Assembly: GCF_058153355.1 (NCBI RefSeq) | Contig: NZ_CM177019.1 | Length of the DNA stretch: 64,000 nucleotides | Reading direction: 5' to 3' (one strand) | In this document: piece by piece, positions 1 through 64,000 of the stretch | Position numbering within the stretch: the stretch's first letter is position 1 | How the letters are laid out: each line of letters starts with the position of its first letter | Made by a program: the position numbers and the translations under genes | Notes under the pieces: generated by a model | Databases searched by the model: none | What the model saw: only the letters and a program-made list of their open reading frames with translations | What the model was told of the DNA's origin: nothing

Positions 1-143
1 AAGCGGCAACACTGGAAGATGTAGGTCGTGAAATTGGCCTCACCCGTGAACGTGTTCGCCAGATTCAGGTTGAAGGCCTGCGCCGTTTGCGCGAAATCCT
101 GCAAACGCAGGGGCTGAATATCGAAGCGTTGTTCCGCGAATAA
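1..143 (+). CDS. rpoS: RNA polymerase sigma factor RpoS, 3' end only (gene starts upstream of window)
   Basis: Translation from position 3 reads [46 protein letters not shown] then stop at 141-143; matches the RpoS C-terminal region-4 HTH. Confidence 0.9.
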
Positions 144-158
144 GTAAGCATCTGTTAG

Positions 159-196
159 AAAGGCCAGTCTCTTATGAGGCTGGCCTTTTTCTTTTG
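159..196 (+). terminator. Rho-independent terminator downstream of rpoS
   Basis: Inverted repeat aggccag...ctggcct followed by a T-run (tttttctttt). Confidence 0.7.
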
Positions 197-263
197 TATG
201 GGGAGTTGGTGTGTTTCGTCGCCTGGATAAGACACGTCAGCGTCCCATCCGGCAATCAACATC

Positions 264-671
264 CTATTTGCTCATCATCTTGCGCACCAGCTGCATAAAC
301 AGCTCCTGCTCTTCTCCACTCAAACGCCCCAAAAATTCCTCATCCACACTGTCGCCAATCGGTATCGCCGCAGCAAGTACCTTTTCTCCTTCGGCAGTCA
401 GCCAGACAAAGCGTCGCCGCTTATCAGCGGTGTCATGTTCACGTCTGACTAAGCCACGATTTTCCATTCTTGCCAACATTTCTGCCAGCGTTGCTTTGGT
501 GCTGACGGCTGCTTCCATCAGTGCCACCTGTTCGATACCAGGTTTATCAGCAATGGCGCGCATCACCGCGTACTGTGGTTTGGTCAGGTCAGGTAACTCG
601 TGCTGCCAGCGGGCCGTATGCTGCTGAAAAAGCTGTCGTAACTGATGGAACGCTTTATTTCGTAACGCCAT
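264..671 (-). CDS. MarR/SlyA-family transcriptional regulator, divergent from the decarboxylase cluster
   Basis: 135-aa ORF of typical MarR size with a central winged-helix-like segment; position and orientation match the SlyA-like regulator described for the rpoS-mutS variable region of non-K-12 E. coli. Confidence 0.75.
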   Translation of the reverse strand: MALRNKAFHQLRQLFQQHTARWQHELPDLTKPQYAVMRAIADKPGIEQVALMEAAVSTKATLAEMLARMENRGLVRREHDTADKRRRFVWLTAEGEKVLAAAIPIGDSVDEEFLGRLSGEEQELFMQLVRKMMSK

Positions 672-786
672 GTAAACTCCGGGCTAATTCTCTGTCGCTA
701 TCATAGCGGTTTTTCAGTGACGAAGAAGATGTTGTTACTTTTCAATCCTTGCCGCTGTGGAAATGAAGGAGTATGCTAATAATAAC

Positions 787-800
787 GTTCGTATACGAAC
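787..800. promoter_or_regulatory. Perfect 14-bp palindrome GTTCGTATACGAAC, candidate MarR-type operator just upstream of the ecdB ribosome-binding site
   Basis: Palindrome read directly; lies between the divergent regulator gene and the ecdB start at 818. Confidence 0.4.
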
Positions 801-817
801 AATTAAGAGAGTAAGCA

Positions 818-1411
818 ATGAAACTGATCGTCGGGATGACAGGGGCTACCGGTGCGCCTCTTGGTGTGGCATTACTGCAAGCGCTGCGGGAGATGCCGAA
901 TGTCGAGACTCATCTGGTGATGTCGAAGTGGGCGAAAACCACTATTGAACTGGAAACGCCTTACAGCGCTCGCGATGTTGCCGCCCTCGCTGACTTCAGC
1001 CATAACCCGGCGGATCAGGCTGCGACCATCTCTTCCGGCTCCTTTCGTACCGACGGCATGATCGTTATTCCATGCAGTATGAAAACGCTCGCCGGTATCC
1101 GCGCTGGTTACGCCGATGGTCTCGTAGGGCGCGCGGCGGACGTCGTGCTCAAAGAAGGCCGCAAACTGGTGCTGGTGCCGCGTGAAATGCCGCTTAGCAC
1201 CATCCATCTCGAAAATATGCTCGCACTTTCGCGCATGGGCGTGGCGATGGTGCCGCCGATGCCTGCCTTTTATAACCATCCCGAAACGGTAGATGACATT
1301 GTCCACCACGTGGTAGCCCGCGTGCTGGATCAATTTGGCCTCGAACATCCTCACGCCAGGCGCTGGCAAGGGTTGCCGCAGGCCCGGAATTTTTCTCAGG
1401 AGAATGAATAA
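818..1411 (+). CDS. ecdB: UbiX-type flavin prenyltransferase, B subunit of hydroxyarylic acid decarboxylase
   Basis: 197-aa ORF with N-terminal GxTGATGA flavoprotein motif (MKLIVGMTGATGAPLG); stop overlaps next start (TAATG). Confidence 0.85.
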   Translation: MKLIVGMTGATGAPLGVALLQALREMPNVETHLVMSKWAKTTIELETPYSARDVAALADFSHNPADQAATISSGSFRTDGMIVIPCSMKTLAGIRAGYADGLVGRAADVVLKEGRKLVLVPREMPLSTIHLENMLALSRMGVAMVPPMPAFYNHPETVDDIVHHVVARVLDQFGLEHPHARRWQGLPQARNFSQENE

Positions 1412-2838
1412 TGGCATTTGATGATTTACGCAGCTTCTTACAGGCGCTTGATGACCACGGCCAGTTACTGAAAATCAGCGAAGAGGTGAACGCGGAACCG
1501 GATCTGGCAGCCGCTGCCAACGCCACCGGGCGTATCGGCGACGGCGCGCCCGCGCTGTGGTTTGATAATATTCGCGGCTTTATCGATGCCCGCGTGGCGA
1601 TGAACACCATCGGCTCCTGGCAGAACCACGCGATTTCCCTCGGGCTGCCACCGAACACACCGGTTAAAAAACAGATTGATGAGTTTATCCGCCGCTGGGA
1701 TAACTTTCCCATTGCCCCGGAACGCCGCGCCAATCCTGCCTGGGCGCAGAACACCGTCGATGGTGACGAGATCAACCTGTTCGATATTCTGCCACTGTTT
1801 CGTTTAAACGATGGCGATGGCGGTTTCTATCTCGACAAAGCGTGCGTGGTTTCCCGCGATCCGCTCGATCCGGATAACTTCGGCAAGCAGAACGTCGGCA
1901 TCTATCGCATGGAAGTGAAGGGTAAGCGTAAGCTCGGCCTGCAACCGGTGCCGATGCACGATATCGCCCTGCATCTGCATAAAGCGGAAGAACGTGGTGA
2001 AGATTTGCCAATTGCCATCACGCTGGGTAACGATCCGATCATCACCCTGATGGGCGCCACCCCGCTGAAATATGATCAATCGGAGTACGAAATGGCGGGC
2101 GCGCTACGCGAAAGCCCGTACCCGATCGCCACCGCCCCGCTGACCGGTTTTGATGTGCCGTGGGGTTCAGAAGTGATCCTCGAAGGGGTTATCGAAAGCC
2201 GCAAACGTGAAATCGAAGGGCCGTTCGGTGAGTTTACCGGGCACTACTCCGGTGGGCGCAACATGACCGTAGTGCGCATCGATAAAGTCTCTTACCGCAC
2301 CAAACCGATTTTTGAATCGCTCTATCTCGGTATGCCGTGGACCGAAATCGACTACCTGATGGGGCCTGCCACCTGCGTGCCGCTTTACCAGCAGTTGAAA
2401 GCCGAGTTCCCGGAAGTGCAGGCGGTGAACGCTATGTACACCCACGGCCTGCTGGCGATTATCTCCACCAAAAAACGCTATGGCGGCTTTGCCCGCGCAG
2501 TGGGCCTGCGTGCGATGACCACGCCGCACGGTCTGGGTTATGTGAAGATGGTGATTATGGTCGATGAAGACGTTGACCCGTTCAACCTGCCGCAGGTGAT
2601 GTGGGCGCTCTCGTCGAAAGTGAACCCGGCAGGGGATCTGGTGCAGTTGCCGAATATGTCAGTACTGGAACTCGACCCTGGCTCAAGCCCGGCGGGGATC
2701 ACCGATAAGCTGATTATCGACGTCACCACGCCTGTCGCCCCGGACAACCGTGGTCACTACAGCCAGCCGGTGGTGGACTTACCGGAAACCAAAGCCTGGG
2801 CTGAAAAACTGACCGCTATGCTGGCCGCACGTAAATAA
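1411..2838 (+). CDS. ecdC: UbiD-family decarboxylase, C subunit of hydroxyarylic acid decarboxylase
   Basis: 475-aa ORF, UbiD-family size and composition; translationally coupled to ecdB. Confidence 0.85.
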   Translation: MAFDDLRSFLQALDDHGQLLKISEEVNAEPDLAAAANATGRIGDGAPALWFDNIRGFIDARVAMNTIGSWQNHAISLGLPPNTPVKKQIDEFIRRWDNFPIAPERRANPAWAQNTVDGDEINLFDILPLFRLNDGDGGFYLDKACVVSRDPLDPDNFGKQNVGIYRMEVKGKRKLGLQPVPMHDIALHLHKAEERGEDLPIAITLGNDPIITLMGATPLKYDQSEYEMAGALRESPYPIATAPLTGFDVPWGSEVILEGVIESRKREIEGPFGEFTGHYSGGRNMTVVRIDKVSYRTKPIFESLYLGMPWTEIDYLMGPATCVPLYQQLKAEFPEVQAVNAMYTHGLLAIISTKKRYGGFARAVGLRAMTTPHGLGYVKMVIMVDEDVDPFNLPQVMWALSSKVNPAGDLVQLPNMSVLELDPGSSPAGITDKLIIDVTTPVAPDNRGHYSQPVVDLPETKAWAEKLTAMLAARK

Positions 2839-2848
2839 GGAGAACAAG

Positions 2849-3085
2849 ATGATTTGTCCACGTTGTGCCGATGAAAAGATTGAAGTGATGGCGAAATCGC
2901 CGGTGAAAAATGTCTGGACGGTCTACCAGTGCCAGCATTGCCTCTATACATGGCGCGATACCGAACCGCTGCGCCGCACCAGCCGCGAACATTATCCCGA
3001 AGCGTTCCGCATGACGCAGAAAGATATTGATGACGCGCCGATGGTGCCGAGCATTCCGCCGCTGCTGGCGGCAGATAAGCGCTAA
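2849..3085 (+). CDS. ecdD: Small zinc-ribbon D subunit of hydroxyarylic acid decarboxylase
   Basis: 78-aa ORF with CPRC...CQHC motif immediately after the UbiD gene, as in B/C/D decarboxylase clusters. Confidence 0.75.
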   Translation: MICPRCADEKIEVMAKSPVKNVWTVYQCQHCLYTWRDTEPLRRTSREHYPEAFRMTQKDIDDAPMVPSIPPLLAADKR

Positions 3086-3090
3086 TAAAA

Positions 3091-3124
3091 AAGGGCCGGG
3101 TAGAGGCTTTGCTTTACCCGGCCA
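3091..3124. terminator. Hairpin between convergent ecdD and pphB, likely bidirectional terminator
   Basis: gggccgggtagaggctttgctttacccggcc stem-loop flanked by A/T runs. Confidence 0.6.
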
Positions 3125-3126
3125 CG

Positions 3127-3783
3127 TTATTTGATTTTATAAAACGACAGCCGCCCGCTTTTCGGCGATCCGGTATCAATATAAATCTGGTTTGCGAACG
3201 TCTGGATGTTATCAAACATCATATGACCGAAGATAAAGCAGTCGGCGCCGTTTATTTCCTGTAACTCGCCTTTGAGCGATTTCAGTACGCGATCAACAGG
3301 CCAGAGCAATTCTCTCTCCGCTATTTCTTTGCCAAAGAGATATTCATTCCCCGGATAATCTGCATGCGCGATGACATATTTTATTATGTCGTTAGTGATT
3401 TCAACAATATGCGGAAGATTATGAAAACGTAGCAACAGGTCTATTGCTTCTTTTTGTTCCGTATCACTTAACTCAAAGAACCAGTCGCCACCGCTGGCAA
3501 GCCACATATTGCCATCGCCGGTCGCGAACGCATCCAATGCCATCGCTTCATGGTTGCCTTTAACCGATGTAAACCAGGGCTGGTTTAGCAGGCGCAGCAC
3601 GTTAAGACTCTCCGGCCCACGATCAATATTATCGCCGACAGAAATAAGTAAGTCGGTTTCAGGACAAAAAGATAATTGGTGCAGGCGGGATTGCAATAAT
3701 TGATAATCTCCATGAATGTCACCTACCACCCAGATATGGCGATAATGAGTGGTTTCAATTTTACGATAACGAATATCTGGCAT
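3127..3783 (-). CDS. pphB: Serine/threonine protein phosphatase 2
   Basis: ORF-track protein from internal Met (MPDIRYRKIETTHYRHIWVVGDIHGDY..., GDxHG and GNHE metallophosphatase motifs), 218 aa; the upstream in-frame extension to 3921 is rejected. Confidence 0.9.
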   Translation of the reverse strand: MPDIRYRKIETTHYRHIWVVGDIHGDYQLLQSRLHQLSFCPETDLLISVGDNIDRGPESLNVLRLLNQPWFTSVKGNHEAMALDAFATGDGNMWLASGGDWFFELSDTEQKEAIDLLLRFHNLPHIVEITNDIIKYVIAHADYPGNEYLFGKEIAERELLWPVDRVLKSLKGELQEINGADCFIFGHMMFDNIQTFANQIYIDTGSPKSGRLSFYKIK

Positions 3784-3805
3784 TGATCGCGCTCCGTAAA
3801 AAGAA

Positions 3806-4669
3806 TTATTCCGGCTTATGAAACAGAATGGTGTTAATCTCGACATCAGTGATTGCGCCAGCTGCTTCTGCTTTATGTAACCAGTATAGCGCTTTGTCTT
3901 TATCCACACCGTTCTCATCAATGCCCCAGGCGTAAATGCGGCCTAAGGATATTTGGGCATGAGGTAAATCTTGTGCGGCAGCTTTTTCAAACCAGTATTT
4001 AGCCTGTTTAATATCAGCGGGTACACCATCGCCCGTTAAAAAGAGCGTACCATAATTATACTGACCAATTTTGTCGCCTTTTTCTGCCGCAAACTTAAGA
4101 TATGTCGCAGCCTGGAGATAATTCTTTTCCTCGGCTGCGAGGAGCCCTAAATTAGCATGTGCAATGGGGTTTCCCTTTTGCGCCGCTTTAACGAGCCAGG
4201 ATTTTGCTTTATCGATATCATGGAACTTCTCTGGACCAAACTGATAGATATTGGCACAGTTTATCTGTGCCTGAAGATTTCCCTGTCTGGCTGATTTCTC
4301 ATACCAGTGAATGGCATTCTGGTAATCCGGCGGTGTGTCTTCATCTCCCTGATGATATAAAAGCCCGACATAAAATTGCGCAATGTCATCTCCCTGACTG
4401 GCTGCCAGATTAAACCAGTAAAATGCTTTATCGCGGTTTTTAACCCCCGTTACCCCTTCCTGGTAAACAATTCCCAATCCTTTTTGCGCAGATTTATCGC
4501 CGCCTTGTGCCCTTGCGATGATATTTTTCAGGTTTTCCTGTTTGTTTTTAGAATAACGTTGTTCAGCCTGGATAAGATCATCAAGCGAGGGTTCTTTGGC
4601 ACAATAACCTGTAAGAGGAAAATGCAAAATTAGTAGAGTAAATAAAATTAACTTTTTCATACATTCCAT
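3806..4669 (-). CDS. Sel1-repeat (TPR-like) protein with N-terminal signal peptide; not present at this position in K-12
   Basis: 287-aa ORF; hydrophobic N-terminus MKKLILFTLLILHFPLTG; repeated ~36-aa units with A-x-YWF/ W-Y-E-K-A-A-x-QG spacing typical of Sel1 repeats. Confidence 0.7.
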   Translation of the reverse strand: MECMKKLILFTLLILHFPLTGYCAKEPSLDDLIQAEQRYSKNKQENLKNIIARAQGGDKSAQKGLGIVYQEGVTGVKNRDKAFYWFNLAASQGDDIAQFYVGLLYHQGDEDTPPDYQNAIHWYEKSARQGNLQAQINCANIYQFGPEKFHDIDKAKSWLVKAAQKGNPIAHANLGLLAAEEKNYLQAATYLKFAAEKGDKIGQYNYGTLFLTGDGVPADIKQAKYWFEKAAAQDLPHAQISLGRIYAWGIDENGVDKDKALYWLHKAEAAGAITDVEINTILFHKPE

Positions 4670-4768
4670 GAATTAATTGTTGAGTCCTGATTTTAATTAT
4701 ACTCCATCTGTTATTGAGCCAATAATAATTAATAATCCCCGATGGGAAGGCCATCGGGAATTATGCCA

Positions 4769-7330
4769 TTACAGCAAACTCTTCAAGCGATAAATCCACT
4801 CCAGCGCCTGACGCGGAGTCAGTGAATCCGGGTCGAGATTTTCCAGTGCTTCGACCGCTGGCGAGGTTTCTTCCGGTACTGACAGCAAAGACATTTGCGT
4901 ACCATCCACTTGCGTAGCGGCGGCGTTCGGCGAAATGCTTTCCAGTTCACGCAGTTTTTGCCGTGCGCGCTTAATAACCTCTTTTGGCACGCCCGCCAGA
5001 GCAGCAACCGCCAGGCCGTAACTTTTGCTCGCCGCGCCATCCTGCACGCTATGCATAAAGGCAATGGTATCACCGTGCTCCAGCGCATCAAGATGCACGT
5101 TGGCGACGCCTTCCATTTTCTCCGGCAGTTGAGTCAGTTCAAAGTAGTGGGTAGCAAACAACGTCAACGCTTTAATCTTATTCGCCAGATTTTCAGCGCA
5201 CGCCCATGCCAGCGACAGACCATCGTAAGTGGACGTTCCGCGCCCAATCTCATCCATCAACACCAGGCTGTACTCCGTGGCGTTATGCAGAATATTAGCG
5301 GTTTCGGTCATCTCCACCATAAAGGTTGAACGCCCGGATGCCAGATCGTCAGCCGCGCCCACACGGGTAAAGATACGGTCAATCGGGCCAATCTCGACTT
5401 TTTGCGCCGGTACGTAGCTGCCGATATAGGCCATCAGCGCAATCAGTGCGGTCTGGCGCATATAGGTACTTTTACCGCCCATGTTCGGACCGGTGATGAT
5501 CAACATGCGACGCTGCGGCGACAGGTTCAGCGGGTTAGCGATAAACGGCTCATTCAGTACCTGTTCAACCACCGGATGGCGACCTTCGGTAATGCGAATG
5601 CCCGGTTTATCAATGAAGGTCGGGCAGGTGTAGTTCAGGGTATAGGCCCGTTCCGCCAGGTTTACCAGTACGTCGAGTTCTGCCAGTGCGCTCGCGCTCT
5701 GTTGCAACGCTTCCAGATGCGGCAACAACAGGTCGAACAACTCTTCATAAAGCTGTTTTTCCAGTGCCAGCGCTTTACCTTTCGAGGTGAGTACTTTGTC
5801 TTCATACTCTTTTAGCTCTGGAATAATGTAGCGTTCGGCGTTTTTCAGCGTCTGGCGACGCATATAGTTGATGGGTGCCAGATGGCTTTGTCCACGGCTA
5901 ATCTGAATGTAATAACCATGCACCGCGTTAAAGCCGACTTTCAGCGTGTCCAGGCCGGTACGTTCACGCTCGCGAACTTCCAGACGCTCCAGATAATCTG
6001 TCGCGCCGTCAGCCAGCGCTCGCCACTCATCCAGCTCTTCGTTATAGCCTGATGCGATAACACCACCGTCGCGTACCAGCACCGGCGGTGTGTCGATGAT
6101 TGCTCGCTCCAGCAGATCGCGCAGCTCTGCAAACTCGCCCATTTTCTCACGCAGCGCCTGTACCGGTGCACTAGCGACATTTTCTAACTGCGCACGCAGC
6201 TCCGGCAGTTGCTGGAAAGCGTGACGCATACGGGCCAGATCGCGTGGGCGGGCAGTCCGTAAAGCCAGACGTGCCAGAATACGTTCCAGGTCGCCGACCT
6301 GACGCAGTACCGGCTGCAGCTCAGCGGTGAAATCCTGCAATGCGCCAATAGTTTGCTGGCGCTCAAGCAACACGCGGGTATCGCGCACTGGCATATGCAG
6401 CCAGCGTTTCAGCATTCGACTCCCCATCGGCGTTACAGTGCAGTCGAGCACGGAAGCCAGCGTGTTTTCCGCACCGCCCGCCAGGTTCTGGGTAATTTCC
6501 AGGTTACGACGCGTCGCGGCATCCATAATGATGCTGTCCTGCTCACGTTCCATAGTGATAGAACGAATATGCGGCAGAGTCGTACGTTGAGTATCTTTCG
6601 CATACTGCAACAGACAACCGGCGGCACAAAGTCCGCGCGGCGCGTTCTCGACGCCAAAACCGACCAGATCGCGAGTGCCAAATTGTAGATTCAACTGCTG
6701 GCGCGCGGTGTCGATTTCAAACTCCCACAGCGGGCGACGGCGCAAGCCGCGACGACCTTCAATCAGCGACATTTCAGCAAAATCTTCTGCATACAGCAGT
6801 TCCGCCGGATTAGTGCGTTGCAGTTCTGCCGCCATCGTTTCGCGGTCAGCCGGTTCGCTCAGGCGAAAACGACCAGAACTGATATCCAGCGTCGCATAGC
6901 CGAATCCTTTGCTGTCCTGCCAGATAGCAGCCAGCAGGTTGTCCTGACGTTCCTGCAACAGCGCTTCATCGCTGATGGTGCCCGGCGTAACGATACGCAC
7001 AACTTTGCGCTCGACCGGCCCTTTGCTGGTCGCCGGATCGCCAATCTGTTCACAAATAGCAACGGACTCGCCCTGATTCACCAGTTTGGCGAGATAGTTT
7101 TCCACCGCATGGTAGGGAATCCCCGCCATCGGGATCGGCTCTCCCGCCGAAGCGCCGCGTTTGGTCAGTGAAATATCCAGCAGTTGTGACGCACGTTTTG
7201 CGTCGTCATAAAACAGTTCGTAAAAGTCACCCATCCGGTAGAACAGCAGGATCTCGGGATGCTGGGCTTTCAGCTTGAGATACTGCTGCATCATTGGCGT
7301 ATGGGCGTCAAAATTTTCTATTGCACTCAT
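4769..7330 (-). CDS. mutS: DNA mismatch repair protein MutS
   Basis: 853-aa [24 protein letters not shown]..., Walker [10 protein letters not shown]; full length. Confidence 0.97.
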
Positions 7331-7576
7331 GGGGTTATGTCCGGTTCCCTGATATTAAATGGGGTGTGATGGTTTTTATTTTCGTTGTAATCACATAAGG
7401 CGCACATGATACCGGAGTTAATCATTTCAGGGGAAGAAGCGAACGGCGAGTTCTTGATGGTGATTCCGGGAAAGATGCTGTTTTGCAGCTTTTGCGTGAT
7501 GCTTATGAAGCAAGTACGCAAAATTGTATCAGTTGGCGACCCCTTCTTCTTCAGAGCCATAGTCCCCTTTCAAATT

Positions 7577-7599
7577 AAGTTGTAATATAAATACATCTT
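7577..7599 (+). promoter_or_regulatory. Candidate NsrR operator upstream of ygbA
   Basis: aagttgtaatataaatacatctt resembles the NsrR inverted-repeat consensus (AAnATGCATTT...AAATACATCTT), 18 bp upstream of the ygbA start. Confidence 0.45.
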
Positions 7600-7616
7600 A
7601 ATGAGGTGGAGGCAGC

Positions 7617-7970
7617 ATGTCCGGCAAGCGTATCTCTCGTGAAAAACTGACGATTAAAAAAATGATCGATCTTTATCAAGCGAAATGCCCGCAGGCGTCA
7701 GCGGAGCCGGCGCATTACGAGGCATTGTTTGCTTATGCGCAAAAACGGCTGGATAAATGTGTGTTCGGCGAAGACAAACCCGCCTGTAAGCAGTGTCCGG
7801 TGCACTGTTACCAGTCTGCAAAGCGTGAAGAGATGAAACAGATTATGCGTTGGGCCGGGCCGCGCATGCTGTGGCGTCATCCGATCCTAACCGTACGCCA
7901 TCTCATTGATGACAAGCGTCCGGTGCCGGAGTTGCCAGAAAAATATCGCCCGAAAAAACCTCGTGAATAG
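7617..7970 (+). CDS. ygbA: Nitric-oxide-induced protein YgbA
   Basis: 117-aa ORF MSGKRISREKLTIKKMIDLYQAKCP... in conserved position between mutS and fhlA. Confidence 0.9.
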   Translation: MSGKRISREKLTIKKMIDLYQAKCPQASAEPAHYEALFAYAQKRLDKCVFGEDKPACKQCPVHCYQSAKREEMKQIMRWAGPRMLWRHPILTVRHLIDDKRPVPELPEKYRPKKPRE

Positions 7971-8008
7971 TATACCGGACAGGCAGATCTGTCCGGTACC
8001 TCATGCAG

Positions 8009-10087
8009 TTAAACCAATGCCGATTTATCAATCCCCAGTCGTTTCATCCGTGATAGCAGTGTGGTGCGTTTTAGTCCCAGACGTTGCGCCGCGCCTTTCG
8101 GCCCGGCAACCACGCCGTTAGTCTCTTTTAATACACGCACAATTAGCTGATATTCATCTTCGCCCTCCTGAGCGACGACCGTTGCAGTCGGCGGCGTTTT
8201 AGGTTCCGGTAAAGCAATATCAGGCAATGACAGCTGCAGCACGTTGCCACGTGTCAGCAATACCGCGCGCTCAATGACGTTTTCCAGCTCGCGTACGTTA
8301 CCTGGCCACTCCATATTGCTCAACGCGCGCAACGTTTCGGCAGGAATGCTGTCGATATTACGCCCCAGACGGCGGGCAATTTTAAAAGTAAAGGATTTTG
8401 CCAGCAGCGGAATATCTTCCGGACGCTCGCGTAGTGGCGGCAGGTGGATCGGGAATACGTTCAGGCGGTAATAGAGATCGCTACGGAACTCGCGGTCGGC
8501 AACCATTTTTTTCAGATCGCGGTTAGTCGCGGCAATTAAACGCACGTCCGTCTGTATAATTTTATTACTGCCGAGACGTTCAAACTCCTGTTCCTGTAAT
8601 ACACGCAGCAACTTCGGTTGTAACTCCAGCGGCATATCACCCACTTCATCGAGGAACAGGGAGCTTTTATCCGCCAGTTCAAAACGACCGATACGCTGGG
8701 CGCTGGCTCCGGTAAACGCACCACGCTCATGGCCAAACAGATCGCTTTCCAACAATCCGGCAGGCATCGCCGCGCAGTTCATTTTTACCATGCGGCGATT
8801 ATTACGCCCACTGAGATTATGGATCGCGCGGGCAATCAGCTCTTTACCAGTGCCAGTTTCACCGAGGATCAGAACTGTACTGTCACTTTGTGCCACCATT
8901 TCAACTTGTTTAAGCACGCTGTACATGGCTTCACTGCGACCAATAATCTCGCCAAATTCACTATCAACATTGTTGAGCTGCTCGGTCAGGGCGAGATTTT
9001 CATCAACCAGTCGTTCTTTCAGACGATGAATTTCCTGATAGGCAAGGGCGTTATCGACAGCGATTGCCACACGTTCAGCAATCTGGCGCAGTAAATTCAG
9101 ATTGGTCGTGGTAAACACTTTCTCTTCGCATTGCGCCAGTTTCAGCACGCCCAGCATGGTGTCGCCAGACATCAGCGGTAATAGGCACAAGGTTTGAATC
9201 TGGTTGCCCCAGGTGTCGAACAACATGCGTTCGTAAGGGGCTAAATTATCTCGCTCGTGGAGATTAATCAGCAGCATCTCTTTGCTTTTAAACACGCGTT
9301 CGGTGAGGGTTCCTGCTTCATCGACTTCGCTCTGTTCGTGAGCGGGATGCTGTTTATCAAGATAGTGAGTGGAGTAGATGTTGAGTTTGTTTTTACGGTG
9401 GCTGCGTAAGACGATGCTGATATCGTCAATGTCGAAATAGTAATGGATTTCTTTGGCGACTTCGCTGACCAGTTCGTCCATATCCAGGCGAGAAAGCACC
9501 GCGTTGGTGATGGCAACCAGGATGCGGAAGTTATCGCGTTCCCGGCATAACAACTCATAGTCGACATTATTGACGACGCGGCTCTGGATTTGTTCGGTGA
9601 CGACAGAAATGATCTGCGTAAAAGTTTGCAGGCGATTGAACTCTTTTTCACTCCACGGGCGATCGTCATAACGAATAAATTCACAGCCACCAAAAATATG
9701 CCCTTCCGCCGCCAGTGGCATCAGGCAATAGTGACCAAATTTGGGGTATAGCCCACCAGCGGCCAGCTGCGGCCAGGTTTCACAAAATTCTTCGTAACTG
9801 CAATGCAGTGTATCAGGGCGCGACAAAATGCTGCGCACCGGACCGTGTGCCAGAACAGTTTCGTCTTCATAATTTATGGGGGTGTCTTTTTCACGCGACG
9901 CGTAATAAGACGCACGTTGAGTCTGCGCTTGCCACAACACAATAGCTGCATTGTCGGCGAGCGCAGAACGCTTTACCAATTGCGAAAGAGCCTCACACAG
10001 CGAGGCCAGATCGGGCTGCTGCAATAGTGTCCGAGTGATGTCGAACAACCCTTGTTGTCCGAGATCACTCATCGGTGTATATGACAT
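8009..10087 (-). CDS. fhlA: Formate hydrogenlyase transcriptional activator (sigma54-dependent)
   Basis: 692 aa from MSYTPMSDLGQ...; GAF N-terminus, AAA+ sigma54-interaction domain ([14 protein letters not shown]), C-terminal HTH; 12-codon upstream extension rejected. Confidence 0.95.
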   Translation of the reverse strand: MSYTPMSDLGQQGLFDITRTLLQQPDLASLCEALSQLVKRSALADNAAIVLWQAQTQRASYYASREKDTPINYEDETVLAHGPVRSILSRPDTLHCSYEEFCETWPQLAAGGLYPKFGHYCLMPLAAEGHIFGGCEFIRYDDRPWSEKEFNRLQTFTQIISVVTEQIQSRVVNNVDYELLCRERDNFRILVAITNAVLSRLDMDELVSEVAKEIHYYFDIDDISIVLRSHRKNKLNIYSTHYLDKQHPAHEQSEVDEAGTLTERVFKSKEMLLINLHERDNLAPYERMLFDTWGNQIQTLCLLPLMSGDTMLGVLKLAQCEEKVFTTTNLNLLRQIAERVAIAVDNALAYQEIHRLKERLVDENLALTEQLNNVDSEFGEIIGRSEAMYSVLKQVEMVAQSDSTVLILGETGTGKELIARAIHNLSGRNNRRMVKMNCAAMPAGLLESDLFGHERGAFTGASAQRIGRFELADKSSLFLDEVGDMPLELQPKLLRVLQEQEFERLGSNKIIQTDVRLIAATNRDLKKMVADREFRSDLYYRLNVFPIHLPPLRERPEDIPLLAKSFTFKIARRLGRNIDSIPAETLRALSNMEWPGNVRELENVIERAVLLTRGNVLQLSLPDIALPEPKTPPTATVVAQEGEDEYQLIVRVLKETNGVVAGPKGAAQRLGLKRTTLLSRMKRLGIDKSALV

Positions 10088-10160
10088 TTTGTTCTTCCAG
10101 GAAAGCACCGCAAAGCGGTGCAAAAGGTCATTGACTAACTATAGGAGATTTAGAATTTTA

Positions 10161-11171
10161 TTAGCATATACGCGGAAGCGGTTCGGCGTGTGGTAAATCG
10201 AGGGTTCGTTTCACGCCATACAGACCGGCAAGACGAACACCTTTACGTTCCACCACTTCACCAATCAGCGCCGCGTCTTTCCCCAGTGGATGGGAATGTA
10301 ACGCCGCCAGCACTTGCTCTGCTGCGTTGCGTTCAACGGCGATCACCAGTTTGCCTTCGTTGGCAAAGTTAAGGGCGTCCAGCCCCAGCAGTTCGCAAAC
10401 GCCGCGCACGGCAGGTTTAACCGGCAGTGCCGCTTCTGAAATTTCAATACCACAACCGCAGGCTGCCGCGAACTCATGAACTACCGCGTTCACTCCACCA
10501 CGGGTGGCGTCACGCAGTGCCTTCACACCGGGAATATCACGCAGCGTCTGGATGAGCGGCGTCAGCACTGCGCAGTCGCTGACCAGTTCGCCATCCAGCC
10601 CCAGTTGCTCGCGCAGATTAAGAATAGTTGCTCCGTGGTCGCCGAGAGTTCCACTCACCAGCAGAACATCGCCTGCGGTTAGCGTCTGTGCGCCCCAGTG
10701 AATATTCGCCGGGATCGCGCCCATGCCAGCGGTGTTGATAAACAGTTTATCTGCCGCGCCGCGTTGCACCACTTTAGTGTCGCCTGTAACGATGGCAATG
10801 CCTGCCGCGCGGGCGGTTTCTGCCATGCTGGTCACCACGGCTTTTAGCGTCTCCATCGGCAATCCCTCTTCGAGGATAAAGCCACAAGAGAGATAGCGCG
10901 GAATAGCGCCACTGACCGCAACGTCATTCGCGGTGCCACAAATCGCCAGCTTGCCAATATTGCCACCAGGAAAGAACAGCGGGTCGATGACGTAGCTGTC
11001 GGTGGAGAACGCCAGACGGTCGCCTTCTGCCACCAGCTGCGCCAGCTCAAGGCGCGCCTGGTCTTCCTGTTCTGCCAGCCACGGATTGGCAAAAGCTTCC
11101 ATAAACAGGCTGTTGATTAATTGCTGCATCGCCTGGCCGCCGCTGCCGTGGGCGAGTTGGATATTATTCAC
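10161..11171 (-). CDS. hypE: Hydrogenase maturation protein HypE
   Basis: 336-aa ORF, last gene of the hyp cluster. Confidence 0.93.
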   Translation of the reverse strand: MNNIQLAHGSGGQAMQQLINSLFMEAFANPWLAEQEDQARLELAQLVAEGDRLAFSTDSYVIDPLFFPGGNIGKLAICGTANDVAVSGAIPRYLSCGFILEEGLPMETLKAVVTSMAETARAAGIAIVTGDTKVVQRGAADKLFINTAGMGAIPANIHWGAQTLTAGDVLLVSGTLGDHGATILNLREQLGLDGELVSDCAVLTPLIQTLRDIPGVKALRDATRGGVNAVVHEFAAACGCGIEISEAALPVKPAVRGVCELLGLDALNFANEGKLVIAVERNAAEQVLAALHSHPLGKDAALIGEVVERKGVRLAGLYGVKRTLDLPHAEPLPRIC

Positions 11172-12289
11172 GCTTCACTCTCCTGCTGACGATACTGATA
11201 CCACGCGGCGCATGCTCCCTCGGAGGAAACCATCAGCGCGCCAAACGCGGTTTGAGGATTACAGGTGTTACCAAACAGCGGGCATTGATGCGGCTTACAT
11301 TTGCCCGTCAATACTTCGCCACAACGTGCGCGCGGGTCATCGCAAACCTGCTGCGGTGCCGGGCGGAAATGCGCTTCGGCGTCAAATCGTTGATAGTCTG
11401 GCGTCAGGTGTACACCAGAAGATTCAATCACGCCTAAGCCGCGCCATTCGCTGTCGCCGTTGACACAGAACACATCCGCAATCGCCTGTTGCGCCAGCAG
11501 GTTACCGGCATCTGGCACCACCCGCCGATACTGATTTTCTACCTTGCTGTGGGCCGCTATTTTCTGCTCCACCAGCATGACCACGCCTTGTAGTAGATCA
11601 AGCGGTTCGAATCCAGCAACCACCAGAGGACGATGAAAATCACTGGCGATAAAATTATAGGCGTCGGTGCCGATAACCATACTGACGTGGCCCGGCGCGA
11701 GGAACGCATCGATACCGTTATCCGGCTGTTCCAGCAAACTGCGTAGCGTTGGGATCAGCGTAATATGCTGGCAGAAAAAGTAAAAATTTTGCACATCGCG
11801 GGCTTTCGCCTGTTGCAGAGTGATGGCCGTCGTCGGCATGGTGGTTTCAAACCCTAAGCCGAAGAACACCACTTTACGAGTTGGATTCTCCTGCGCCAGT
11901 TTCAACGCATCCATTGGCGAGTAAACGATGCGAACATCGGCACCGCGCGCTTTTGCCTGTAACAGCGACCCTTGTTTCCCTGGTACGCGCATGGCGTCGC
12001 CAAAGGTACAGAAGATGACTTCCGGATGGCTGGCAATCTCCACGCAAGTGTCGATTCTTCCCATCGGCAGTACACATACCGGGCAACCCGGACCGTGGAT
12101 AAACTCGACGTTTTCCGGCAGCAACTGGTCGAGGCCGAATTTAAAAATGGCGTGGGTATGACCGCCGCACACTTCCATAATCCGCAGAGGGCGTTCGGCG
12201 GTGTAAGAGAGATGTGAAGCACGTTCGCGTAGATGCTCAATTAACTGCATCACCTGTTCCGGCGCGCGATATTCATCAACAAAACGCAT
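11168..12289 (-). CDS. hypD: Hydrogenase maturation protein HypD
   Basis: 373-aa ORF, overlaps hypE start by 4 nt. Confidence 0.95.
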   Translation of the reverse strand: MRFVDEYRAPEQVMQLIEHLRERASHLSYTAERPLRIMEVCGGHTHAIFKFGLDQLLPENVEFIHGPGCPVCVLPMGRIDTCVEIASHPEVIFCTFGDAMRVPGKQGSLLQAKARGADVRIVYSPMDALKLAQENPTRKVVFFGLGFETTMPTTAITLQQAKARDVQNFYFFCQHITLIPTLRSLLEQPDNGIDAFLAPGHVSMVIGTDAYNFIASDFHRPLVVAGFEPLDLLQGVVMLVEQKIAAHSKVENQYRRVVPDAGNLLAQQAIADVFCVNGDSEWRGLGVIESSGVHLTPDYQRFDAEAHFRPAPQQVCDDPRARCGEVLTGKCKPHQCPLFGNTCNPQTAFGALMVSSEGACAAWYQYRQQESEA

Positions 12290-12561
12290 TATTTTTCCTC
12301 GCCATACAACAGCGCGCCGACATCCGGCTCAACGTCAAACATGTTTTGTAAGGCGTCGAGGGTGTCGCGCGCTTCGGCTTCATTAATTACGCTCATGGCA
12401 AAGCCAACGTGAACCAGTACCCACTGGCCCACGCGTGGCTGACCGTTTTCATCGCAGCTGCCGACTAACGTTAGGTCGACGTCGCGCTGAATACCGCAGA
12501 CGTCGACTTTCGCCTGGTTGCCGTCAATGGTGCGGATCTGGCCGGGAACGCCTATGCACAT
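12289..12561 (-). CDS. hypC: Hydrogenase maturation chaperone HypC
   Basis: 90 aa from conserved MCIGVPGQI start; upstream extension rejected. Confidence 0.93.
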
Positions 12562-13424
12562 CGCTGTGTCTCCAGCCAGTTCAGCCACTGGTCCATCCCT
12601 TCGCCGCTGGTGGCGGAAATAAGGATGATTTCAATTTCTGGATTGACTTCGCGGGCGCAGGCGATGCACTTCTCAACGTCGAAATTGAGATACGGTAGCA
12701 GGTCAACTTTGTTGAGCAGCATCAGTGAGGCGGCGGCAAACATATGTGGATATTTCAGCGGTTTGTCTTCACCTTCGGTAACGGAAAGCACCGCCACTTT
12801 GTGTTTTTCACCGAGATCGAAGCTCGCCGGACATACGAGGTTGCCAACGTTTTCGATAAACAGAATACCGTTATCGTCCAGTGGCAGGCGCGGCGCGGCG
12901 TCGGCGATCATCTGTGCGTCAAGATGGCAACCTTTACCGGTATTCACCTGAATCGCTGGCGTGCCGGTAGCGCGAATGCGCGCGGCATCGTTCACGGTTT
13001 GCTGGTCGCCTTCAATCACCGCACACGGAACGCTATCTTTCAGGCGCATTAAGGTTTCAGTCAGCAGCGTGGTTTTACCGGAACCAGGGCTGGAAACCAG
13101 GTTGAGTACCAACTGATTGCGGGCAGCAAAGCGCGCTCGGTTGCGTTCAGCCAGACGGTTGTTTTTGTCCAGCACGTCAATTTCGACTTCCAGCATCCGA
13201 CGCTGGCTCATGCCCGGCGCGTGAGTGCCCGCTTCGCCATGACCGTAATGCAGGTCGCCTTCTTCAGTCTGGCTGGGGGTAAATTCAGGCGCTTTAATGC
13301 CGGTGATTTTCATCTTCGGGCGTGCCGCCGGGGCAAATGGCGCGCTACGAAACGCGGAATGAGGGTTATGTTCATCACCCTCGATATACAGGTTGCCTTC
13401 ACCGCAACCGCATGTTGTACACAT
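12552..13424 (-). CDS. hypB: Hydrogenase nickel-incorporation GTPase HypB
   Basis: 290 aa, [11 protein letters not shown]-terminal metal-binding motif, GSGKTT P-loop. Confidence 0.95.
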
Positions 13425-13427
13425 CGC

Positions 13428-13778
13428 TCACTCCTGGTCTATTTCTATCCGCCGAATCTGTAAACCGTCGTCTGCCACAATTTGTAGCATGTCGCCATGA
13501 CACTGTGGACAGCGTCGGACGCGCTGGGTTAATAGCGTCACATATTGTTGGCATGTTTCGCACCAGCATTCGGCCTCTTGTTCTTCGAGGTGCAGTTTAC
13601 AACCTTCCGCTACGCTGCCGCGGCAAACCAGATCAAAACAAAAGGCAAGAGAGCTGGTTTCGACACAAGAAAATGCGCCAATTTTGAGCCAGACCCCAGT
13701 TACGCGTTTTGCACCGTGTTTTGCGGCCTGCTGTTCGATCAATTCCAGTGCCCGTTGGCAGAGGGTTATTTCGTGCAT
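13428..13778 (-). CDS. hypA: Hydrogenase nickel-incorporation protein HypA
   Basis: 116 aa from MHEITLCQ..., CxxC...CxxC zinc site. Confidence 0.93.
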   Translation of the reverse strand: MHEITLCQRALELIEQQAAKHGAKRVTGVWLKIGAFSCVETSSLAFCFDLVCRGSVAEGCKLHLEEQEAECWCETCQQYVTLLTQRVRRCPQCHGDMLQIVADDGLQIRRIEIDQE

Positions 13779-13806
13779 ATCGCCTCCCATTAACTATTGC
13801 CAGCTA

Positions 13807-13824
13807 CAAGCAATAATTGTGCCA
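13807..13824 (-). promoter_or_regulatory. sigma54 (-24/-12) promoter for the hyp operon
   Basis: Minus-strand reading TGGCACaattaTTGCTTG, close match to TGGCAC-N5-TTGC. Confidence 0.6.
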
Positions 13825-13850
13825 GTGTTGATTATCCCTAAAGTGAATAA

Positions 13851-13890
13851 TGTCGATGATGTCGAAATGACACGTCGACACGGCGACGAA
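13851..13890. promoter_or_regulatory. Candidate FhlA upstream activating sequence in the hyp-hyc divergent region
   Basis: Repeated TGTCGA-type half-sites tgtcgatgatgtcgaaatgacacgtcgacacgg between two sigma54 promoters. Confidence 0.4.
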
Positions 13891-13937
13891 ATTCACCAGA
13901 ATCCTAAAAATCTCTTTTATAACAATAAATTAAAAGT

Positions 13938-13954
13938 TGGCACAAAAAATGCTT
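13938..13954 (+). promoter_or_regulatory. sigma54 (-24/-12) promoter for the hyc operon
   Basis: TGGCACaaaaaaTGCTT with GG and GC spaced as in the sigma54 consensus, ~35 bp upstream of hycA. Confidence 0.55.
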
Positions 13955-13989
13955 AAAGCTGGCATCTCTGTTAAACGGGTAACCTGACA

Positions 13990-14451
13990 ATGACTATTTG
14001 GGAAATAAGCGAGAAAGCCGATTACATCGCACAGCGGCATCGTCGCCTACAGGACCAGTGGCATCTCTACTGCAATTCGCTGGTTCAGGGGATCACGTTA
14101 TCGAAAGCGCGCCTGCATCACGCCATGAGCTGTGCGCCAGACAAAGAACTCTGTTTCGTCCTTTTTGAACATTTTCGCATTTACGTCACCCTGGCGGATG
14201 GCTTTAACAGCCACACCATCGAGTATTACGTCGAAACGAAAGAGGGTGAAGAAAAACAGCGGATTGCGCAGGCACAATTGAGCATTGACGGAATGATAGA
14301 TGGCAAGGTCAACATCCGCGATCGCGAACAGGTACTGGAACACTATCTCGAAAAAATCGCTGGCGTTTACGACAGCTTATACACCGCCATTGAAAACAAT
14401 GTACCGGTGAATTTAAGCCAACTGGTAAAGGGACAAAGCCCGGCGGCATGA
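13990..14451 (+). CDS. hycA: Formate hydrogenlyase regulatory protein HycA
   Basis: 153-aa ORF in conserved position. Confidence 0.93.
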   Translation: MTIWEISEKADYIAQRHRRLQDQWHLYCNSLVQGITLSKARLHHAMSCAPDKELCFVLFEHFRIYVTLADGFNSHTIEYYVETKEGEEKQRIAQAQLSIDGMIDGKVNIRDREQVLEHYLEKIAGVYDSLYTAIENNVPVNLSQLVKGQSPAA

Positions 14452-14575
14452 GCTGAGGCTTTGCCCGTTTTGCAGGCGTTACGCCTGTTTGGGGATGGGC
14501 GTGTCGATGAGTGTCGAAAATGACATTTCATCGGCATGTTTTCGTCAAAAATGACAATCACCTGAGGAATGCCTG

Positions 14576-15098
14576 GTGAATCGTTTTGTAATTGCTGACT
14601 CCACGCTCTGTATCGGCTGCCACACCTGTGAGGCCGCCTGTTCAGAGACGCATCGCCAGCACGGCCTGCAATCAATGCCGCGCCTGCGAGTGATGCTAAA
14701 TGAAAAAGAATCTGCGCCGCAGCTCTGTCACCACTGTGAAGATGCACCCTGTGCGGTGGTCTGCCCGGTTAACGCTATCACCCGCGTTGATGGGGCAGTG
14801 CAGCTGAATGAAAGCCTGTGCGTAAGCTGCAAACTGTGCGGCACCGCCTGCTCCGGCGCGTGTCAGCACGTTGCTTGACTGGGTGCCGGGTATACGCGCG
14901 ATCGCCGTCAAATGTGACCTCTGTAGCTTTGATGAACAAGGTCCAGCCTGCGTGCGGATGTGCCCAACCAAAGCCCTGCATCTGGTGGATAACACCGATA
15001 TCGCCCGCGTCAGCAAGCGTAAGCGTGAGCTGACCTTTAACACGGACTTTGGCGATCTCACCTTGTTTCAGCAGGCTCAAAGTGGAGAGGCTAAATGA
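14576..15098 (+). pseudogene. hycB: hycB (formate hydrogenlyase 4Fe-4S ferredoxin subunit) disrupted by a frame-shifting internal deletion
   Basis: GTG-start ORF 14576..14878 (100 aa) carries three CxxCxxCxxxC motifs and stops at TGA; the rest, with the fourth motif CDLCSFDEQGPACVRMCP, continues in another frame to 15098. The paralog hydN in this window is one uninterrupted ORF. Confidence 0.7.
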
Positions 15099-16921
15099 GC
15101 GCAATTTCCCTGATCAATAGCGGCGTGGCGTGGTTTGTTGCTGCCGCTGTTCTGGCATTTCTCTTTTCTTTTCAAAAGGCGTTAAGCGGCTGGATTGCCG
15201 GAATTGGCGGCGCGGTGGGTAGCCTGTATACGGCAGCCGCAGGCTTCACTGTGCTGACTGGCGCGGTTGGCGTGAGCGGCGCGTTGTCGCTGGTAAGCTA
15301 CAATGTGCAAATCTCTCCGCTTAATGCGATTTGGCTGATAACCCTCGGCCTGTGCGGTCTGTTTGTCAGCCTTTACAACATTGACTGGCATCGCCATGCG
15401 CAGGTGAAATGCAACGGTTTGCAAATCAATATGTTGATGGCTGCTGCCGTCTGTGCCGTCATTGCCAGCAATCTGGGCATGTTCGTAGTAATGGCAGAAA
15501 TCATGGCCCTGTGTGCGGTGTTCCTCACCAGCAACAGCAAAGAGGGCAAACTGTGGTTTGCGCTGGGGCGTCTTGGCACTTTGCTGCTGGCGATTGCTTG
15601 CTGGCTGCTGTGGCAACGTTACGGCACGCTGGATCTGCGCCTGCTGGATATGCGCATGCAACAGCTGCCGCTTGGTTCCGATATCTGGCTGCTCGGTGTG
15701 ATTGGTTTTGGCCTGCTGGCCGGGATTATCCCGCTGCACGGCTGGGTGCCACAGGCTCATGCTAACGCCTCTGCGCCAGCTGCCGCGCTGTTTTCCACGG
15801 TGGTGATGAAAATTGGCCTGCTGGGTATTTTAACCCTGTCTCTGCTGGGCGGTAATGCGCCGCTGTGGTGGGGAATTGCACTTCTGGTACTCGGCATGAT
15901 CACCGCGTTCGTCGGCGGTCTGTATGCGCTGATGGAGCACAACATTCAGCGTCTGCTGGCTTACCACACTCTGGAAAATATCGGCATCATCCTGCTGGGG
16001 CTGGGCGCTGGCGTAACGGGTATCGCGCTTGAACAACCGGCGCTGATTGCCCTTGGTCTGGTCGGTGGTCTGTACCATCTGCTTAACCATAGCCTGTTCA
16101 AGAGCGTACTGTTCCTCGGGGCTGGGAGCGTCTGGTTCCGTACCGGTCATCGCGATATTGAAAAACTCGGCGGTATTGGCAAAAAAATGCCGGTTATCTC
16201 CATCGCCATGTTGGTCGGTCTGATGGCAATGGCTGCGCTGCCACCGCTGAACGGTTTTGCCGGGGAATGGGTTATCTATCAATCCTTCTTCAAACTGAGC
16301 AATAGTGGCGCGTTTGTTGCTCGTCTTCTCGGGCCGCTGCTCGCCGTGGGGCTGGCAATTACCGGTGCGCTGGCAGTGATGTGTATGGCGAAAGTTTATG
16401 GCGTTACTTTCCTTGGCGCGCCGCGTACCAAAGAAGCCGAAAACGCCACCTGTGCGCCGCTCCTGATGAGCGTAAGCGTAGTGGCACTGGCGATTTGCTG
16501 CGTGATTGGCGGTGTTGCTGCGCCGTGGCTGCTGCCGATGTTGTCTGCTGCCGTACCTCTGCCGCTGGAGCCTGCTAATACAACCGTTTCTCAACCAATG
16601 ATCACGTTGCTGCTGATTGCCTGCCCACTTCTGCCATTCATCATTATGGCGATTTGCAAAGGCGACCGTCTGCCGTCGCGTTCCCGCGGCGCTGCCTGGG
16701 TATGTGGCTACGACCATGAAAAATCAATGGTGATTACCGCTCACGGTTTTGCCATGCCGGTGAAACAGGCATTTGCGCCAGTGCTGAAACTGCGCAAATG
16801 GCTGAATCCGGTGTCGCTGGTACCAGGCTGGCAGTGCGAGGGGAGTGCGTTGCTGTTTCGCCGGATGGCGCTGGTTGAACTGGCGGTGCTGGTGGTGATT
16901 ATTGTTTCACGAGGAGCCTGA
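15095..16921 (+). CDS. hycC: Formate hydrogenlyase membrane subunit 3
   Basis: 608-aa polytopic membrane protein. Confidence 0.95.
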   Translation: MSAISLINSGVAWFVAAAVLAFLFSFQKALSGWIAGIGGAVGSLYTAAAGFTVLTGAVGVSGALSLVSYNVQISPLNAIWLITLGLCGLFVSLYNIDWHRHAQVKCNGLQINMLMAAAVCAVIASNLGMFVVMAEIMALCAVFLTSNSKEGKLWFALGRLGTLLLAIACWLLWQRYGTLDLRLLDMRMQQLPLGSDIWLLGVIGFGLLAGIIPLHGWVPQAHANASAPAAALFSTVVMKIGLLGILTLSLLGGNAPLWWGIALLVLGMITAFVGGLYALMEHNIQRLLAYHTLENIGIILLGLGAGVTGIALEQPALIALGLVGGLYHLLNHSLFKSVLFLGAGSVWFRTGHRDIEKLGGIGKKMPVISIAMLVGLMAMAALPPLNGFAGEWVIYQSFFKLSNSGAFVARLLGPLLAVGLAITGALAVMCMAKVYGVTFLGAPRTKEAENATCAPLLMSVSVVALAICCVIGGVAAPWLLPMLSAAVPLPLEPANTTVSQPMITLLLIACPLLPFIIMAICKGDRLPSRSRGAAWVCGYDHEKSMVITAHGFAMPVKQAFAPVLKLRKWLNPVSLVPGWQCEGSALLFRRMALVELAVLVVIIVSRGA

Positions 16922-16923
16922 GA

Positions 16924-17847
16924 ATGAGTGTTTTATATCCGTTAATTCAGGCGCTGGTGTTATTTGCCGTTGCGCCGCTGCTCTCCGGTATTACCCGCGT
17001 GGCGCGCGCCCGCTTGCATAACCGTCGCGGGCCGGGCGTGTTGCAGGAGTATCGCGACATTATCAAACTGCTGGGTCGTCAGAGCGTTGGTCCCGATGCC
17101 TCCGGCTGGGTGTTCCGCCTGACACCGTACGTAATGGTTGGCGTCATGTTGACTATCGCTACCGCGCTGCCGGTAGTGACTGTCGGTTCTCCGCTGCCGC
17201 AACTGGGGGATTTGATCACTTTACTGTATCTCTTCGCCATTGCGCGTTTCTTCTTTGCCATTTCTGGTCTGGATACCGGTAGTCCGTTTACTGCTATTGG
17301 CGCGAGCCGTGAAGCGATGCTGGGCGTGCTGGTTGAACCGATGCTGCTGCTTGGTCTGTGGGTCGCCGCGCAGGTGGCCGGTTCCACCAACATCAGCAAC
17401 ATCACCGACACCGTTTATCACTGGCCGCTGAGCCAGAGCATTCCGCTGGTGCTGGCGCTCTGTGCCTGCGCATTCGCCACCTTTATCGAAATGGGCAAAC
17501 TGCCGTTCGACCTGGCGGAAGCCGAGCAGGAGCTGCAGGAAGGTCCGCTCTCTGAGTACAGCGGCAGCGGCTTTGGCGTCATGAAATGGGGTATCAGCCT
17601 GAAACAGCTGGTGGTGTTACAGATGTTCGTCGGGGTGTTTATTCCGTGGGGACAAATGGAAACCTTCACTGCCGGTGGGCTGCTGCTGGCGCTGGTGATT
17701 GCCATCGTCAAACTGGTGGTCGGCGTACTGGTTATCGCGCTGTTCGAAAACAGCATGGCCCGTCTGCGTCTTGATATTACACCACGCATTACCTGGGCTG
17801 GTTTTGGCTTTGCATTTTTAGCGTTCGTCTCCTTGCTGGCGGCGTGA
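16924..17847 (+). CDS. hycD: Formate hydrogenlyase membrane subunit 4
   Basis: 307-aa membrane protein. Confidence 0.95.
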   Translation: MSVLYPLIQALVLFAVAPLLSGITRVARARLHNRRGPGVLQEYRDIIKLLGRQSVGPDASGWVFRLTPYVMVGVMLTIATALPVVTVGSPLPQLGDLITLLYLFAIARFFFAISGLDTGSPFTAIGASREAMLGVLVEPMLLLGLWVAAQVAGSTNISNITDTVYHWPLSQSIPLVLALCACAFATFIEMGKLPFDLAEAEQELQEGPLSEYSGSGFGVMKWGISLKQLVVLQMFVGVFIPWGQMETFTAGGLLLALVIAIVKLVVGVLVIALFENSMARLRLDITPRITWAGFGFAFLAFVSLLAA

Positions 17848-17864
17848 TTAAAGAGAGTTTGAGC

Positions 17865-19574
17865 ATGTCTGAAGAAAAATTAGGTCAACATTATCTCGCC
17901 GCGCTGAATGAGGCATTTCCGGGCGTCGTGCTGGACCACGCCTGGCAGACCAAAGATCAGCTGACTGTCACCGTGAAGGTGAACTATCTGCCGGAAGTGG
18001 TGGAGTTCCTCTACTACAAGCAGGGGGGCTGGCTGTCGGTGCTGTTTGGTAACGACGAACGCAAACTGAATGGTCATTACGCCGTTTATTACGTGCTGTC
18101 GATGGAGAAGGGCACCAAGTGTTGGATTACGGTTCGCGTCGAAGTTGACGCCAACAAACCAGAATATCCGTCCGTGACGCCGCGCGTTCCGGCGGCGGTG
18201 TGGGGCGAGCGTGAAGTGCGCGATATGTACGGTTTGATTCCGGTAGGGCTTCCGGATGAACGCCGTCTGGTGCTGCCGGATGACTGGCCGGATGAACTCT
18301 ACCCTCTGCGTAAAGACAGCATGGATTATCGTCAACGTCCGGCACCAACTACTGATGCTGAAACCTACGAGTTCATCAACGAACTGGGCGATAAGAAAAA
18401 CAATGTCGTGCCGATTGGTCCGCTGCACGTCACTTCTGACGAACCGGGCCACTTCCGTCTGTTCGTTGATGGCGAAAACATTATCGACGCCGACTACTGC
18501 CTGTTCTATGTCCATCGCGGCATGGAAAAACTGGCGGAAACCCGCATGGGTTACAACGAAGTGACCTTCCTCTCTGACCGAGTTTGTGGGATCTGCGGCT
18601 TTGCCCACAGCACCGCTTACACCACATCGGTGGAAAACGCGATGGGTATTCAGGTGCCAGAACGTGCGCAGATGATCCGCGCCATTTTGCTGGAAGTGGA
18701 ACGCCTGCACTCGCATCTGCTCAACCTTGGCCTTGCCTGCCACTTTACTGGCTTTGACTCCGGTTTTATGCAGTTCTTCCGCGTGCGTGAAACCTCCATG
18801 AAAATGGCGGAGATCCTTACCGGTGCGCGTAAAACCTACGGCCTGAACCTGATCGGCGGGATTCGTCGCGATCTGCTGAAAGACGACATGATCCAGACCC
18901 GTCAACTGGCGCAACAAATGCGTCGTGAAGTACAGGAGCTGGTGGATGTGCTGCTGAGTACGCCAAACATGGAACAGCGCACTGTCGGCATTGGTCGTCT
19001 GGACCCGGAAATTGCCCGCGACTTCAGTAACGTCGGCCCGATGGTCCGCGCCAGTGGTCACGCCCGCGATACCCGCGCCGATCACCCGTTTGTTGGCTAT
19101 GGCTTACTGCCAATGGAAGTTCACAGTGAGCAGGGCTGCGATGTGATTTCCCGTCTGAAAGTGCGTATCAACGAAGTCTATACCGCGCTGAACATGATTG
19201 ACTACGGTCTGGATAACCTGCCGGGCGGCCCGCTGATGGTGGAAGGCTTTACCTACATTCCGCACCGTTTTGCGCTGGGCTTTGCCGAAGCGCCGCGTGG
19301 CGATGATATCCACTGGAGTATGACCGGCGACAACCAGAAGCTGTACCGCTGGCGCTGCCGTGCCGCGACCTACGCGAACTGGCCGACCCTGCGCTACATG
19401 CTGCGCGGCAACACCGTTTCTGATGCGCCGCTGATTATTGGTAGCCTGGACCCTTGCTACTCCTGTACCGACCGCATGACCGTGGTCGATGTGCGTAAGA
19501 AGAAGAGCAAAGTGGTGCCGTACAAAGAACTTGAGCGCTACAGCATTGAGCGTAAAAACTCGCCGCTGAAATAA
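17865..19574 (+). CDS. hycE: Hydrogenase 3 large (NiFe) subunit
   Basis: 569 aa from MSEEKLGQHYL...; RVCGICGFAHS N-terminal and DPCYSCTDR C-terminal NiFe ligand motifs. Confidence 0.96.
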   Translation: MSEEKLGQHYLAALNEAFPGVVLDHAWQTKDQLTVTVKVNYLPEVVEFLYYKQGGWLSVLFGNDERKLNGHYAVYYVLSMEKGTKCWITVRVEVDANKPEYPSVTPRVPAAVWGEREVRDMYGLIPVGLPDERRLVLPDDWPDELYPLRKDSMDYRQRPAPTTDAETYEFINELGDKKNNVVPIGPLHVTSDEPGHFRLFVDGENIIDADYCLFYVHRGMEKLAETRMGYNEVTFLSDRVCGICGFAHSTAYTTSVENAMGIQVPERAQMIRAILLEVERLHSHLLNLGLACHFTGFDSGFMQFFRVRETSMKMAEILTGARKTYGLNLIGGIRRDLLKDDMIQTRQLAQQMRREVQELVDVLLSTPNMEQRTVGIGRLDPEIARDFSNVGPMVRASGHARDTRADHPFVGYGLLPMEVHSEQGCDVISRLKVRINEVYTALNMIDYGLDNLPGGPLMVEGFTYIPHRFALGFAEAPRGDDIHWSMTGDNQKLYRWRCRAATYANWPTLRYMLRGNTVSDAPLIIGSLDPCYSCTDRMTVVDVRKKKSKVVPYKELERYSIERKNSPLK

Positions 19575-19583
19575 GGAATCGCC

Positions 19584-20126
19584 ATGTTTACCTTTATCAA
19601 AAAAGTCATCAAAACCGGCACGGCGACCTCGTCTTACCTGCTGGAGCCGATTGCGGTTGATAAAAACTTCCGTGGTAAGCCAGAGCAGAACCCGCAGCAG
19701 TGCATCGGCTGTGCAGCCTGCGTCAATGCCTGCCCGTCAAACGCCTTAACGGTTGAAACTGACCTCGCCACCGGTGAGCTGGCGTGGGAGTTCAATCTTG
19801 GACGCTGCATCTTCTGTGGACGCTGCGAAGAAGTCTGCCCGACGGCGGCGATCAAACTGTCGCAAGAGTACGAACTGGCGGTGTGGAAGAAAGAAGATTT
19901 CCTGCAACAGTCTCGCTTCGCGCTGTGCAACTGCCGCATCTGTAATCGTCCTTTCGCCGTCCAGAAAGAGATCGACTACGCCATTGCGCTGCTTAAGCAC
20001 AATGGTGACAGCCGTGCGGAAAACCACCGCGAAAGCTTTGAGACTTGCCCGGAATGTAAGCGCCAGAAATGCCTGGTGCCGTCCGACCGTATTGAACTGA
20101 CTCGCCATATGAAAGAGGCCATCTGA
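19584..20126 (+). CDS. hycF: Formate hydrogenlyase iron-sulfur subunit 6
   Basis: 180 aa, two CxxCxxCxxxCP motifs. Confidence 0.95.
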
Positions 20127-20893
20127 TGAGCAATTTATTAGGCCCCCGTGACGCCAACGGCATTCCGGTCCCGATGACGGTGGATGAATCCATCGCCAGT
20201 ATGAAGGCGTCGTTACTGAAAAAAATCAAACGTTCTGCCTACGTTTACCGCGTGGACTGCGGCGGCTGCAACGGCTGCGAAATTGAAATTTTCGCAACCT
20301 TATCGCCGCTGTTCGATGCAGAACGCTTCGGCATTAAAGTCGTTCCGTCTCCGCGTCATGCGGATATTTTACTGTTTACCGGCGCGGTCACCCGTGCAAT
20401 GCGATCCCCTGCGCTGCGTGCGTGGCAGTCCGCGCCGGACCCGAAAATCTGTATCTCCTACGGTGCCTGCGGTAACAGCGGCGGGATCTTCCACGATCTC
20501 TACTGCGTGTGGGGGGGGACGGATAAAATCGTCCCGGTGGATGTCTACATTCCGGGGTGCCCGCCAACGCCAGCCGCCACGCTGTACGGCTTTGCAATGG
20601 CGCTCGGCCTGCTGGAGCAGAAAATTCACGCCCGTGGGCCGGGTGAACTGGATGAACAACCGGCAGAGATCCTGCATGGCGATATGGTGCAGCCGCTGCG
20701 TGTAAAAGTAGATCGCGAAGCACGCCGCCTGGCGGGTTATCGTTACGGTCGCCAGATTGCCGATGATTTCCTGACGCAGTTAGGGCAGGGTGAAGAGCAG
20801 GTTGCACGCTGGCTGGAAGCGGAAAACGATCCGCGTCTGAACGAGATTGTCAGCCATCTGAATCATGTTGTTGAAGAGGCGCGTATTCGATGA
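20126..20893 (+). CDS. hycG: Hydrogenase 3 small subunit
   Basis: 255-aa ORF. Confidence 0.95.
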
Positions 20894-21300
20894 GTGAAAA
20901 GGTGGTGTTCAGTCAACTGAGCCGTAAATTTATTGATGAGAACGATGCTACGCCCGCCGAGGCGCAGCAGGTGGTCTATTACAGCCTGGCGATTGGTCAC
21001 CACCTTGGGGTTATCGATTGCCTGGAAGCCGCGCTCACCTGCCCGTGGGATGAATATCTGGCATGGATTGCCACTCTGGAGGCGGGCAGCGAAGCCCGCC
21101 GCAAAATGGAAGGCGTGCCAAAATATGGTGAGATCGTTATCGACATTAACCATGTGCCGATGCTGGCCAACGCATTCGATAAAGCCCGGGCAGCGCAAAC
21201 TTCGCAGCAGAAGGAATGGAGTACCATGCTGTTAAGTATGCTGCATGATATTTATCAGGAAAATGCCATCTATTTGATGGTGAGGAGACTGCGTGACTGA
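20890..21300 (+). CDS. hycH: Formate hydrogenlyase maturation protein HycH
   Basis: 136-aa ORF. Confidence 0.93.
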
Positions 21301-21763
21301 CGTTTTACTCTGTGTTGGCAATAGCATGATGGGCGATGATGGCGCAGGTCCGCTGCTGGCGGAAAAGTGCGCCGCCGCGCCGAAAGGTAACTGGGTGGTG
21401 ATTGACGGCGGAAGCGCACCGGAAAATGACATTGTCGCCATCCGCGAACTGCGCCCGACGCGACTGCTGATTGTCGACGCTACGGATATGGGGCTAAACC
21501 CCGGCGAGATCCGCATCATCGACCCGGATGACATCGCTGAGATGTTTATGATGACTACCCATAACATGCCGCTGAACTACCTTATCGACCAGTTAAAAGA
21601 AGACATTGGCGAAGTGATTTTCCTCGGCATCCAGCCGGATATCGTCGGTTTTTACTACCCGATGACCCAGCCGATTAAAGATGCGGTAGAAACCGTTTAT
21701 CAACGACTTGAAGGCTGGGAAGGGAATGGTGGATTTGCGCAGTTAGCGGTGGAAGAAGAGTAG
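21293..21763 (+). CDS. hycI: Hydrogenase 3 maturation endopeptidase
   Basis: 156-aa [25 protein letters not shown]... Confidence 0.95.
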   Translation: MTDVLLCVGNSMMGDDGAGPLLAEKCAAAPKGNWVVIDGGSAPENDIVAIRELRPTRLLIVDATDMGLNPGEIRIIDPDDIAEMFMMTTHNMPLNYLIDQLKEDIGEVIFLGIQPDIVGFYYPMTQPIKDAVETVYQRLEGWEGNGGFAQLAVEEE

Positions 21764-21787
21764 TTTTTCAGTAAGGAATTCAGGGAA

Positions 21788-22156
21788 TTGAAAATCAGAA
21801 CAGGGATGTGCGCTTTTTTATTTTGCTTAGTGCTTCCTACGCAGGCTACCAGCTTTACCGAATATCTGCCAATGAGTGACAGCGAATACGCGCAAAAGCG
21901 GGCGCTGAAACCTCTCCTGACTATGCCTTATTATACCGAGCAAACCTGGCATTTTAGAAAAGTGGGCGTTGCTGGCGTGACGCTTGAGAAGATGCCAAAT
22001 GAAGAGGATTACTGGCAATTAACTGCTAAAGACCGCGCCGGTAAATCCTGGAAGGTGCCTGTGGGTATGCTGGCAAATATGGCGGGCAAAGGGCAACTCT
22101 ATCGCGCCGATCTGGATCGTAACGGCATTCAGGATCTGGTTACCAAGTGCTGGTAA
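21788..22156 (+). CDS. Hypothetical secreted protein (N-terminal part of a possibly split gene), accessory
   Basis: 122-aa ORF with signal-peptide-like N-terminus MCAFLFCLVLPTQA and a DLDRNGIQDL motif; no K-12 counterpart at this locus. Confidence 0.45.
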   Translation: MKIRTGMCAFLFCLVLPTQATSFTEYLPMSDSEYAQKRALKPLLTMPYYTEQTWHFRKVGVAGVTLEKMPNEEDYWQLTAKDRAGKSWKVPVGMLANMAGKGQLYRADLDRNGIQDLVTKCW

Positions 22157-22187
22157 TGGTCTGGCTCCTTATGCACATTTAATCCTT

Positions 22188-22553
22188 ATGACGTTCACGC
22201 GCGATGGTCGTCCCTGTGTCTTTGAACCCTGGGGATTCTACACCGCAAGCAAAACTGGCGTAGATGATTTGCTGGATTTGCAAGGCAATGGCCACACACA
22301 ATTGCTGGATATGCAGTTTAATTCTGGTTACTGGATAACCAGTCTGTATCAGGTAAAAGACGCCAAATGGCAACGTGTTCACGGCTGGTTTGGCAAGTTA
22401 AGCTATCCCGCGCTCACGCGTTTTACTTATACCCCCAACCGTAAACTCGTCCTCAAACCCATTGCCGGGCGTGACCCGCAAACGGAAGATTTAGCGCTGA
22501 CGCAGCGTTGTTTGATAACAGGGGATGTGCTTGATGGGGTGAATCAGAACTGA
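22188..22553 (+). CDS. Hypothetical protein (possible C-terminal part of the same split gene), accessory
   Basis: 121-aa ORF in a different frame 31 bp after the previous stop; contains a DLLDLQGNGHTQLLD motif. Confidence 0.4.
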   Translation: MTFTRDGRPCVFEPWGFYTASKTGVDDLLDLQGNGHTQLLDMQFNSGYWITSLYQVKDAKWQRVHGWFGKLSYPALTRFTYTPNRKLVLKPIAGRDPQTEDLALTQRCLITGDVLDGVNQN

Positions 22554-22715
22554 CTTTTTGCAGAGTGGGTATGAGGATTTTGGGGGAGAATTATATCGCG
22601 CGCAAGTGTTTACATATTGTGAACTTGGATTTGGTGAGCTATAGTTTCTGAACACATAAGGATAGAACTCGCAGATGTGGCTGTTTACTTACTATAAGGA
22701 AGTTAAAACTTAAAA

Positions 22716-23027
22716 ATGCACATCATTTCGAAAGCGCCATTTGAAGAGTCTGCGCGCAAATATCCTAACGACGCTCTGGCTCTACACTCATTGTATCGGG
22801 TTATTAAGGAAACGGATTTTTCTACGCCAGAAGAAATGCGAACGGCGTTTCCCAACCTCGACAATTTTAAATATCGCAACAAATGGTACGTTCTGGATGT
22901 CGGCGGGAACAATCTTAGGGTTATTGCCTACATAAACTTTGTTAATAAGCGGTTCTTTGTGAAGCACATAACGAATCATGCCGAGTATGACAAACTGACA
23001 CGTTACTACAGAGAGAACAAAGAATGA
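22716..23027 (+). CDS. HigB-like toxin (RelE/ParE superfamily mRNA interferase)
   Basis: 103-aa ORF; similar in length and conserved segments (FPNLDNFKY, VGGNNLRV, H..YD) to E. coli HigB; toxin gene precedes antitoxin with a 4-nt ATGA overlap. Confidence 0.75.
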   Translation: MHIISKAPFEESARKYPNDALALHSLYRVIKETDFSTPEEMRTAFPNLDNFKYRNKWYVLDVGGNNLRVIAYINFVNKRFFVKHITNHAEYDKLTRYYRENKE

Positions 23028-23443
23028 CTGCTAATGCTGCACGCGCTGTTAAAGCAACAAGAGAACTGGTCAATGCAGTCCCCTTTCTGGGAGGCAGTGA
23101 CTCAGAAGATGATTATCGTGAAGCACTGGAACTGGTCGAATATTTGATTGAAGAAGATGACACCAATCCACTTATCGACTTTCTGGCGAGCCGCATTGCA
23201 GAGTATGAAAACAACCACGAAAAGTTTGCAGAGTTCGACAAAGCCGTTGCTGCAATGCCGGTTGGCGTGGCGTTACTTCGCACGTTGATTGATCAACATA
23301 ATCTGACCTATGCGGATTTGAAGAACGAAATCGGCTCTAAATCCCTGGTCAGTCAGATTTTGTCTGGACAAAGATCCCTGACGATATCCCACATTAAGGC
23401 ACTTTCAGCCCGATTTGGCGTTAAGCCGGAATGGTTTCTTTGA
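23024..23443 (+). CDS. HigA-like antitoxin (XRE-family HTH)
   Basis: 139-aa ORF; C-terminal segment IGSKSLVSQILSGQRSLTISHIKALSARFGV matches the HigA HTH region. Confidence 0.75.
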   Translation: MTANAARAVKATRELVNAVPFLGGSDSEDDYREALELVEYLIEEDDTNPLIDFLASRIAEYENNHEKFAEFDKAVAAMPVGVALLRTLIDQHNLTYADLKNEIGSKSLVSQILSGQRSLTISHIKALSARFGVKPEWFL

Positions 23444-23488
23444 TTTTGACTGATGCCAAACGCCAGATTGCCCGATGCGCAACGCTTA

Positions 23489-24718
<1,230 letters not shown>

Positions 24719-24748
24719 CATGCCTGCAATCTGGGAAACCGGGGTAGA

Positions 24749-24779
<31 letters not shown>

Positions 24780-24790
24780 TGTCGCACGAA

Positions 24791-24831
24791 CTATGTAGGC
24801 CGGATAAGGCGTTCACGCCGCATCCGGCACG
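24791..24831. repeat. REP element flanking the IS right end
   Basis: ctatgtaggccggataaggcgttcacgccgcatccggcacg, canonical REP palindrome. Confidence 0.8.
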
Positions 24832-24836
24832 TTTGC

Positions 24837-27727
<2,891 letters not shown>

Positions 27728-27983
27728 CGGATTTTATCCTGTTATCAGTAGGGTAGAGGTAGTTGTTATCAGTCGACGTGACGGGAAATTGCCGATGCTG
27801 AAACGGAATTAAGAAACCGGTTTCACAAAATCATGAATAGTTGATACTGATTAAGCAAGAGAGTTAATTGCTCATTTTTTATATTTGTGAAACCGGTCAC
27901 CTGAATATTTTTCCCGCTGCTTGCGCAAGGACAATCAGCCAACGGTGCAGTACACTGCGTTGATTGCGTGTAAAGGGATGAAA

Positions 27984-28997
27984 ATGATGACGACGATGCT
28001 GGAAGTGGCGAAGCGCGCCGGGGTTTCAAAAGCGACCGTTTCCCGCGTGCTTTCAGGTAATGGCTACGTCAGCCAGGAAACTAAAGATCGCGTGTTTCAG
28101 GCGGTGGAAGAGAGCGGCTACCGCCCAAATTTGCTGGCGCGCAATCTGTCAGCGAAGAGTACCCAGACGCTGGGGCTGGTAGTGACCAACAGGCTTTACC
28201 ACGGCATTTATTTTAGTGAATTACTGTTTCATACCGCGAGAATGGCGGAAGAGAAAGGGCGTCAGCTGCTATTGGCAGATGGCAAACATAGCGCCGAAGA
28301 AGAACGCCAGGCGATTCAGTATCTACTGGATCTGCGCTGCGACGCCATTATGATTTACCCGCGCTTTTTAAGCGTGGATGAGATTGATGACATCATTGAT
28401 GCACACAATCAGCCGATAATGGTGCTCAATCGCCGCCTGCGCAAAAACAGTAGCCATAGCGTCTGGTGCGATCATAAACAGACCAGCTTTAACGCCGTGG
28501 CAGAGTTGATAAACGCCGGACATCAGGAGATTGCTTTCCTTACCGGTTCGATGGATTCCCCCACCAGCATTGAACGCCTTGCCGGATATAAAGACGCGCT
28601 GGCGCAGCATGGTATTGCACTCAATGAAAAACTTATCGCTAACGGTAAATGGACGCCTGCCAGCGGGGCCGAAGGGGTAGAAACGTTGCTCGAACGTGGG
28701 GCTAAATTTAGCGCGTTAGTTGCCAGTAACGACGATATGGCGATAGGTGCGATGAAAGCGTTGCATGACCGTGGTGTAGCGGTGCCGGAGCAAGTATCGG
28801 TTATTGGATTTGATGATATCGCAATTGCCCCCTACACCGTTCCGGCGCTCTCCAGCGTAAAAATTCCGGTGACTGAGATGATTCAGGAAATAATTGGGCG
28901 GCTGATATTTATGCTCGATGGTGGTGCTTACACACCGCCGAAAACCTTCAGCGGAAAACTGATCCGCCGCGACTCCCTCATTGATCTTTCGCGATAA
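27984..28997 (+). CDS. ascG: asc operon repressor (LacI/GalR family)
   Basis: 337 aa from MTTMLEVAKRAGVSKATVSRVLSG... (HTH); exact start among three adjacent ATGs is uncertain. Confidence 0.88.
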   Translation: MMTTMLEVAKRAGVSKATVSRVLSGNGYVSQETKDRVFQAVEESGYRPNLLARNLSAKSTQTLGLVVTNRLYHGIYFSELLFHTARMAEEKGRQLLLADGKHSAEEERQAIQYLLDLRCDAIMIYPRFLSVDEIDDIIDAHNQPIMVLNRRLRKNSSHSVWCDHKQTSFNAVAELINAGHQEIAFLTGSMDSPTSIERLAGYKDALAQHGIALNEKLIANGKWTPASGAEGVETLLERGAKFSALVASNDDMAIGAMKALHDRGVAVPEQVSVIGFDDIAIAPYTVPALSSVKIPVTEMIQEIIGRLIFMLDGGAYTPPKTFSGKLIRRDSLIDLSR

Positions 28998-29009
28998 GCA
29001 TTGTCATCA

Positions 29010-29048
29010 CATGTCATCGTCACTAGTGTCGATGACATCGTTTTTTCT
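29010..29048 (+). terminator. Rho-independent terminator after ascG
   Basis: Inverted repeat catgtcatcg...cgatgacatcg followed by tttttt. Confidence 0.6.
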
Positions 29049-29145
29049 GCATTGCAGAATTTAATTTCTTTAAATAACAATCAATTAAAAATTGGCATGA
29101 TTTGTGAATGTATCGGCGCATTAACTGTCATTGCTGGAGAATTTG

Positions 29146-29673
29146 ATGAACCGTTTCATCATTGCTGACGCGAGTAAATGTATTGGTTGTCGTACCTGTG
29201 AAGTGGCGTGCGTGGTTTCTCATCAGGAGAATCAGGACTGTGCATCGCTGACCCCGGAAACTTTTTTACCGCGAATCCATGTCATTAAAGGTGTGAACAT
29301 TTCCACGGCGACAGTCTGCCGTCAGTGTGAAGATGCACCGTGCGCTAACGTCTGCCCGAATGGTGCTATCAGCCGTGATAAAGGGTTTGTTCATGTCATG
29401 CAGGAACGTTGCATTGGTTGCAAAACCTGCGTTGTGGCTTGCCCGTATGGTGCGATGGAAGTGGTAGTGCGTCCGGTGATTCGCAACAGCGGCGCAGGGC
29501 TTAACGTACGCGCTGACAAAGCCGAAGCTAATAAATGCGACCTCTGTAACCATCGTGAAGACGGCCCGGCCTGTATGGCTGCTTGCCCGACCCATGCGCT
29601 GATTTGTGTCGATCGTAATAAACTTGAACAACTGAGCGCAGAAAAACGCCGCCGCACGGCGCTGATGTTCTAA
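29146..29673 (+). CDS. hydN: Electron-transport ferredoxin-type protein HydN
   Basis: 175 aa from [22 protein letters not shown]..., four CxxCxxCxxxCP motifs in one uninterrupted ORF. Confidence 0.93.
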
Positions 29674-29825
29674 AAATCTTACAGAACTGTTCTGGCATCA
29701 AAGGAATTCCCGGAAATATTCGTAGAATACGGAGCGGGCGGTATCGCCAACCTGTGACTACCGGATGCGACGCGGTCGTGTCCGGCTGGGCGGGTTACGC
29801 AATTCATGATGGCGGGAATAACTCA

Positions 29826-32078
29826 ATGGCAAAAAACACATCTTGCGGTGTCCAACTGCGTATTCGTGGCAAAGTGCAGGGCGTCGGTTTTCGTCCCTTT
29901 GTCTGGCAACTGGCACAGCAATTAAATCTTCACGGCGATGTCTGTAATGACGGCGATGGCGTAGAAGTCCGGCTGCTGGAAGACCCGGAAACGTTTCTTG
30001 TTCAATTGCATCAGGATTGTCCGCCGCTGGCGCGTATTGATAGCGTCGAATGTGAGCCGTTTATCTGGATGCAGCCGCCCACTGAGTTCATCATCCGCCA
30101 GAGTGCGGGCGGCGTCATGAATACGCAAATTGTTCCCGATGCCGCTACTTGTCCTGCCTGTCTTGCCGAAATGAATACCCCAGGCGAACGGCGTTATCGT
30201 TATCCGTTTATCAACTGTACCCATTGCGGCCCGCGTTTCACCATTATTCGCGCGATGCCTTACGACCGTCCATTTACCGTGATGGCGGCGTTTCCGCTAT
30301 GTCCGGCCTGCGATAAAGAATATCGCGACCCGCTCGATCGTCGCTTCCACGCCCAGCCGGTGGCCTGCCCGGAGTGTGGCCCACATCTTGAATGGCTAAG
30401 TCATGGTGAACATGCGAAACAAGAGGCGGCATTACAGGCGGCTATCGCTCAGTTAAAAATGGGCAACATTGTCGCTATCAAAGGGATTGGCGGATTTCAT
30501 CTCGCCTGCGATGCGCGTAACAGTAGCGCGGTGGCGACACTACGGGCGCGCAAACATCGCCCGGCGAAACCGCTGGCGGTTATGTTGCCAACGGCAGAAG
30601 GTTTGCCCGACGCTGCCCGTCAGTTGCTCACCACGCCCGCCGCGCCGATTGTACTGGTGGATAAAATATATGTTCCGGAACTTTGTGACGATATCGCCCC
30701 TGGCCTTAACGAAGTCGGGGTGATGTTGCCTGCGAATCCGCTCCAGCATTTGCTGTTACAGGAACTGCAATGCCCACTGGTGATGACCTCCGGCAACCTG
30801 AGCGGTAAACCACCGGCTATCAGCAACGAACAGGCGCTGGAGGACTTGCAGGACATTGCCGACGGATTCTTGATTCATAACCGCGACATCGTGCAGCGGA
30901 TGGATGATTCAGTGGTGCGCGAAAGTGGCGAAATGTTGCGCCGCTCGCGGGGGTATGTACCGGATGCGCTGGCTTTGCCTCCGGGCTTTAAAAATATTCC
31001 TCCTGTGCTGTGTCTCGGTGCGGATCTGAAAAATACCTTCTGTCTGGTGCGTGGTGAACAGTCGGTGTTGAGTCAACATTTGGGCGATTTAAGTGACGAT
31101 GGCATTCAGATGCAGTGGCGCGAAGCGTTGCGCCTGATGCAAAACATCTACGATTTTACTCCACAGTTTGTGGTGCATGATGCGCATCCGGGCTATGTCT
31201 CCAGCCAGTGGGCGCGTGAGATGAATCTGCCGACGCAAACGGTGCTGCATCACCATGCCCACGCGGCGGCGTGTCTGGCAGAACATCACTGGCCGCTGGA
31301 TGGCGGTGATGTCATTGCTTTGACGCTCGACGGTATTGGTATGGGCGAGAACGGCGCTTTATGGGGCGGCGAGTGCTTGCGGGTGAACTATCGCGAATGC
31401 CAGCACCTGGGCGGTTTGCCTGCGGTGGCGCTTGCTGGTGGCGATTTGGCTGCAAAGCAGCCGTGGCGAAACCTGCTGGCGCAGTGCCTGCGCTTTGTAC
31501 CGGAGTGGCAGAATTACCCTGAAACGGCAAGTGTGCAACAGCAAAACTGGAGCGTGCTGGCGCGGGCCATTGAGCGTGGAATTAACGCGCCGCTGGCGTC
31601 ATCGTGTGGGCGTTTGTTCGATGCTGTGGCGGCGGCACTGGGCTGTGCGCCAGCCACGTTAAGTTATGAAGGTGAAGCGGCTTGTGCTCTGGAGGCGCTC
31701 GCAGCTTCGTGCCACGGAGTGACGCATCCGGTGACGATGCTGCTGGTGGACAATCAACTGGATCTCGCCACTTTCTGGCAGCAGTGGCTGAACTGGCAGG
31801 CACCGGTTAATCAACGCGCGTGGGCATTTCATGATGCGCTGGCGCAGGGTTTTGCCGCGTTGATGCGTGAGCAGGCCACGATGTGCGGTATCACTACGCT
31901 GGTATTTAGCGGTGGGGTTATTCATAACCGTTTGCTGCGTGCACGTCTGGCGCATTATCTTGCTGATTTTACGTTGCTCTTCCCGCAGAGTTTACCGGCG
32001 GGGGATGGCGGGTTGTCTCTGGGGCAGGGGGTTATTGTTGCGGCCCGTTGGGTGGCGGGTGAAGTCCAGAACGGATAA
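29826..32078 (+). CDS. hypF: Carbamoyltransferase HypF
   Basis: 750 aa from [27 protein letters not shown]... (acylphosphatase domain, zinc fingers, YrdC and Kae1-like domains). Confidence 0.95.
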
Positions 32079-32092
32079 ACGTGTTGCATTTG

Positions 32093-32186
32093 GATGCAGT
32101 GCCGGATGCGGCGTGAACGCCTTATCCGGCCAACACATGCGCTCCCCGTAGGTCGGATAAGACGCGCCAGCGTCGCATCCGACATT
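32093..32186. repeat. BIME/REP cluster between hypF and norW
   Basis: Two REP-like palindromes (gccggatgcggcgtgaacgccttatccggcc and gtaggtcggataagacgcgccagcgtcgcatccgac). Confidence 0.8.
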
Positions 32187-32204
32187 TTGGGCACACTAGC
32201 CCGC

Positions 32205-33338
32205 CTACATCGGCAAGGTTTTCAACAATCCAAACGCCTCTTTCATCCGATCCTCACTGACTACAAAGGCGCGAAGCTGGTCGGCATCGTCAACGCCGCG
32301 CGCCACCATTCCCTGGCTTTCGGTACAAATCTGCCAGTGCAAATCCCGACGCTGGGTTTCGCCTGCCAGATGCAGCGGTAATTCCGGCGTTTTGATTTTC
32401 ACCAGCATCGCCGGTAGTTTCAGCGACGTGTTATTGCCGAGAAGATTTTTTGCCAGCACCATCGCGCTAAGTTGAATCGGCTGGAGGAACGGCAATACCT
32501 GACCGTTAATTTCCGCGCAATCGCCCAGCGCATAAATATCGGCATTACTGGTTTGCAGATAACTATCGACGCAAACGCCGCGATTAATCGTCAGCCCGGC
32601 GCGTCGTGCCAGGGCGGTTTCCGGGCGCAGTCCGGTGGCGGCAATTACCGCATCCACTTCGATGCTGCGCTGGCGGTCCAGCGTTGCCAGAATGCCAGAA
32701 TCCGTTTTTTCCAGCCCCTGCAACTGAGATTTCAACAGCAGATAAACGCCCATCTCCGTCAACCGATGCTGCAAGCGGCTGCTTACTTCCGGTGGCATTA
32801 ACGACGCCAGAATACTGGCAGCGTTGTCGATTAGCGTGACCGCTTTGCCTGCCCGACAAAAATCCATCGCCAGTTCGCTACCAATCAAACCACCGCCTAC
32901 AATCAACACCCGTCGGGCATCCCGCAGTTGTGTTTCACAGGCGCGATACTCTTGCTGACTATTTAACGTCAGCATTAACTCACGCCCAGGAACCGGCGGG
33001 ACAAAGGCGTTGGCACCGGTTGCCAGCACTAGCTTGTCGTATTGCCACTGATTATTCTGGCTTTTCACCACATGGGCTTCGGCATCGATATCCGTCACCC
33101 AGGTGTGCGGAAACAGGCGCAGATTAAACTGCTCGGCAAATTCACCCGCCGTCTGGCGGGTAAGGTCGTCGGCACGTTGCCCCTGACTGATCACATGGCT
33201 AAGATCAGGTTTGTTGTACTCATCCATGCTGTCGGCGGCAATCAGAGTCAATGGAATACCGGTATCCTGTTTACGAATATTTTTCACCAGTTGGCGGGCG
33301 GCGAAGCCTGAACCAATGATCACAATGCCGTTGCTCAT
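32205..33338 (-). CDS. norW: NADH:flavorubredoxin reductase
   Basis: 377-aa ORF with N-terminal GSGFAA Rossmann motif. Confidence 0.93.
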
Positions 33339-34774
33339 TTTGCCTCCGATGCCAGTTCGTCAAAGACGTCTTTGCCGAGGGAGCATTCCGGGCACAGGAA
33401 GTTATCCGGGACTTCACTCCACGGCGTTCCTGGCGCAACGTCCTGCATTGGCTCGCCTTTTGCCGGATCGTAAATCCACTGGCAGACACTGCACTGCATC
33501 CGCGGACCGAGATCAGCCGTCGTGGTGGCACAGGTTTCTTCTTTAACCACTGTATTCACCGTGCTTTGCGGCAGCGGTGCGAGCGCCCACTGACGGGCGA
33601 TTTCACGACCGTGTTCACGGCATAATTCCAGTGCATCCTGGTCCGGTCGCCATTTGGCTTTCAGGCTAAGCGACATTTCGAAACCCGCATCTTGCAGGCG
33701 CGTGGAAAGACGATCCACGGCACCGCCGCTCCAGCCGTGAGAGCCGAAAGCACTGGCGCGTTTGTTACGGAAGCGTAATCCGGTCATCTCCTCCACCAGC
33801 CCGGCGATTTTCGGCATCATCACGTTATTCATCGTCGAAGTGCCAACCAGCACGCCTTTTGAGCGGAAGACATTGGTCAGGATTTCGTTTTTATCGCTTC
33901 GGGCGACGTTGAAAATTTTCACCGCCACGCGCGGGTCGGTTTCCGCAATCCCCTGGGCGATAGCGTCAGCCATCATGCGGGTGTTATTCGACACGGTGTC
34001 GTAGAAAATGGTGATTCTGTCTTCCTGATAATCCGCCGCCCATTTCAGGTACAGCTCGACAATTTGCGTCGGGTTATCGCGCCATACCACGCCGTGAGAG
34101 GTGGCAATCATATCGACCGGCAAGTTAAAGCCCAGGATCTCGGTGATTTTCGGCGTTACCAGGCGGCTGAACGGTGTCAGGATATTGGCGTAGTAACGCT
34201 GACACTGCTCGAAAAGCTCGGTCTGATCCACTTCATCGTTGAAGAGATGCTCGTCGCAGTAGTGCTGACCGAAAGCATCGTTACTGAACAGCACCGCGTC
34301 GCCCGTCAGGTAAGTCATCATGCTGTCCGGCCAGTGCAGCATTGGCGTTTCGACAAAAATGAGTTGTTTGCCGTTGCCGATATCCAGCGTGTCGCCGGTT
34401 TTCACCACGTTGAAATTCCACTCTGGATGATGGTGATGACCATTTATTGAGTCGATAGCGTTGGCAGTACAATAGATCGGCGTATCGGGAATTTGTGCCA
34501 TCAGTTCGGTCAGCGCCCCGGCGTGGTCCTCTTCAGCATGGTTAATCACGATGTAATCGATATCCGCCAGATCGATTTCATTACGCAGGTTCTGCACAAA
34601 TTCGCGGCTGAATTTATGGTCGACGGTGTCGATCAGCACGTTTTTTTCTTCGCGAATGAGGTAGCTGTTGTAGCTGCTGCCGCGCAGCGTTTTATATTCC
34701 GTGCCGTGAAAATCACGCACTTCCCAGTCACGTTGACCAACCCAATGAATGTTATTTTTCACCACAATAGACAT
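33335..34774 (-). CDS. norV: Anaerobic nitric oxide reductase flavorubredoxin
   Basis: 479-aa ORF, metallo-beta-lactamase/flavodoxin core and C-terminal rubredoxin CxxC...CxxC. Confidence 0.95.
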
Positions 34775-34820
34775 AGCAACCTCAATTTATTCAGCGTGTT
34801 CTAAAAAGATGTCTTGCTAA

Positions 34821-34838
34821 TTGCAGATTGCGTGCCAG
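34821..34838 (-). promoter_or_regulatory. sigma54 promoter of norVW
   Basis: Minus-strand CTGGCACgcaatcTGCAA, good -24/-12 match. Confidence 0.7.
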
Positions 34839-34892
34839 TTTTTTATCTGATTGTTTTTACTATATAAATAAAATTATGCTCATTAATGAGTA

Positions 34893-34948
34893 GTCAAAAT
34901 GACTATCAATAAAATGGTCGATATGACAATATCTATAGTCAAATTGAC
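34893..34948. promoter_or_regulatory. Three NorR binding sites (GT-N7-AC) in the norR-norV intergenic region
   Basis: gtcaaaatgac (34893-34903), gtcgatatgac (34917-34927), gtcaaattgac (34938-34948). Confidence 0.75.
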
Positions 34949-34960
34949 AGTGAGGCAAAG

Positions 34961-36475
34961 ATGAGTTTTTCCGTTGATGTGCTGGCGAATATCGCCATCG
35001 AATTGCAGCGTGGGATTGGTCATCAGGATCGTTTTCAGCGCCTGATCACCACGCTGCGTCAGGTGCTGGAGTGCGATGCGTCTGCGTTGCTACGTTACGA
35101 CTCGCGGCAGTTTATTCCGCTTGCCATCGACGGACTGGCAAAGGATGTACTCGGTAGACGCTTTGCGCTGGAAGGGCATCCGCGGCTGGAAGCGATAGCC
35201 CGCGCCGGGGACGTGGTGCGCTTTCCCGCAGACAGCGAATTGCCCGATCCCTATGACGGTTTGATTCCCGGGCAGGAGAGTCTGAAGGTTCACGCCTGCG
35301 TTGGTCTGCCGTTATTTGCCGGACAAAACCTGATCGGTGCATTGACACTCGACGGGATGCAGCCCGATCAGTTCGATGTTTTCAGCGACGAAGAGTTACG
35401 GCTGATTGCCGCGCTGGCAGCGGGAGCGTTAAGCAATGCGTTGCTGATTGAACAACTGGAAAGTCAGAATATGCTGCCGGGCGATGCCGCGCCGTTTGAA
35501 GCGCTGAAAGAGACGCAGATGATCGGCCTGTCGCCAGGCATGACGCAATTGAAAAAAGAGATTGAGATTGTGGCGGCGTCCGATCTCAACGTCCTAATTA
35601 GCGGTGAGACGGGAACCGGTAAGGAGCTGGTGGCGAAAGCGATTCATGAAGCCTCGCCACGGGCGGTGAATCCGCTGGTCTATCTCAACTGTGCCGCACT
35701 GCCGGAAAGTGTGGCGGAAAGTGAACTGTTCGGGCATGTGAAAGGAGCGTTTACTGGCGCTATCAGTAACCGCAGCGGGAAGTTTGAAATGGCGGATAAC
35801 GGCACGCTGTTTCTGGATGAGATCGGCGAGTTGTCGTTGGCATTGCAGGCCAAGCTGCTGAGGGTGTTGCAGTATGGCGATATTCAGCGCGTTGGCGATG
35901 ACCGTAGTTTGCGGGTCGATGTGCGCGTGCTGGCGGCGACTAACCGCGACTTACGCGAAGAGGTGCTGGCAGGGCGATTTCGTGCTGACTTGTTTCATCG
36001 CCTGAGTGTGTTTCCGCTTTCGGTGCCGCCGCTGCGTGAGCGGGGTGATGACGTCATTCTGCTGGCGGGGTATTACTGCGAACAGTGCCGCCTGCGGTTG
36101 GGGCTTTCCCGCGTGGTGTTAAGTTCCGGGGCGCGGAATTTATTGCAACATTATAGTTTTCCGGGAAACGTGCGTGAACTGGAACATGCTATTCACCGGG
36201 CGGTAGTGCTGGCGAGAGCGACCCGCAGCGGCGATGAAGTGATTCTTGAAGCGCAACATTTTGCTTTTCCTGAGGTGACATTGCCGCCGCCAGAAGTGAC
36301 GGCGGTGCCCGTCGTTAAGCAAAACCTGCGTGAAGCGACAGAAGCGTTCCAGCGTGAAACCATTCGCCAGGCACTGGCAAAAAATCATCACAACTGGGCC
36401 GCCTGTGCGCGAATGCTGGAAACTGACGTCGCCAACCTGCATCGGTTGGCGAAACGTCTGGGGCTGAAGGATTAA
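34961..36475 (+). CDS. norR: Anaerobic nitric oxide reductase transcription regulator (sigma54-dependent)
   Basis: 504-aa ORF, GAF domain plus AAA+ sigma54 activator ([14 protein letters not shown]) plus HTH. Confidence 0.95.
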
Positions 36476-37437
36476 ATAATCCCGGCCTGATAGAAATCCT
36501 GCAGGTTAATCGCGCCGACGAGTTTGCCGTTTTCATCTACCACCGGTGCGGCGGTGATTTTGCGCTTCATCAGGATCTCTTTGGCGTCGATGGCGCGACT
36601 TTGCGATAGCAACGTCGTGCCGCCTGCCGTCATCGCTTCATTAACTGGCGTGGTGAGTGCACCGCCGCCAACCAGCCAGCGACGTAAATCCCCATCGGTA
36701 AAGACGCCTTTCACCAGCCGTTGATCGTCGCACACGGCTACCAGTCCCAGACCGGTGCGACTGAGTTCCAGCATCGCATCCATCACGCTGGCGGTTAACG
36801 CCACCTGCGGGATGGCGTCATCACGGCGCATCAGATGATGCACTTTGTTCAGCAAGCGAGCGCCCAGAGCCCCAGCTGGGTGGGAGCGGGCAAAATCTTC
36901 TTCATTAAATCCGCGCGCCTGCATGACCGCCATCGCCAGCGCGTCGCCCATCATCAGGGTATTGACGGTGCTGGAGGTCGGCGCAAGATGCATCGGGCAG
37001 GCTTCGCGTTCTACAGAGATATCCAGCACCGCTTTCGCCGCCAGGCCCAGCGGTGATGTCGGTTTACCGGTCATCGCCAGCAGCGCGATAGATTTGTCTT
37101 CCAGACGCGGAATAATCAGATCCAGTTCCTTTGCGCCACCGGAGTAAGAGATAAACAGCATCACATCGCGGCTTTCAATCATCCCCAGATCGCCGTGCAG
37201 TGCTTCTGCCGGATGGACAAAAAAAGCAGGCGTGCCGGTACTGGCAAGCGTTGCGGCGATTTTCTTACCAATGTGGCCCGATTTGCCAATTCCCGAAACC
37301 ACCACTTTGCCTTCGCAGTGCAGGATGATATTGGCGGCGCGAACAAAATCATCGCCCAGACGTTCTGGTAAACGGCTTGCTTCCTGCAACTCCAGCATTA
37401 ACGTCTGACGTCCCGCGTTCAGTAGTGCTTCACTCAT
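36472..37437 (-). CDS. gutQ: D-arabinose 5-phosphate isomerase
   Basis: 321-aa ORF, SIS domain plus tandem CBS. Confidence 0.93.
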
Positions 37438-38203
37438 TGCTTTCTCCGGTTATGATCACATCGATCCCTTTCTCTTCCAGCGCCTGACGAAACGCCGGAT
37501 CGATACCTGCGTCGGTAATTAGCTTATCGACGCTTTCAAGACTGCAAACTACGTTGGGGCTTTTACGGCCAAACTTTGATGAGTCCGCCATCAAAATCAC
37601 TTCGCGCGCGGCATTGCACATTGCCTTACTGACGGTATAAACCTCGTTGAACGTGGTTACGCCCGCATTGAGATCGATGCCGTCGGTGCCCATAAACAAT
37701 TTATCGAAGCTGAAATGTTCGAAGGCATTCTCTGCCAGTTGCCCGTGAAATGAGGCCGATTTTTTACGAAATGTTCCGCCTGGCATCAGGATAGTTTGTT
37801 CGTTATCCAGTTCGGATAGCGCATTGACGATATGCAGGCTGTTGGTCATTACTGTGATGTTATTAAAGCGCGAGAGCAGGGGGACCATCTGCAAAACGGT
37901 ACTGCCAGCATCAAGAATGATTGAATCGCCATCATGAATAAAACTGACGGCAGCTTCTGCAATCAGCTCTTTCTTGTGGGTGTTGATGAGCGTTTTATGA
38001 TCGATAGGTGGATCGGATTCCTCTTTATTTAACACCACGCCGCCATAGGTACGAATGACGGTTCCAGCATGTTCCAGAATGACCAGATCTTTGCGAATGG
38101 TTGTGCCTGTGGTGTCAAAGTATTGCGCCAATTCTTCAACCGAGCATTTCCCCTGCTTTTGCAGGTACTCCAGAATGGCGGCCTGACGCTGACGAGGTTT
38201 CAT
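37430..38203 (-). CDS. srlR: Glucitol operon repressor (DeoR family)
   Basis: 257-aa ORF with N-terminal HTH. Confidence 0.93.
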
Positions 38204-38269
38204 GGGCGTGATTACCTGATTTAGGTTTCAAAATGATAACTTCGCAAGCTAGTAACATTCACAACGAAA

Positions 38270-38629
38270 TTATCCACGTTTCAGTTTAAGCGCCAATGAT
38301 AGAGCATTCTGTGATAGTGGATCATGGGGAAAGATCACATCGGGCTGTAAATCAGCAGAATGCATGCCCGTAATTGCGGGAATTTTTTGCGGTCGGGCGA
38401 AGACAGTCAGTCCTTTCATAAACAAGGTGTCGACGATGCGCTGCTGATCGTCCAGGGCGATGGCGACCACGACCCGCGGTTTAAAGCGCCCGCTGGAACG
38501 GCCCACGCCAACCCGCCCTTGCTGGCATAGTGTGTCGAAGGCACGGTTAAAACGAGAAATTTGCCAGCCGCCTAAGGCCAGTTGCGCACACCAGGCGATA
38601 ACGGCGACGGTGATGAGTGCGGATACCAT
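38270..38629 (-). CDS. gutM: Glucitol operon activator
   Basis: 119-aa ORF in conserved position. Confidence 0.9.
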   Translation of the reverse strand: MVSALITVAVIAWCAQLALGGWQISRFNRAFDTLCQQGRVGVGRSSGRFKPRVVVAIALDDQQRIVDTLFMKGLTVFARPQKIPAITGMHSADLQPDVIFPHDPLSQNALSLALKLKRG

Positions 38630-38664
38630 AACTTTTCCTTAATGTAGTGGCGAAAGTCCTGTAT

Positions 38665-38689
38665 GCCTGATGCGCGTAGCGCATCAGGC
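38665..38689. repeat. Perfect palindromic hairpin between srlD and gutM
   Basis: gcctgatgcgcgtagcgcatcaggc, followed by a second hairpin cggagatccttaacggatctccg. Confidence 0.6.
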
Positions 38690-38734
38690 ATTCTATTAGT
38701 CTCACGGAGATCCTTAACGGATCTCCGCTGTTGA

Positions 38735-39889
<1,155 letters not shown>

Positions 39890-39899
39890 GTTTCAGCCT

Positions 39900-41437
<1,538 letters not shown>

Positions 41438-41674
41438 TTATTGTTTTATTACCAAACGGCAACCTAATCTAATCAGATTGAAAGATTTAAAAGTGTTATT
41501 TTGATCGCAAAATGAAAGATAAATATTTTAATTTGAAAGTTTAAATGAAAGGATAGCGAGGAGAATGAGTTGAGTTATGTAAAGTCCGTATCGGGCAGTG
41601 ACTACCGCTTCCTTGTGCGGGGCGTGATGCTTTACCATACTTGCCCCTGGTTGAATCTGTTAAATGGACCCCTC

Positions 41675-42760
41675 ATGTTCAAGCGTCGTTATGTAACATT
41701 GCTTCCCCTTTTTGTGTTGCTTGCCGCCTGTAGCAGCAAGCCAAAACCTACTGAGACTGAAACGACCACCGGAACGCCGTCTGGCGGCTTCCTGCTTGAG
41801 CCGCAGCACAATGTGATGCAGATGGGCGGCGATTTCGCTAACAACCCGAATGCCCAGCAGTTCATCGACAAAATGGTGAGCAAACACGGTTTCAATCGTC
41901 AGCAGTTGCAGGAAATTCTCTCCCAGGCGAAACGTCTGGATTCGGTATTGCGGCTGATGGATAACCAGGCACCAACCACATCGGTGAAACCGCCATCAGG
42001 TCCGAACGGCGCATGGCTGCGTTATCGCAAAAAATTTATTACGCCGGACAACGTGCAAAACGGCGTGGTTTTCTGGAATCAGTATGAAGACGCGTTGAAT
42101 CGTGCGTGGCAGGTGTATGGTGTACCGCCGGAAATTATCGTCGGGATTATCGGCGTCGAAACTCGCTGGGGACGCGTGATGGGGAAAACTCGTATCCTCG
42201 ATGCGCTGGCAACGTTGTCATTTAACTACCCACGCCGCGCGGAGTATTTCTCTGGTGAGCTGGAAACCTTCTTGCTGATGGCGCGCGACGAGCAGGACGA
42301 TCCGCTCAATCTGAAAGGCTCGTTTGCCGGTGCGATGGGCTACGGTCAGTTTATGCCATCGTCTTATAAACAATATGCAGTGGATTTTAGCGGCGACGGG
42401 CATATCAACCTGTGGGATCCGGTTGATGCCATCGGTAGCGTGGCGAACTATTTCAAAGCGCACGGCTGGGTGAAAGGTGATCAGGTTGCGGTAATGGCAA
42501 ACGGTCAGGCTCCAGGCTTGCCAAATGGCTTCAAAACCAAGTACAGCATTTCGCAGCTTGCCGCGGCAGGTTTAACGCCACAGCAGCCGCTGGGCAACCA
42601 TCAGCAGGCCAGCTTACTGCGCCTGGATGTTGGCACCGGTTACCAGTACTGGTACGGTTTGCCGAACTTCTACACTATCACCCGTTACAATCACAGCACC
42701 CATTACGCAATGGCCGTCTGGCAGTTAGGACAAGCCGTGGCACTGGCGCGCGTTCAGTAA
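41675..42760 (+). CDS. mltB: Membrane-bound lytic murein transglycosylase B
   Basis: 361 aa from MFKRRYVTLLPLFVLLAACSSKP (lipobox LAAC); upstream extension rejected. Confidence 0.93.
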   Translation: MFKRRYVTLLPLFVLLAACSSKPKPTETETTTGTPSGGFLLEPQHNVMQMGGDFANNPNAQQFIDKMVSKHGFNRQQLQEILSQAKRLDSVLRLMDNQAPTTSVKPPSGPNGAWLRYRKKFITPDNVQNGVVFWNQYEDALNRAWQVYGVPPEIIVGIIGVETRWGRVMGKTRILDALATLSFNYPRRAEYFSGELETFLLMARDEQDDPLNLKGSFAGAMGYGQFMPSSYKQYAVDFSGDGHINLWDPVDAIGSVANYFKAHGWVKGDQVAVMANGQAPGLPNGFKTKYSISQLAAAGLTPQQPLGNHQQASLLRLDVGTGYQYWYGLPNFYTITRYNHSTHYAMAVWQLGQAVALARVQ

Positions 42761-42798
42761 CTCTTTGCAAGAGGGAGGTTAAACTTCCCTCTGTTTTC

Positions 42799-43038
42799 TT
42801 ACTGTTTATTCGAATGACGTAATTGCTTGATTTTTTTCGACAGCGATATCGCATATCCCAGGCAGACAACGCCTAACGCAGCCTGACCGAAGTCGAAAGG
42901 TTCAAGGTAGCCAGAAGATAAAATTTTACATATCACTGAAACCAGTGCGCCGATGCCACCAATGATGACCCAAATACGCATTTGCGTGGTTTGTTTAAGC
43001 ACGTTTTGTGGCGTGTTATCCGTTTTCTTTGTTGCCAT
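42799..43038 (-). CDS. Candidate small membrane protein (~79 aa; alternative start gives ~60 aa)
   Basis: ORF from MATKKTDNT with a gggagag Shine-Dalgarno ~8 nt upstream; two hydrophobic helices (IWVIIGGIGALVSVICKIL, AALGVVCLGYAISL). Confidence 0.3.
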   Translation of the reverse strand: MATKKTDNTPQNVLKQTTQMRIWVIIGGIGALVSVICKILSSGYLEPFDFGQAALGVVCLGYAISLSKKIKQLRHSNKQ

Positions 43039-43217
43039 TGCTATTCTCTCCCTGTGAATACATATCAATGTGAACGCGGCATGGTAGCGCTTTTTCTTTA
43101 CCGACTGGTCGCAACAGTCTTTTTCCGGAACGCAACTCGTAAAATCAATCGCTCGTCCCCATCTTCTGCGGGAAAGTGCTATCTTGTCCGGCATATATTT
43201 TTTGACTGACTGAGGTT

Positions 43218-43714
43218 GTGATGATTGACAGTGAACTGATGCAGTTAAGCGAACAGGTAGGGCAGGCGCTGAAAGCCCGTGGCGCAACCGTAACAACTGC
43301 CGAGTCTTGTACCGGCGGTTGGGTAGCGAAAGTGATTACCGATATTGCCGGTAGTTCCGCCTGGTTTGAACGCGGATTTGTCACCTACAGTAACGAAGCC
43401 AAAGCGCAGATGATCGGCGTACGCGAAGAGACGCTGGCGCAGCACGGCGCGGTGAGCGAACCCGTCGTGGTGGAAATGGCGATAGGCGCACTGAAAGCGG
43501 CTCGTGCTGATTATGCCGTGTCTATCAGCGGTATCGCTGGGCCGGATGGCGGCAGTGAAGAGAAACCTGTCGGCACTGTCTGGTTTGCTTTTGCCACTGC
43601 CCGCGGCGAAGGCATTACCCGCCGGGAATGCTTCAGCGGTGACCGTGATGCGGTGCGTCGTCAGGCTACTGCGTATGCATTGCAAACCTTGTGGCAACAA
43701 TTTCTACAAAACAC

Positions 43715-43718
<4 letters not shown>
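43218..43718 (+). CDS. pncC: NMN amidohydrolase (CinA C-terminal domain protein)
   Basis: 165/166-aa ORF immediately upstream of recA. Confidence 0.92.
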
Positions 43719-44859
<1,141 letters not shown>

Positions 44860-44877
44860 TCGTCTTGTTTGATACAC

Positions 44878-44909
44878 AAGGGTCGCATCTGCGGCCCTTT
44901 TGCTTTTTA
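44878..44909 (+). terminator. recA terminator
   Basis: GC-rich hairpin (gggtcgcatctgcggccc) followed by ttttgcttttt. Confidence 0.6.
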
Positions 44910-44926
44910 AGTTGTAAGGGTATGCC

Positions 44927-45427
44927 ATGACAGAATCAACATCCCGTCGCCCGGCATATGCTCGCCTGTTGGATCGTGCGGTACGCATTCTGGCGGTGCG
45001 CGATCACAGTGAGCAAGAACTGCGGCGTAAACTCGCGGCACCGATTATGGGCAAAAATGGCCCGGAAGAGATTGATGCCACGGCAGAAGATTACGAGCGT
45101 GTTATTGCCTGGTGCCATGAACATGGCTATCTCGATGACAGCCGATTTGTGGCGCGCTTTATCGCCAGCCGGAGCCGCAAAGGTTACGGTCCGGCGCGTA
45201 TCCGTCAGGAACTGAATCAGAAAGGTCTTTCCCGCGAGGCGACAGAAAAAGCGATGCGTGAATGTGACATCGACTGGTGTGCACTGGCGCGCGATCAGGC
45301 GACGCGAAAATATGGCGAACCTTTGCCAACTGTCTTTTCAGAAAAAGTTAAGATCCAGCGTTTTCTGCTCTATCGCGGCTATCTGATGGAGGATATCCAG
45401 GATATTTGGCGAAATTTTGCCGACTGA
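44927..45427 (+). CDS. recX: RecA regulator RecX
   Basis: 166-aa ORF. Confidence 0.93.
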
Positions 45428-45554
45428 ACGCATACGGTATTTTACTTCCCAGTCAAGAAAACTTATCTTATTCCCACTTTTCAGTTACCAGCCCGGCGGT
45501 TAAGACACGCTGTAGCTGGTGGCGATATTTCGTTAGCTTGATTTCAGGATAATT

Positions 45555-48185
45555 ATGAGCAAGAGCACCGCTGAGATCCGTCAGGCGTTTCTCGACTTTT
45601 TCCATAGTAAGGGACATCAGGTAGTTGCCAGCAGCTCCCTGGTACCCCATAACGACCCAACTTTGTTGTTTACCAACGCCGGGATGAACCAGTTCAAGGA
45701 TGTGTTCCTTGGGCTCGACAAGCGTAATTATTCCCGCGCTACCACTTCCCAACGCTGCGTGCGTGCGGGTGGTAAACACAACGACCTGGAAAACGTCGGT
45801 TACACCGCGCGTCACCATACCTTCTTCGAAATGCTGGGCAACTTCAGCTTCGGCGACTATTTCAAACACGATGCTATTCAGTTTGCATGGGAACTGCTGA
45901 CCAGCGAAAAATGGTTTGCCCTGCCGAAAGAGCGTCTATGGGTTACCGTCTATGAAAGCGACGACGAAGCCTACGAAATCTGGGAAAAAGAAGTAGGGAT
46001 CCCGCGCGAACGTATTATTCGCATCGGCGATAACAAAGGTGCGCCATACGCATCTGACAACTTCTGGCAGATGGGTGACACTGGTCCGTGTGGCCCGTGC
46101 ACCGAAATCTTTTACGATCACGGCGACCACATTTGGGGTGGCCCTCCGGGAAGTCCGGAAGAAGACGGCGACCGTTACATTGAGATTTGGAACATCGTCT
46201 TCATGCAGTTCAACCGCCAGGCAGATGGCACGATGGAACCGCTGCCGAAGCCGTCTGTAGATACCGGTATGGGTCTGGAGCGTATTGCTGCGGTGCTGCA
46301 ACACGTTAACTCTAACTATGACATTGACCTGTTCCGCACGCTGATCCAGGCAGTAGCGAAAGTCACTGGTGCGACCGATCTGAGCAATAAATCACTGCGC
46401 GTAATCGCTGACCACATTCGTTCTTGTGCGTTCCTGATCGCGGATGGCGTAATGCCGTCCAACGAAAACCGTGGTTATGTACTGCGTCGTATCATTCGTC
46501 GCGCAGTGCGTCACGGTAATATGCTCGGCGCGAAAGAAACCTTCTTCTACAAACTGGTTGGTCCGCTGATCGACGTTATGGGCTCTGCGGGTGAAGACCT
46601 GAAACGCCAGCAGGCACAGGTTGAGCAGGTGCTGAAGACTGAAGAAGAACAGTTTGCCCGCACTCTGGAGCGCGGTCTGGCGCTGCTGGACGAAGAGCTG
46701 GCGAAACTTTCTGGCGATACGCTGGATGGCGAAACTGCTTTCCGTCTGTACGACACCTACGGTTTCCCAGTTGACCTGACGGCTGATGTTTGTCGTGAAC
46801 GCAACATCAAAGTTGACGAAGCTGGTTTTGAAGCAGCAATGGAAGAGCAGCGTCGTCGTGCGCGCGAAGCCAGCGGCTTTGGTGCCGATTACAACGCAAT
46901 GATCCGTGTTGACAGTGCATCTGAATTTAAAGGCTATGACCATCTGGAACTGAACGGCAAAGTGACTGCGCTGTTTGTTGATGGTAAAGCGGTTGATGCC
47001 ATCAATGCAGGCCAGGAAGCTGTGGTCGTGCTGGATCAAACGCCATTCTATGCGGAATCTGGCGGTCAGGTTGGCGATAAAGGCGAACTGAAAGGCGTTA
47101 ACTTCTCCTTTGCGGTGGAAGATACGCAGAAATACGGCCAGGCGATTGGTCACATCGGTAAACTTGCTGCGGGTTCTCTGAAAGTGGGCGACGCGGTGCA
47201 GGCTGATGTTGATGAGGCTCGTCGCGCTCGTATTCGTCTGAATCACTCCGCAACGCACCTGATGCACGCTGCGCTGCGCCAGGTTCTGGGTACTCATGTA
47301 TCGCAGAAAGGTTCACTGGTTAACGACAAAGTGCTGCGCTTCGACTTTTCACACAACGAAGCGATGAAACCAGAAGAGATTCGTGCGGTTGAAGACCTGG
47401 TGAACGCGCAGATTCGCCGTAACTTGCCGATCGAAACCAACATCATGGATCTCGAAGCGGCGAAAGCGAAAGGTGCGATGGCGCTGTTTGGCGAGAAGTA
47501 TGATGAGCGCGTACGCGTGCTGAGCATGGGCGATTTCTCCACCGAGCTGTGTGGCGGTACTCACGCCAGCCGCACCGGTGATATTGGTCTGTTCCGCATC
47601 ATCTCTGAATCGGGTACTGCTGCAGGTGTTCGTCGTATCGAAGCGGTAACCGGAGAAGGCGCTATCGCCACCGTTCATGCAGACAGCGATCGCTTAAGCG
47701 AAGTCGCACATCTGTTGAAAGGCGATAGCAATAATCTGGCTGATAAAGTGCGCTCAGTACTAGAACGTACGCGTCAGCTGGAAAAAGAGTTACAACAGCT
47801 TAAAGAACAAGCTGCCGCACAGGAGAGCGCAAATCTTTCCAGTAAGGCAATTGATGTTAATGGTGTTAAGCTGTTGGTTAGCGAGCTTAGCGGTGTTGAG
47901 CCGAAAATGTTGCGTACCATGGTTGACGATTTAAAAAATCAGCTGGGGTCGACAATTATCGTGCTGGCAACGGTAGCCGAAGGTAAGGTTTCTCTGATTG
48001 CAGGCGTATCTAAGGACGTCACAGATCGTGTGAAAGCCGGGGAACTGATTGGTATGGTCGCTCAGCAGGTGGGCGGCAAGGGTGGTGGACGTCCTGACAT
48101 GGCGCAAGCCGGTGGTACGGATGCTGCGGCCTTACCTGCAGCGTTAGCCAGTGTGAAAGGCTGGGTCAGCGCGAAATTGCAATAA
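45555..48185 (+). CDS. alaS: Alanine--tRNA ligase
   Basis: 876-aa [24 protein letters not shown]... Confidence 0.98.
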
Positions 48186-48419
48186 TATAAGCGTCAGGCA
48201 ATGCCGTGGACTCGCTTCACGGCATTCGCATTAACGCTATCGACAACGATAAAGTCAGGTTGAAGTTGTGTATATCGGCTAAACTTAGGTTTAACAGAAT
48301 GTAATGCCATGACTGCTTACATGTAATGTGTTTGTCATTGCTTACTTTTTGGCGTTATATGATGGATAATGCCGGGATACAGAGAGACCCGACTCTTTTA
48401 ATCTTTCAAGGAGCAAAGA

Positions 48420-48605
48420 ATGCTGATTCTGACTCGTCGAGTTGGTGAGACCCTCATGATTGGGGATGAGGTCACCGTGACAGTTTTAGGGGTAAAGGGC
48501 AACCAGGTACGTATTGGCGTAAATGCCCCGAAGGAAGTTTCTGTTCACCGTGAAGAGATCTACCAGCGTATCCAGGCTGAAAAATCCCAGCAGTCCAGTT
48601 ACTAA
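48420..48605 (+). CDS. csrA: Carbon storage regulator
   Basis: 61-aa [64 protein letters not shown]. Confidence 0.98.
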
Positions 48606-48919
48606 TCTTTCCGCGTCTCATCTTTATCGGTGAGACGCACCCTCAAAATTCCTCCTTCACTCCATTGTTTTTTCGCTTTACTCCCGTTCATTCAACTTTA
48701 GTCTCCATTTTTTGCATTACTGCTATCTGTCAGACCTCCGTTTTTCTGTTGATAAAACACTCTTTTTGACGTTTTTATAGACTAATTGAGCGTGAAGTGT
48801 GCAAACGATAAAAGTGTGGGAAAAATTGTTTGACTTATAAGTCTCAGAAAGTAATATGTGCGCCACGCAGCGACGATGAGCGATAAACAAGTTCTTCGAA
48901 GCACTCGTAAGAGGCGTGT

Positions 48920-49012
48920 GGTGAGGTGGCCGAGAGGCTGAAGGCGCTCCCCTGCTAAGGGAGTATGCGGTCAAAAGCTGCATCCGGGGTTCGAATCCCC
49001 GCCTCACCGCCA
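48920..49012 (+). tRNA. serV: tRNA-Ser (GCU)
   Basis: 93-nt GGTGAGGTGGCCGAGAGGC...CGCCTCACCGCCA with long variable arm and encoded CCA. Confidence 0.95.
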
Positions 49013-49015
49013 TTT

Positions 49016-49092
49016 GCATCCGTAGCTCAGCTGGATAGAGTACTCGGCTACGAACCGAGCGGTCGGAGGTTCGAATCCTCCCGGATGCACCA
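49016..49092 (+). tRNA. argV: tRNA-Arg (ACG), copy 1
   Basis: 77-nt GCATCCGTAGCTCAGCTGGATAGAGTACTCGGCTACGAACCGAGCGGTCGGAGGTTCGAATCCTCCCGGATGCACCA; anticodon loop CT-ACG-AA. Confidence 0.95.
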
Positions 49093-49155
49093 TATTCTAC
49101 GAAATCTTCAGCGATGAAGGTGTCGAAGAGGTGGCGGTACTAACCGCAAGCACTA

Positions 49156-49227
49156 GGGAGGATAACGTTGCTTTAGCAACGGCCCGAAGGGCGAGCCGTA
49201 AGGCGAGTAATCCTCCCGGATGCACCA
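49156..49227 (+). other. Degenerate tRNA-Arg remnant (3' acceptor/T-stem half retained, body replaced)
   Basis: gggagg...[unrelated ~50 nt]...aatcctcccggatgcacca; the last 19 nt are identical to the 3' end of the intact copies. Confidence 0.5.
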
Positions 49228-49291
49228 TCTCTTACTTGATACGGCTTTAGTAGCGGTATCAAAAAATCTGCAGTAAAGTAAGTTTCCCGAT

Positions 49292-49368
49292 GCATCCGTA
49301 GCTCAGCTGGATAGAGTACTCGGCTACGAACCGAGCGGTCGGAGGTTCGAATCCTCCCGGATGCACCA
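49292..49368 (+). tRNA. tRNA-Arg (ACG), copy 2
   Basis: Identical 77-nt sequence to copy 1. Confidence 0.95.
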
Positions 49369-49470
49369 TATTCTCCGTAATCATCAGTGATGATGGTTAA
49401 GATGGATTTTCTTATTTGATATGGCTTTAGTAGCGGTATCAATATCAGCAGTAAAATAAGTTTTCCCGAT

Positions 49471-49547
49471 GCATCCGTAGCTCAGCTGGATAGAGTACTC
49501 GGCTACGAACCGAGCGGTCGGAGGTTCGAATCCTCCCGGATGCACCA
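49471..49547 (+). tRNA. tRNA-Arg (ACG), copy 3
   Basis: Identical 77-nt sequence to copy 1. Confidence 0.95.
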
Positions 49548-49757
49548 TATTCTCCGTAACCTTCAGCAATGAACGTATCGAAGAGGTAGCGGTACTAACC
49601 GCAGGCACCATCTTCTCCAAAAAATCCCCTTCAAAAATATTTCATTTCTAAATAACTATTTTATCCATTTCCTGAATATTCTTCTCCTTCGCCATCAGCG
49701 ACAAAATCAAGCAATTACGCTAAAGTAGCGTCATATTTTTCGACTTGCGAGAAGACC

Positions 49758-50324
49758 ATGTACGAGCGTTATGCAGGTTTAATTTTTGATATGGATGGCA
49801 CAATCTTGGATACGGAGCCTACGCACCGTAAAGCGTGGCGCGAAGTATTAGGGCACTACGGTCTTCAATACGATGTTCAGGCGATGATTGCGCTTAATGG
49901 CTCGCCCACGTGGCGCATTGCTCAGGCGATTATTGAGCTTAATCAGGCCGATCTCGACCCGCATGCGCTGGCGCGTGAAAAAACAGAAGCAGTCAGAAGC
50001 ATGTTACTCGATAGCGTCGAACCACTCCCCCTTGTTGAAGTGGTGAAAAGCTGGCACGGACGTCGACCAATGGCTGTAGGAACGGGGAGTGAAAGCGCCA
50101 TCGCTGAGGCACTGCTAACGCACCTGGGATTACGCCGTTATTTTGACGCCGTCGTTGCTGCCGATCACGTCAAACATCATAAACCTGCGCCAGACACATT
50201 TTTGTTGTGCGCGCAGCGTATGGGCGTGCAACCAACACAGTGTGTGGTCTTTGAAGATGCTGATTTCGGTATTCAGGCGGCCCGTGCTGCAGGCATGGAC
50301 GCTGTGGATGTTCGCTTGCTGTGA
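49758..50324 (+). CDS. yqaB: HAD-family sugar phosphatase
   Basis: 188-aa ORF with DxDG HAD motif (FDMDGTILDTE). Confidence 0.9.
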   Translation: MYERYAGLIFDMDGTILDTEPTHRKAWREVLGHYGLQYDVQAMIALNGSPTWRIAQAIIELNQADLDPHALAREKTEAVRSMLLDSVEPLPLVEVVKSWHGRRPMAVGTGSESAIAEALLTHLGLRRYFDAVVAADHVKHHKPAPDTFLLCAQRMGVQPTQCVVFEDADFGIQAARAAGMDAVDVRLL

Positions 50325-50752
50325 GTGAAGCTTTATCGCTTTTATCGTTGTTTGCCAGTAGTTTCCTCAGCGCTACACTATTACCCGGTAATTCCTCCGA
50401 AGTCGTGCTGGTTGCAATGTTGCTTTCCGGGGTAAGTCATCCCTGGGTTTTAGTGTTAACAGCAACAATGGGTAATAGCCTTGGAGGGTTAACTAACGTT
50501 ATCCTTGGGCGTTTCTTTCCATTGCGTAAAACATCGCGCTGGCAAGAGAAAGCTACTGGTTGGCTGAAACGCTATGGTGCAGTCACGCTATTATTAAGCT
50601 GGATGCCCGTGGTTGGCGATTTACTGTGTCTGTTAGCGGGATGGATGCGCATCTCCTGGGGGCCAGTAATCTTTTTTTTGTGTCTTGGTAAAGCGTTACG
50701 TTATGTTGCAGTTGCAGCAGCGACCGTTCAGGGCATGATATGGTGGCACTAA
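50321..50752 (+). CDS. yqaA: DedA/SNARE-associated inner membrane protein
   Basis: 143-aa membrane ORF overlapping the yqaB stop. Confidence 0.88.
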   Translation: MSEALSLLSLFASSFLSATLLPGNSSEVVLVAMLLSGVSHPWVLVLTATMGNSLGGLTNVILGRFFPLRKTSRWQEKATGWLKRYGAVTLLLSWMPVVGDLLCLLAGWMRISWGPVIFFLCLGKALRYVAVAAATVQGMIWWH

Positions 50753-50797
50753 TTGTAGGCCTGCACACATGGTCACCATTACAGTTATGCTAATTAA

Positions 50798-52381
<1,584 letters not shown>

Positions 52382-52389
52382 CAGAAAAG

Positions 52390-52462
52390 AAAAAGGCCAC
52401 TCGTGAGTGGCCAAAATTTCATCTCTGAATTCAGGGATGATGATAACAAATGCGCGTCTTTC
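52390..52462 (-). ncRNA. micA: MicA (SraD) small regulatory RNA
   Basis: Minus strand reads GAAAGACGCGCATTTGTTATCATCATCCCTGAATTCAGAGATGAAATTTTGGCCACTCACGAGTGGCCTTTTT, the MicA sequence with its terminator, between gshA and luxS. Confidence 0.9.
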
Positions 52463-52530
52463 ATATACTCAGACTCGCCTGGGAAGAAAGAGTTCAGAAA
52501 ATTTTTAAAAAAATTACCGGAGGTGGCTAA

Positions 52531-53046
52531 ATGCCGTTGTTAGATAGCTTCACAGTCGATCATACCCGGATGGAAGCGCCTGCAGTTCGGGTGGCGAAAA
52601 CAATGAACACCCCGCATGGCGACGCAATCACCGTGTTCGATCTGCGCTTCTGCGTGCCGAACAAAGAAGTGATGCCAGAAAGAGGGATCCATACCCTGGA
52701 GCATCTGTTTGCTGGTTTTATGCGTAACCATCTGAACGGTAATGGCGTTGAGATTATCGATATCTCGCCAATGGGCTGCCGCACCGGTTTTTATATGAGT
52801 CTGATTGGTACGCCAGATGAGCAGCGTGTTGCTGATGCCTGGAAAGCGGCAATGGAAGACGTGCTGAAAGTGCAGGATCAGAATCAGATCCCGGAACTGA
52901 ACGTCTACCAGTGTGGTACTTATCAGATGCATTCGTTGCAGGAAGCGCAGGATATTGCGCGTAATATCCTGGAACGTGACGTACGCATCAACAGCAACGA
53001 AGAGTTGGCGCTGCCGAAAGAGAAGTTGCAGGAATTGCACATCTAG
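52531..53046 (+). CDS. luxS: S-ribosylhomocysteine lyase
   Basis: 171-aa ORF with HTLEHL metal-binding motif. Confidence 0.97.
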
Positions 53047-53073
53047 TCAGTAAACTATCTTCACAATTAATTG

Positions 53074-53105
53074 AAAAAAGCCAGTTCAAATGAACTGGCT
53101 TAGTT
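53074..53105. terminator. Bidirectional terminator between luxS and emrB
   Basis: aaaaaagccagttcaaatgaactggctt hairpin flanked by A and T runs. Confidence 0.65.
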
Positions 53106-53109
53106 GTAC

Positions 53110-54648
53110 TTAGTGCGCACCGCCTCCGCCGCCACCTGCGCCAAATGGCGGTTTAGCAAACCACACCAGCCCCAGCAGGACGAGGAATATCCCGGCTGAC
53201 ATCCAGAAGATCTCATTGGCGGAAATAATCAGCCCCTGATTAGTGATCTGCTGGGCAATCCAGCCTGATGCCTGTTGTTGCGTCATCCCCAGCCCTTCCA
53301 GTTGGCTGTACATCGCCTGAGCGTTCGGGTTAAACGGGTTTACCGACTCGGTTAACTGTGCGTGGTGCATCGACTCGCGGTTAGTCCACATGGTGGTGGT
53401 GATGGATGTGCCGATAGACCCCGCCAGCGTTCGCGTAAAGTTAGAGAGGCTCGATGCCGCCGCCAGTCGCTCCGGTGGCAAACCAGACAGCGTAATGGTG
53501 GTCAGCGGCATAAAGAAGCAGGCCACTGCGAAGCCCTGGATAAACTGCGGCCAGGCCGACGCACCAAAATCCATACCCGGTTCAAAGGTATAGGCACGCC
53601 AGTAGAAGCAGACGGCATACATAATAAAGCTGAAGGTTACCAGCCGCCGCATATCCAGTTTATGCGCGAAGCGGCCTATAATCGGCGACAGGATCACCGG
53701 AATAATCCCTACCGGCGCAGAGGCCAAACCTGCCCAGGTCGCCGTGTAACCGTAGACCTCCTGCAACAACTGCGGCAGCAGAACAATCGCGCCGAAGTAG
53801 AGCATATACGCGAGGCTGATACACAAGCAGCCGATAGTGAAGTTGCGCGACTTAAACAACGACAGATCGACTATCGGGTTATCGTCGGTCAGCTCCCAGA
53901 CAATCAGGAAGCAGATAGCCACCACCGCCACCACGGTGAGGATGATTATTTCCTGCGATGAGAACCAGTCCAGCTCTTTACCACGGTCGAGCATAATCTG
54001 CAGGCTGCCGATACCAATCACCAGCAGTGCCAGCCCCACGGCATCAATCCGCCGCCGTTCGGTGCGGGTTTCACGTCCGCGCAGGGTTTGCAGTGTCATC
54101 AACACCACCGCCACGCCAATCGGCACGTTGATGAAGAATATCCAGCCCCAGTGGTAATTATCGCTGATATAACCGCCGAGGATCGGGCCGCAAATTGGCG
54201 CGACAATCACCGTCATCGACCACAACGCCAGCGCGATAGAACGTTTGGCTGGCGGGTAGTTATTCAGTAACAGACTTTGCGAAAGCGGGATCAGCGGCCC
54301 AGCGACAATCCCCTGAATCACGCGGAAGAAGATCAGCATATTCAGGCTGCTGGAGACACCACACGCCCACGACGCAATAGCGAAGGCGATGGTTGACCAG
54401 AGGAACAGCTTCACTTCCCCAACGCGCTTTGCCAGCCAGCCGGTAAGCGGGATCGAGATGGCATTCGCCACCCCGAAAGAAGTGATTACCCACGTTCCCT
54501 GGCTGAGCGATGAGCCCAGATTCCCGGCGATAGTGGGGATCGCCACGTTAGCAATGGTGGAGTCCAGCACCTGCATGAATGTCGCTAGTGACAGCGCAAT
54601 CGTCATAATGACCAGTTGCGCGCCTTCCAGCGGTTTTTGCTGTTGCAT
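53110..54648 (-). CDS. emrB: Multidrug efflux MFS permease EmrB
   Basis: 512 aa from MQQQKPLEGAQLVIMTIALSLATF...; upstream extension rejected. Confidence 0.95.
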   Translation of the reverse strand: MQQQKPLEGAQLVIMTIALSLATFMQVLDSTIANVAIPTIAGNLGSSLSQGTWVITSFGVANAISIPLTGWLAKRVGEVKLFLWSTIAFAIASWACGVSSSLNMLIFFRVIQGIVAGPLIPLSQSLLLNNYPPAKRSIALALWSMTVIVAPICGPILGGYISDNYHWGWIFFINVPIGVAVVLMTLQTLRGRETRTERRRIDAVGLALLVIGIGSLQIMLDRGKELDWFSSQEIIILTVVAVVAICFLIVWELTDDNPIVDLSLFKSRNFTIGCLCISLAYMLYFGAIVLLPQLLQEVYGYTATWAGLASAPVGIIPVILSPIIGRFAHKLDMRRLVTFSFIMYAVCFYWRAYTFEPGMDFGASAWPQFIQGFAVACFFMPLTTITLSGLPPERLAAASSLSNFTRTLAGSIGTSITTTMWTNRESMHHAQLTESVNPFNPNAQAMYSQLEGLGMTQQQASGWIAQQITNQGLIISANEIFWMSAGIFLVLLGLVWFAKPPFGAGGGGGGAH

Positions 54649-54664
54649 CACACGCACCTCTGGA

Positions 54665-55837
54665 TTAGCCAGCGTTAGCTTTTACGATATCGTCGATCAG
54701 TTTATTGACAGGTGCCAGGCTGATTTCACGCGCGGTGCTTACCGCGACCGGTGTGGAACGTACTTTATTTGCCAGTACCTGACCGTCACGGTTAGTGGTA
54801 TTGACGCTCACCAGCGTGGATAAACCGATACGCAGCGGGTACTGCTCCAGCTGTTTCTGGTCCAGTTCAATACGAACAGGCAGACGCTGAACGACTTTGA
54901 TCCAGTTACCGGTGGCGTTTTGCGCCGGAAGCAGCGAGAACGCGCTACCTGTGCCCATATCCAGACCAACCACGTTACCGGTGTATTTCACATCATCGCC
55001 GTAAATATCGGTGGTGATGGTGACCGGCTGACCGATACGCATATTGGCAATCTGCGTCTCTTTAAAGTTGGCATCCACCCACATATTGGTGGCTGGAACG
55101 ACCGCCATCAGCGGCGTCGTTGGGCTAATTTGCGCCCCAGGCTGTACTGCTCGGCGGGAGACATAACCGGTCATCGGACTGACAATACGGGTACGCTCCA
55201 GCGCCAGCCAGGCGTTACGTACTTCGGTGGCAGCCTGTTGCACGGCAGGCTGATCTTCCAGTTTAGTCCCCAGAATCATCGCCTGATTGGCATTGTATTG
55301 TTGAATGGCGACATCCAGTTGCGCCTGGGCACTGGTCACCGCGTCGCGGGCGTGTTGCAGCTCTTCGCGACCAATCAGGTTGGCATTGCCCAGCGGCACA
55401 CGGCGGTTGTAGTCGCTTTGTGCTTTCGCAAGGGCGATTTTCTGCACCTCAATATTCGCCTGCAACTGTTTACTGTTAATCATCAGCTGGTGGGTTTGGC
55501 GCACGCTGGAAGCGAGTGCCGTTTTGGCTTTTTCAAACGCCTGGCGAGCATCTGTCGGGTCGAGAGTGACCAGCACATCGCCTTCTTTTACAAAATCGGT
55601 GTTATCGGCCCAGACTTTCGTCACGCTGCCAGACACCTGAGACATAATTTGAATCTGATTCCCTGCCACATATGCGTCATCGGTTTCTTCGAAATGACGC
55701 AGTACCAAAAACCAATAAATCCCTATCGCTACGGCAATAATTATAAAGAGCAAGGTGAGAAGGAGGAGCAGACGCTTACGTTTGCCGCTCTTCTTTACCG
55801 GTTGCTGCGGGGTTTGAGTCTCCGCATTTGCGCTCAT
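54665..55837 (-). CDS. emrA: Multidrug efflux membrane fusion protein EmrA
   Basis: 390 aa from MSANAETQTPQQPVKKSGKRKR... Confidence 0.95.
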   Translation of the reverse strand: MSANAETQTPQQPVKKSGKRKRLLLLLTLLFIIIAVAIGIYWFLVLRHFEETDDAYVAGNQIQIMSQVSGSVTKVWADNTDFVKEGDVLVTLDPTDARQAFEKAKTALASSVRQTHQLMINSKQLQANIEVQKIALAKAQSDYNRRVPLGNANLIGREELQHARDAVTSAQAQLDVAIQQYNANQAMILGTKLEDQPAVQQAATEVRNAWLALERTRIVSPMTGYVSRRAVQPGAQISPTTPLMAVVPATNMWVDANFKETQIANMRIGQPVTITTDIYGDDVKYTGNVVGLDMGTGSAFSLLPAQNATGNWIKVVQRLPVRIELDQKQLEQYPLRIGLSTLVSVNTTNRDGQVLANKVRSTPVAVSTAREISLAPVNKLIDDIVKANAG

Positions 55838-55963
55838 ATTGTTCTCCACGATCTTCTTAACTCATCGGCTGAGCCGACCTGCTTGCCAAAAAGGCCAGCA
55901 TGTTGCGATGCTGGCCAGTCATTTTTTCTTTTATAAATCTGGATTTTTGAGCGAGATGACGCG

Positions 55964-56494
55964 TTAGCTCATCGCTTCGAGAACCACACCGTCTTGTTCC
56001 ATCTGGTCGAGACGGGAGAGCAATTTGCGGGTGATTTGCTCGAGCTGATCTTTTTCTGTTGTGCTGAGCGCGGACCAGAGTTGATGCAGGCAGTTATGCT
56101 GCGGTGGTAAAACCTCGCGCAAAAACTCGTGACCTTTTTCCGTTAATTGCAGATGCAGGCAGCGGCGATCGTTATCGCTTTCACGACGTTCGATCCAACC
56201 GCGTTTTTCCAGTTCATCGGCAATACGCGTCGCGTTGGTACGGGATGATCCAAGAGCACAACTCAATTCAGAAGGCTGAATACTGTGGTTTTCCTGAGAC
56301 TCCAGCGTAATCAACGCCATAAACAACGTCTCGTTAATCCCCTGAGCCTTCAGCATTTTATTGCGGTTCTCCAGCAGCTTGCTTTGCATGTGCATGCAAA
56401 GACGAGTCAGAAGGATCTCCTGATAAGGAAAATCTTCGTGGCGGCTGGCGCGAAATTTTAGCATTTGTTCAATGGGCGTAAACGAACTATCCAT
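55964..56494 (-). CDS. emrR: MarR-family repressor of emrRAB
   Basis: 176-aa ORF. Confidence 0.93.
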
Positions 56495-56584
56495 TTGGGT
56501 ATGACCTCATTAATTTCAGCCGATATAGTAACGACAGTGACAAATAAAGTAAATGTATTGTTTTAGAAAAATGATTCTTGTGGG

Positions 56585-56920
56585 TTATATAATCGCCATC
56601 ACTTTCCAGGCGAGCCCATAGGCCAGCGCACTAAGCAGTGTTGGGATGATAATGCTGCGTGTTTTATAGAAACTGGCACCCAGTACCGCGAAGCCGACCA
56701 GAGTGGGCACGAAACGGCGTGTATCGTGCATCACTTCTGGTGCGGTAGAGACAACCAGCAGAGCGCATATCGAGGCGATGCCAATGGTGTCGAGCAAAAT
56801 ACCTACCGCGCCACGTTTGGTTGGGCGGGCATTACCCACACGCAGGCGCAGCGGCAAATAGCGGAAGCAATAATTCGCCGCGCCAACCAGTAACCCAAGC
56901 AGCAGAACCTCATAGCTCAT
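56585..56920 (-). CDS. ygaH: L-valine exporter subunit
   Basis: 111-aa membrane ORF. Confidence 0.9.
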
Positions 56921-57647
56921 CGGGCGCTCCTTGCCAGAATGCCTGGATTAACGCAGTGAGGCAGCCACAGACAATGCCTGCCAGAATGGCGACGGGAATA
57001 GAAAATAGCGTTACGCCTGCAAGGGCACCAACTAACGCTGCGGTAACGCAAAGAGATTGTTTGCGCTGGAAAGAGGCGAGCAGGAAACTCATAAAGAGTG
57101 CCGGAAGCATAAAACCTAATGCTGCTTCAACGGCGGGATATCCTTGCAGCAAGCCGCAGCCGGAGAATGCCCCTATTACCGTACCAAATACCCACGATGA
57201 CCATGAACTGAAGGCAATGCCGATCATCCAGTTCTCGCTCCAGCGGCGATTATTGCGTACCAGTTTTGCGGTTGCGGCGGCAAAAACCTCATCCGTCAGG
57301 CCAAACGCCCACAGGGCAGTTTTCGATTTTTGCAGACGCTGAATAATACGGCTACGCAGTGACGGGCCATACAAAACATGGCGAACATCCATTGCCATGA
57401 CGGTCAGTGCAGCAACCCACAAACTACTCCCGGCTGCCAGCATCGCGGTAATGACGAACTGGCTCGCGCCTGCATAAATGATGCAGGAGAAAAAAACGCT
57501 TTCGAGAGGAGAGAATCCCAGACGGGTCGCATTCAGACCGAACGCAAAGGCCACCGGAATATAACTAATAACAATCGGTAAACTGTCTTTGCATCCTTCC
57601 ATGAAGGTCGCCGAACCAGGAGCAGGCTGTGGAGTAGGGCTTTCCAT
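56910..57647 (-). CDS. ygaZ: L-valine exporter subunit
   Basis: 245-aa membrane ORF overlapping ygaH. Confidence 0.9.
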
Positions 57648-57770
57648 AGAGTGTACGCTTAACGATTGTTAATATTATAAATAGACTGAATGAATATCTT
57701 AACCTTATCAGACTGATGGGCTTCTTAACACCCTTATAAGTGTAAAGCCACGAAAACGGTTGCTGATTGC

Positions 57771-58955
57771 TTAAATTGCGGCTTCCTGACGATGAAAACC
57801 TCGCCACCAGACCAGTAAGTTAACCAGGGCAATCGTCGCGCCAGCCAGACAAACGCCAGCCCAACCGCCATGTTGCCAGGCTGAGGCTGAAATTAGCGAA
57901 CCGGCGGCACCGCCAATGAAGTAGCTGGTCATGTAACCTGCGGTCAGGCGATTACGCGCATCAGGGTGTATTCGATAAATTACCGTCTGGTTAGTGATAT
58001 GCACGCCCTGCACGGTGAGATCCAGCACCAGGATGCCGATAATCAAGGCCAGTACGGAAGTGTGACCAAACCAGATCGCCAGCCATGAAAGTAACAGCAG
58101 CAGCAGGCCGAAAGTTGTGGTGAGGTGTGATTTGCCCTTATCGGCAAAACCGCCCGCCGGACGAGCGCCTAACGCTCCGGCAGCTCCCGCGAGTCCAAAC
58201 AGACCAATTACGCCATCGCTGTAATTAAAAGGCGGAGCGGCGAGCAAAAAGGCCATTGAGGTCCAGAGAATGCTGAAGTTGGCAAAGGTCAGGCAGCCCA
58301 GCAACGCGCGGGTGCGCAGAATTTTATCGCTGATAAACATGCTGAAAACGGAACCAAGCAACTGTGGGTAGTTGAGGTGGGTTTCTGATTTCATTTGTGG
58401 CAGACCACGCCATAATGCCAGCGCCATCAGTGCCATTAACACCGAGGCAACCCAAAAGACGGTGCGCCAGCCGCCGAGGTTTGCCAGCAAACCGGCAACG
58501 GTTCGTGCCAGCAAGATCCCCAACAGCAGCCCGCTCATAATGGTGCCGACCACTTTGCCGCGTTTGTCCGGTGAAGCCAGCGTCGCTGCCAGCGGAACCA
58601 GAATTTGTGCCACGACCGAGAATAGACCGGTTAATGCCGTACCGAGGATCATCATCGCCAGCGACTGACTGCTGGCGGTAATCAACATACCGCCCGCTGC
58701 CAGTAAGGTCATCGAGACAATCAGGCGGCGGCGTTCAAACATATCACCGAGGGGAACAAGAAACAGCAGACCTGCGGCATAGCCCAACTGCGCGGCGGTA
58801 ACAATAAAGCCCGCCGAACTGGCGGAAAGGGAAAAGTTACGCGCGATGGTGTCGAGTAATGGCTGGGCGTAATAGTTACTGGCTACCGCCAGACCGGTGG
58901 CGATAGACATCAGCACGATCAGTGCCGGGCTAAGCTCATGATTAGGTTTAGTCAT
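57771..58955 (-). CDS. ygaY: MFS transporter YgaY (intact here)
   Basis: 394-aa uninterrupted 12-TM-type ORF. Confidence 0.85.
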   Translation of the reverse strand: MTKPNHELSPALIVLMSIATGLAVASNYYAQPLLDTIARNFSLSASSAGFIVTAAQLGYAAGLLFLVPLGDMFERRRLIVSMTLLAAGGMLITASSQSLAMMILGTALTGLFSVVAQILVPLAATLASPDKRGKVVGTIMSGLLLGILLARTVAGLLANLGGWRTVFWVASVLMALMALALWRGLPQMKSETHLNYPQLLGSVFSMFISDKILRTRALLGCLTFANFSILWTSMAFLLAAPPFNYSDGVIGLFGLAGAAGALGARPAGGFADKGKSHLTTTFGLLLLLLSWLAIWFGHTSVLALIIGILVLDLTVQGVHITNQTVIYRIHPDARNRLTAGYMTSYFIGGAAGSLISASAWQHGGWAGVCLAGATIALVNLLVWWRGFHRQEAAI

Positions 58956-59067
58956 TATTTTTATTCATCAGGTGATGATTAAGCTGGAAATCAATAATAG
59001 CGGATGTTGATGAATATGGGATGAAAGATAGATTGTTGAAATGTGCGGTGTGGTTTGTAGACATGAT

Positions 59068-59128
59068 AAGACGCGGCCGCGTCGCATCAGGCATTGTGTA
59101 CAGAGCGGCGGATAAGGCGAAAACGCCT
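59068..59128. repeat. REP elements between ygaY and proX
   Basis: gacgcggccgcgtcgcatcaggc and gcggcggataaggcgaaaacgccttatccgccc palindromes. Confidence 0.75.
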
Positions 59129-59146
59129 TATCCGCCCGAATAAAAA

Positions 59147-60139
59147 TTACTTCTGCGCTGCCAGCGCCTCATTCACCCAGCCATCGAACTGCTGCTGGTG
59201 GGCTTTGATCCAACCATCAACGTGGCCCTGAATATCGCCTTCTGAGGCTTTGCCGTCATGCATAATGGCGTTCTGGGCGTTAATATCTGCCACTGGCAAC
59301 TGCATAATGGCAAACAGTTTCGCTGCCGCCGGGTTTTTCTCGGCCCAGGCTTTGTTGGCAACGATATGCATGGTGCTGACCGGGAAGCCATAATTCGCAC
59401 CATTCGGCAGTTTAGTGTCGGCGTTTTTATCGCCCGGCAGTGCGGAGAACGGCACCTGCAACCAGACGACATCTTTGCCCGGCTTCAGTTCGTTACTCAC
59501 CCAGTACGGCGTCCAGGTGTAGTAAAACACCGGCTTACCCTCTTTGTAACGACTGATGGTGTCAGCCATCATCGCTGCGTAGTTCCCCTGATTATGCGTC
59601 ACGGTATTGGTCAGTTCATACGCGGCAAGCTGGTGGTTGATCGCACCTTCGCAGCCCCAGCCTGGGTTACAGCCAGTCAAATCTGCTTTACCGTCGCCGT
59701 TGGTATCGAACAGTTTGGCGATCTTCGGATCTTTCAGTTGCGCGATGTTGGTGATTTTGTACTGGTCGGCGGTTTTCTTATCGATCAGGTAACCCTGTGC
59801 CGCGCCGTTAACGAATACCCCTTCACGATAAAATTTCTTATCGCCACCGGCAGCTTCGTACATGTTGTCATGCAGCGGCGTCCAGTTCACGGCGGTGAAG
59901 GTTGCATCGCCGGAAGCAAGTGAGGTGTAGCCAACGTTGTAATCCACTTCGCTGGGTTTATTGACGGTATAACCTAATTTCTCCAGTGCACGACTGACCA
60001 GCAGCGTCTGGAAGGTTTCTTCAGTGATGGTGCTCTGAACTGGATTAACAGTAATACCTTTGCCCGGCAGATCGGCAGCAAAAGTTTGTGTAGAGATAAG
60101 CGTGGCAAACGCTGTCGCAAAAAGTACGCTATGTCGCAT
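59147..60139 (-). CDS. proX: Glycine betaine/proline ABC transporter periplasmic binding protein
   Basis: 330 aa from [21 protein letters not shown] (signal peptide); upstream extension rejected. Confidence 0.95.
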
Positions 60140-60196
60140 TGTTATTCCTTTTTTTGGCAGGGTGAAAATGCCCGGCGTCACCGGGCAAGTGCAGAG

Positions 60197-61261
60197 TTAC
60201 TTAATGAATGGGCGGGTCAGCAGACCGACAGGGCCAGTGGTGTACCAGCGACGGTTGCCGCGACTGCGTGAGTCGCGCCCAACGGCCTGCGTCAGGCGGT
60301 CGAGGATAATGGCGAGGATCACAATCCCGACGCCGCCAACGGTGGCAAGGCCCATATCCAGACGACCGATACCGCGAAGTACCATCTGACCCAGCCCACC
60401 GACGGCAATCATCGAGGCAATGACCACCATAGAAAGGGCCAGCATCAGCGTCTGGTTAACACCCGCCATAATGGTCGGCATCGCCAGCGGTAACTGAACT
60501 TTGAACAGCATCTGCCGCGGGCTGGCACCGAATGAGCGCGAGGCTTCAATCAGATCCGCCGGAACCTGGTTAATCCCCAGAATCGTCAGACGGATAATCG
60601 GCGGCAGAGCAAAGATGATCGTCACCACTACGCCCGGCACGTTACCGATACCAAACAGCATGACGATTGGCACCAGATAAACAAACGCTGGCGTGGTCTG
60701 CATGGCATCAAGCAGTGGACGAATAATTTTCGCCGCTCGTGGACTTCTCGCCAGCCAGATCCCCAACGGCAAACCGATGACGATACAGAACAGCAGGGCG
60801 GTTAATACCAGCGCCAGAGTAACCATTGCCTGCGACCATGCACCGATTGCGCCGATGGCAATCAGCGAAACCAGCGTCGCCACGCCCATTCCGACACCGG
60901 AAATTTGCCAGGCGATGAGAGCGAAAACGATAATCGCCACCGGCGCGGGCATACCCAGCAGCAATTGCTGGAAACCGTTAAGGATGTAATCGACCGGAAC
61001 GCGAACGCCCTGGAAGACGGGACGGAAATGGGTAACGACCCAGTCGATCCCTTCAGTGACCCAACTGTCGAGCGGGATCAGCGTTTTATGGAACGGATCG
61101 AGAATATTAAAATGCTCGACGTTTGGTGCAGGCGTACTGGTCAGCCAGTCAGCGCCACCGCCGTCAGTCGGTGCAGTCGCCGGTGTACCCCAGGCGTCTG
61201 CGGATTGTGCAGCACTGTCCGCCGCTGGCGTGGTATCCCACGGATTATTTTGATCAGCCAT
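60197..61261 (-). CDS. proW: Glycine betaine/proline ABC transporter permease
   Basis: 354-aa ORF. Confidence 0.95.
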
Positions 61262-62456
61262 TATTTACCCCCTCACGATCTAAAGCGCGCAGCAGCATTC
61301 CTTTCGAAATAATGCCGACATACTGTTGGTCCTCGTCGACCACGGGCACCGCACAGGGCGCTTGTCCGACATGAGAGAGCAACTCGCTAAGAGGCGTTTG
61401 CGCATCGACCGCTAATGGCGCGTCAATCAGCGCCGCATCAAGACCTTGCTGCTGCGTTAATGCGGTTTTAAGCGAATCGATAGACACTGCACCGACAAAT
61501 CTATTACCGCGTTCGATAACGTAGCCATATTCGCGGTCTTCATCCTGCAATAATTTCAATGCCGAACGCGGGCCGAAGCCGGGGGTTTTACGAATTAAGC
61601 CGTTCGGTGTACGACGGGCAATATCTTTTGCACTGAACACCTGGCTAATATCGACGCCACGGAAGAAGGTTCGGACATAATCATTCGCCGGATTATTGAG
61701 AATTTCATCCGGTGTGCCGACCTGCACCACTTCGCCATTTTGCATAATGGCAATTCGGTCGCCAATACGCATAGCTTCATCGAGATCGTGGGAAATAAAG
61801 ACAATGGTGCGCTGATGTTTCGCCTGTAATTTTACCAGCTCATCCTGCATCTCGGTGCGAATTAATGGATCAAGCGCCGAGAAGGCTTCGTCCATTAATA
61901 ATATATCCGGATTAATCGCTAACGCGCGGGCTAATCCCACACGTTGACGCATCCCGCCAGAGAGTTCATCCGGGTAGCTATGGGCATAATTTTCCAGCCC
62001 GACCTGACGCAGTGCATCAATGGCTTTTTCCCGGCGTTCTTCGGCATTAATTCCGGCCAATTCCATACCGAATGCAGTATTGTCCAGCACGGTCATATGC
62101 GGCATTAAGGCAAAGGACTGGAAGACCATCGCAATCTTTTTTCTGCGCACCTCACGGAGTTCGGCGTCGGATATTTTGGCAATATCCACACCATCAATCA
62201 GCACTTGCCCGCGGGTGGGTTCAATCAGGCGATTGAGAAGGCGTACCATTGTGGATTTACCCGAACCGGATAATCCCATGATGACAAATATCTCGCCTTC
62301 TTCAATGGCCAGACTGGCGTCTTTTACGCCAAGCGATAGCCCGGTTTTTTCCAGAATTTGTTCTTTTGAAAGTCCTTGTTCGATATATTTGAACGCTCGC
62401 TGAGGATGCTCGCCAAATATTTTATAAAGATTTTTAATTTCTAATTTAATTGCCAT
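61254..62456 (-). CDS. proV: Glycine betaine/proline ABC transporter ATPase
   Basis: 400-aa ORF, Walker [11 protein letters not shown]-terminal CBS domains. Confidence 0.96.
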
Positions 62457-62524
62457 GCAATAGAAAGATTCCTGTTATTTGTTTATGTCGATACATTACC
62501 CAATGGAAATAGTCACTTTTTTCT

Positions 62525-62552
62525 ACCCTAACATACTGAGAATCTGAGGCAA
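62525..62552 (-). promoter_or_regulatory. proU osmoregulated promoter
   Basis: Minus strand reads TTGCCT-16 bp-TAGGGT, the characteristic proU -35/-10 pair. Confidence 0.7.
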
Positions 62553-62811
62553 CCCCTGATGGCAAATGTGGCATGAATATTGATGCGAGCAAATCGCCGG
62601 AATTTCCCATGATATAAGGGCTGAGAGCAAATCGAGAAAGTTGATATTTTTTTGTCATGGATAGCGAAAAAACGCCTGAATATTGTGGTTTCAGGCGAAT
62701 AATGCAACAGAGTATCAGTGTAGATCACCACAAAATATTTGCGTGATAAAAAGCTATTTGGCGGGAATTATTTCCCCTGCTGAAGTTGGTGAAATTTTGA
62801 AAAATAACCGG

Positions 62812-63780
<969 letters not shown>

Positions 63781-64000
63781 TTAAAGCGCGCAGGAAACGC
63801 AGCCTTCAATTTCAGTACCTTCCAGCGCCATCTGACGCAGGCGGATGTAGTAGAGCGTTTTGATACCTTTACGCCAGGCATAAATCTGCGCTTTGTTGAT
63901 ATCGCGAGTGGTGGCGGTATCGGGGAAAAACAGTGTCAGCGACAGCCCCTGATCGACATGGCGAGTCGCTTCGGCGTAGGTGTCGATGATCTTTTCTGCG
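63781..64000 (-). CDS. nrdE: Ribonucleotide reductase class Ib alpha subunit, 3' end only (gene continues past window end)
   Basis: Minus-strand reading frame ending ...GCVSCAL then stop at 63781-63783, immediately upstream of nrdF. Confidence 0.85.

Follow-up and report, generated by a model that had tools for sequence, protein, structure and literature searches.

What is the pair of small, overlapping genes that occupies the accessory segment between hycI and ascB in a part of the E. coli chromosomes, and which role could it play there? The copy considered here lies in a stretch of 64,000 nucleotides (contig NZ_CM177019.1; referred to as the window in the following), whose relevant part is the hyc-asc interval of E. 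coli with the gene order hycF, hycG, hycH, hycI (ending at 21763), accessory segment, ascB and ascF. The higBA site is thus located between hycI and ascB, where the hyc genes and ascB represent housekeeping operons and not a defence island. A hypothetical gene of 251 aa, which is frameshifted in the window, precedes the pair. The genes that matter for the argument are:

22716 to 23027, plus strand: higB-like toxin gene, 103 aa, ATG start, HigB family PF09907 (YgjN-type) with a RelE/BECR fold.
23024 to 23443, plus strand: higA-like antitoxin gene, 139 aa, ATG start, N-terminal toxin-binding/dimerisation domain and C-terminal XRE helix-turn-helix (HTH).
24837 to 26273, minus strand: ascB, convergent to the pair, with ascF beyond.

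An earlier note on this DNA had described two open reading frames with a 4-nt overlap, and both are indeed found at these positions in the list of open reading frames as well as in the sequence itself. The ATG of higA (23024-23026) and the TGA of higB (23025-23027) share the four nucleotides ATGA, which can be read in aaagaATGActgct, and this overlap of start and stop codon implies translational coupling of the two genes. With the toxin gene in first place, the antitoxin gene directly behind it and the ATGA overlap, the pair has the organization that defines K-12-type HigBA modules. Based on our analysis, it is very probably a chromosomal type II toxin-antitoxin operon of the K-12 HigBA (YgjN/YgjM) family, namely a diverged second module between hycI and ascB. 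Profile, sequence, fold and gene order all back the earlier proposal of a toxin-first HigB/HigA-like module that is paralogous to the K-12 pair. By analogy to the characterized members, the toxin is most likely a ribosome-dependent mRNA interferase, and the antitoxin most likely neutralises it and represses the operon.

As a discovery, this assignment carries little weight, as the pair is an already known and annotated member of a well-studied family. In RefSeq, about 1,100 E. coli chromosomes carry the toxin gene under the name “type II toxin-antitoxin system HigB family toxin”, in each case between hycI and ascB, and its partner is named “helix-turn-helix domain-containing protein” or “HigA family antitoxin”. 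A literature search for the hycI-ascB paralogue, using the neighbouring genes and the RefSeq protein accessions, retrieved no publication. What is mildly noteworthy is that the toxin was lost repeatedly in the population while the antitoxin was retained, as described below.

For the toxin, there is evidence from profile, sequence and fold. In the HMM profile search that the earlier note had recommended, the 103-aa protein matches Pfam PF09907 HigB_toxin with an E-value of 3.8e-23 and 82 bits (cut-off 27), and the antitoxin matches HTH_3 (E 1.5e-9). At the level of known structures, residues 1-100 of the toxin align with PDB 5IFG_A, “mRNA interferase HigB” (E 7.1e-22), and the same residues match 6KML (E. 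coli K-12 HigB) and 5YCL (Shigella HigB) with E-values of about 1e-21; the identity to K-12 HigB (YgjN) is 39% in a gap-free alignment. Finally, an AlphaFold model of the toxin built from 19 homologues reached a pLDDT of 88.9, and Foldseek superimposed it on 5IFG_A and 6KML with TM values of 0.92-0.95 and an rmsd of about 1 Å, which places the model in the RelE/BECR fold. The next-ranked fold matches are Cami1, RelE and YoeB, which are all ribosome-dependent RNases.

In an alignment of 19 family members including K-12 HigB, which spans 38-96% identity, the residues M1, F35, P38, L48-D49-N50-F51, K56, G64, L67-R68, H88, Y91 and D92 are invariant. The window toxin retains every one of these positions, to which a catalytic role may be ascribed at least in part: by analogy to RelE and YoeB, we infer that R68, H88 and Y91 would form the active site. 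We give only family-invariant residues here, since the HigB proteins from S. pneumoniae and P. vulgaris are too distant for a transfer of their catalytic residues by numbering. This also applies to His54, Asp90, Tyr91 and His92 of Rts1 HigB (PMC7781912).

The name HigB covers two separate Pfam families (Table 1 of PMC11980606). PF09907 was the only Pfam family reported for our toxin, and there was no match to PF05015 at E <= 0.01. As judged from these profiles, the toxin is to be classified as a K-12 YgjN-type HigB (PF09907) and not as an Rts1/Proteus-type HigB (PF05015). An NCBIfam scan of both proteins gave no meaningful match, as the one for the antitoxin (16.8 bits) is attributable to chance; the RefSeq product name evidently derives from a rule other than an NCBIfam model.

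The antitoxin shows the corresponding HigA architecture, in which the toxin-binding/dimerisation domain is located at the N-terminus and the XRE HTH at the C-terminus. Residues 9-138 align with PDB 5IFG_B, “Antitoxin HigA” (E 2.3e-35), and the HTH_3 match (38 bits) covers residues 85-138. Its identity to K-12 HigA (YgjM) is 46%, and together with the 39% of the toxin this agrees well with the divergence from E. coli HigB/HigA that the earlier note had assumed; the identity to the partners of the orthologous toxins is considerably higher (61-77%). The HTH recognition region reads SKSLVSQILSGQRSLT in the window HigA and SKSMVSRVLSGKRKLT in K-12 HigA.

Among the known systems close to the pair is K-12 HigB/HigA (YgjN/YgjM, b3083/b3082; 5IFG, 6KML; PF09907), with which it shares toxin family and fold in a gap-free alignment over 100 residues, the antitoxin architecture, the toxin-first order with a 4-nt overlap and a 9-3-9 palindrome over the promoter. 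In contrast, the chromosomal site is a different one (fadH-rlmG in case of K-12 HigBA, hycI-ascB here), the identities of only 39% and 46% are low, and both the operator (GTTGCCA-N3-TGGCAAC versus GTTTACA-N3-TGTGAAC) and the HTH recognition helix differ. As a further difference to K-12 HigBA, the toxin of the hycI-ascB paralogue is found in about 20% and its antitoxin in 46% of the complete E. coli genomes. K-12 HigB arrests growth and cleaves only translated mRNA, while HigA neutralises the toxin and autorepresses the operon (Christensen-Dalsgaard et al., 2010; PMC2814082).

Judging from this homology, the hycI-ascB operon most likely works like K-12 HigBA, for which our analysis covers the sequence-level prerequisites. 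According to such a model, HigB would enter the ribosomal A site and cut the translated mRNA, which would stop translation. A HigA dimer would hold two HigB molecules through its N-terminal domain, and its C-terminal HTH would sit on the GTTTACA-N3-TGTGAAC palindrome and repress the operon. As soon as the labile HigA is degraded or diluted, be it by loss of the DNA, by translation arrest or perhaps by phage infection, HigB would be set free and the operon would be derepressed.

The region upstream of higB contains candidate signals for such a regulation:

22608 to 22624, plus strand: candidate HigA operator, the palindrome GTTTACAtatTGTGAAC (GTTTACA-tat-TGTGAAC), overlapping the -35 box and presumably bound by HigA.
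22617 to 22645, plus strand: sigma-70-like promoter, -35 box TTGTGA (22617-22622), 17-nt spacer, -10 box TATAGT (22640-22645), 9 of 12 consensus matches.
22696 to 22702, plus strand: Shine-Dalgarno-like AAGGAAG, with a poor spacing of 13 nt to the higB ATG.

Including the extended arms (GTGTTTACA and TGTGAACtt), the operator comprises positions 22606-22626, and the -35 box sits within its right arm. Within the 64 kb of the window, there is exactly one site with the degenerate pattern GTTYACANNNTGTRAAC, compared to 0.02 sites expected even if one mismatch is allowed. The same motif is found upstream of higB in the E. coli strains EC42405 and NMBU_W05E18, in Kosakonia and Xenorhabdus, on an IncFII plasmid contig and in a Salmonella prophage. 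Two copies (at about -73 and -35 relative to the ATG) are present in the Kosakonia chromosome and in Xenorhabdus, and one exact copy each was detected on the IncFII plasmid contig, in the Salmonella prophage and in the other E. coli alleles. In general, the E. coli alleles contain one clean palindrome and an unrecognisable second operator, whereas Kosakonia, Xenorhabdus and K-12 higBA have two; in the window, only the half-site TGTTTAC at 22682 is found downstream of the -10 box. The K-12 higBA palindrome CCGTTGCCAatcTGGCAACGG (CCGTTGCCA-atc-TGGCAACGG) has the same 9-3-9 geometry and another sequence, and a second, imperfect copy of it follows the -10 box in the K-12 promoter. Taken together, HigA probably represses its own operon via the GTTTACA-N3-TGTGAAC palindrome. 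Since the K-12 and the hycI-ascB module differ both in the operator and in the recognition helix of the HTH, they are probably transcriptionally insulated from each other.

The promoter/terminator scan is weak by itself, as the number of sites in this region was no higher than in shuffled sequence. Therefore, our promoter call relies on its position and on the same arrangement in the orthologues, with the -35 box in operator 1 and the -10 box 17 nt later; minus-strand sites of the scan within higA were set aside as chance matches. Concerning translation, the AAGGAAG of allele L004 is located 5 nt from the higB ATG. In the window and in the EC42405 allele, an 8-nt duplication (TTAAAAC/TTAAAAA) between the Shine-Dalgarno sequence and the ATG extends this spacing from 5 to 13 nt, which may lower translation of the toxin.

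Outside of K-12, two systems that are also named or likened to HigBA help to position the pair. For Salmonella SehA/SehB (STM4031/STM4030.S), identities of 40% to K-12 HigB and 46% to K-12 HigA are reported, and SehB is a dimeric autorepressor with two palindromic binding sites that cover the -35 and -10 boxes (PMC7160566). Judged via these published identities, SehAB is as far from K-12 as the window pair is, and it follows the same logic. The original SehAB description from 2013 (PMC3868539) is marked as retracted, and protein P0048, a candidate for SehA in our data, was dropped as it is prophage-borne. The HigB-HigA pair of Rts1 and Proteus vulgaris also has the toxin-first order, a ribosome-dependent RNase of the RelE superfamily and an HTH antitoxin. 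It differs by the PF05015 toxin family and by the position of the HTH, which is N-terminal in P. vulgaris HigA (PMC7984235) and C-terminal in the window HigA.

Much closer relatives are carried by mobile elements. Toxin homologues with 57-79% identity form a dense set in Enterobacterales, and each homologue that we examined pairs with an overlapping HTH protein of 138 or 139 aa. These orthologues, annotated as HigB family toxins, are plasmid- or prophage-borne and were found in Klebsiella, Leclercia, Enterobacter, Kosakonia, Salmonella and Xenorhabdus. They share the size of both proteins (103 aa plus 138/139 aa), antitoxin identities of 61-77%, the ATGA-type overlap and the operator motif GTTYACA-N3-TGTRAAC with the window pair. 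In contrast to the fixed position in E. coli, they are located on IncF-type plasmids next to repA, in immunity regions of lambdoid or P22-like prophages or on islands, and several of them have two operator copies compared to one in the E. coli chromosomal alleles. Overlapping pairs with these protein lengths from Kosakonia, Salmonella, Xenorhabdus and plasmid contigs were inspected with their surroundings:

Kosakonia: pair on the chromosome, in a segment with an integrase gene at a distance of about 4 kb.
Salmonella: pairs in immunity regions of P22-like or lambdoid prophages, beside cro/cI-like genes.
IncFII plasmid contig: pair next to repA.
Xenorhabdus: pair on the chromosome.

By tblastn, the family was detected in 1,002 plasmid records, of which 531 fall into the range of 60-80% identity, with Klebsiella as the main source, and in only 8 phage records. 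By these relatives on plasmids and in prophages, and not by the neighbouring IS621, the module can be placed in a horizontally mobile lineage, for which plasmid addiction is the likely ancestral role.

How widespread is the module within E. coli itself? The higB gene is present on 1,091 of 5,426 complete E. coli chromosomes (about 20%), including Nissle 1917, Seattle 1946 and O26- and O111-type strains, and higA on 2,508 of 5,426 (46%), always as a single full-length copy. Nine plasmid matches to higB with 60-80% identity in this E. coli set are relatives and do not represent the hycI-ascB locus. K-12 has neither of the two genes, so that the module is accessory, in accordance with the earlier description as extra to the core genome. 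The 1,091 chromosomes with higB can all be placed among the 2,508 higA carriers, which leaves about 1,417 carriers (57%) with an orphan higA, and a toxin without antitoxin was not seen among the sampled genomes. As 57% of the carriers do without higB, the toxin is dispensable and possibly costly. The locus occurs in the following variants:

Variant (a): hypothetical gene, higB, higA; found in EC42405, and in the window with IS621 in addition.
Variant (b): higB and higA present, promoter region diverged, hypothetical gene absent; found in NMBU_W05E18.
Variant (c), O104:H4 type: hypothetical gene, deletion corresponding to window positions 22577-22988, higA; junction present in 503 genomes.
Variant (d), R12 type: deletion corresponding to window positions 21970-22994, which leaves a 5' fragment of the hypothetical gene beside higA; junction present in at least 257 genomes.
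Variant (e), K-12: 158-bp spacer, which retains a stretch of 30 nt (27 nt identical) from the 3' end of the hypothetical gene, followed by a REP.

Hence, the toxin was removed by at least two different deletions. The deletion of variant (c) takes away the promoter and leaves just the final 39 nt of higB, and both deletions leave the higA start and 30-36 nt upstream of it intact. About 650 further orphan genomes were assigned to neither of the two junctions, and they share the right-hand breakpoint of variant (d) in the sampled genomes. The scar in variant (e) shows that the K-12 lineage once had at least the hypothetical gene; its junction shows only a CTGA microhomology. Differences among the E. 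coli alleles are mostly synonymous, with synonymous to non-synonymous ratios of 2:1, 4:1 and 6:2 for higB and up to 10:1 for higA, and this also holds for orphan higA alleles compared to the window (3:1 and 7:2), although all of these ratios are based on small numbers. In E. coli, higBA is therefore a fixed-position accessory locus under erosion, always with the toxin lost first. Such an order fits well with survivorship, as the loss of higA alone would be lethal with an active HigB, and it points indirectly to a toxin that works or once worked. The locus exists in four states, as it can be intact, lack the toxin owing to at least two independent events, be deleted completely except for a scar, or be IS-flanked, and as such it is a population-genetic example of modest value. 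In addition, it offers a natural system with close plasmid and prophage relatives for asking whether orphan antitoxins are under selection, for example for anti-addiction, whether paralogous HigBA modules are insulated within one cell and whether chromosomal HigBA contributes to phage defence.

The IS-flanked state is represented by the window, in which a single-gene element follows higA:

23689 to 24669: IS621 transposase ORF of the IS110 family (NCBIfam “IS110 family RNA-guided transposase”, 253 bits; RefSeq “IS110-like element IS621 family transposase”).
About 23497 to 24776: IS621 element with CT core flanks, inserted into a REP downstream of higA.

As a description, the adjacency to an IS element given in the earlier note is correct, with the element starting 54 nt past the higA stop codon. 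The interpretation attached to it, that this position points to addiction or defence cargo, did not stand up to the comparison of strains. EC42405, which is 99.1% identical to the window over the aligned interval and 99.7% over 22560-23480, carries an identical higBA module without the IS, and its uninterrupted empty site, ATCGGGCCT directly joined to ACATGTCG (in the longer form GCTTATCGGGCCT joined to ACATGTCGCAC), defines the span of the element given above. NMBU_W05E18 also has higBA at the locus without the IS, whereas in O104:H4 the IS sits at the same site next to a locus from which the toxin gene is deleted. Because IS621 targets REPs and the module is located outside of the IS ends, we regard the adjacency as coincidental. 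That higBA is a passenger of IS621 and was mobilised together with it is hardly credible: apart from the distance of 54 nt, the genes lie outside of the element ends, which the empty site sets in such a way that the pair is excluded, and the pair is found at the locus without the IS, and the IS without the toxin. Moreover, higA is a single-copy chromosomal gene in 2,508 of 2,508 carriers, compared to up to 28 places per genome for a query of REP plus IS621 end, which also matches REPs without the IS, and a higBA pair flanked by IS621 was not seen at any other genomic site. The junction query does not provide a count of IS621 at this particular site, since IS621 always resides in the same type of REP and other copies match as well.

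Which role does the chromosomal copy then fulfil? One reading takes it as a decaying relic, a stranded addiction remnant of a plasmid or prophage that has neither an active toxin nor proper regulation in the window strain. This would explain why higB was lost in 1,417 of 2,508 carriers by at least two deletions, why K-12 keeps only a scar, and why the neighbouring gene is frameshifted, the second operator degenerate and the Shine-Dalgarno spacing lengthened in the window. Nevertheless, we consider complete decay quite unlikely, as the higB ORF has its full length and all family-invariant residues, the allele differences are mostly synonymous and about 1,100 genomes still have both genes intact, for example those of Nissle 1917, O26 and O111. 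Besides, a dead toxin predicts deletions that remove higA and spare higB, a pattern that is missing from the sampled genomes. A different reading turns to the antitoxin: the chromosomal HigA, with or without its toxin, could neutralise a closely related HigB of incoming plasmids, which would then be lost without killing of the cell. In favour of such an anti-addiction role, most of the closest relatives reside on plasmids, HigA of the window and HigA of the IncFII plasmid contig share 75% identity, and higA is full length in all 2,508 carriers with mostly synonymous differences in the orphans. On the other hand, cross-neutralisation at 75-78% identity is hypothetical, the orphan variants have lost the promoter, which makes higA expression there uncertain, and survivorship bias alone already accounts for the toxin-first losses, as a deletion of higA next to an intact higB would be lethal. 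We judge anti-addiction to be about as doubtful as complete decay.

An anti-phage function by abortive infection or exclusion, in which HigB is released when an infection shuts down host expression as in other toxin-antitoxin-type defence systems, appears slightly less remote and still rather improbable. A first hint comes from the position of the relatives, as orthologous pairs are found in Salmonella prophage immunity regions beside cI/cro-like genes, and the toxin matches phrog_5734. A second one comes from PADLOC, which matched the toxin to PD-Lambda-2_A (E 1.9e-15), the HigB-like A component, and the N-terminal part of the antitoxin to PD-Lambda-2_B (E 2.1e-14, covering positions 9-115 out of 402 in the profile). 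PD-lambda-2, an abortive-infection system obtained by experimental selection, has a HigB-like first gene (Vassallo et al., 2022; PMC9519451). However, its toxic component is B, an Xre-peptidase fusion encoded by the second gene, and not the HigB-like A, and its third gene is required for defence (PMC9519451). The 139-aa antitoxin of the window contains no Pfam peptidase domain, and a third, P4-antitoxin-like gene is absent, as higA is followed by the REP, IS621 and the convergent ascB, and the IS-free alleles have no such gene either. This rules out the pair as a member of PD-lambda-2. Furthermore, the small number of 8 phage records with a homologue and the site between housekeeping operons instead of a defence island speak against a defence function. 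Thinking of selection on the locus as a whole, higA may be kept in 46% of E. coli (57% of these without toxin) because it disarms a closely related HigB that arrives with IncF-type plasmids or prophages, or the intact pair may provide protection by abortive infection, as hinted at by the pairs in prophage immunity regions elsewhere. In either case, the locus would be more than a selfish remnant; we regard this as a speculative and not very probable explanation.

A scan of positions 21700-24900 against Rfam returned a sub-threshold, REP-derived naRNA4 as its sole match and nothing that bears on the module, and for the 251-aa protein encoded upstream of higB no family was found in Pfam, PADLOC or PHROG. 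As a third component of the module this gene was ruled out, as the pair occurs without the gene (L004) and the gene occurs without the toxin (L002).

Besides the intact pair, complete E. coli genomes also carry versions of the locus from which the toxin gene has disappeared: higB and its promoter were removed by two different deletions, both of which left higA intact.

Deletion 1 (O104:H4 type): window 22577-22988 removed; junction at 3987-4001 of the O104:H4-type locus (L002); 503 complete E. coli genomes.
Deletion 2 (R12 type): window 21970-22994 removed; junction at 4000-4001 of the R12-type locus (L003); at least 257 complete E. coli genomes.

Overall, an orphan higA is found in 1,417 complete E. 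coli genomes. In K-12 MG1655, a comparison of the hycI-ascB spacer (L005 4416-4573) to window 22518-22547 and 23450-23497 shows that the site is not cleanly empty: 30 nt left over from the 3' end of the hypothetical gene upstream of higB are fused to the REP that lies 3' of higA in the window. The K-12 lineage has thus lost this segment by deletion.

The hypothetical gene itself encodes a protein of 251 aa in other strains, with a signal-peptide-like N-terminus and no assigned family in Pfam, PADLOC or PHROG. In the window it is frameshifted around 22140, where the 8-nt tandem repeat ATCTGGTT is one copy short. Together with the last 200 nt of hycI, the interval of this gene shares only 89% identity between O104:H4 and the window; elsewhere in the alignment, over the final 39 nt of higB, higA, IS621 and the ascB end, identity is about 97.5%.

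Hypothetical gene: window 21806-22553, between hycI and higB.
8-nt duplication TTAAAAC/TTAAAAA: within window 22696-22718, downstream of the Shine-Dalgarno sequence and ahead of the higB ATG.
IS621, IS110 family, complete: window 23497-24776, transposase ORF 23689-24669.

Intact higB alleles also vary in how far the Shine-Dalgarno sequence lies from the start codon: 5 nt in NMBU_W05E18, and 13 nt in the window and in EC42405, where the duplication lengthens the gap.

Downstream of higA, IS621, whose product is named "IS110 family RNA-guided transposase" in NCBIfam, is inserted at the CT core of the REP; the empty site in the EC42405 locus (L001) reads ATCGGGCCT/ACATG. The non-coding left end of the element (23497-23688, 192 nt), which presumably encodes the bridge RNA, matches no Rfam family. 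On the REP between IS621 and ascB, 24798-24842 matches the Rfam family naRNA4 at 39.6 bits, short of its gathering score of 59.5, which probably reflects nothing more than REP similarity.

Outside E. coli, orthologous higBA pairs lie in the immunity region of Salmonella prophages, adjoining cI/cro/YdaS-like genes, and such sites often harbor phage accessory or exclusion genes.

Salmonella prophage higBA: L008 5001-5728.
Salmonella prophage higBA: L009 5001-5728.
Salmonella prophage higBA: L014 4001-4728.

A single 162-aa protein of Klebsiella aerogenes (P0034) has matches to both PF09907 and HTH_3; it may represent a fusion of toxin and antitoxin, or else a pair disrupted by a frameshift.

Follow-up and report, generated by a model that had tools for sequence, protein, structure and literature searches.

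A small gene between mltB and pncC of Escherichia, with orthologues in Salmonella and Citrobacter, predicted to encode a two-helix membrane protein

The reading frame between mltB and pncC

Does the spacer between mltB and pncC of Escherichia encode a protein, and what would such a protein do? In the window, the whole stretch of 64,000 nucleotides analyzed here, the mltB stop (42760) and the pncC start (43221) enclose 460 bp, close to the ~450 bp given by the initial annotation. This gap contains an ORF of 79 codons on the minus strand (42799..43038), which the initial annotation had described correctly in position, strand and length. The ORF is oriented convergently to mltB and divergently from pncC-recA-recX. 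Its ATG start codon occupies positions 43036-43038, with 43038 as the first base, and its TAA stop codon positions 42799-42801. The translated 79-aa product is MATKKTDNTPQNVLKQTTQMRIWVIIGGIGALVSVICKILSSGYLEPFDFGQAALGVVCLGYAISLSKKIKQLRHSNKQ. A Shine-Dalgarno sequence, GGGAGAG (43046..43052, minus strand), is located 7 nt 5' of the ATG, in agreement with the good ribosome-binding site noted earlier. Its GAGAG core was retained in most of 11 aligned upstream regions from Escherichia, Salmonella and Citrobacter and was reduced to AGAG or AAGG in one Citrobacter contig and one distant enterobacterium. A shorter product of ~60 aa, starting from an internal ATG (M20), had also been considered. This alternative start is disfavored, because M20 is replaced by Leu in Salmonella and Citrobacter and the N-terminal motif LKQxxQxR upstream of it is conserved.

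The ORF had been regarded as unannotated. In fact, RefSeq contains a CDS with the same ends, the hypothetical protein WP_032184982.1, in E. coli 2020CK-00188, where the interval is 100% identical to the window. A hypothetical protein with an intact CDS was annotated at this segment in all of the sampled E. coli records that carry it (40 of 40).

Six Escherichia lineages carry the 79-codon frame uninterrupted and share the order mltB-ORF-pncC-recA: the window, a B2-type E. coli, E. albertii, E. whittamii and two further lineages. Exact or near-exact copies of the protein were found in E. fergusonii. The initial annotation had proposed a check of conservation and synonymous substitution, and this check spoke for a gene: the frame is kept across Escherichia, with pairwise Nei-Gojobori dN/dS values of 0.08-0.27 at a dS of 0.12-0.31 between the lineages. 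The neighboring genes, analyzed for comparison, gave dN/dS values of 0.01-0.10 at a dS of 0.08-0.45, so that the constraint on the ORF is weaker than that on its neighbors. Pooled over all pairs, pN/pS was 0.17 in the annotated frame, compared to 0.35-3.5 in the other five. Only the annotated frame is free of stops; the other five of the six all contain them. The 33 variable sites were distributed 8/3/22 over codon positions 1/2/3. A significant depletion of synonymous variation in the 3' third of the gene was not found, and there is therefore no sign of an overlapping RNA constraint. Taken as a whole, we regard it as almost certain that 42799..43038 is a genuine protein-coding gene.

Distribution in Escherichia and beyond

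The initial annotation had compared the gap with K-12. The window does not come from K-12; the corresponding gap in MG1655 measures only 144 bp and has no such ORF. The gap is likewise 144 bp in O157, and nothing is annotated inside it in either strain. Alignment revealed that a segment of ~310 bp (42795..43105), comprising the ORF, its Shine-Dalgarno sequence and ~65 nt of upstream DNA, is missing from K-12/O157-type E. coli, and that these strains retain a hairpin on the mltB side and the pncC-proximal ~115 bp. The segment was detected in 573 of 5426 complete E. coli genomes, always as a single chromosomal copy; about 90% of the complete genomes, K-12 and O157 among them, lack the gene. The commonest copy of the segment is an allele 95.5% identical to the window. 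Protein records with this allele came from O25b:H4 and SE15, which we take to be B2 strains. The gene was present in every Escherichia species sampled. Since outgroups as well as all Escherichia species carry it, the absence from K-12-type strains is most simply explained by a derived deletion.

Among the alleles in the databases, many switch to frameshifted C-termini at a run of seven A residues in the coding strand (42831..42837, minus strand; codons K68-K69-I70), a switch that may reflect slippage, sequencing error or decay. Frameshifted forms were found on 1-17 contigs each, compared to at least 1000 and 352 contigs for the intact alleles. E. marmotae carries a form of 74 aa, present on 12 contigs. 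The gene is dispensable, because most E. coli have lost it and because the A7 frameshift alleles and the shortened E. marmotae form exist.

We also observed that the allele of B2-type E. coli is 98-100% identical to the type strain of E. albertii over ~1 kb, with flanks of ~94% identity. This tract (equivalent to ~42210-43250 of the window) takes in the spacer and the small ORF, with a single nucleotide difference in the latter, as well as the 3' half of mltB. The tract looks like the product of inter-species recombination next to recA, and such an event may explain how B2 strains carry the gene.

A first, word-indexed protein search returned Escherichia proteins only. A HMMER profile search of 1.8 billion representatives yielded 9 proteins, with Citrobacter- and Salmonella-type representatives at E values of 5e-17 to 1e-10. 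A word search with a profile yielded 55 proteins, the named sources being Salmonella enterica (several subspecies, and Typhi), Citrobacter (including C. amalonaticus) and Affinibrenneria salicis. The named Salmonella and Citrobacter proteins matched with E values of 1e-24 to 1e-35, an identity of 45-57% and a coverage of 94-99%. The family comprises proteins of 79-83 residues that are encoded at a single chromosomal slot, the same in Escherichia, Salmonella and Citrobacter. For comparisons within and between the latter two genera, dN/dS ranged from 0.06 to 0.48. Between genera the protein was conserved, whereas the DNA was saturated (dS >1.4 or not computable). A dN of ~0.4 between Escherichia and Salmonella indicates a fast-evolving protein.

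The arrangement of the slot, with pncC (CinA), recA and recX on one side and mltB (SLT_2) on the other, was the same in Salmonella and Citrobacter (one Citrobacter contig was assigned via its MltB). In a distant enterobacterium, a metal-transporter operon of the ZnuA/ABC-3/ABC_tran type (contig 4268-6715) lies between the small gene and mltB, with pncC still adjoining. The Affinibrenneria member is located elsewhere and is, apart from one Salmonella insertion case, the only member outside the pncC slot. A 78-aa ORF adjoining the Affinibrenneria homologue was considered as a partner or paralogue and was rejected, as it is unrelated. In the Salmonella genome GCA_042791695.1, a 454-aa ORF (61-1425, plus strand) is found at the usual place of pncC, 76 nt upstream of the orthologue and on the same strand; this ORF gave no Pfam or PADLOC match. 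On the far side of mltB, the srl (sorbitol PTS) operon is the neighbor in E. coli and Salmonella. E. albertii has unrelated DNA at this position (47-61% 'identity'), and Citrobacter sp. Awk 4 has a gene with SIS/CBS domains in place of the srl operon. Fragments 53-58% identical to the small protein were additionally found in two unannotated records of ~1.9 kb labelled 'Escherichia phage ECO95 1-6-1' (OR845620.1, 2-115; OR845594.1, 1875-1967). Both look like bacterial chromosomal DNA of the Salmonella/Citrobacter type that was filed as phage.

The Salmonella orthologue has been listed before as a small-protein candidate, STsORF92 (SL1344 2999268-2999513, plus strand, 81 aa; Venturini et al. 2020, PMC10117436, Table S1). 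It was predicted by sPepFinder only and not by Ribo-seq (PMC10117436, Table S1), and its entry reads 'independent; no tss, low transcription' (PMC10117436). No significant change was reported for it in the infection dual RNA-seq tables (PMC10117436). Like the Escherichia gene, STsORF92 is flanked by pncC and mltB and oriented divergently from pncC, and its product is ~50% identical to the Escherichia protein over the full length. The two proteins agree in size, in having two hydrophobic segments and in the motifs LKQ..Q.R.W, GG, SGY.EP.D.GQ, CLGY and SKKI, although about half of the positions differ and the Escherichia proteins have 79 aa instead of 81 aa. STsORF92 is itself a computational candidate without an assigned function. 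It was recorded as lacking conservation in E. coli MG1655 (PMC10117436); this call holds for K-12 and not for the genus Escherichia. Our full-text literature searches retrieved no small-protein paper on this peptide or on the mltB/pncC locus.

The suggestion of a missed small protein thus stood in one part only. A real small membrane-protein gene is supported by the conserved frame, by the signature of purifying selection and by orthologues at the syntenic position in three genera. The gene had not been missed, since it is present in RefSeq as a hypothetical protein and its Salmonella orthologue has been published as a candidate. The family itself is unnamed.

Predicted topology of the protein

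The two transmembrane helices predicted in the initial annotation were recovered by hydropathy analysis and structure prediction. Two hydrophobic segments were apparent, residues ~22-41 with Kyte-Doolittle values of up to 2.5 and residues ~50-67 with values of up to 1.9. The first corresponds to transmembrane helix 1, IWVIIGGIGALVSVICKIL (42916..42975, minus strand), as placed by hydropathy, the family alignment and an AlphaFold2 helix at residues 9-42. The second, which is short and Gly-rich, corresponds to transmembrane helix 2, FGQAALGVVCLGYAISLS (42838..42891, minus strand), on the same kinds of evidence. Between them lies a short acidic loop, SGYLEPFD (residues ~42-49; 42892..42915, minus strand), for which the positive-inside rule predicts a periplasmic location. 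An AlphaFold2 model built with the 28-sequence family alignment consisted of a helical hairpin, with helices at residues 9-42 and 47-78, at moderate confidence (mean pLDDT 68).

The conserved positions of the family follow this layout. A GG pair is located in the first transmembrane helix, with G28 invariant and G27 nearly invariant across the family alignment. The loop, with the consensus SxGY.EP(F/Y)D.GQ, is the best-conserved motif of the family. Further motifs are LKQ..Q.R.W just N-terminal to the first helix, LG..CLGY within the second and SKKI..L behind it. The net charge is +3 for the N-terminus, -2 for the loop and +5 for the C-tail, a pattern that by the positive-inside rule argues for an N-in/C-in orientation. 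The basic N-terminus and the basic C-tail would accordingly be cytoplasmic and the conserved acidic/aromatic loop periplasmic. We infer from the sequence that the protein is probably a two-helix hairpin of the inner membrane with both termini inside.

No Pfam, NCBIfam or PADLOC family matched the protein. A match to the chlamydial inclusion membrane protein IncE (PF17627) was rejected; it reached 16.5 bits against a cut-off of 27 and was a compositional match, due to the bilobed hydrophobic segment. The family profile had no match in a PDB sequence search at E<=10, and Foldseek comparison of the AlphaFold2 model to the PDB returned nothing at E<=0.001, which is expected for a bare helical hairpin.

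Flanking DNA and candidate functions

A GC-rich hairpin of 10 bp (42770..42792) is located between the convergent stops of mltB and the ORF, with a U-tract on the mltB (plus-strand) side only; in K-12 it is kept with a different loop. On the pncC side, cross-genus alignment revealed two conserved blocks, CTCGTAAAAT and CCCCATCT (43136..43164, plus strand), which lie 14 nt apart in the shared spacer and are not part of the ORF. They are invariant in Escherichia, Salmonella, Citrobacter and one distant enterobacterium; in K-12 they are almost the same, with CACCATCT as the second block. The blocks look like a sigma32-type promoter of pncC with CCCCATNT as the -10 element. [quoted passage not shown]

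A promoter of the ORF itself was not recognized. A scan for sigma70-like consensus sequences gave 0 sites, and our own PWM scan gave no candidate that was both positionally conserved and plausible. A recurring CTGTCA/CAAGAT pair was rejected as promoter of the ORF, as it overlaps the pncC ribosome-binding region. Inspection of the upstream sequence by eye revealed no LexA box (CTG-N10-CAG), only a TGTGA half-site of a CRP site, and no sigma28 or sigmaE box that was conserved between lineages. Rfam had no match at E<=1 in 42600-43400, and no tRNA is located near the ORF. In S. Typhimurium SL1344, a SoxS ChIP-seq site, GCACAAACTGAAACA, with its peak at 2,999,313 was assigned to 'ygaD' (PMC10268841). 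In reality this site lies inside STsORF92, ~40 nt past the start codon (codons ~10-15; Salmonella contig 4030-4044). Regulation of the Escherichia ORF by SoxS was rejected, as the Salmonella marbox lies in the coding region and the box is not conserved in Escherichia.

What, then, might the protein do? By analogy to MgrB, AcrZ, MgtS and SgrT, it is most likely a modulator of a larger membrane protein, to which it would bind and which it would tune under a specific condition. This reading makes the fewest assumptions for a stand-alone, domain-less, two-helix protein with a conserved loop and juxtamembrane motifs. MgrB, AcrZ, MgtS, SgrT and PmrR are small inner-membrane regulators of Enterobacteria, mostly shorter than 50 aa and with one transmembrane helix. 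The present protein resembles them by kind only: they are short, hydrophobic and encoded by solitary genes, have no enzymatic domain and are frequently overlooked, confined to some lineages or tied to specific conditions, whereas it has 79 aa and two helices. No enzymatic domain was found in it, and our searches gave no partner protein, operon mate, inducing signal or domain hinting at a mechanism. For an accessory or regulatory role, as opposed to a pore or a toxin, we see about an even chance. The complete reading, a genuine gene for a membrane hairpin that probably modulates another membrane protein, was assigned a probability of roughly 55%.

Two alternatives question whether the protein matters at all. 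If the segment acted at the level of nucleic acid, as a regulatory spacer, an sRNA or a terminator region for mltB/pncC, the ORF would be incidental. The mltB terminator hairpin within the segment, the adjoining pncC promoter blocks and the SoxS ChIP site within the Salmonella orthologue are in line with such a role. K-12, however, has the hairpin and the pncC blocks without the ORF, Escherichia does not retain the SoxS box and no Rfam family matched. The clustering of changes at third codon positions, the single open frame and the conservation of the protein between genera at saturated DNA leave this alternative with hardly any probability, so that a role of the nucleic acid alone is nearly excluded. 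The second alternative, which we consider unlikely, is decay: in Escherichia the gene would be a relic, with past selection still visible in an open frame whose function is gone, and with the losses and frameshifts as steps of the decay. Its absence from about 90% of complete E. coli genomes, the A7 frameshift variants, the truncated E. marmotae form, the lack of a recognized promoter and the low expression of the Salmonella orthologue would all fit. Against decay, the frame is intact with a dN/dS of ~0.17 in six Escherichia lineages at a dS of 0.12-0.31, the intact alleles dominate by contig count and the CDS was intact in each of the 40 sampled E. coli records with the segment.

A third alternative concerns the mode of action and is as improbable as decay. 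The protein might be holin- or toxin-like, oligomerizing via its Gly-rich helices and permeabilizing or depolarizing the inner membrane when induced, and otherwise near-silent. In one version, by analogy to CidA/LrgA, it would be tied to murein hydrolysis by the neighboring MltB. In size (~70-80 aa), two transmembrane segments, Gly-rich helices and a highly basic C-tail, the protein does fit the architecture of class II holins such as the P21 pinholin S21 (PF04971) and the phage family phrog_1129. The Escherichia protein matched the PHROG holin phrog_1129 weakly (E=0.001), 4 of 28 family members weakly matched Pfam PF04971 (P21 holin S; best E=0.006) and one UniProt entry is automatically named 'Holin'. 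The missing TSS and low transcription in Salmonella would suit a tightly repressed toxic product, and a lytic transglycosylase gene adjoins. However, these matches were far below the curated cut-offs, none was obtained when members from Salmonella, Citrobacter and more distant sources were tested, and the window protein itself did not match PF04971. When aligned by hhalign to S21 (with the S21 sequence entered by hand), the probability was 31.6% over 25 columns, and the first transmembrane helix was paired with TMD2 of S21. Membership in the class II holins was rejected on these sub-threshold scores and the non-collinear alignment. A tblastn search yielded no annotated phage holin. Unlike the genes of the phage proteins, the gene lies outside any lysis cassette, with neither an endolysin gene nor other phage genes around it, and lacks a dual-start motif; it is a vertically inherited, single, fixed chromosomal copy beside the housekeeping genes mltB, pncC and recA. 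MltB, a lipoprotein exported via Sec/Lol, needs no holin, and the linkage to mltB is broken in the enterobacterium with the ZnuA-type ABC transporter in between and in Affinibrenneria. The 79 aa and two hydrophobic segments do not fit a type I toxin of the Hok, TisB, Ibs or Ldr type (<~60 aa, a single transmembrane helix). The search for an antisense or adjacent antitoxin RNA was negative: there was no Rfam match (E<=1) in 42600-43400 and no excess conservation of synonymous sites, which leaves room for a novel sRNA. Still less probable, and speculative, is a domesticated, chromosomally fixed pinholin-like protein that is silent beside the sigma32-driven pncC-recA and mltB and that, under envelope or oxidative stress, would depolarize the membrane or gate murein hydrolases, kept by ExPEC B2 strains and Salmonella and lost by K-12. 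If true, it would be a Gram-negative counterpart of CidA/LrgA-type autolysis control.

The modulator reading is preferred as the one with the fewest assumptions, and the locus itself is best read as a fast-evolving, dispensable gene for a small membrane protein. As the gene is dispensable, its practical weight is modest. It is common to Escherichia, Salmonella and Citrobacter and located beside recA, yet it is invisible in small-protein catalogues based on K-12, which is thus an incomplete reference even in regions that look like core genome. STsORF92 is now tied to a well-supported family of orthologues, with evolutionary coding evidence that was absent from the Salmonella study. The retention of the gene in B2 strains (ST131-type and other ExPEC), as opposed to its loss in most commensal-type lineages, offers a comparative handle for a phenotype.

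Follow-up and report, generated by a model that had tools for sequence, protein, structure and literature searches.

The segment that directly follows the first tRNA-Arg(ACG) gene of the serV-arg array, at 49093-49227 on the + strand of the window (the whole 64,000-nt stretch of DNA that we analysed), is very probably a tRNA-linked repeat (TLR) that corresponds to raV of K-12, with its core at 49156-49227, and not a decayed fourth tRNA gene (probability about 0.9). It starts at 49093, immediately after a tRNA-Arg gene, and two more tRNA-Arg genes on the same strand then follow; its last 19 nt reproduce the 3′ end of the preceding tRNA without a mismatch. Its core aligns locally with the element between argV and argY of K-12 at a score of 70 out of 72, which is equivalent to a single mismatch, and is common to the RtT repeat of tyrT and to copies linked to Lys, Pro, Glu and 5S genes in other genera. 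Furthermore, the arg locus is named in the strain table of PMC8144298, which has a deletion of argY/Z/Q together with raQ/Z/V as one of the deletions of the 22 TLRs.

Both the repeat class and its presence at this locus are already known. TLRs were first seen at tyrT in 1978 (Egan and Landy 1978) and 22 of them were catalogued by Rudd (1999) (both via Stenum et al. 2021, PMC8144298); the 22 lie at ten K-12 loci, each with an exact copy of 18-19 bp from the 3′ terminus of the preceding tRNA or rRNA, and have no known function (PMC8144298). The names raV, raZ and raQ used here are those of the supplementary strain table of that paper, which is later than Rudd (1999). The value of the element as a discovery is small, the three-gene array being a common copy-number variant and one of many natural ones; for annotators, the point is that TLRs should not be taken for tRNA pseudogenes or gene decay.

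Layout of the array

The locus is the E. coli csrA-serV-arg-yqaB region, on the + strand of the window. We denoted its repeated modules by letters: A is the 77-nt tRNA-Arg gene; B is a segment of ~63 nt with two hairpins and a GCACCA or GCACTA end; C is the 72-nt core with the 19-nt tRNA tail; and D is a 62-64-nt leader before the next gene. Bs, 41 nt long, is a variant that can be aligned with the start of B over its first ~17 nt. The features are as follows.

48830-48857, +: promoter-like site upstream of serV (TTGACT, 16-nt spacer, TATAAT-like TAATAT); consensus match only
48920-49012, +: serV, tRNA-Ser(GCU), gene and position as in K-12; ARAGORN and Rfam
49016-49092, +: tRNA-Arg(ACG) copy 1, counterpart of K-12 argV; ARAGORN and Rfam
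49093-49227, +: full TLR unit of 135 nt (modules B and C), counterpart of K-12 raV
49093-49155, +: module B of the first spacer, two hairpins with GCACTA at the end
49156-49227, +: module C, the TLR core (the "remnant" of the original prediction)
49209-49227, +: 19-nt tail equal to the last 19 nt of tRNA-Arg, the hallmark of TLRs
49228-49291, +: module D, 64-nt leader ahead of the next tRNA
49292-49368, +: tRNA-Arg(ACG) copy 2; ARAGORN and Rfam
49369-49470, +: 102-nt TLR-less spacer, Bs (41 nt) and a variant of D
49471-49547, +: tRNA-Arg(ACG) copy 3; ARAGORN and Rfam
49548-49610, +: terminal module B with a GCACCA end, fused straight to the distal tail
49717-49741, +: terminator-like hairpin with a T run after it, close ahead of yqaB (ATG at 49758); consensus match only

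The original prediction had reported three identical 77-nt tRNA-Arg(ACG) genes here and four in K-12. Both statements hold: ARAGORN, Rfam and an exact-string search agree on three mutually identical genes, and the K-12 four are argV, argY, argZ and argQ. The inter-tRNA-Arg spacers are 199 nt (first) and 102 nt (second). In the first, GGGAGG stands at 49156-49161 and the 19-mer AATCCTCCCGGATGCACCA ends the element at 49209-49227, exactly where both had been placed before, and the 135-nt unit is thereby flanked by a 19-nt direct repeat (49074-49092 and 49209-49227). One promoter-like site was found, against 1.5 expected in shuffles, and this site (48830-48857) is presumed from its sequence to be the operon promoter.

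At gathering thresholds, Rfam returned only tRNAs in the array region; sub-threshold matches to Plastid-ycf2, HPnc0260, mir-9128, YrlA and others were dismissed as antisense or partial tRNA matches. ARAGORN also called a tRNA-Arg(TCG) on the − strand at 49036-49107, antisense to copy 1 and to the start of module B; the same call is made in K-12 and in strain 24A16CRGN010, and it was rejected as an antisense artefact. A coding reading of the region (e.g., a tpr-like small ORF) was rejected as well, the only ORFs being mechanical ones of 20-89 aa that run across tRNA genes and spacers. Elsewhere in the window, Rfam matched two families at gathering level, the MicA sRNA (52391-52462, − strand, 83.9 bits) and, by a narrow margin, naRNA4/CssrE (59060-59137, − strand, 59.8 bits vs. 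a threshold of 59.5); both are ordinary in this part of the E. coli chromosome.

Structure and covariation of the core

The 64-kb window contains four copies of the 19-mer, one at the 3′ end of each tRNA-Arg gene and one at 49209-49227, with none expected from 100 dinucleotide-preserving shuffles; the copy at 49209-49227 is identical to 49074-49092 at 19/19 positions. The segment 49156-49227 folds into a closing helix and three hairpins (−33.6 kcal/mol, z = −4.0 against shuffles). In module C, P1 is formed by GGGAGGAT paired with ATCCTCCC, P2 is CGTTGC-TTTA-GCAACG, P3 is GCCC-GAA-GGGC, P4 is GCC-GTAA-GGC, and the 3′ terminus is GGATGCACCA. The 5′ strand of the element pairs with the copied T-stem strand, and the parts derived from tRNA are only the 3′ strands of the T stem and the acceptor stem, the interior being TLR core. 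The tail had been described as T-stem/acceptor-like, which is accurate. The ~50 nt ahead of it had been described as unrelated hairpin-forming sequence; hairpins are indeed formed, but the sequence is not unrelated, being the conserved TLR core homologous to the RtT of tyrT.

The structure is supported by comparison among 32 short-form Arg and Lys copies, in which the four helices are 96% paired, vs. 29-49% after the partners are shifted by 1-3 columns. Compensatory changes are seen in two helices: P1 has U-A for G-C between the Arg and Lys types and A-U for G-C in Hafnia, and P4 has G-C, C-G and A-U. The search pattern itself dictated P3 and the 3′ strand of P2, whose invariance is therefore partly by construction and carries no weight. 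A covariance model built on the short-form Arg and Lys TLR alignment, with the window and K-12 copies in its training set, gave a single strong match in the window (49154-49227, 98.9 bits) and three in K-12. The same model gave 80-93 bits for the TLRs of CFT073, O157 and H10407, which lay outside the training set, and 38-40 bits for the RtT copies of tyrT (E about 1e-8).

Module B ends with a short imitation of the tRNA 3′ end in K-12 and in other genera: GCACCA, the last 6 nt of tRNA-Arg, closes B in K-12 (L001), Enterobacter (L012), Klebsiella (L118) and Kosakonia (L036). In the window it is found at 49605-49610, but 49150-49155 reads GCACTA. The short hairpin and GCACCA end of B are conserved across genera though the rest of B is not, and module B may itself be an older, more decayed copy of the 3′ end.

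Relation to known repeats and processing by-products

The element shows no substantive difference from K-12 raV, which lies with raZ and raQ in the serV-argVYZQ operon: the locus and the position after the first tRNA-Arg are the same, and the sequence is essentially so. The array around it does differ from that of K-12, with only the raV counterpart kept, a TLR-less spacer at the position of raZ, and B without the 70-nt core at the position of raQ.

RtT (rttR) of the tyrT operon (RF00391; Bosl and Kersten 1991) shares with the element the core AACGTTGC..GCAACGGCCCGAAGGGYGAG..GAGTAATCC, a closing helix made with the copied T-stem strand, a CCA-ending tail that repeats the final 19 nt of the tRNA before it, and tandem placement within a tRNA operon. 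The Arg form is, however, short, without the two extra hairpins of the Tyr form (GAACC..GGTTC and GAGCG..CGAG); it has no tpr-like ORF, and its tail and 5′ strand are specific to tRNA-Arg. Searched with RF00391, the element did not reach the gathering threshold of 45 bits (30.6-33.8 bits, E = 3e-5 to 9e-4); in E-value mode the match spans 49100-49227 and is aligned through AACGTTGC..GCAACGGCCCGAAGGGCGAG..CGAGTAATCC and the CCA tail. The arg copies of K-12 score 29-31 bits and genuine tyrT copies 133-137 bits. Judged by its sequence, the element is a core homologous to RtT that lies outside the curated boundary of RF00391.

RrA, RrB and RrF, the TLRs after the 5S rRNA of rrnA, rrnB and rrnD (PMC8144298), belong to the same repeat class. 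They too carry a tail, here of 18 nt, that copies the 3′ end of the stable RNA before them, and their ends were mapped a few nucleotides past the repeats, consistent with RNase E; they differ in having a 5S rRNA host and a place between two terminators, in their GGA motifs, and in binding Hfq and CsrA in vitro. TLRs linked to tRNA genes are predicted not to bind CsrA (scores below 0.01; PMC8144298). 3′ETS-leuZ (Lalaouna et al. 2015, as cited in PMC8144298) is likewise a by-product of tRNA-operon processing released by RNase E, but it base-pairs to RyhB and RybB and has neither a copied tRNA 3′ end nor a TLR core.

Copies of the core in other species

We scanned a genome collection, with one genome per species, for a 19-nt core pattern, which returned 168 matches in 120 loci. 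Most of these (126/168) lie within 700 nt downstream of a tRNA gene on the same strand, and 125 of the 126 stand behind a Tyr, Lys or Glu gene or an Arg or Pro gene of either anticodon, the remaining one standing behind Ser with a mismatched tail. The tails were compared with the last 17 nt of the host tRNA:

Tyr(GTA): 51 copies, 50 tails tested, 42 identical to the host tRNA's last 17 nt
Lys(TTT): 37 copies, 37 tails tested, 29 identical
Arg(ACG): 24 copies, 23 tails tested, 19 identical
Pro(TGG and CGG): 8 copies, 8 tails tested, 5 identical
Glu(TTC): 3 copies, 3 tails tested, 2 identical
Arg(CCG): 2 copies, 2 tails tested, 0 identical
Ser(TGA): 1 copy, 1 tail tested, 0 identical (8 mismatches)

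A further 15 copies have no same-strand tRNA gene within 700 nt upstream but do have one within 400 nt downstream, and 27 have no tRNA gene nearby, including copies at contig ends and chance matches outside the gamma-proteobacteria. Copies are found mainly in Enterobacterales, and also in Gilliamella (Pro) and Aestuariibacter (Glu); those of Marinobacterium and Amphritea are linked to Arg-CCG and have partly decayed tails. The form goes with the host: it is short in 20/21 distinct Arg-linked sequences and long in 38/41 Tyr-linked ones. The Arg-linked tail tracks lineage-specific substitutions in the tRNA, reading ATCTTCCTGGGTGCACCA in Hafnia and Yersinia and CCTCCTGG in Serratia and Pantoea, and the short-form copy of Hafnia has the compensating 5′ strand GGGAAGAT.

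No tRNA genes accompany the matches in Rhizobiaceae, Actinacidiphila, a Clostridia MAG and Shinella, which were set aside as chance or coding matches; the case-by-case review of core matches covered those other than in Archangiaceae, Minwuia, Sandarakinorhabdus and Kaiparowitsia. We considered the GAACC..GGTTC hairpin of the long form as a relic of a T arm and dropped this idea, since its upper stem covaries freely across tRNA types.

At two loci (L009 and L110) the core is followed by a tRNA-Thr gene, and the sequence after the core, AACTGCCAGGC, is not a tRNA 3′ end. In L009 it continues as AACTGCCAGGCAT, which we take to be the 3′ end of 5S rRNA. The two loci look like members of the family in rRNA operons, of the RrA/RrB/RrF type; at similar loci, too, the gene after the core is tRNA-Thr or tRNA-Asp. 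At four others, in Citrobacter werkmanii (L005), Citrobacter sp. FP75 (L014), Kosakonia cowanii (L037) and Trabulsiella odontotermitis (L120), a tRNA-Tyr body (anticodon arm to AAGGTTCGA) is fused to an RtT core that ends in a decayed tail. ARAGORN called no gene in the fusion, and an intact tRNA-Tyr lies 76-84 nt further on; this looks like a deletion that joined tyrT to its repeat via the shared GGTTCGA.

Variation of the array among E. coli strains

In K-12 MG1655, the argV-argY spacer (198 nt) has the element in the equivalent place, and further copies lie in the argZ-argQ spacer and after argQ. Written in modules, the arrays compared are:

K-12: A-BCD-A-D-A-BCD-A-BC-tail; 4 tRNA-Arg genes, 3 TLR cores
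Window and 24A16CRGN010 (99.7% identical): A-BCD-A-BsD-A-B-tail; 3 genes, 1 core
PRO_A: A-BCD-A-D-A-BsD-A-B-tail; 4 genes, 1 core
O157 PA20: A-D-A-D-A-BsD-A-BC-tail; 4 genes, 1 core
CFT073: A-D-A-D-A-D-A-D-A-BC-tail; 5 genes, 1 core
H10407: A-D-A-BCD-A-tail; 3 genes, 1 core

Strains either have or lack the whole 135-nt B + C unit, as a clean indel bounded by the 19-nt repeat. The first spacers of O157 and CFT073 are without precisely the raV unit, with the break at that repeat, and in strains without raV module D directly follows the first tRNA; the first spacer of O157 matches module D of the window at 64/64 positions. The distal end of the window array is without exactly the 70-nt raQ core, which is kept in K-12 and CFT073, and its breakpoint falls inside the GCACCA repeat, while the distal end in H10407 is without both B and C. 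The 102-nt Bs-D spacer is also present in O157 and PRO_A, and the window array is that of PRO_A minus one A-D unit.

Copy number varies widely. In 5,425 complete E. coli genomes, the 77-nt gene is present in 1-9 copies per genome (median 4; 21,501 places in total), and about 5 genomes in an evenly spread sample of 60 have three. Together with the modular architectures across E. coli, this range bears out the suggestion of the original prediction that repeated blocks shared by the spacers go with changes in copy number. Unequal recombination or slippage would take place at the repeated 77-nt genes, 19-nt tails, GCACCA ends and D leaders, and such nested direct repeats would account for the window array with three genes and one TLR where K-12 has four genes and three TLRs. 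The raV core with its flanks is matched in full in 4,175/5,426 E. coli genomes; in B2-type strains, e.g., CFT073 and APEC O1, the match is limited to the tRNA end and D.

In E. coli IH5 (L128, NZ_CP168949.1), serV and one tRNA-Arg annotated as 74 nt are followed directly by a partial pdeC pseudogene and soxS, with no yqaB. The exact 77-nt gene was not found at this locus, and the genome has two matching places only; this looks like a chromosomal rearrangement with its breakpoint at or near the array.

Alternative explanations

The original prediction was that the first spacer holds a strain-specific fourth tRNA-Arg gene whose body had been deleted or replaced, so that this array would be left with three copies where K-12 has four. 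The tail does consist of 19 nt of tRNA-Arg, GGGAGG resembles the 5′ strand of a T stem, and the window does have one gene fewer than K-12. The comparison with the K-12 locus had been chosen beforehand as one that could overturn this explanation, and there the equivalent 198-nt argV-argY spacer carries the element in the identical place, with two more elements beside four intact genes; the element coexists with all four genes in K-12 and therefore cannot be the remains of the gene that the window is missing. On the + strand of 49093-49291, neither ARAGORN nor the Rfam tRNA model called a gene, and no cloverleaf and no remains of a 5′ acceptor strand, D arm or anticodon arm were found. The interior is, moreover, a conserved core that also stands behind Tyr, Lys, Pro and Glu tRNA genes, and relative to the four-gene array of PRO_A the window is short of one whole tRNA-plus-D unit, its second spacer being the 102-nt TLR-less variant. 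We thus regard a degenerate fourth gene as exceedingly improbable. It is also very unlikely that the three-gene array is a four-gene array collapsed or misassembled. Short-read assemblies readily collapse tandem repeats of 140-280 nt, but the independent complete genome 24A16CRGN010 has the same architecture with 99.7% identity over 911 nt, a single place covers at least 80% of the locus in 817 genomes, and three-gene arrays occur in several complete genomes of the sample of 60; such recurrence in independent complete genomes argues against misassembly.

With the segment read as a TLR, two further proposals concern where it came from and what it does. It might have arisen by site-specific integration at a tRNA 3′ end, with the 19 nt as a duplicated attachment core, and be an inert DNA scar today; what integrated would be either a small element or one that was once larger and has left only a stump, as with integrases that target tRNA genes. 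A 135-nt unit between perfect 19-nt direct repeats that start in the T loop, its clean presence or absence at that repeat, and homologous cores at several different tRNA genes are consistent with such an origin. However, no integrase or other gene is associated with the element, which is too small for autonomy; the compensatory changes in P1 and P4 and a tail that tracks tRNA substitutions suggest that conversion or selection is still at work, and not that a scar is decaying; and the cores group by host tRNA type, so that old vertical descent fits better than recent insertion. We consider this origin improbable, and it does not exclude the identification as a TLR, as it concerns origin alone. 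A regulatory role of its own, as a small RNA from the operon acting as an acceptor/T-domain mimic, by base-pairing or by binding protein, is also rather unlikely, even with a core and fold conserved across many genera, RtT-family RNAs detected in Actinobacillus, and Hfq and CsrA bound in vitro by the 5S-linked RrA, RrB and RrF (PMC8144298). The phenotype claimed for RtT in 1991 was later assigned to a neighbouring ORF; no function is known for TLRs, and those linked to tRNA genes have predicted CsrA-binding scores under 0.01; a strain deleted for all 22 TLRs is in the strain table (PMC8144298); and natural E. coli lineages exist without raV.

One broader version of this proposal, to which we give similarly little credence, is that TLRs are a functional family of structured RNAs, conserved across Enterobacterales and reaching Orbales and some marine gamma-proteobacteria, whose helix and CCA tail are kept matched to the host because they mimic its acceptor/T domain. 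If so, they could guide or buffer 3′-end processing in the operon or titrate a reader of uncharged CCA ends; this would apply to the whole family, and the copy in the window would not be special.

Proposed expression and processing

By analogy with RtT and RrB, the TLR at 49093-49227 would be co-transcribed with the tRNAs of the serV-arg operon and released by the cuts that free them, as an RNA of ~130 nt from just after 49092 to about 49227. One cut is predicted a few nucleotides past the CCA of argV and the other after the element's own CCA-ending tail, since the tail would offer the same local context to the 3′-end processing enzymes (RNase E, then exonucleases). In K-12 the annotated rttR RNA begins 7 nt past tyrV, and its 3′ end coincides exactly with the CCA of its repeat. 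The 5′ end of RrB lies 3 nt past the 5S rRNA and its 3′ end 3 nt past the copied 18-mer, both attributed to RNase E (PMC8144298), and RtT-family RNAs have been detected on Northern blots in Actinobacillus (PMC4986893). Processing of the element into a discrete RNA is thus supported by analogy, with its precedent in RtT, and the product and its ends as given here are predicted ones. The element would be dispensable in nature.

tRNA-Arg dosage

When argYZQ is deleted, tRNA-Arg2 falls 16-fold and growth in rich medium is slower (PMC13170351). Effects of tRNA-Arg(ACG) dosage are thus measurable, which makes the range of 1-9 copies a real and ordinary source of physiological variation. The K-12 deletion in question (2815672-2816445; PMC13170351) removes three of the four genes, and the drop is 16-fold instead of about 4-fold. 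In PMC8144298 this interval is listed as the deletion that takes out raV, raZ and raQ, and the excess drop could reflect loss of the spacer/TLR context or of the distal end of the operon.

Follow-up and report, generated by a model that had tools for sequence, protein, structure and literature searches.

The ygaY locus and its gene neighbourhood

In the window, by which we mean the whole analysed stretch of 64,000 nucleotides from contig NZ_CM177019.1, ygaY is found on the minus strand as a single uninterrupted open reading frame (57771..58955) of 394 amino acids, beginning with ATG and carrying its stop codon within these coordinates. The preliminary description, which had presented it as an intact 394-aa MFS transporter, was right in coordinates and length as well as in family, as the protein matches Pfam MFS_1 (PF07690) with E = 3.3e-40 and 138.5 bits against a gathering cut-off of 33.4. 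All neighbouring genes are likewise encoded on the minus strand: emrA, emrR/mprA, ygaH and ygaZ flank ygaY at lower coordinates, proX, proW and proV at higher ones, so that the gene order is that of K-12 (proVWX-ygaY-ygaZH-mprA-emrAB) read in reverse. The features referred to throughout the text are the following:

56910..57647, minus strand: ygaZ, the downstream neighbour, an AzlC-family subunit of an L-valine exporter (from the reading frame and K-12 annotation; 99.2% identical to K-12)
57674..57702, minus strand: putative ygaZH promoter TTAAGA-17-TATAAT, in the ygaY-ygaZ intergenic spacer (scan match 10/12)
57771..58955, minus strand: ygaY coding sequence, intact, 394 aa, predicted 12-helix MFS transporter assigned to the TCDB 2.A.1.36 YnfM family (from the reading frame, Pfam, AlphaFold2 and Foldseek)
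58686..58703, minus strand: position of the K-12 lesion (codons 85-90 of the ORF, nt 253-270), undeleted in the window, which has CTGGCAGCGGGCGGTATG
58956..59061, minus strand: AT-rich 5' region of ygaY, with no sigma-70 promoter in a consensus scan and a weak Shine-Dalgarno sequence, AATAAAAATAATG
59062..59137, minus strand: two REP-like GC-rich hairpins in the proX-ygaY spacer, just downstream of the proX stop (59147-59149), as read from the sequence
59147..60139, minus strand: proX, the upstream neighbour, binding protein of the glycine betaine/proline ABC transporter (from the reading frame and K-12 annotation; 993 bp)

The proX reading frame runs on to an upstream GTG, and the annotated start is the methionine of MRHSVLF... 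The open reading frames on the opposite strand inside ygaY (for instance 58372..58668, 98 aa) are unsupported.

Orthology with K-12 ygaY (b2681) is indicated by the position between proX and ygaZ together with high nucleotide identity, amounting to ~96.6% outside a 7-bp gap (1178 bases aligned, 40 of them mismatched), and no second, better counterpart of the window gene was seen elsewhere in K-12. When one best place was taken per genome, the match to the ygaY locus was chromosomal in 5418 of 5426 genomes. Furthermore, the exact window protein occurs on 622 public contigs as "MFS transporter" (UniRef A0A1Q6B704_ECOLX), and a homologue search returned thousands of proteins of the same 394-aa length. 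We are highly confident that the window carries the intact, ancestral orthologue of the K-12 pseudogene ygaY, encoding a 394-aa, 12-helix MFS protein of the YnfM family.

Over 50 kb, the window has 95.4-97.0% identity to K-12. Against the best complete genomes the figure is about 96% (30000-54000), and against strain 2017-02-2CC, from human faeces in Viet Nam, it rises to 98-99%, a pattern that points to a divergent and sparsely sampled E. coli lineage as its source. At 55800-57910, a patch of ~2.1 kb that takes in mprA, ygaH, ygaZ and the final ~140 bp of ygaY reaches 99-100% identity to K-12, against 94-98% in its flanks; divergence changes within the 3' part of ygaY, between 57775 and 57918, and the pattern suggests a recombination mosaic. 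Farther away, the hycI and ascB regions are separated by ~3 kb (21784-24793) for which K-12 has no counterpart and which partially matches the equivalent segment of 2017-02-2CC, where a hypothetical protein gene and a helix-turn-helix protein gene are found. That strain also carries, at the equivalent of the luxS-emrB spacer (53049-53109), a 2.1-kb insert (L011:42043-44156) with a frameshifted AAA-family ATPase gene and an RNA ligase family gene, which is absent from both the window and K-12.

The K-12 lesion and the spread of intact and broken alleles

The preliminary description took the gene to be interrupted in K-12, and pairwise alignment with the K-12 ygaX/ygaY region bears this out: the K-12 copy is neither intact nor full length. 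It is annotated as a 1178-bp 'pseudogene' in MG1655 (b2681) and as 'MFS transporter, frameshifted' in C3026. Global alignment of the window frame with b2681 places, besides the 40 substitutions, 7 gap columns at ORF nt 258-267, and frame 0 of the K-12 gene reaches a stop after 88 codons, with the remainder of the protein continuing in another frame. This 7-bp deletion with its change of frame accounts for the former split of the gene into ygaX and ygaY in K-12 (UniProt P76628; TCDB 2.A.1.36.3). Otherwise the two copies are closely alike: locus and neighbours are the same, and a reconstructed K-12 YgaY differs from the window protein by ~3 residues, whereas the K-12 gene is short of one GCGGCAT unit and the window copy runs uninterrupted. 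The lesion is also reflected in the literature, in which the "crypticity of ygaY ... nine in-frame stop codons" in K-12 was described (PMC10656529) and the Keio ygaY deletion served as a pseudogene control (bioRxiv 10.1101/072470). The preliminary description further proposed a strain difference in transport capacity; of this, the difference in the gene itself stands, while the capacity would be an extrapolation from gene content.

How the lesion arose can be read from intact alleles. In phylogroup A, these have CTGGCGGCATGCGGCATG at the site, which is a perfect tandem of two GCGGCAT units in codons 86-90; K-12 keeps one copy and has lost 7 bp, and the window, reading GCAGCGGGCGGTATG, has an imperfect repeat. 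Apart from the deletion, K-12 shows 0 differences in 1178 bp from the intact phylogroup-A allele LZHX12, and since the two are otherwise identical, the loss has to be recent. Judged from this comparison of alleles, the K-12 lesion is a recent, single slipped-strand deletion, and the window represents the ancestral state.

To follow the deletion through the species, a 97-base query over the K-12 junction and its 104-base undeleted version were compared with complete E. coli genomes (n=5417). The deletion junction was present (match of at least 99%) in 353 of the 5417, all others aligning with the undeleted version. Sixty of these 353 carriers were inspected, and all 60 were K-12 derivatives such as MG1655, C600, J53, DH5alpha, DH1, HMS174, RR1, NCM3722 and similar strains, those without such strain names being laboratory isolates with the genome sizes and coordinates of K-12. 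By this sequence survey, the 7-bp lesion appears essentially restricted to K-12 derivatives. Thus, the odd strain is K-12 and not the window, and an intact gene is the ancestral and usual state.

Being undeleted at the K-12 site, as in 5064 genomes, is not the same as being intact throughout, for which E. coli S115 is an example. Seven non-K-12 alleles (six from E. coli, one from Citrobacter) were fetched regardless of the state of the deletion site, and 7/7 were intact; S115, which was picked as an outlier, is frameshifted. Its allele (NZ_CP158441.1, L012:1094-2259), annotated as frameshifted, has an independent 19-bp deletion of ORF nt 252-270 (window equivalent 58686-58704) that overlaps the site of the 7-bp deletion in K-12. 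The short GC-rich GGC/GCGG run at this site looks like a recurrent spot for small deletions. A different picture was obtained in E. coli PCP06021 (NZ_CM129877.1, H40), where the alignment covers only 23% of the ygaY locus query and the annotation passes from an MFS transporter straight to ygaH, suggesting a larger deletion that took out most of ygaY together with ygaZ.

The DNA allele of the window is itself uncommon, reaching at least 99% identity over the locus in only 3 of 5418 complete genomes. At the protein level, it differs from the common alleles by 4-6 residues, all of them at variable positions.

Family, fold and direction of transport

In TCDB, cited through PMC5417439, E. coli YgaY (P76628) carries the number 2.A.1.36.3 within the Acriflavin-sensitivity (YnfM) family, its function being given as 'Unknown'. 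A BLASTP comparison with K-12 YnfM yields a full-length alignment of the window protein (E 7e-21; 409 columns, 26% identity). By this match and the listing, YgaY is a member of the TCDB 2.A.1.36 YnfM family. The family around YgaY is large, with 1147 clusters (50% identity level) reaching an E of 1e-30 or below, and all 85 aligned full-length relatives also match Pfam MFS_1. An AlphaFold2 model built from these 85 relatives is all-helical (pLDDT 94.7, pTM 0.92), and Foldseek returned as its top matches the 12-helix exporters SotB, MdfA and NorA, with TM-scores of 0.80-0.89 over ~385 residues. Accordingly modelled, YgaY is confidently predicted to adopt the 12-helix MFS fold with two six-helix bundles.

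At a finer level the searches were less specific. None of 24 weak NCBIfam matches came near its cut-off, which leaves no equivalog name or substrate-level family to assign; the best of them, an aromatic acid:H+ symporter subfamily, covered the N-terminal half only and lay far below its cut-off, and the nearest full-length models were PRK03545 ('sugar transporter'), Cmx/CmrA and Bcr/CflA. Searched with a profile, the PDB sequences gave SotB (1e-15), EmrD (2e-14) and YajR (1e-12) at the top, while a single-sequence search of the PDB was less informative than this and the fold search, giving weak matches, mostly to the N-terminal half, with the glucose:H+ symporter GlcP (N-half only) as the best.

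SotB (6KKI-L), MdfA (4ZP0, 6EUQ) and NorA (8TTE), the best structural matches, are DHA1 drug:H+ antiporters. However, YgaY shares only 15-18% sequence identity with them, belongs to TCDB 2.A.1.36 and not 2.A.1.2, and lacks the DHA1 antiporter motif C (G-x-x-x-G-P-x-x-G-G), as helix 5 contains no G-P (GKVVGTIMSGLLLGILLARTVAGLL); the family consensus of this helix, RGxVVGxVMSGLLxGILLART, is likewise without it. The curated DHA1 models (Bcr/CflA, Cmx/CmrA, EmrD) gave at best 48-52 bits against cut-offs of 200-400. Membership in DHA1 (TCDB 2.A.1.2), considered on structural grounds, was rejected for the missing motif and the scores below these cut-offs. At the place of motif A (G-x-x-x-D-R/K-x-G-R-R/K), the loop between helices 2 and 3 reads P-L-G-D71-M-F-E-R75-R-R, in which G70, D71 and R75 are 82-99% conserved in the family and the central R/K and G are replaced. 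Besides D71 and R75 of this loop, conserved polar residues include R151 (helix 5), D272 (in the corresponding loop of the other half), R336, and in helix 10 D312, Q316, N322 and Q323.

The characterised member of the family is YnfM (E. coli b1596; C. glutamicum YnfM), the type member of TCDB 2.A.1.36 and, as YgaY, a 12-helix MFS protein. YnfM exports glutarate, succinate and 2-oxoglutarate in a CCCP-sensitive manner (PMC12622518, PMC7873477). The gene contexts differ in that ynfM adjoins the regulator gene ynfL, whereas ygaY has no adjacent regulator, mprA being three genes away. Around a relative with 57% identity (P0138), there are no conserved neighbours or regulator hinting at a substrate. 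The searchable literature returned no functional or substrate data on intact YgaY, only uses of the K-12 gene as a pseudogene or neutral site, a chromatin study of proVWX and the TCDB listing.

We propose that YgaY would operate by alternating access between its two six-helix bundles, with transport coupled to the proton gradient, for which D312 (helix 10) and R151 (helix 5), both conserved in the family and embedded in the membrane, are candidate coupling residues. It would most probably export a small cytoplasmic metabolite or a xenobiotic; with YnfM as the model, this may be an organic acid, dicarboxylates being only an analogy. The direction of transport cannot be read from the MFS fold, and export is drawn from the exporters among the sequence and fold matches, from the exporter YnfM and from the neighbouring efflux genes, on which grounds we lean towards YgaY being an exporter.

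The converse, that YgaY is a proton symporter taking up a nutrient such as a sugar or an organic acid, aromatic or otherwise, would agree with the absence of motif C, with the aromatic acid:H+ symporter subfamily and GlcP as the best NCBIfam and single-sequence PDB matches, both confined to the N-half and the former far under its cut-off, and with the Pfam family Sugar_tr, which is also touched by 27 of the 85 family members. Yet the matches that extend over the full length of sequence or structure are to the exporters SotB, Cmx/CmrA, Bcr/CflA, EmrD, MdfA and NorA, the characterised family member YnfM exports, and ygaY is placed among the exporter genes ygaZH and emrAB. Uptake is unlikely on this balance, and we retain export as the preferred direction.

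Expression, selection and significance

A simple consensus scan of the 190-bp spacer upstream of ygaY found no sigma-70 consensus promoter, from which silence is not concluded. The two REP-like hairpins 3' of proX, recognised in the sequence, are probably a terminator or insulator of proVWX. In other E. coli the proX-ygaY spacer (58956-59146) varies in length, as the alignments of many strains begin at query base 11 or 99 and some strains (H15, H23, H27, H28) have insertions of ~100 bp. On the other side of the gene, the putative ygaZH promoter has hexamers identical to those of a constitutive RpoD promoter of ygaZH listed by Shimada et al. 2014 (PMC3946193). In K-12, ygaY is subject to H-NS bridging, and StpA limits read-through from proVWX; its transcripts are nonetheless detectable, increase after hyperosmotic shock and increase far more in the absence of StpA (PMC10656529). 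Given this action of H-NS and StpA near the K-12 gene, expression of ygaY may be low or conditional.

These observations could be taken further, to a gene that is intact yet effectively silent, repressed by H-NS/StpA and devoid of a strong promoter of its own, adding no transport under normal conditions and leaving the difference from K-12 phenotypically neutral. Such a view would be in line with the empty promoter scan and the weak Shine-Dalgarno sequence, with H-NS bridging and limited read-through in K-12 (PMC10656529), with the second, independent frameshift in S115, and with the K-12 loss itself, for which no defect is reported and whose locus is in routine use as a neutral site or control. 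Against it stand the transcripts detectable in K-12 and their rise after osmotic shock, and the pattern of substitution. Relative to five further intact alleles, among them those of phylogroup A, B2 and O157:H7, the window has 22-42 synonymous and 4-6 non-synonymous changes, giving dN/dS = 0.03-0.08 at dS 0.07-0.15, a range from which the sixth allele, that of 2017-02-2CC, was left out as it is near-identical (3 substitutions) and its value of 0.72 uninformative. Ratios this low at dS up to 0.15, together with 94% amino-acid identity to Citrobacter at an unchanged length, require that wild strains produce the protein and that selection acts on it.

Conservation extends beyond the species. The 394-aa orthologues of E. 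fergusonii (97-98% identical), E. albertii (96%) and Citrobacter (94%) have kept their length, which also speaks against a silent gene, and in Citrobacter the order nrdEF-proVWX-ygaY-ygaZH-mprA-emrAB is unchanged. Across wild E. coli, Shigella and these relatives (e.g. WP_039021929.1, WP_000165680.1), intact YgaY proteins of 394 aa are 94-99% identical to that of the window with synteny kept. The combination of low dN/dS with conserved length and identity is the signature of a protein made and selected, and we regard YgaY, on the evidence of these substitutions, as being under strong purifying selection. A silent gene is, on these grounds, improbable.

We also considered that the window allele, being ~3.5% off most E. 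coli, might be degenerating, and rejected this, as its differences are nearly all synonymous and the few replacements fall at variable positions. For instance, the residues that set the window protein apart, L278 (also found in Citrobacter) and I394 (the last residue), both occupy variable columns of the 85-sequence alignment. The idea that the long frame is a chance one, or an assembly artefact masking a real frameshift, deserves practically no credence and is already refuted by the MFS_1 match, by the exact protein on public contigs and by the same 1185-bp frame in six other independently sequenced E. coli alleles and in Citrobacter.

A bolder proposal would make YgaY an active proton-coupled exporter of a specific metabolite, either an organic acid such as a dicarboxylate or a compound tied to the flanking genes for osmotic stress and amino acid efflux, which was missed through its loss in K-12, with codons 85-90 as a recurrent deletion hotspot (7 bp in K-12, 19 bp in S115) that switches the gene off. 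This proposal is rather doubtful.

The essentials are already on record: ygaY is a pseudogene in the K-12 reference annotation, thousands of genomes have the intact gene annotated, and the exact protein is public. What is added here is small, namely the probable origin of the K-12 lesion by slippage, its near-restriction to K-12 derivatives, another independent deletion in the same place, and a confident model of the fold. YgaY emerges as an orphan transporter out of reach in K-12 and the collections built on it, the Keio ygaY deletion serving there as a neutral control, and its deorphanisation calls for a wild-type allele such as that of the window.
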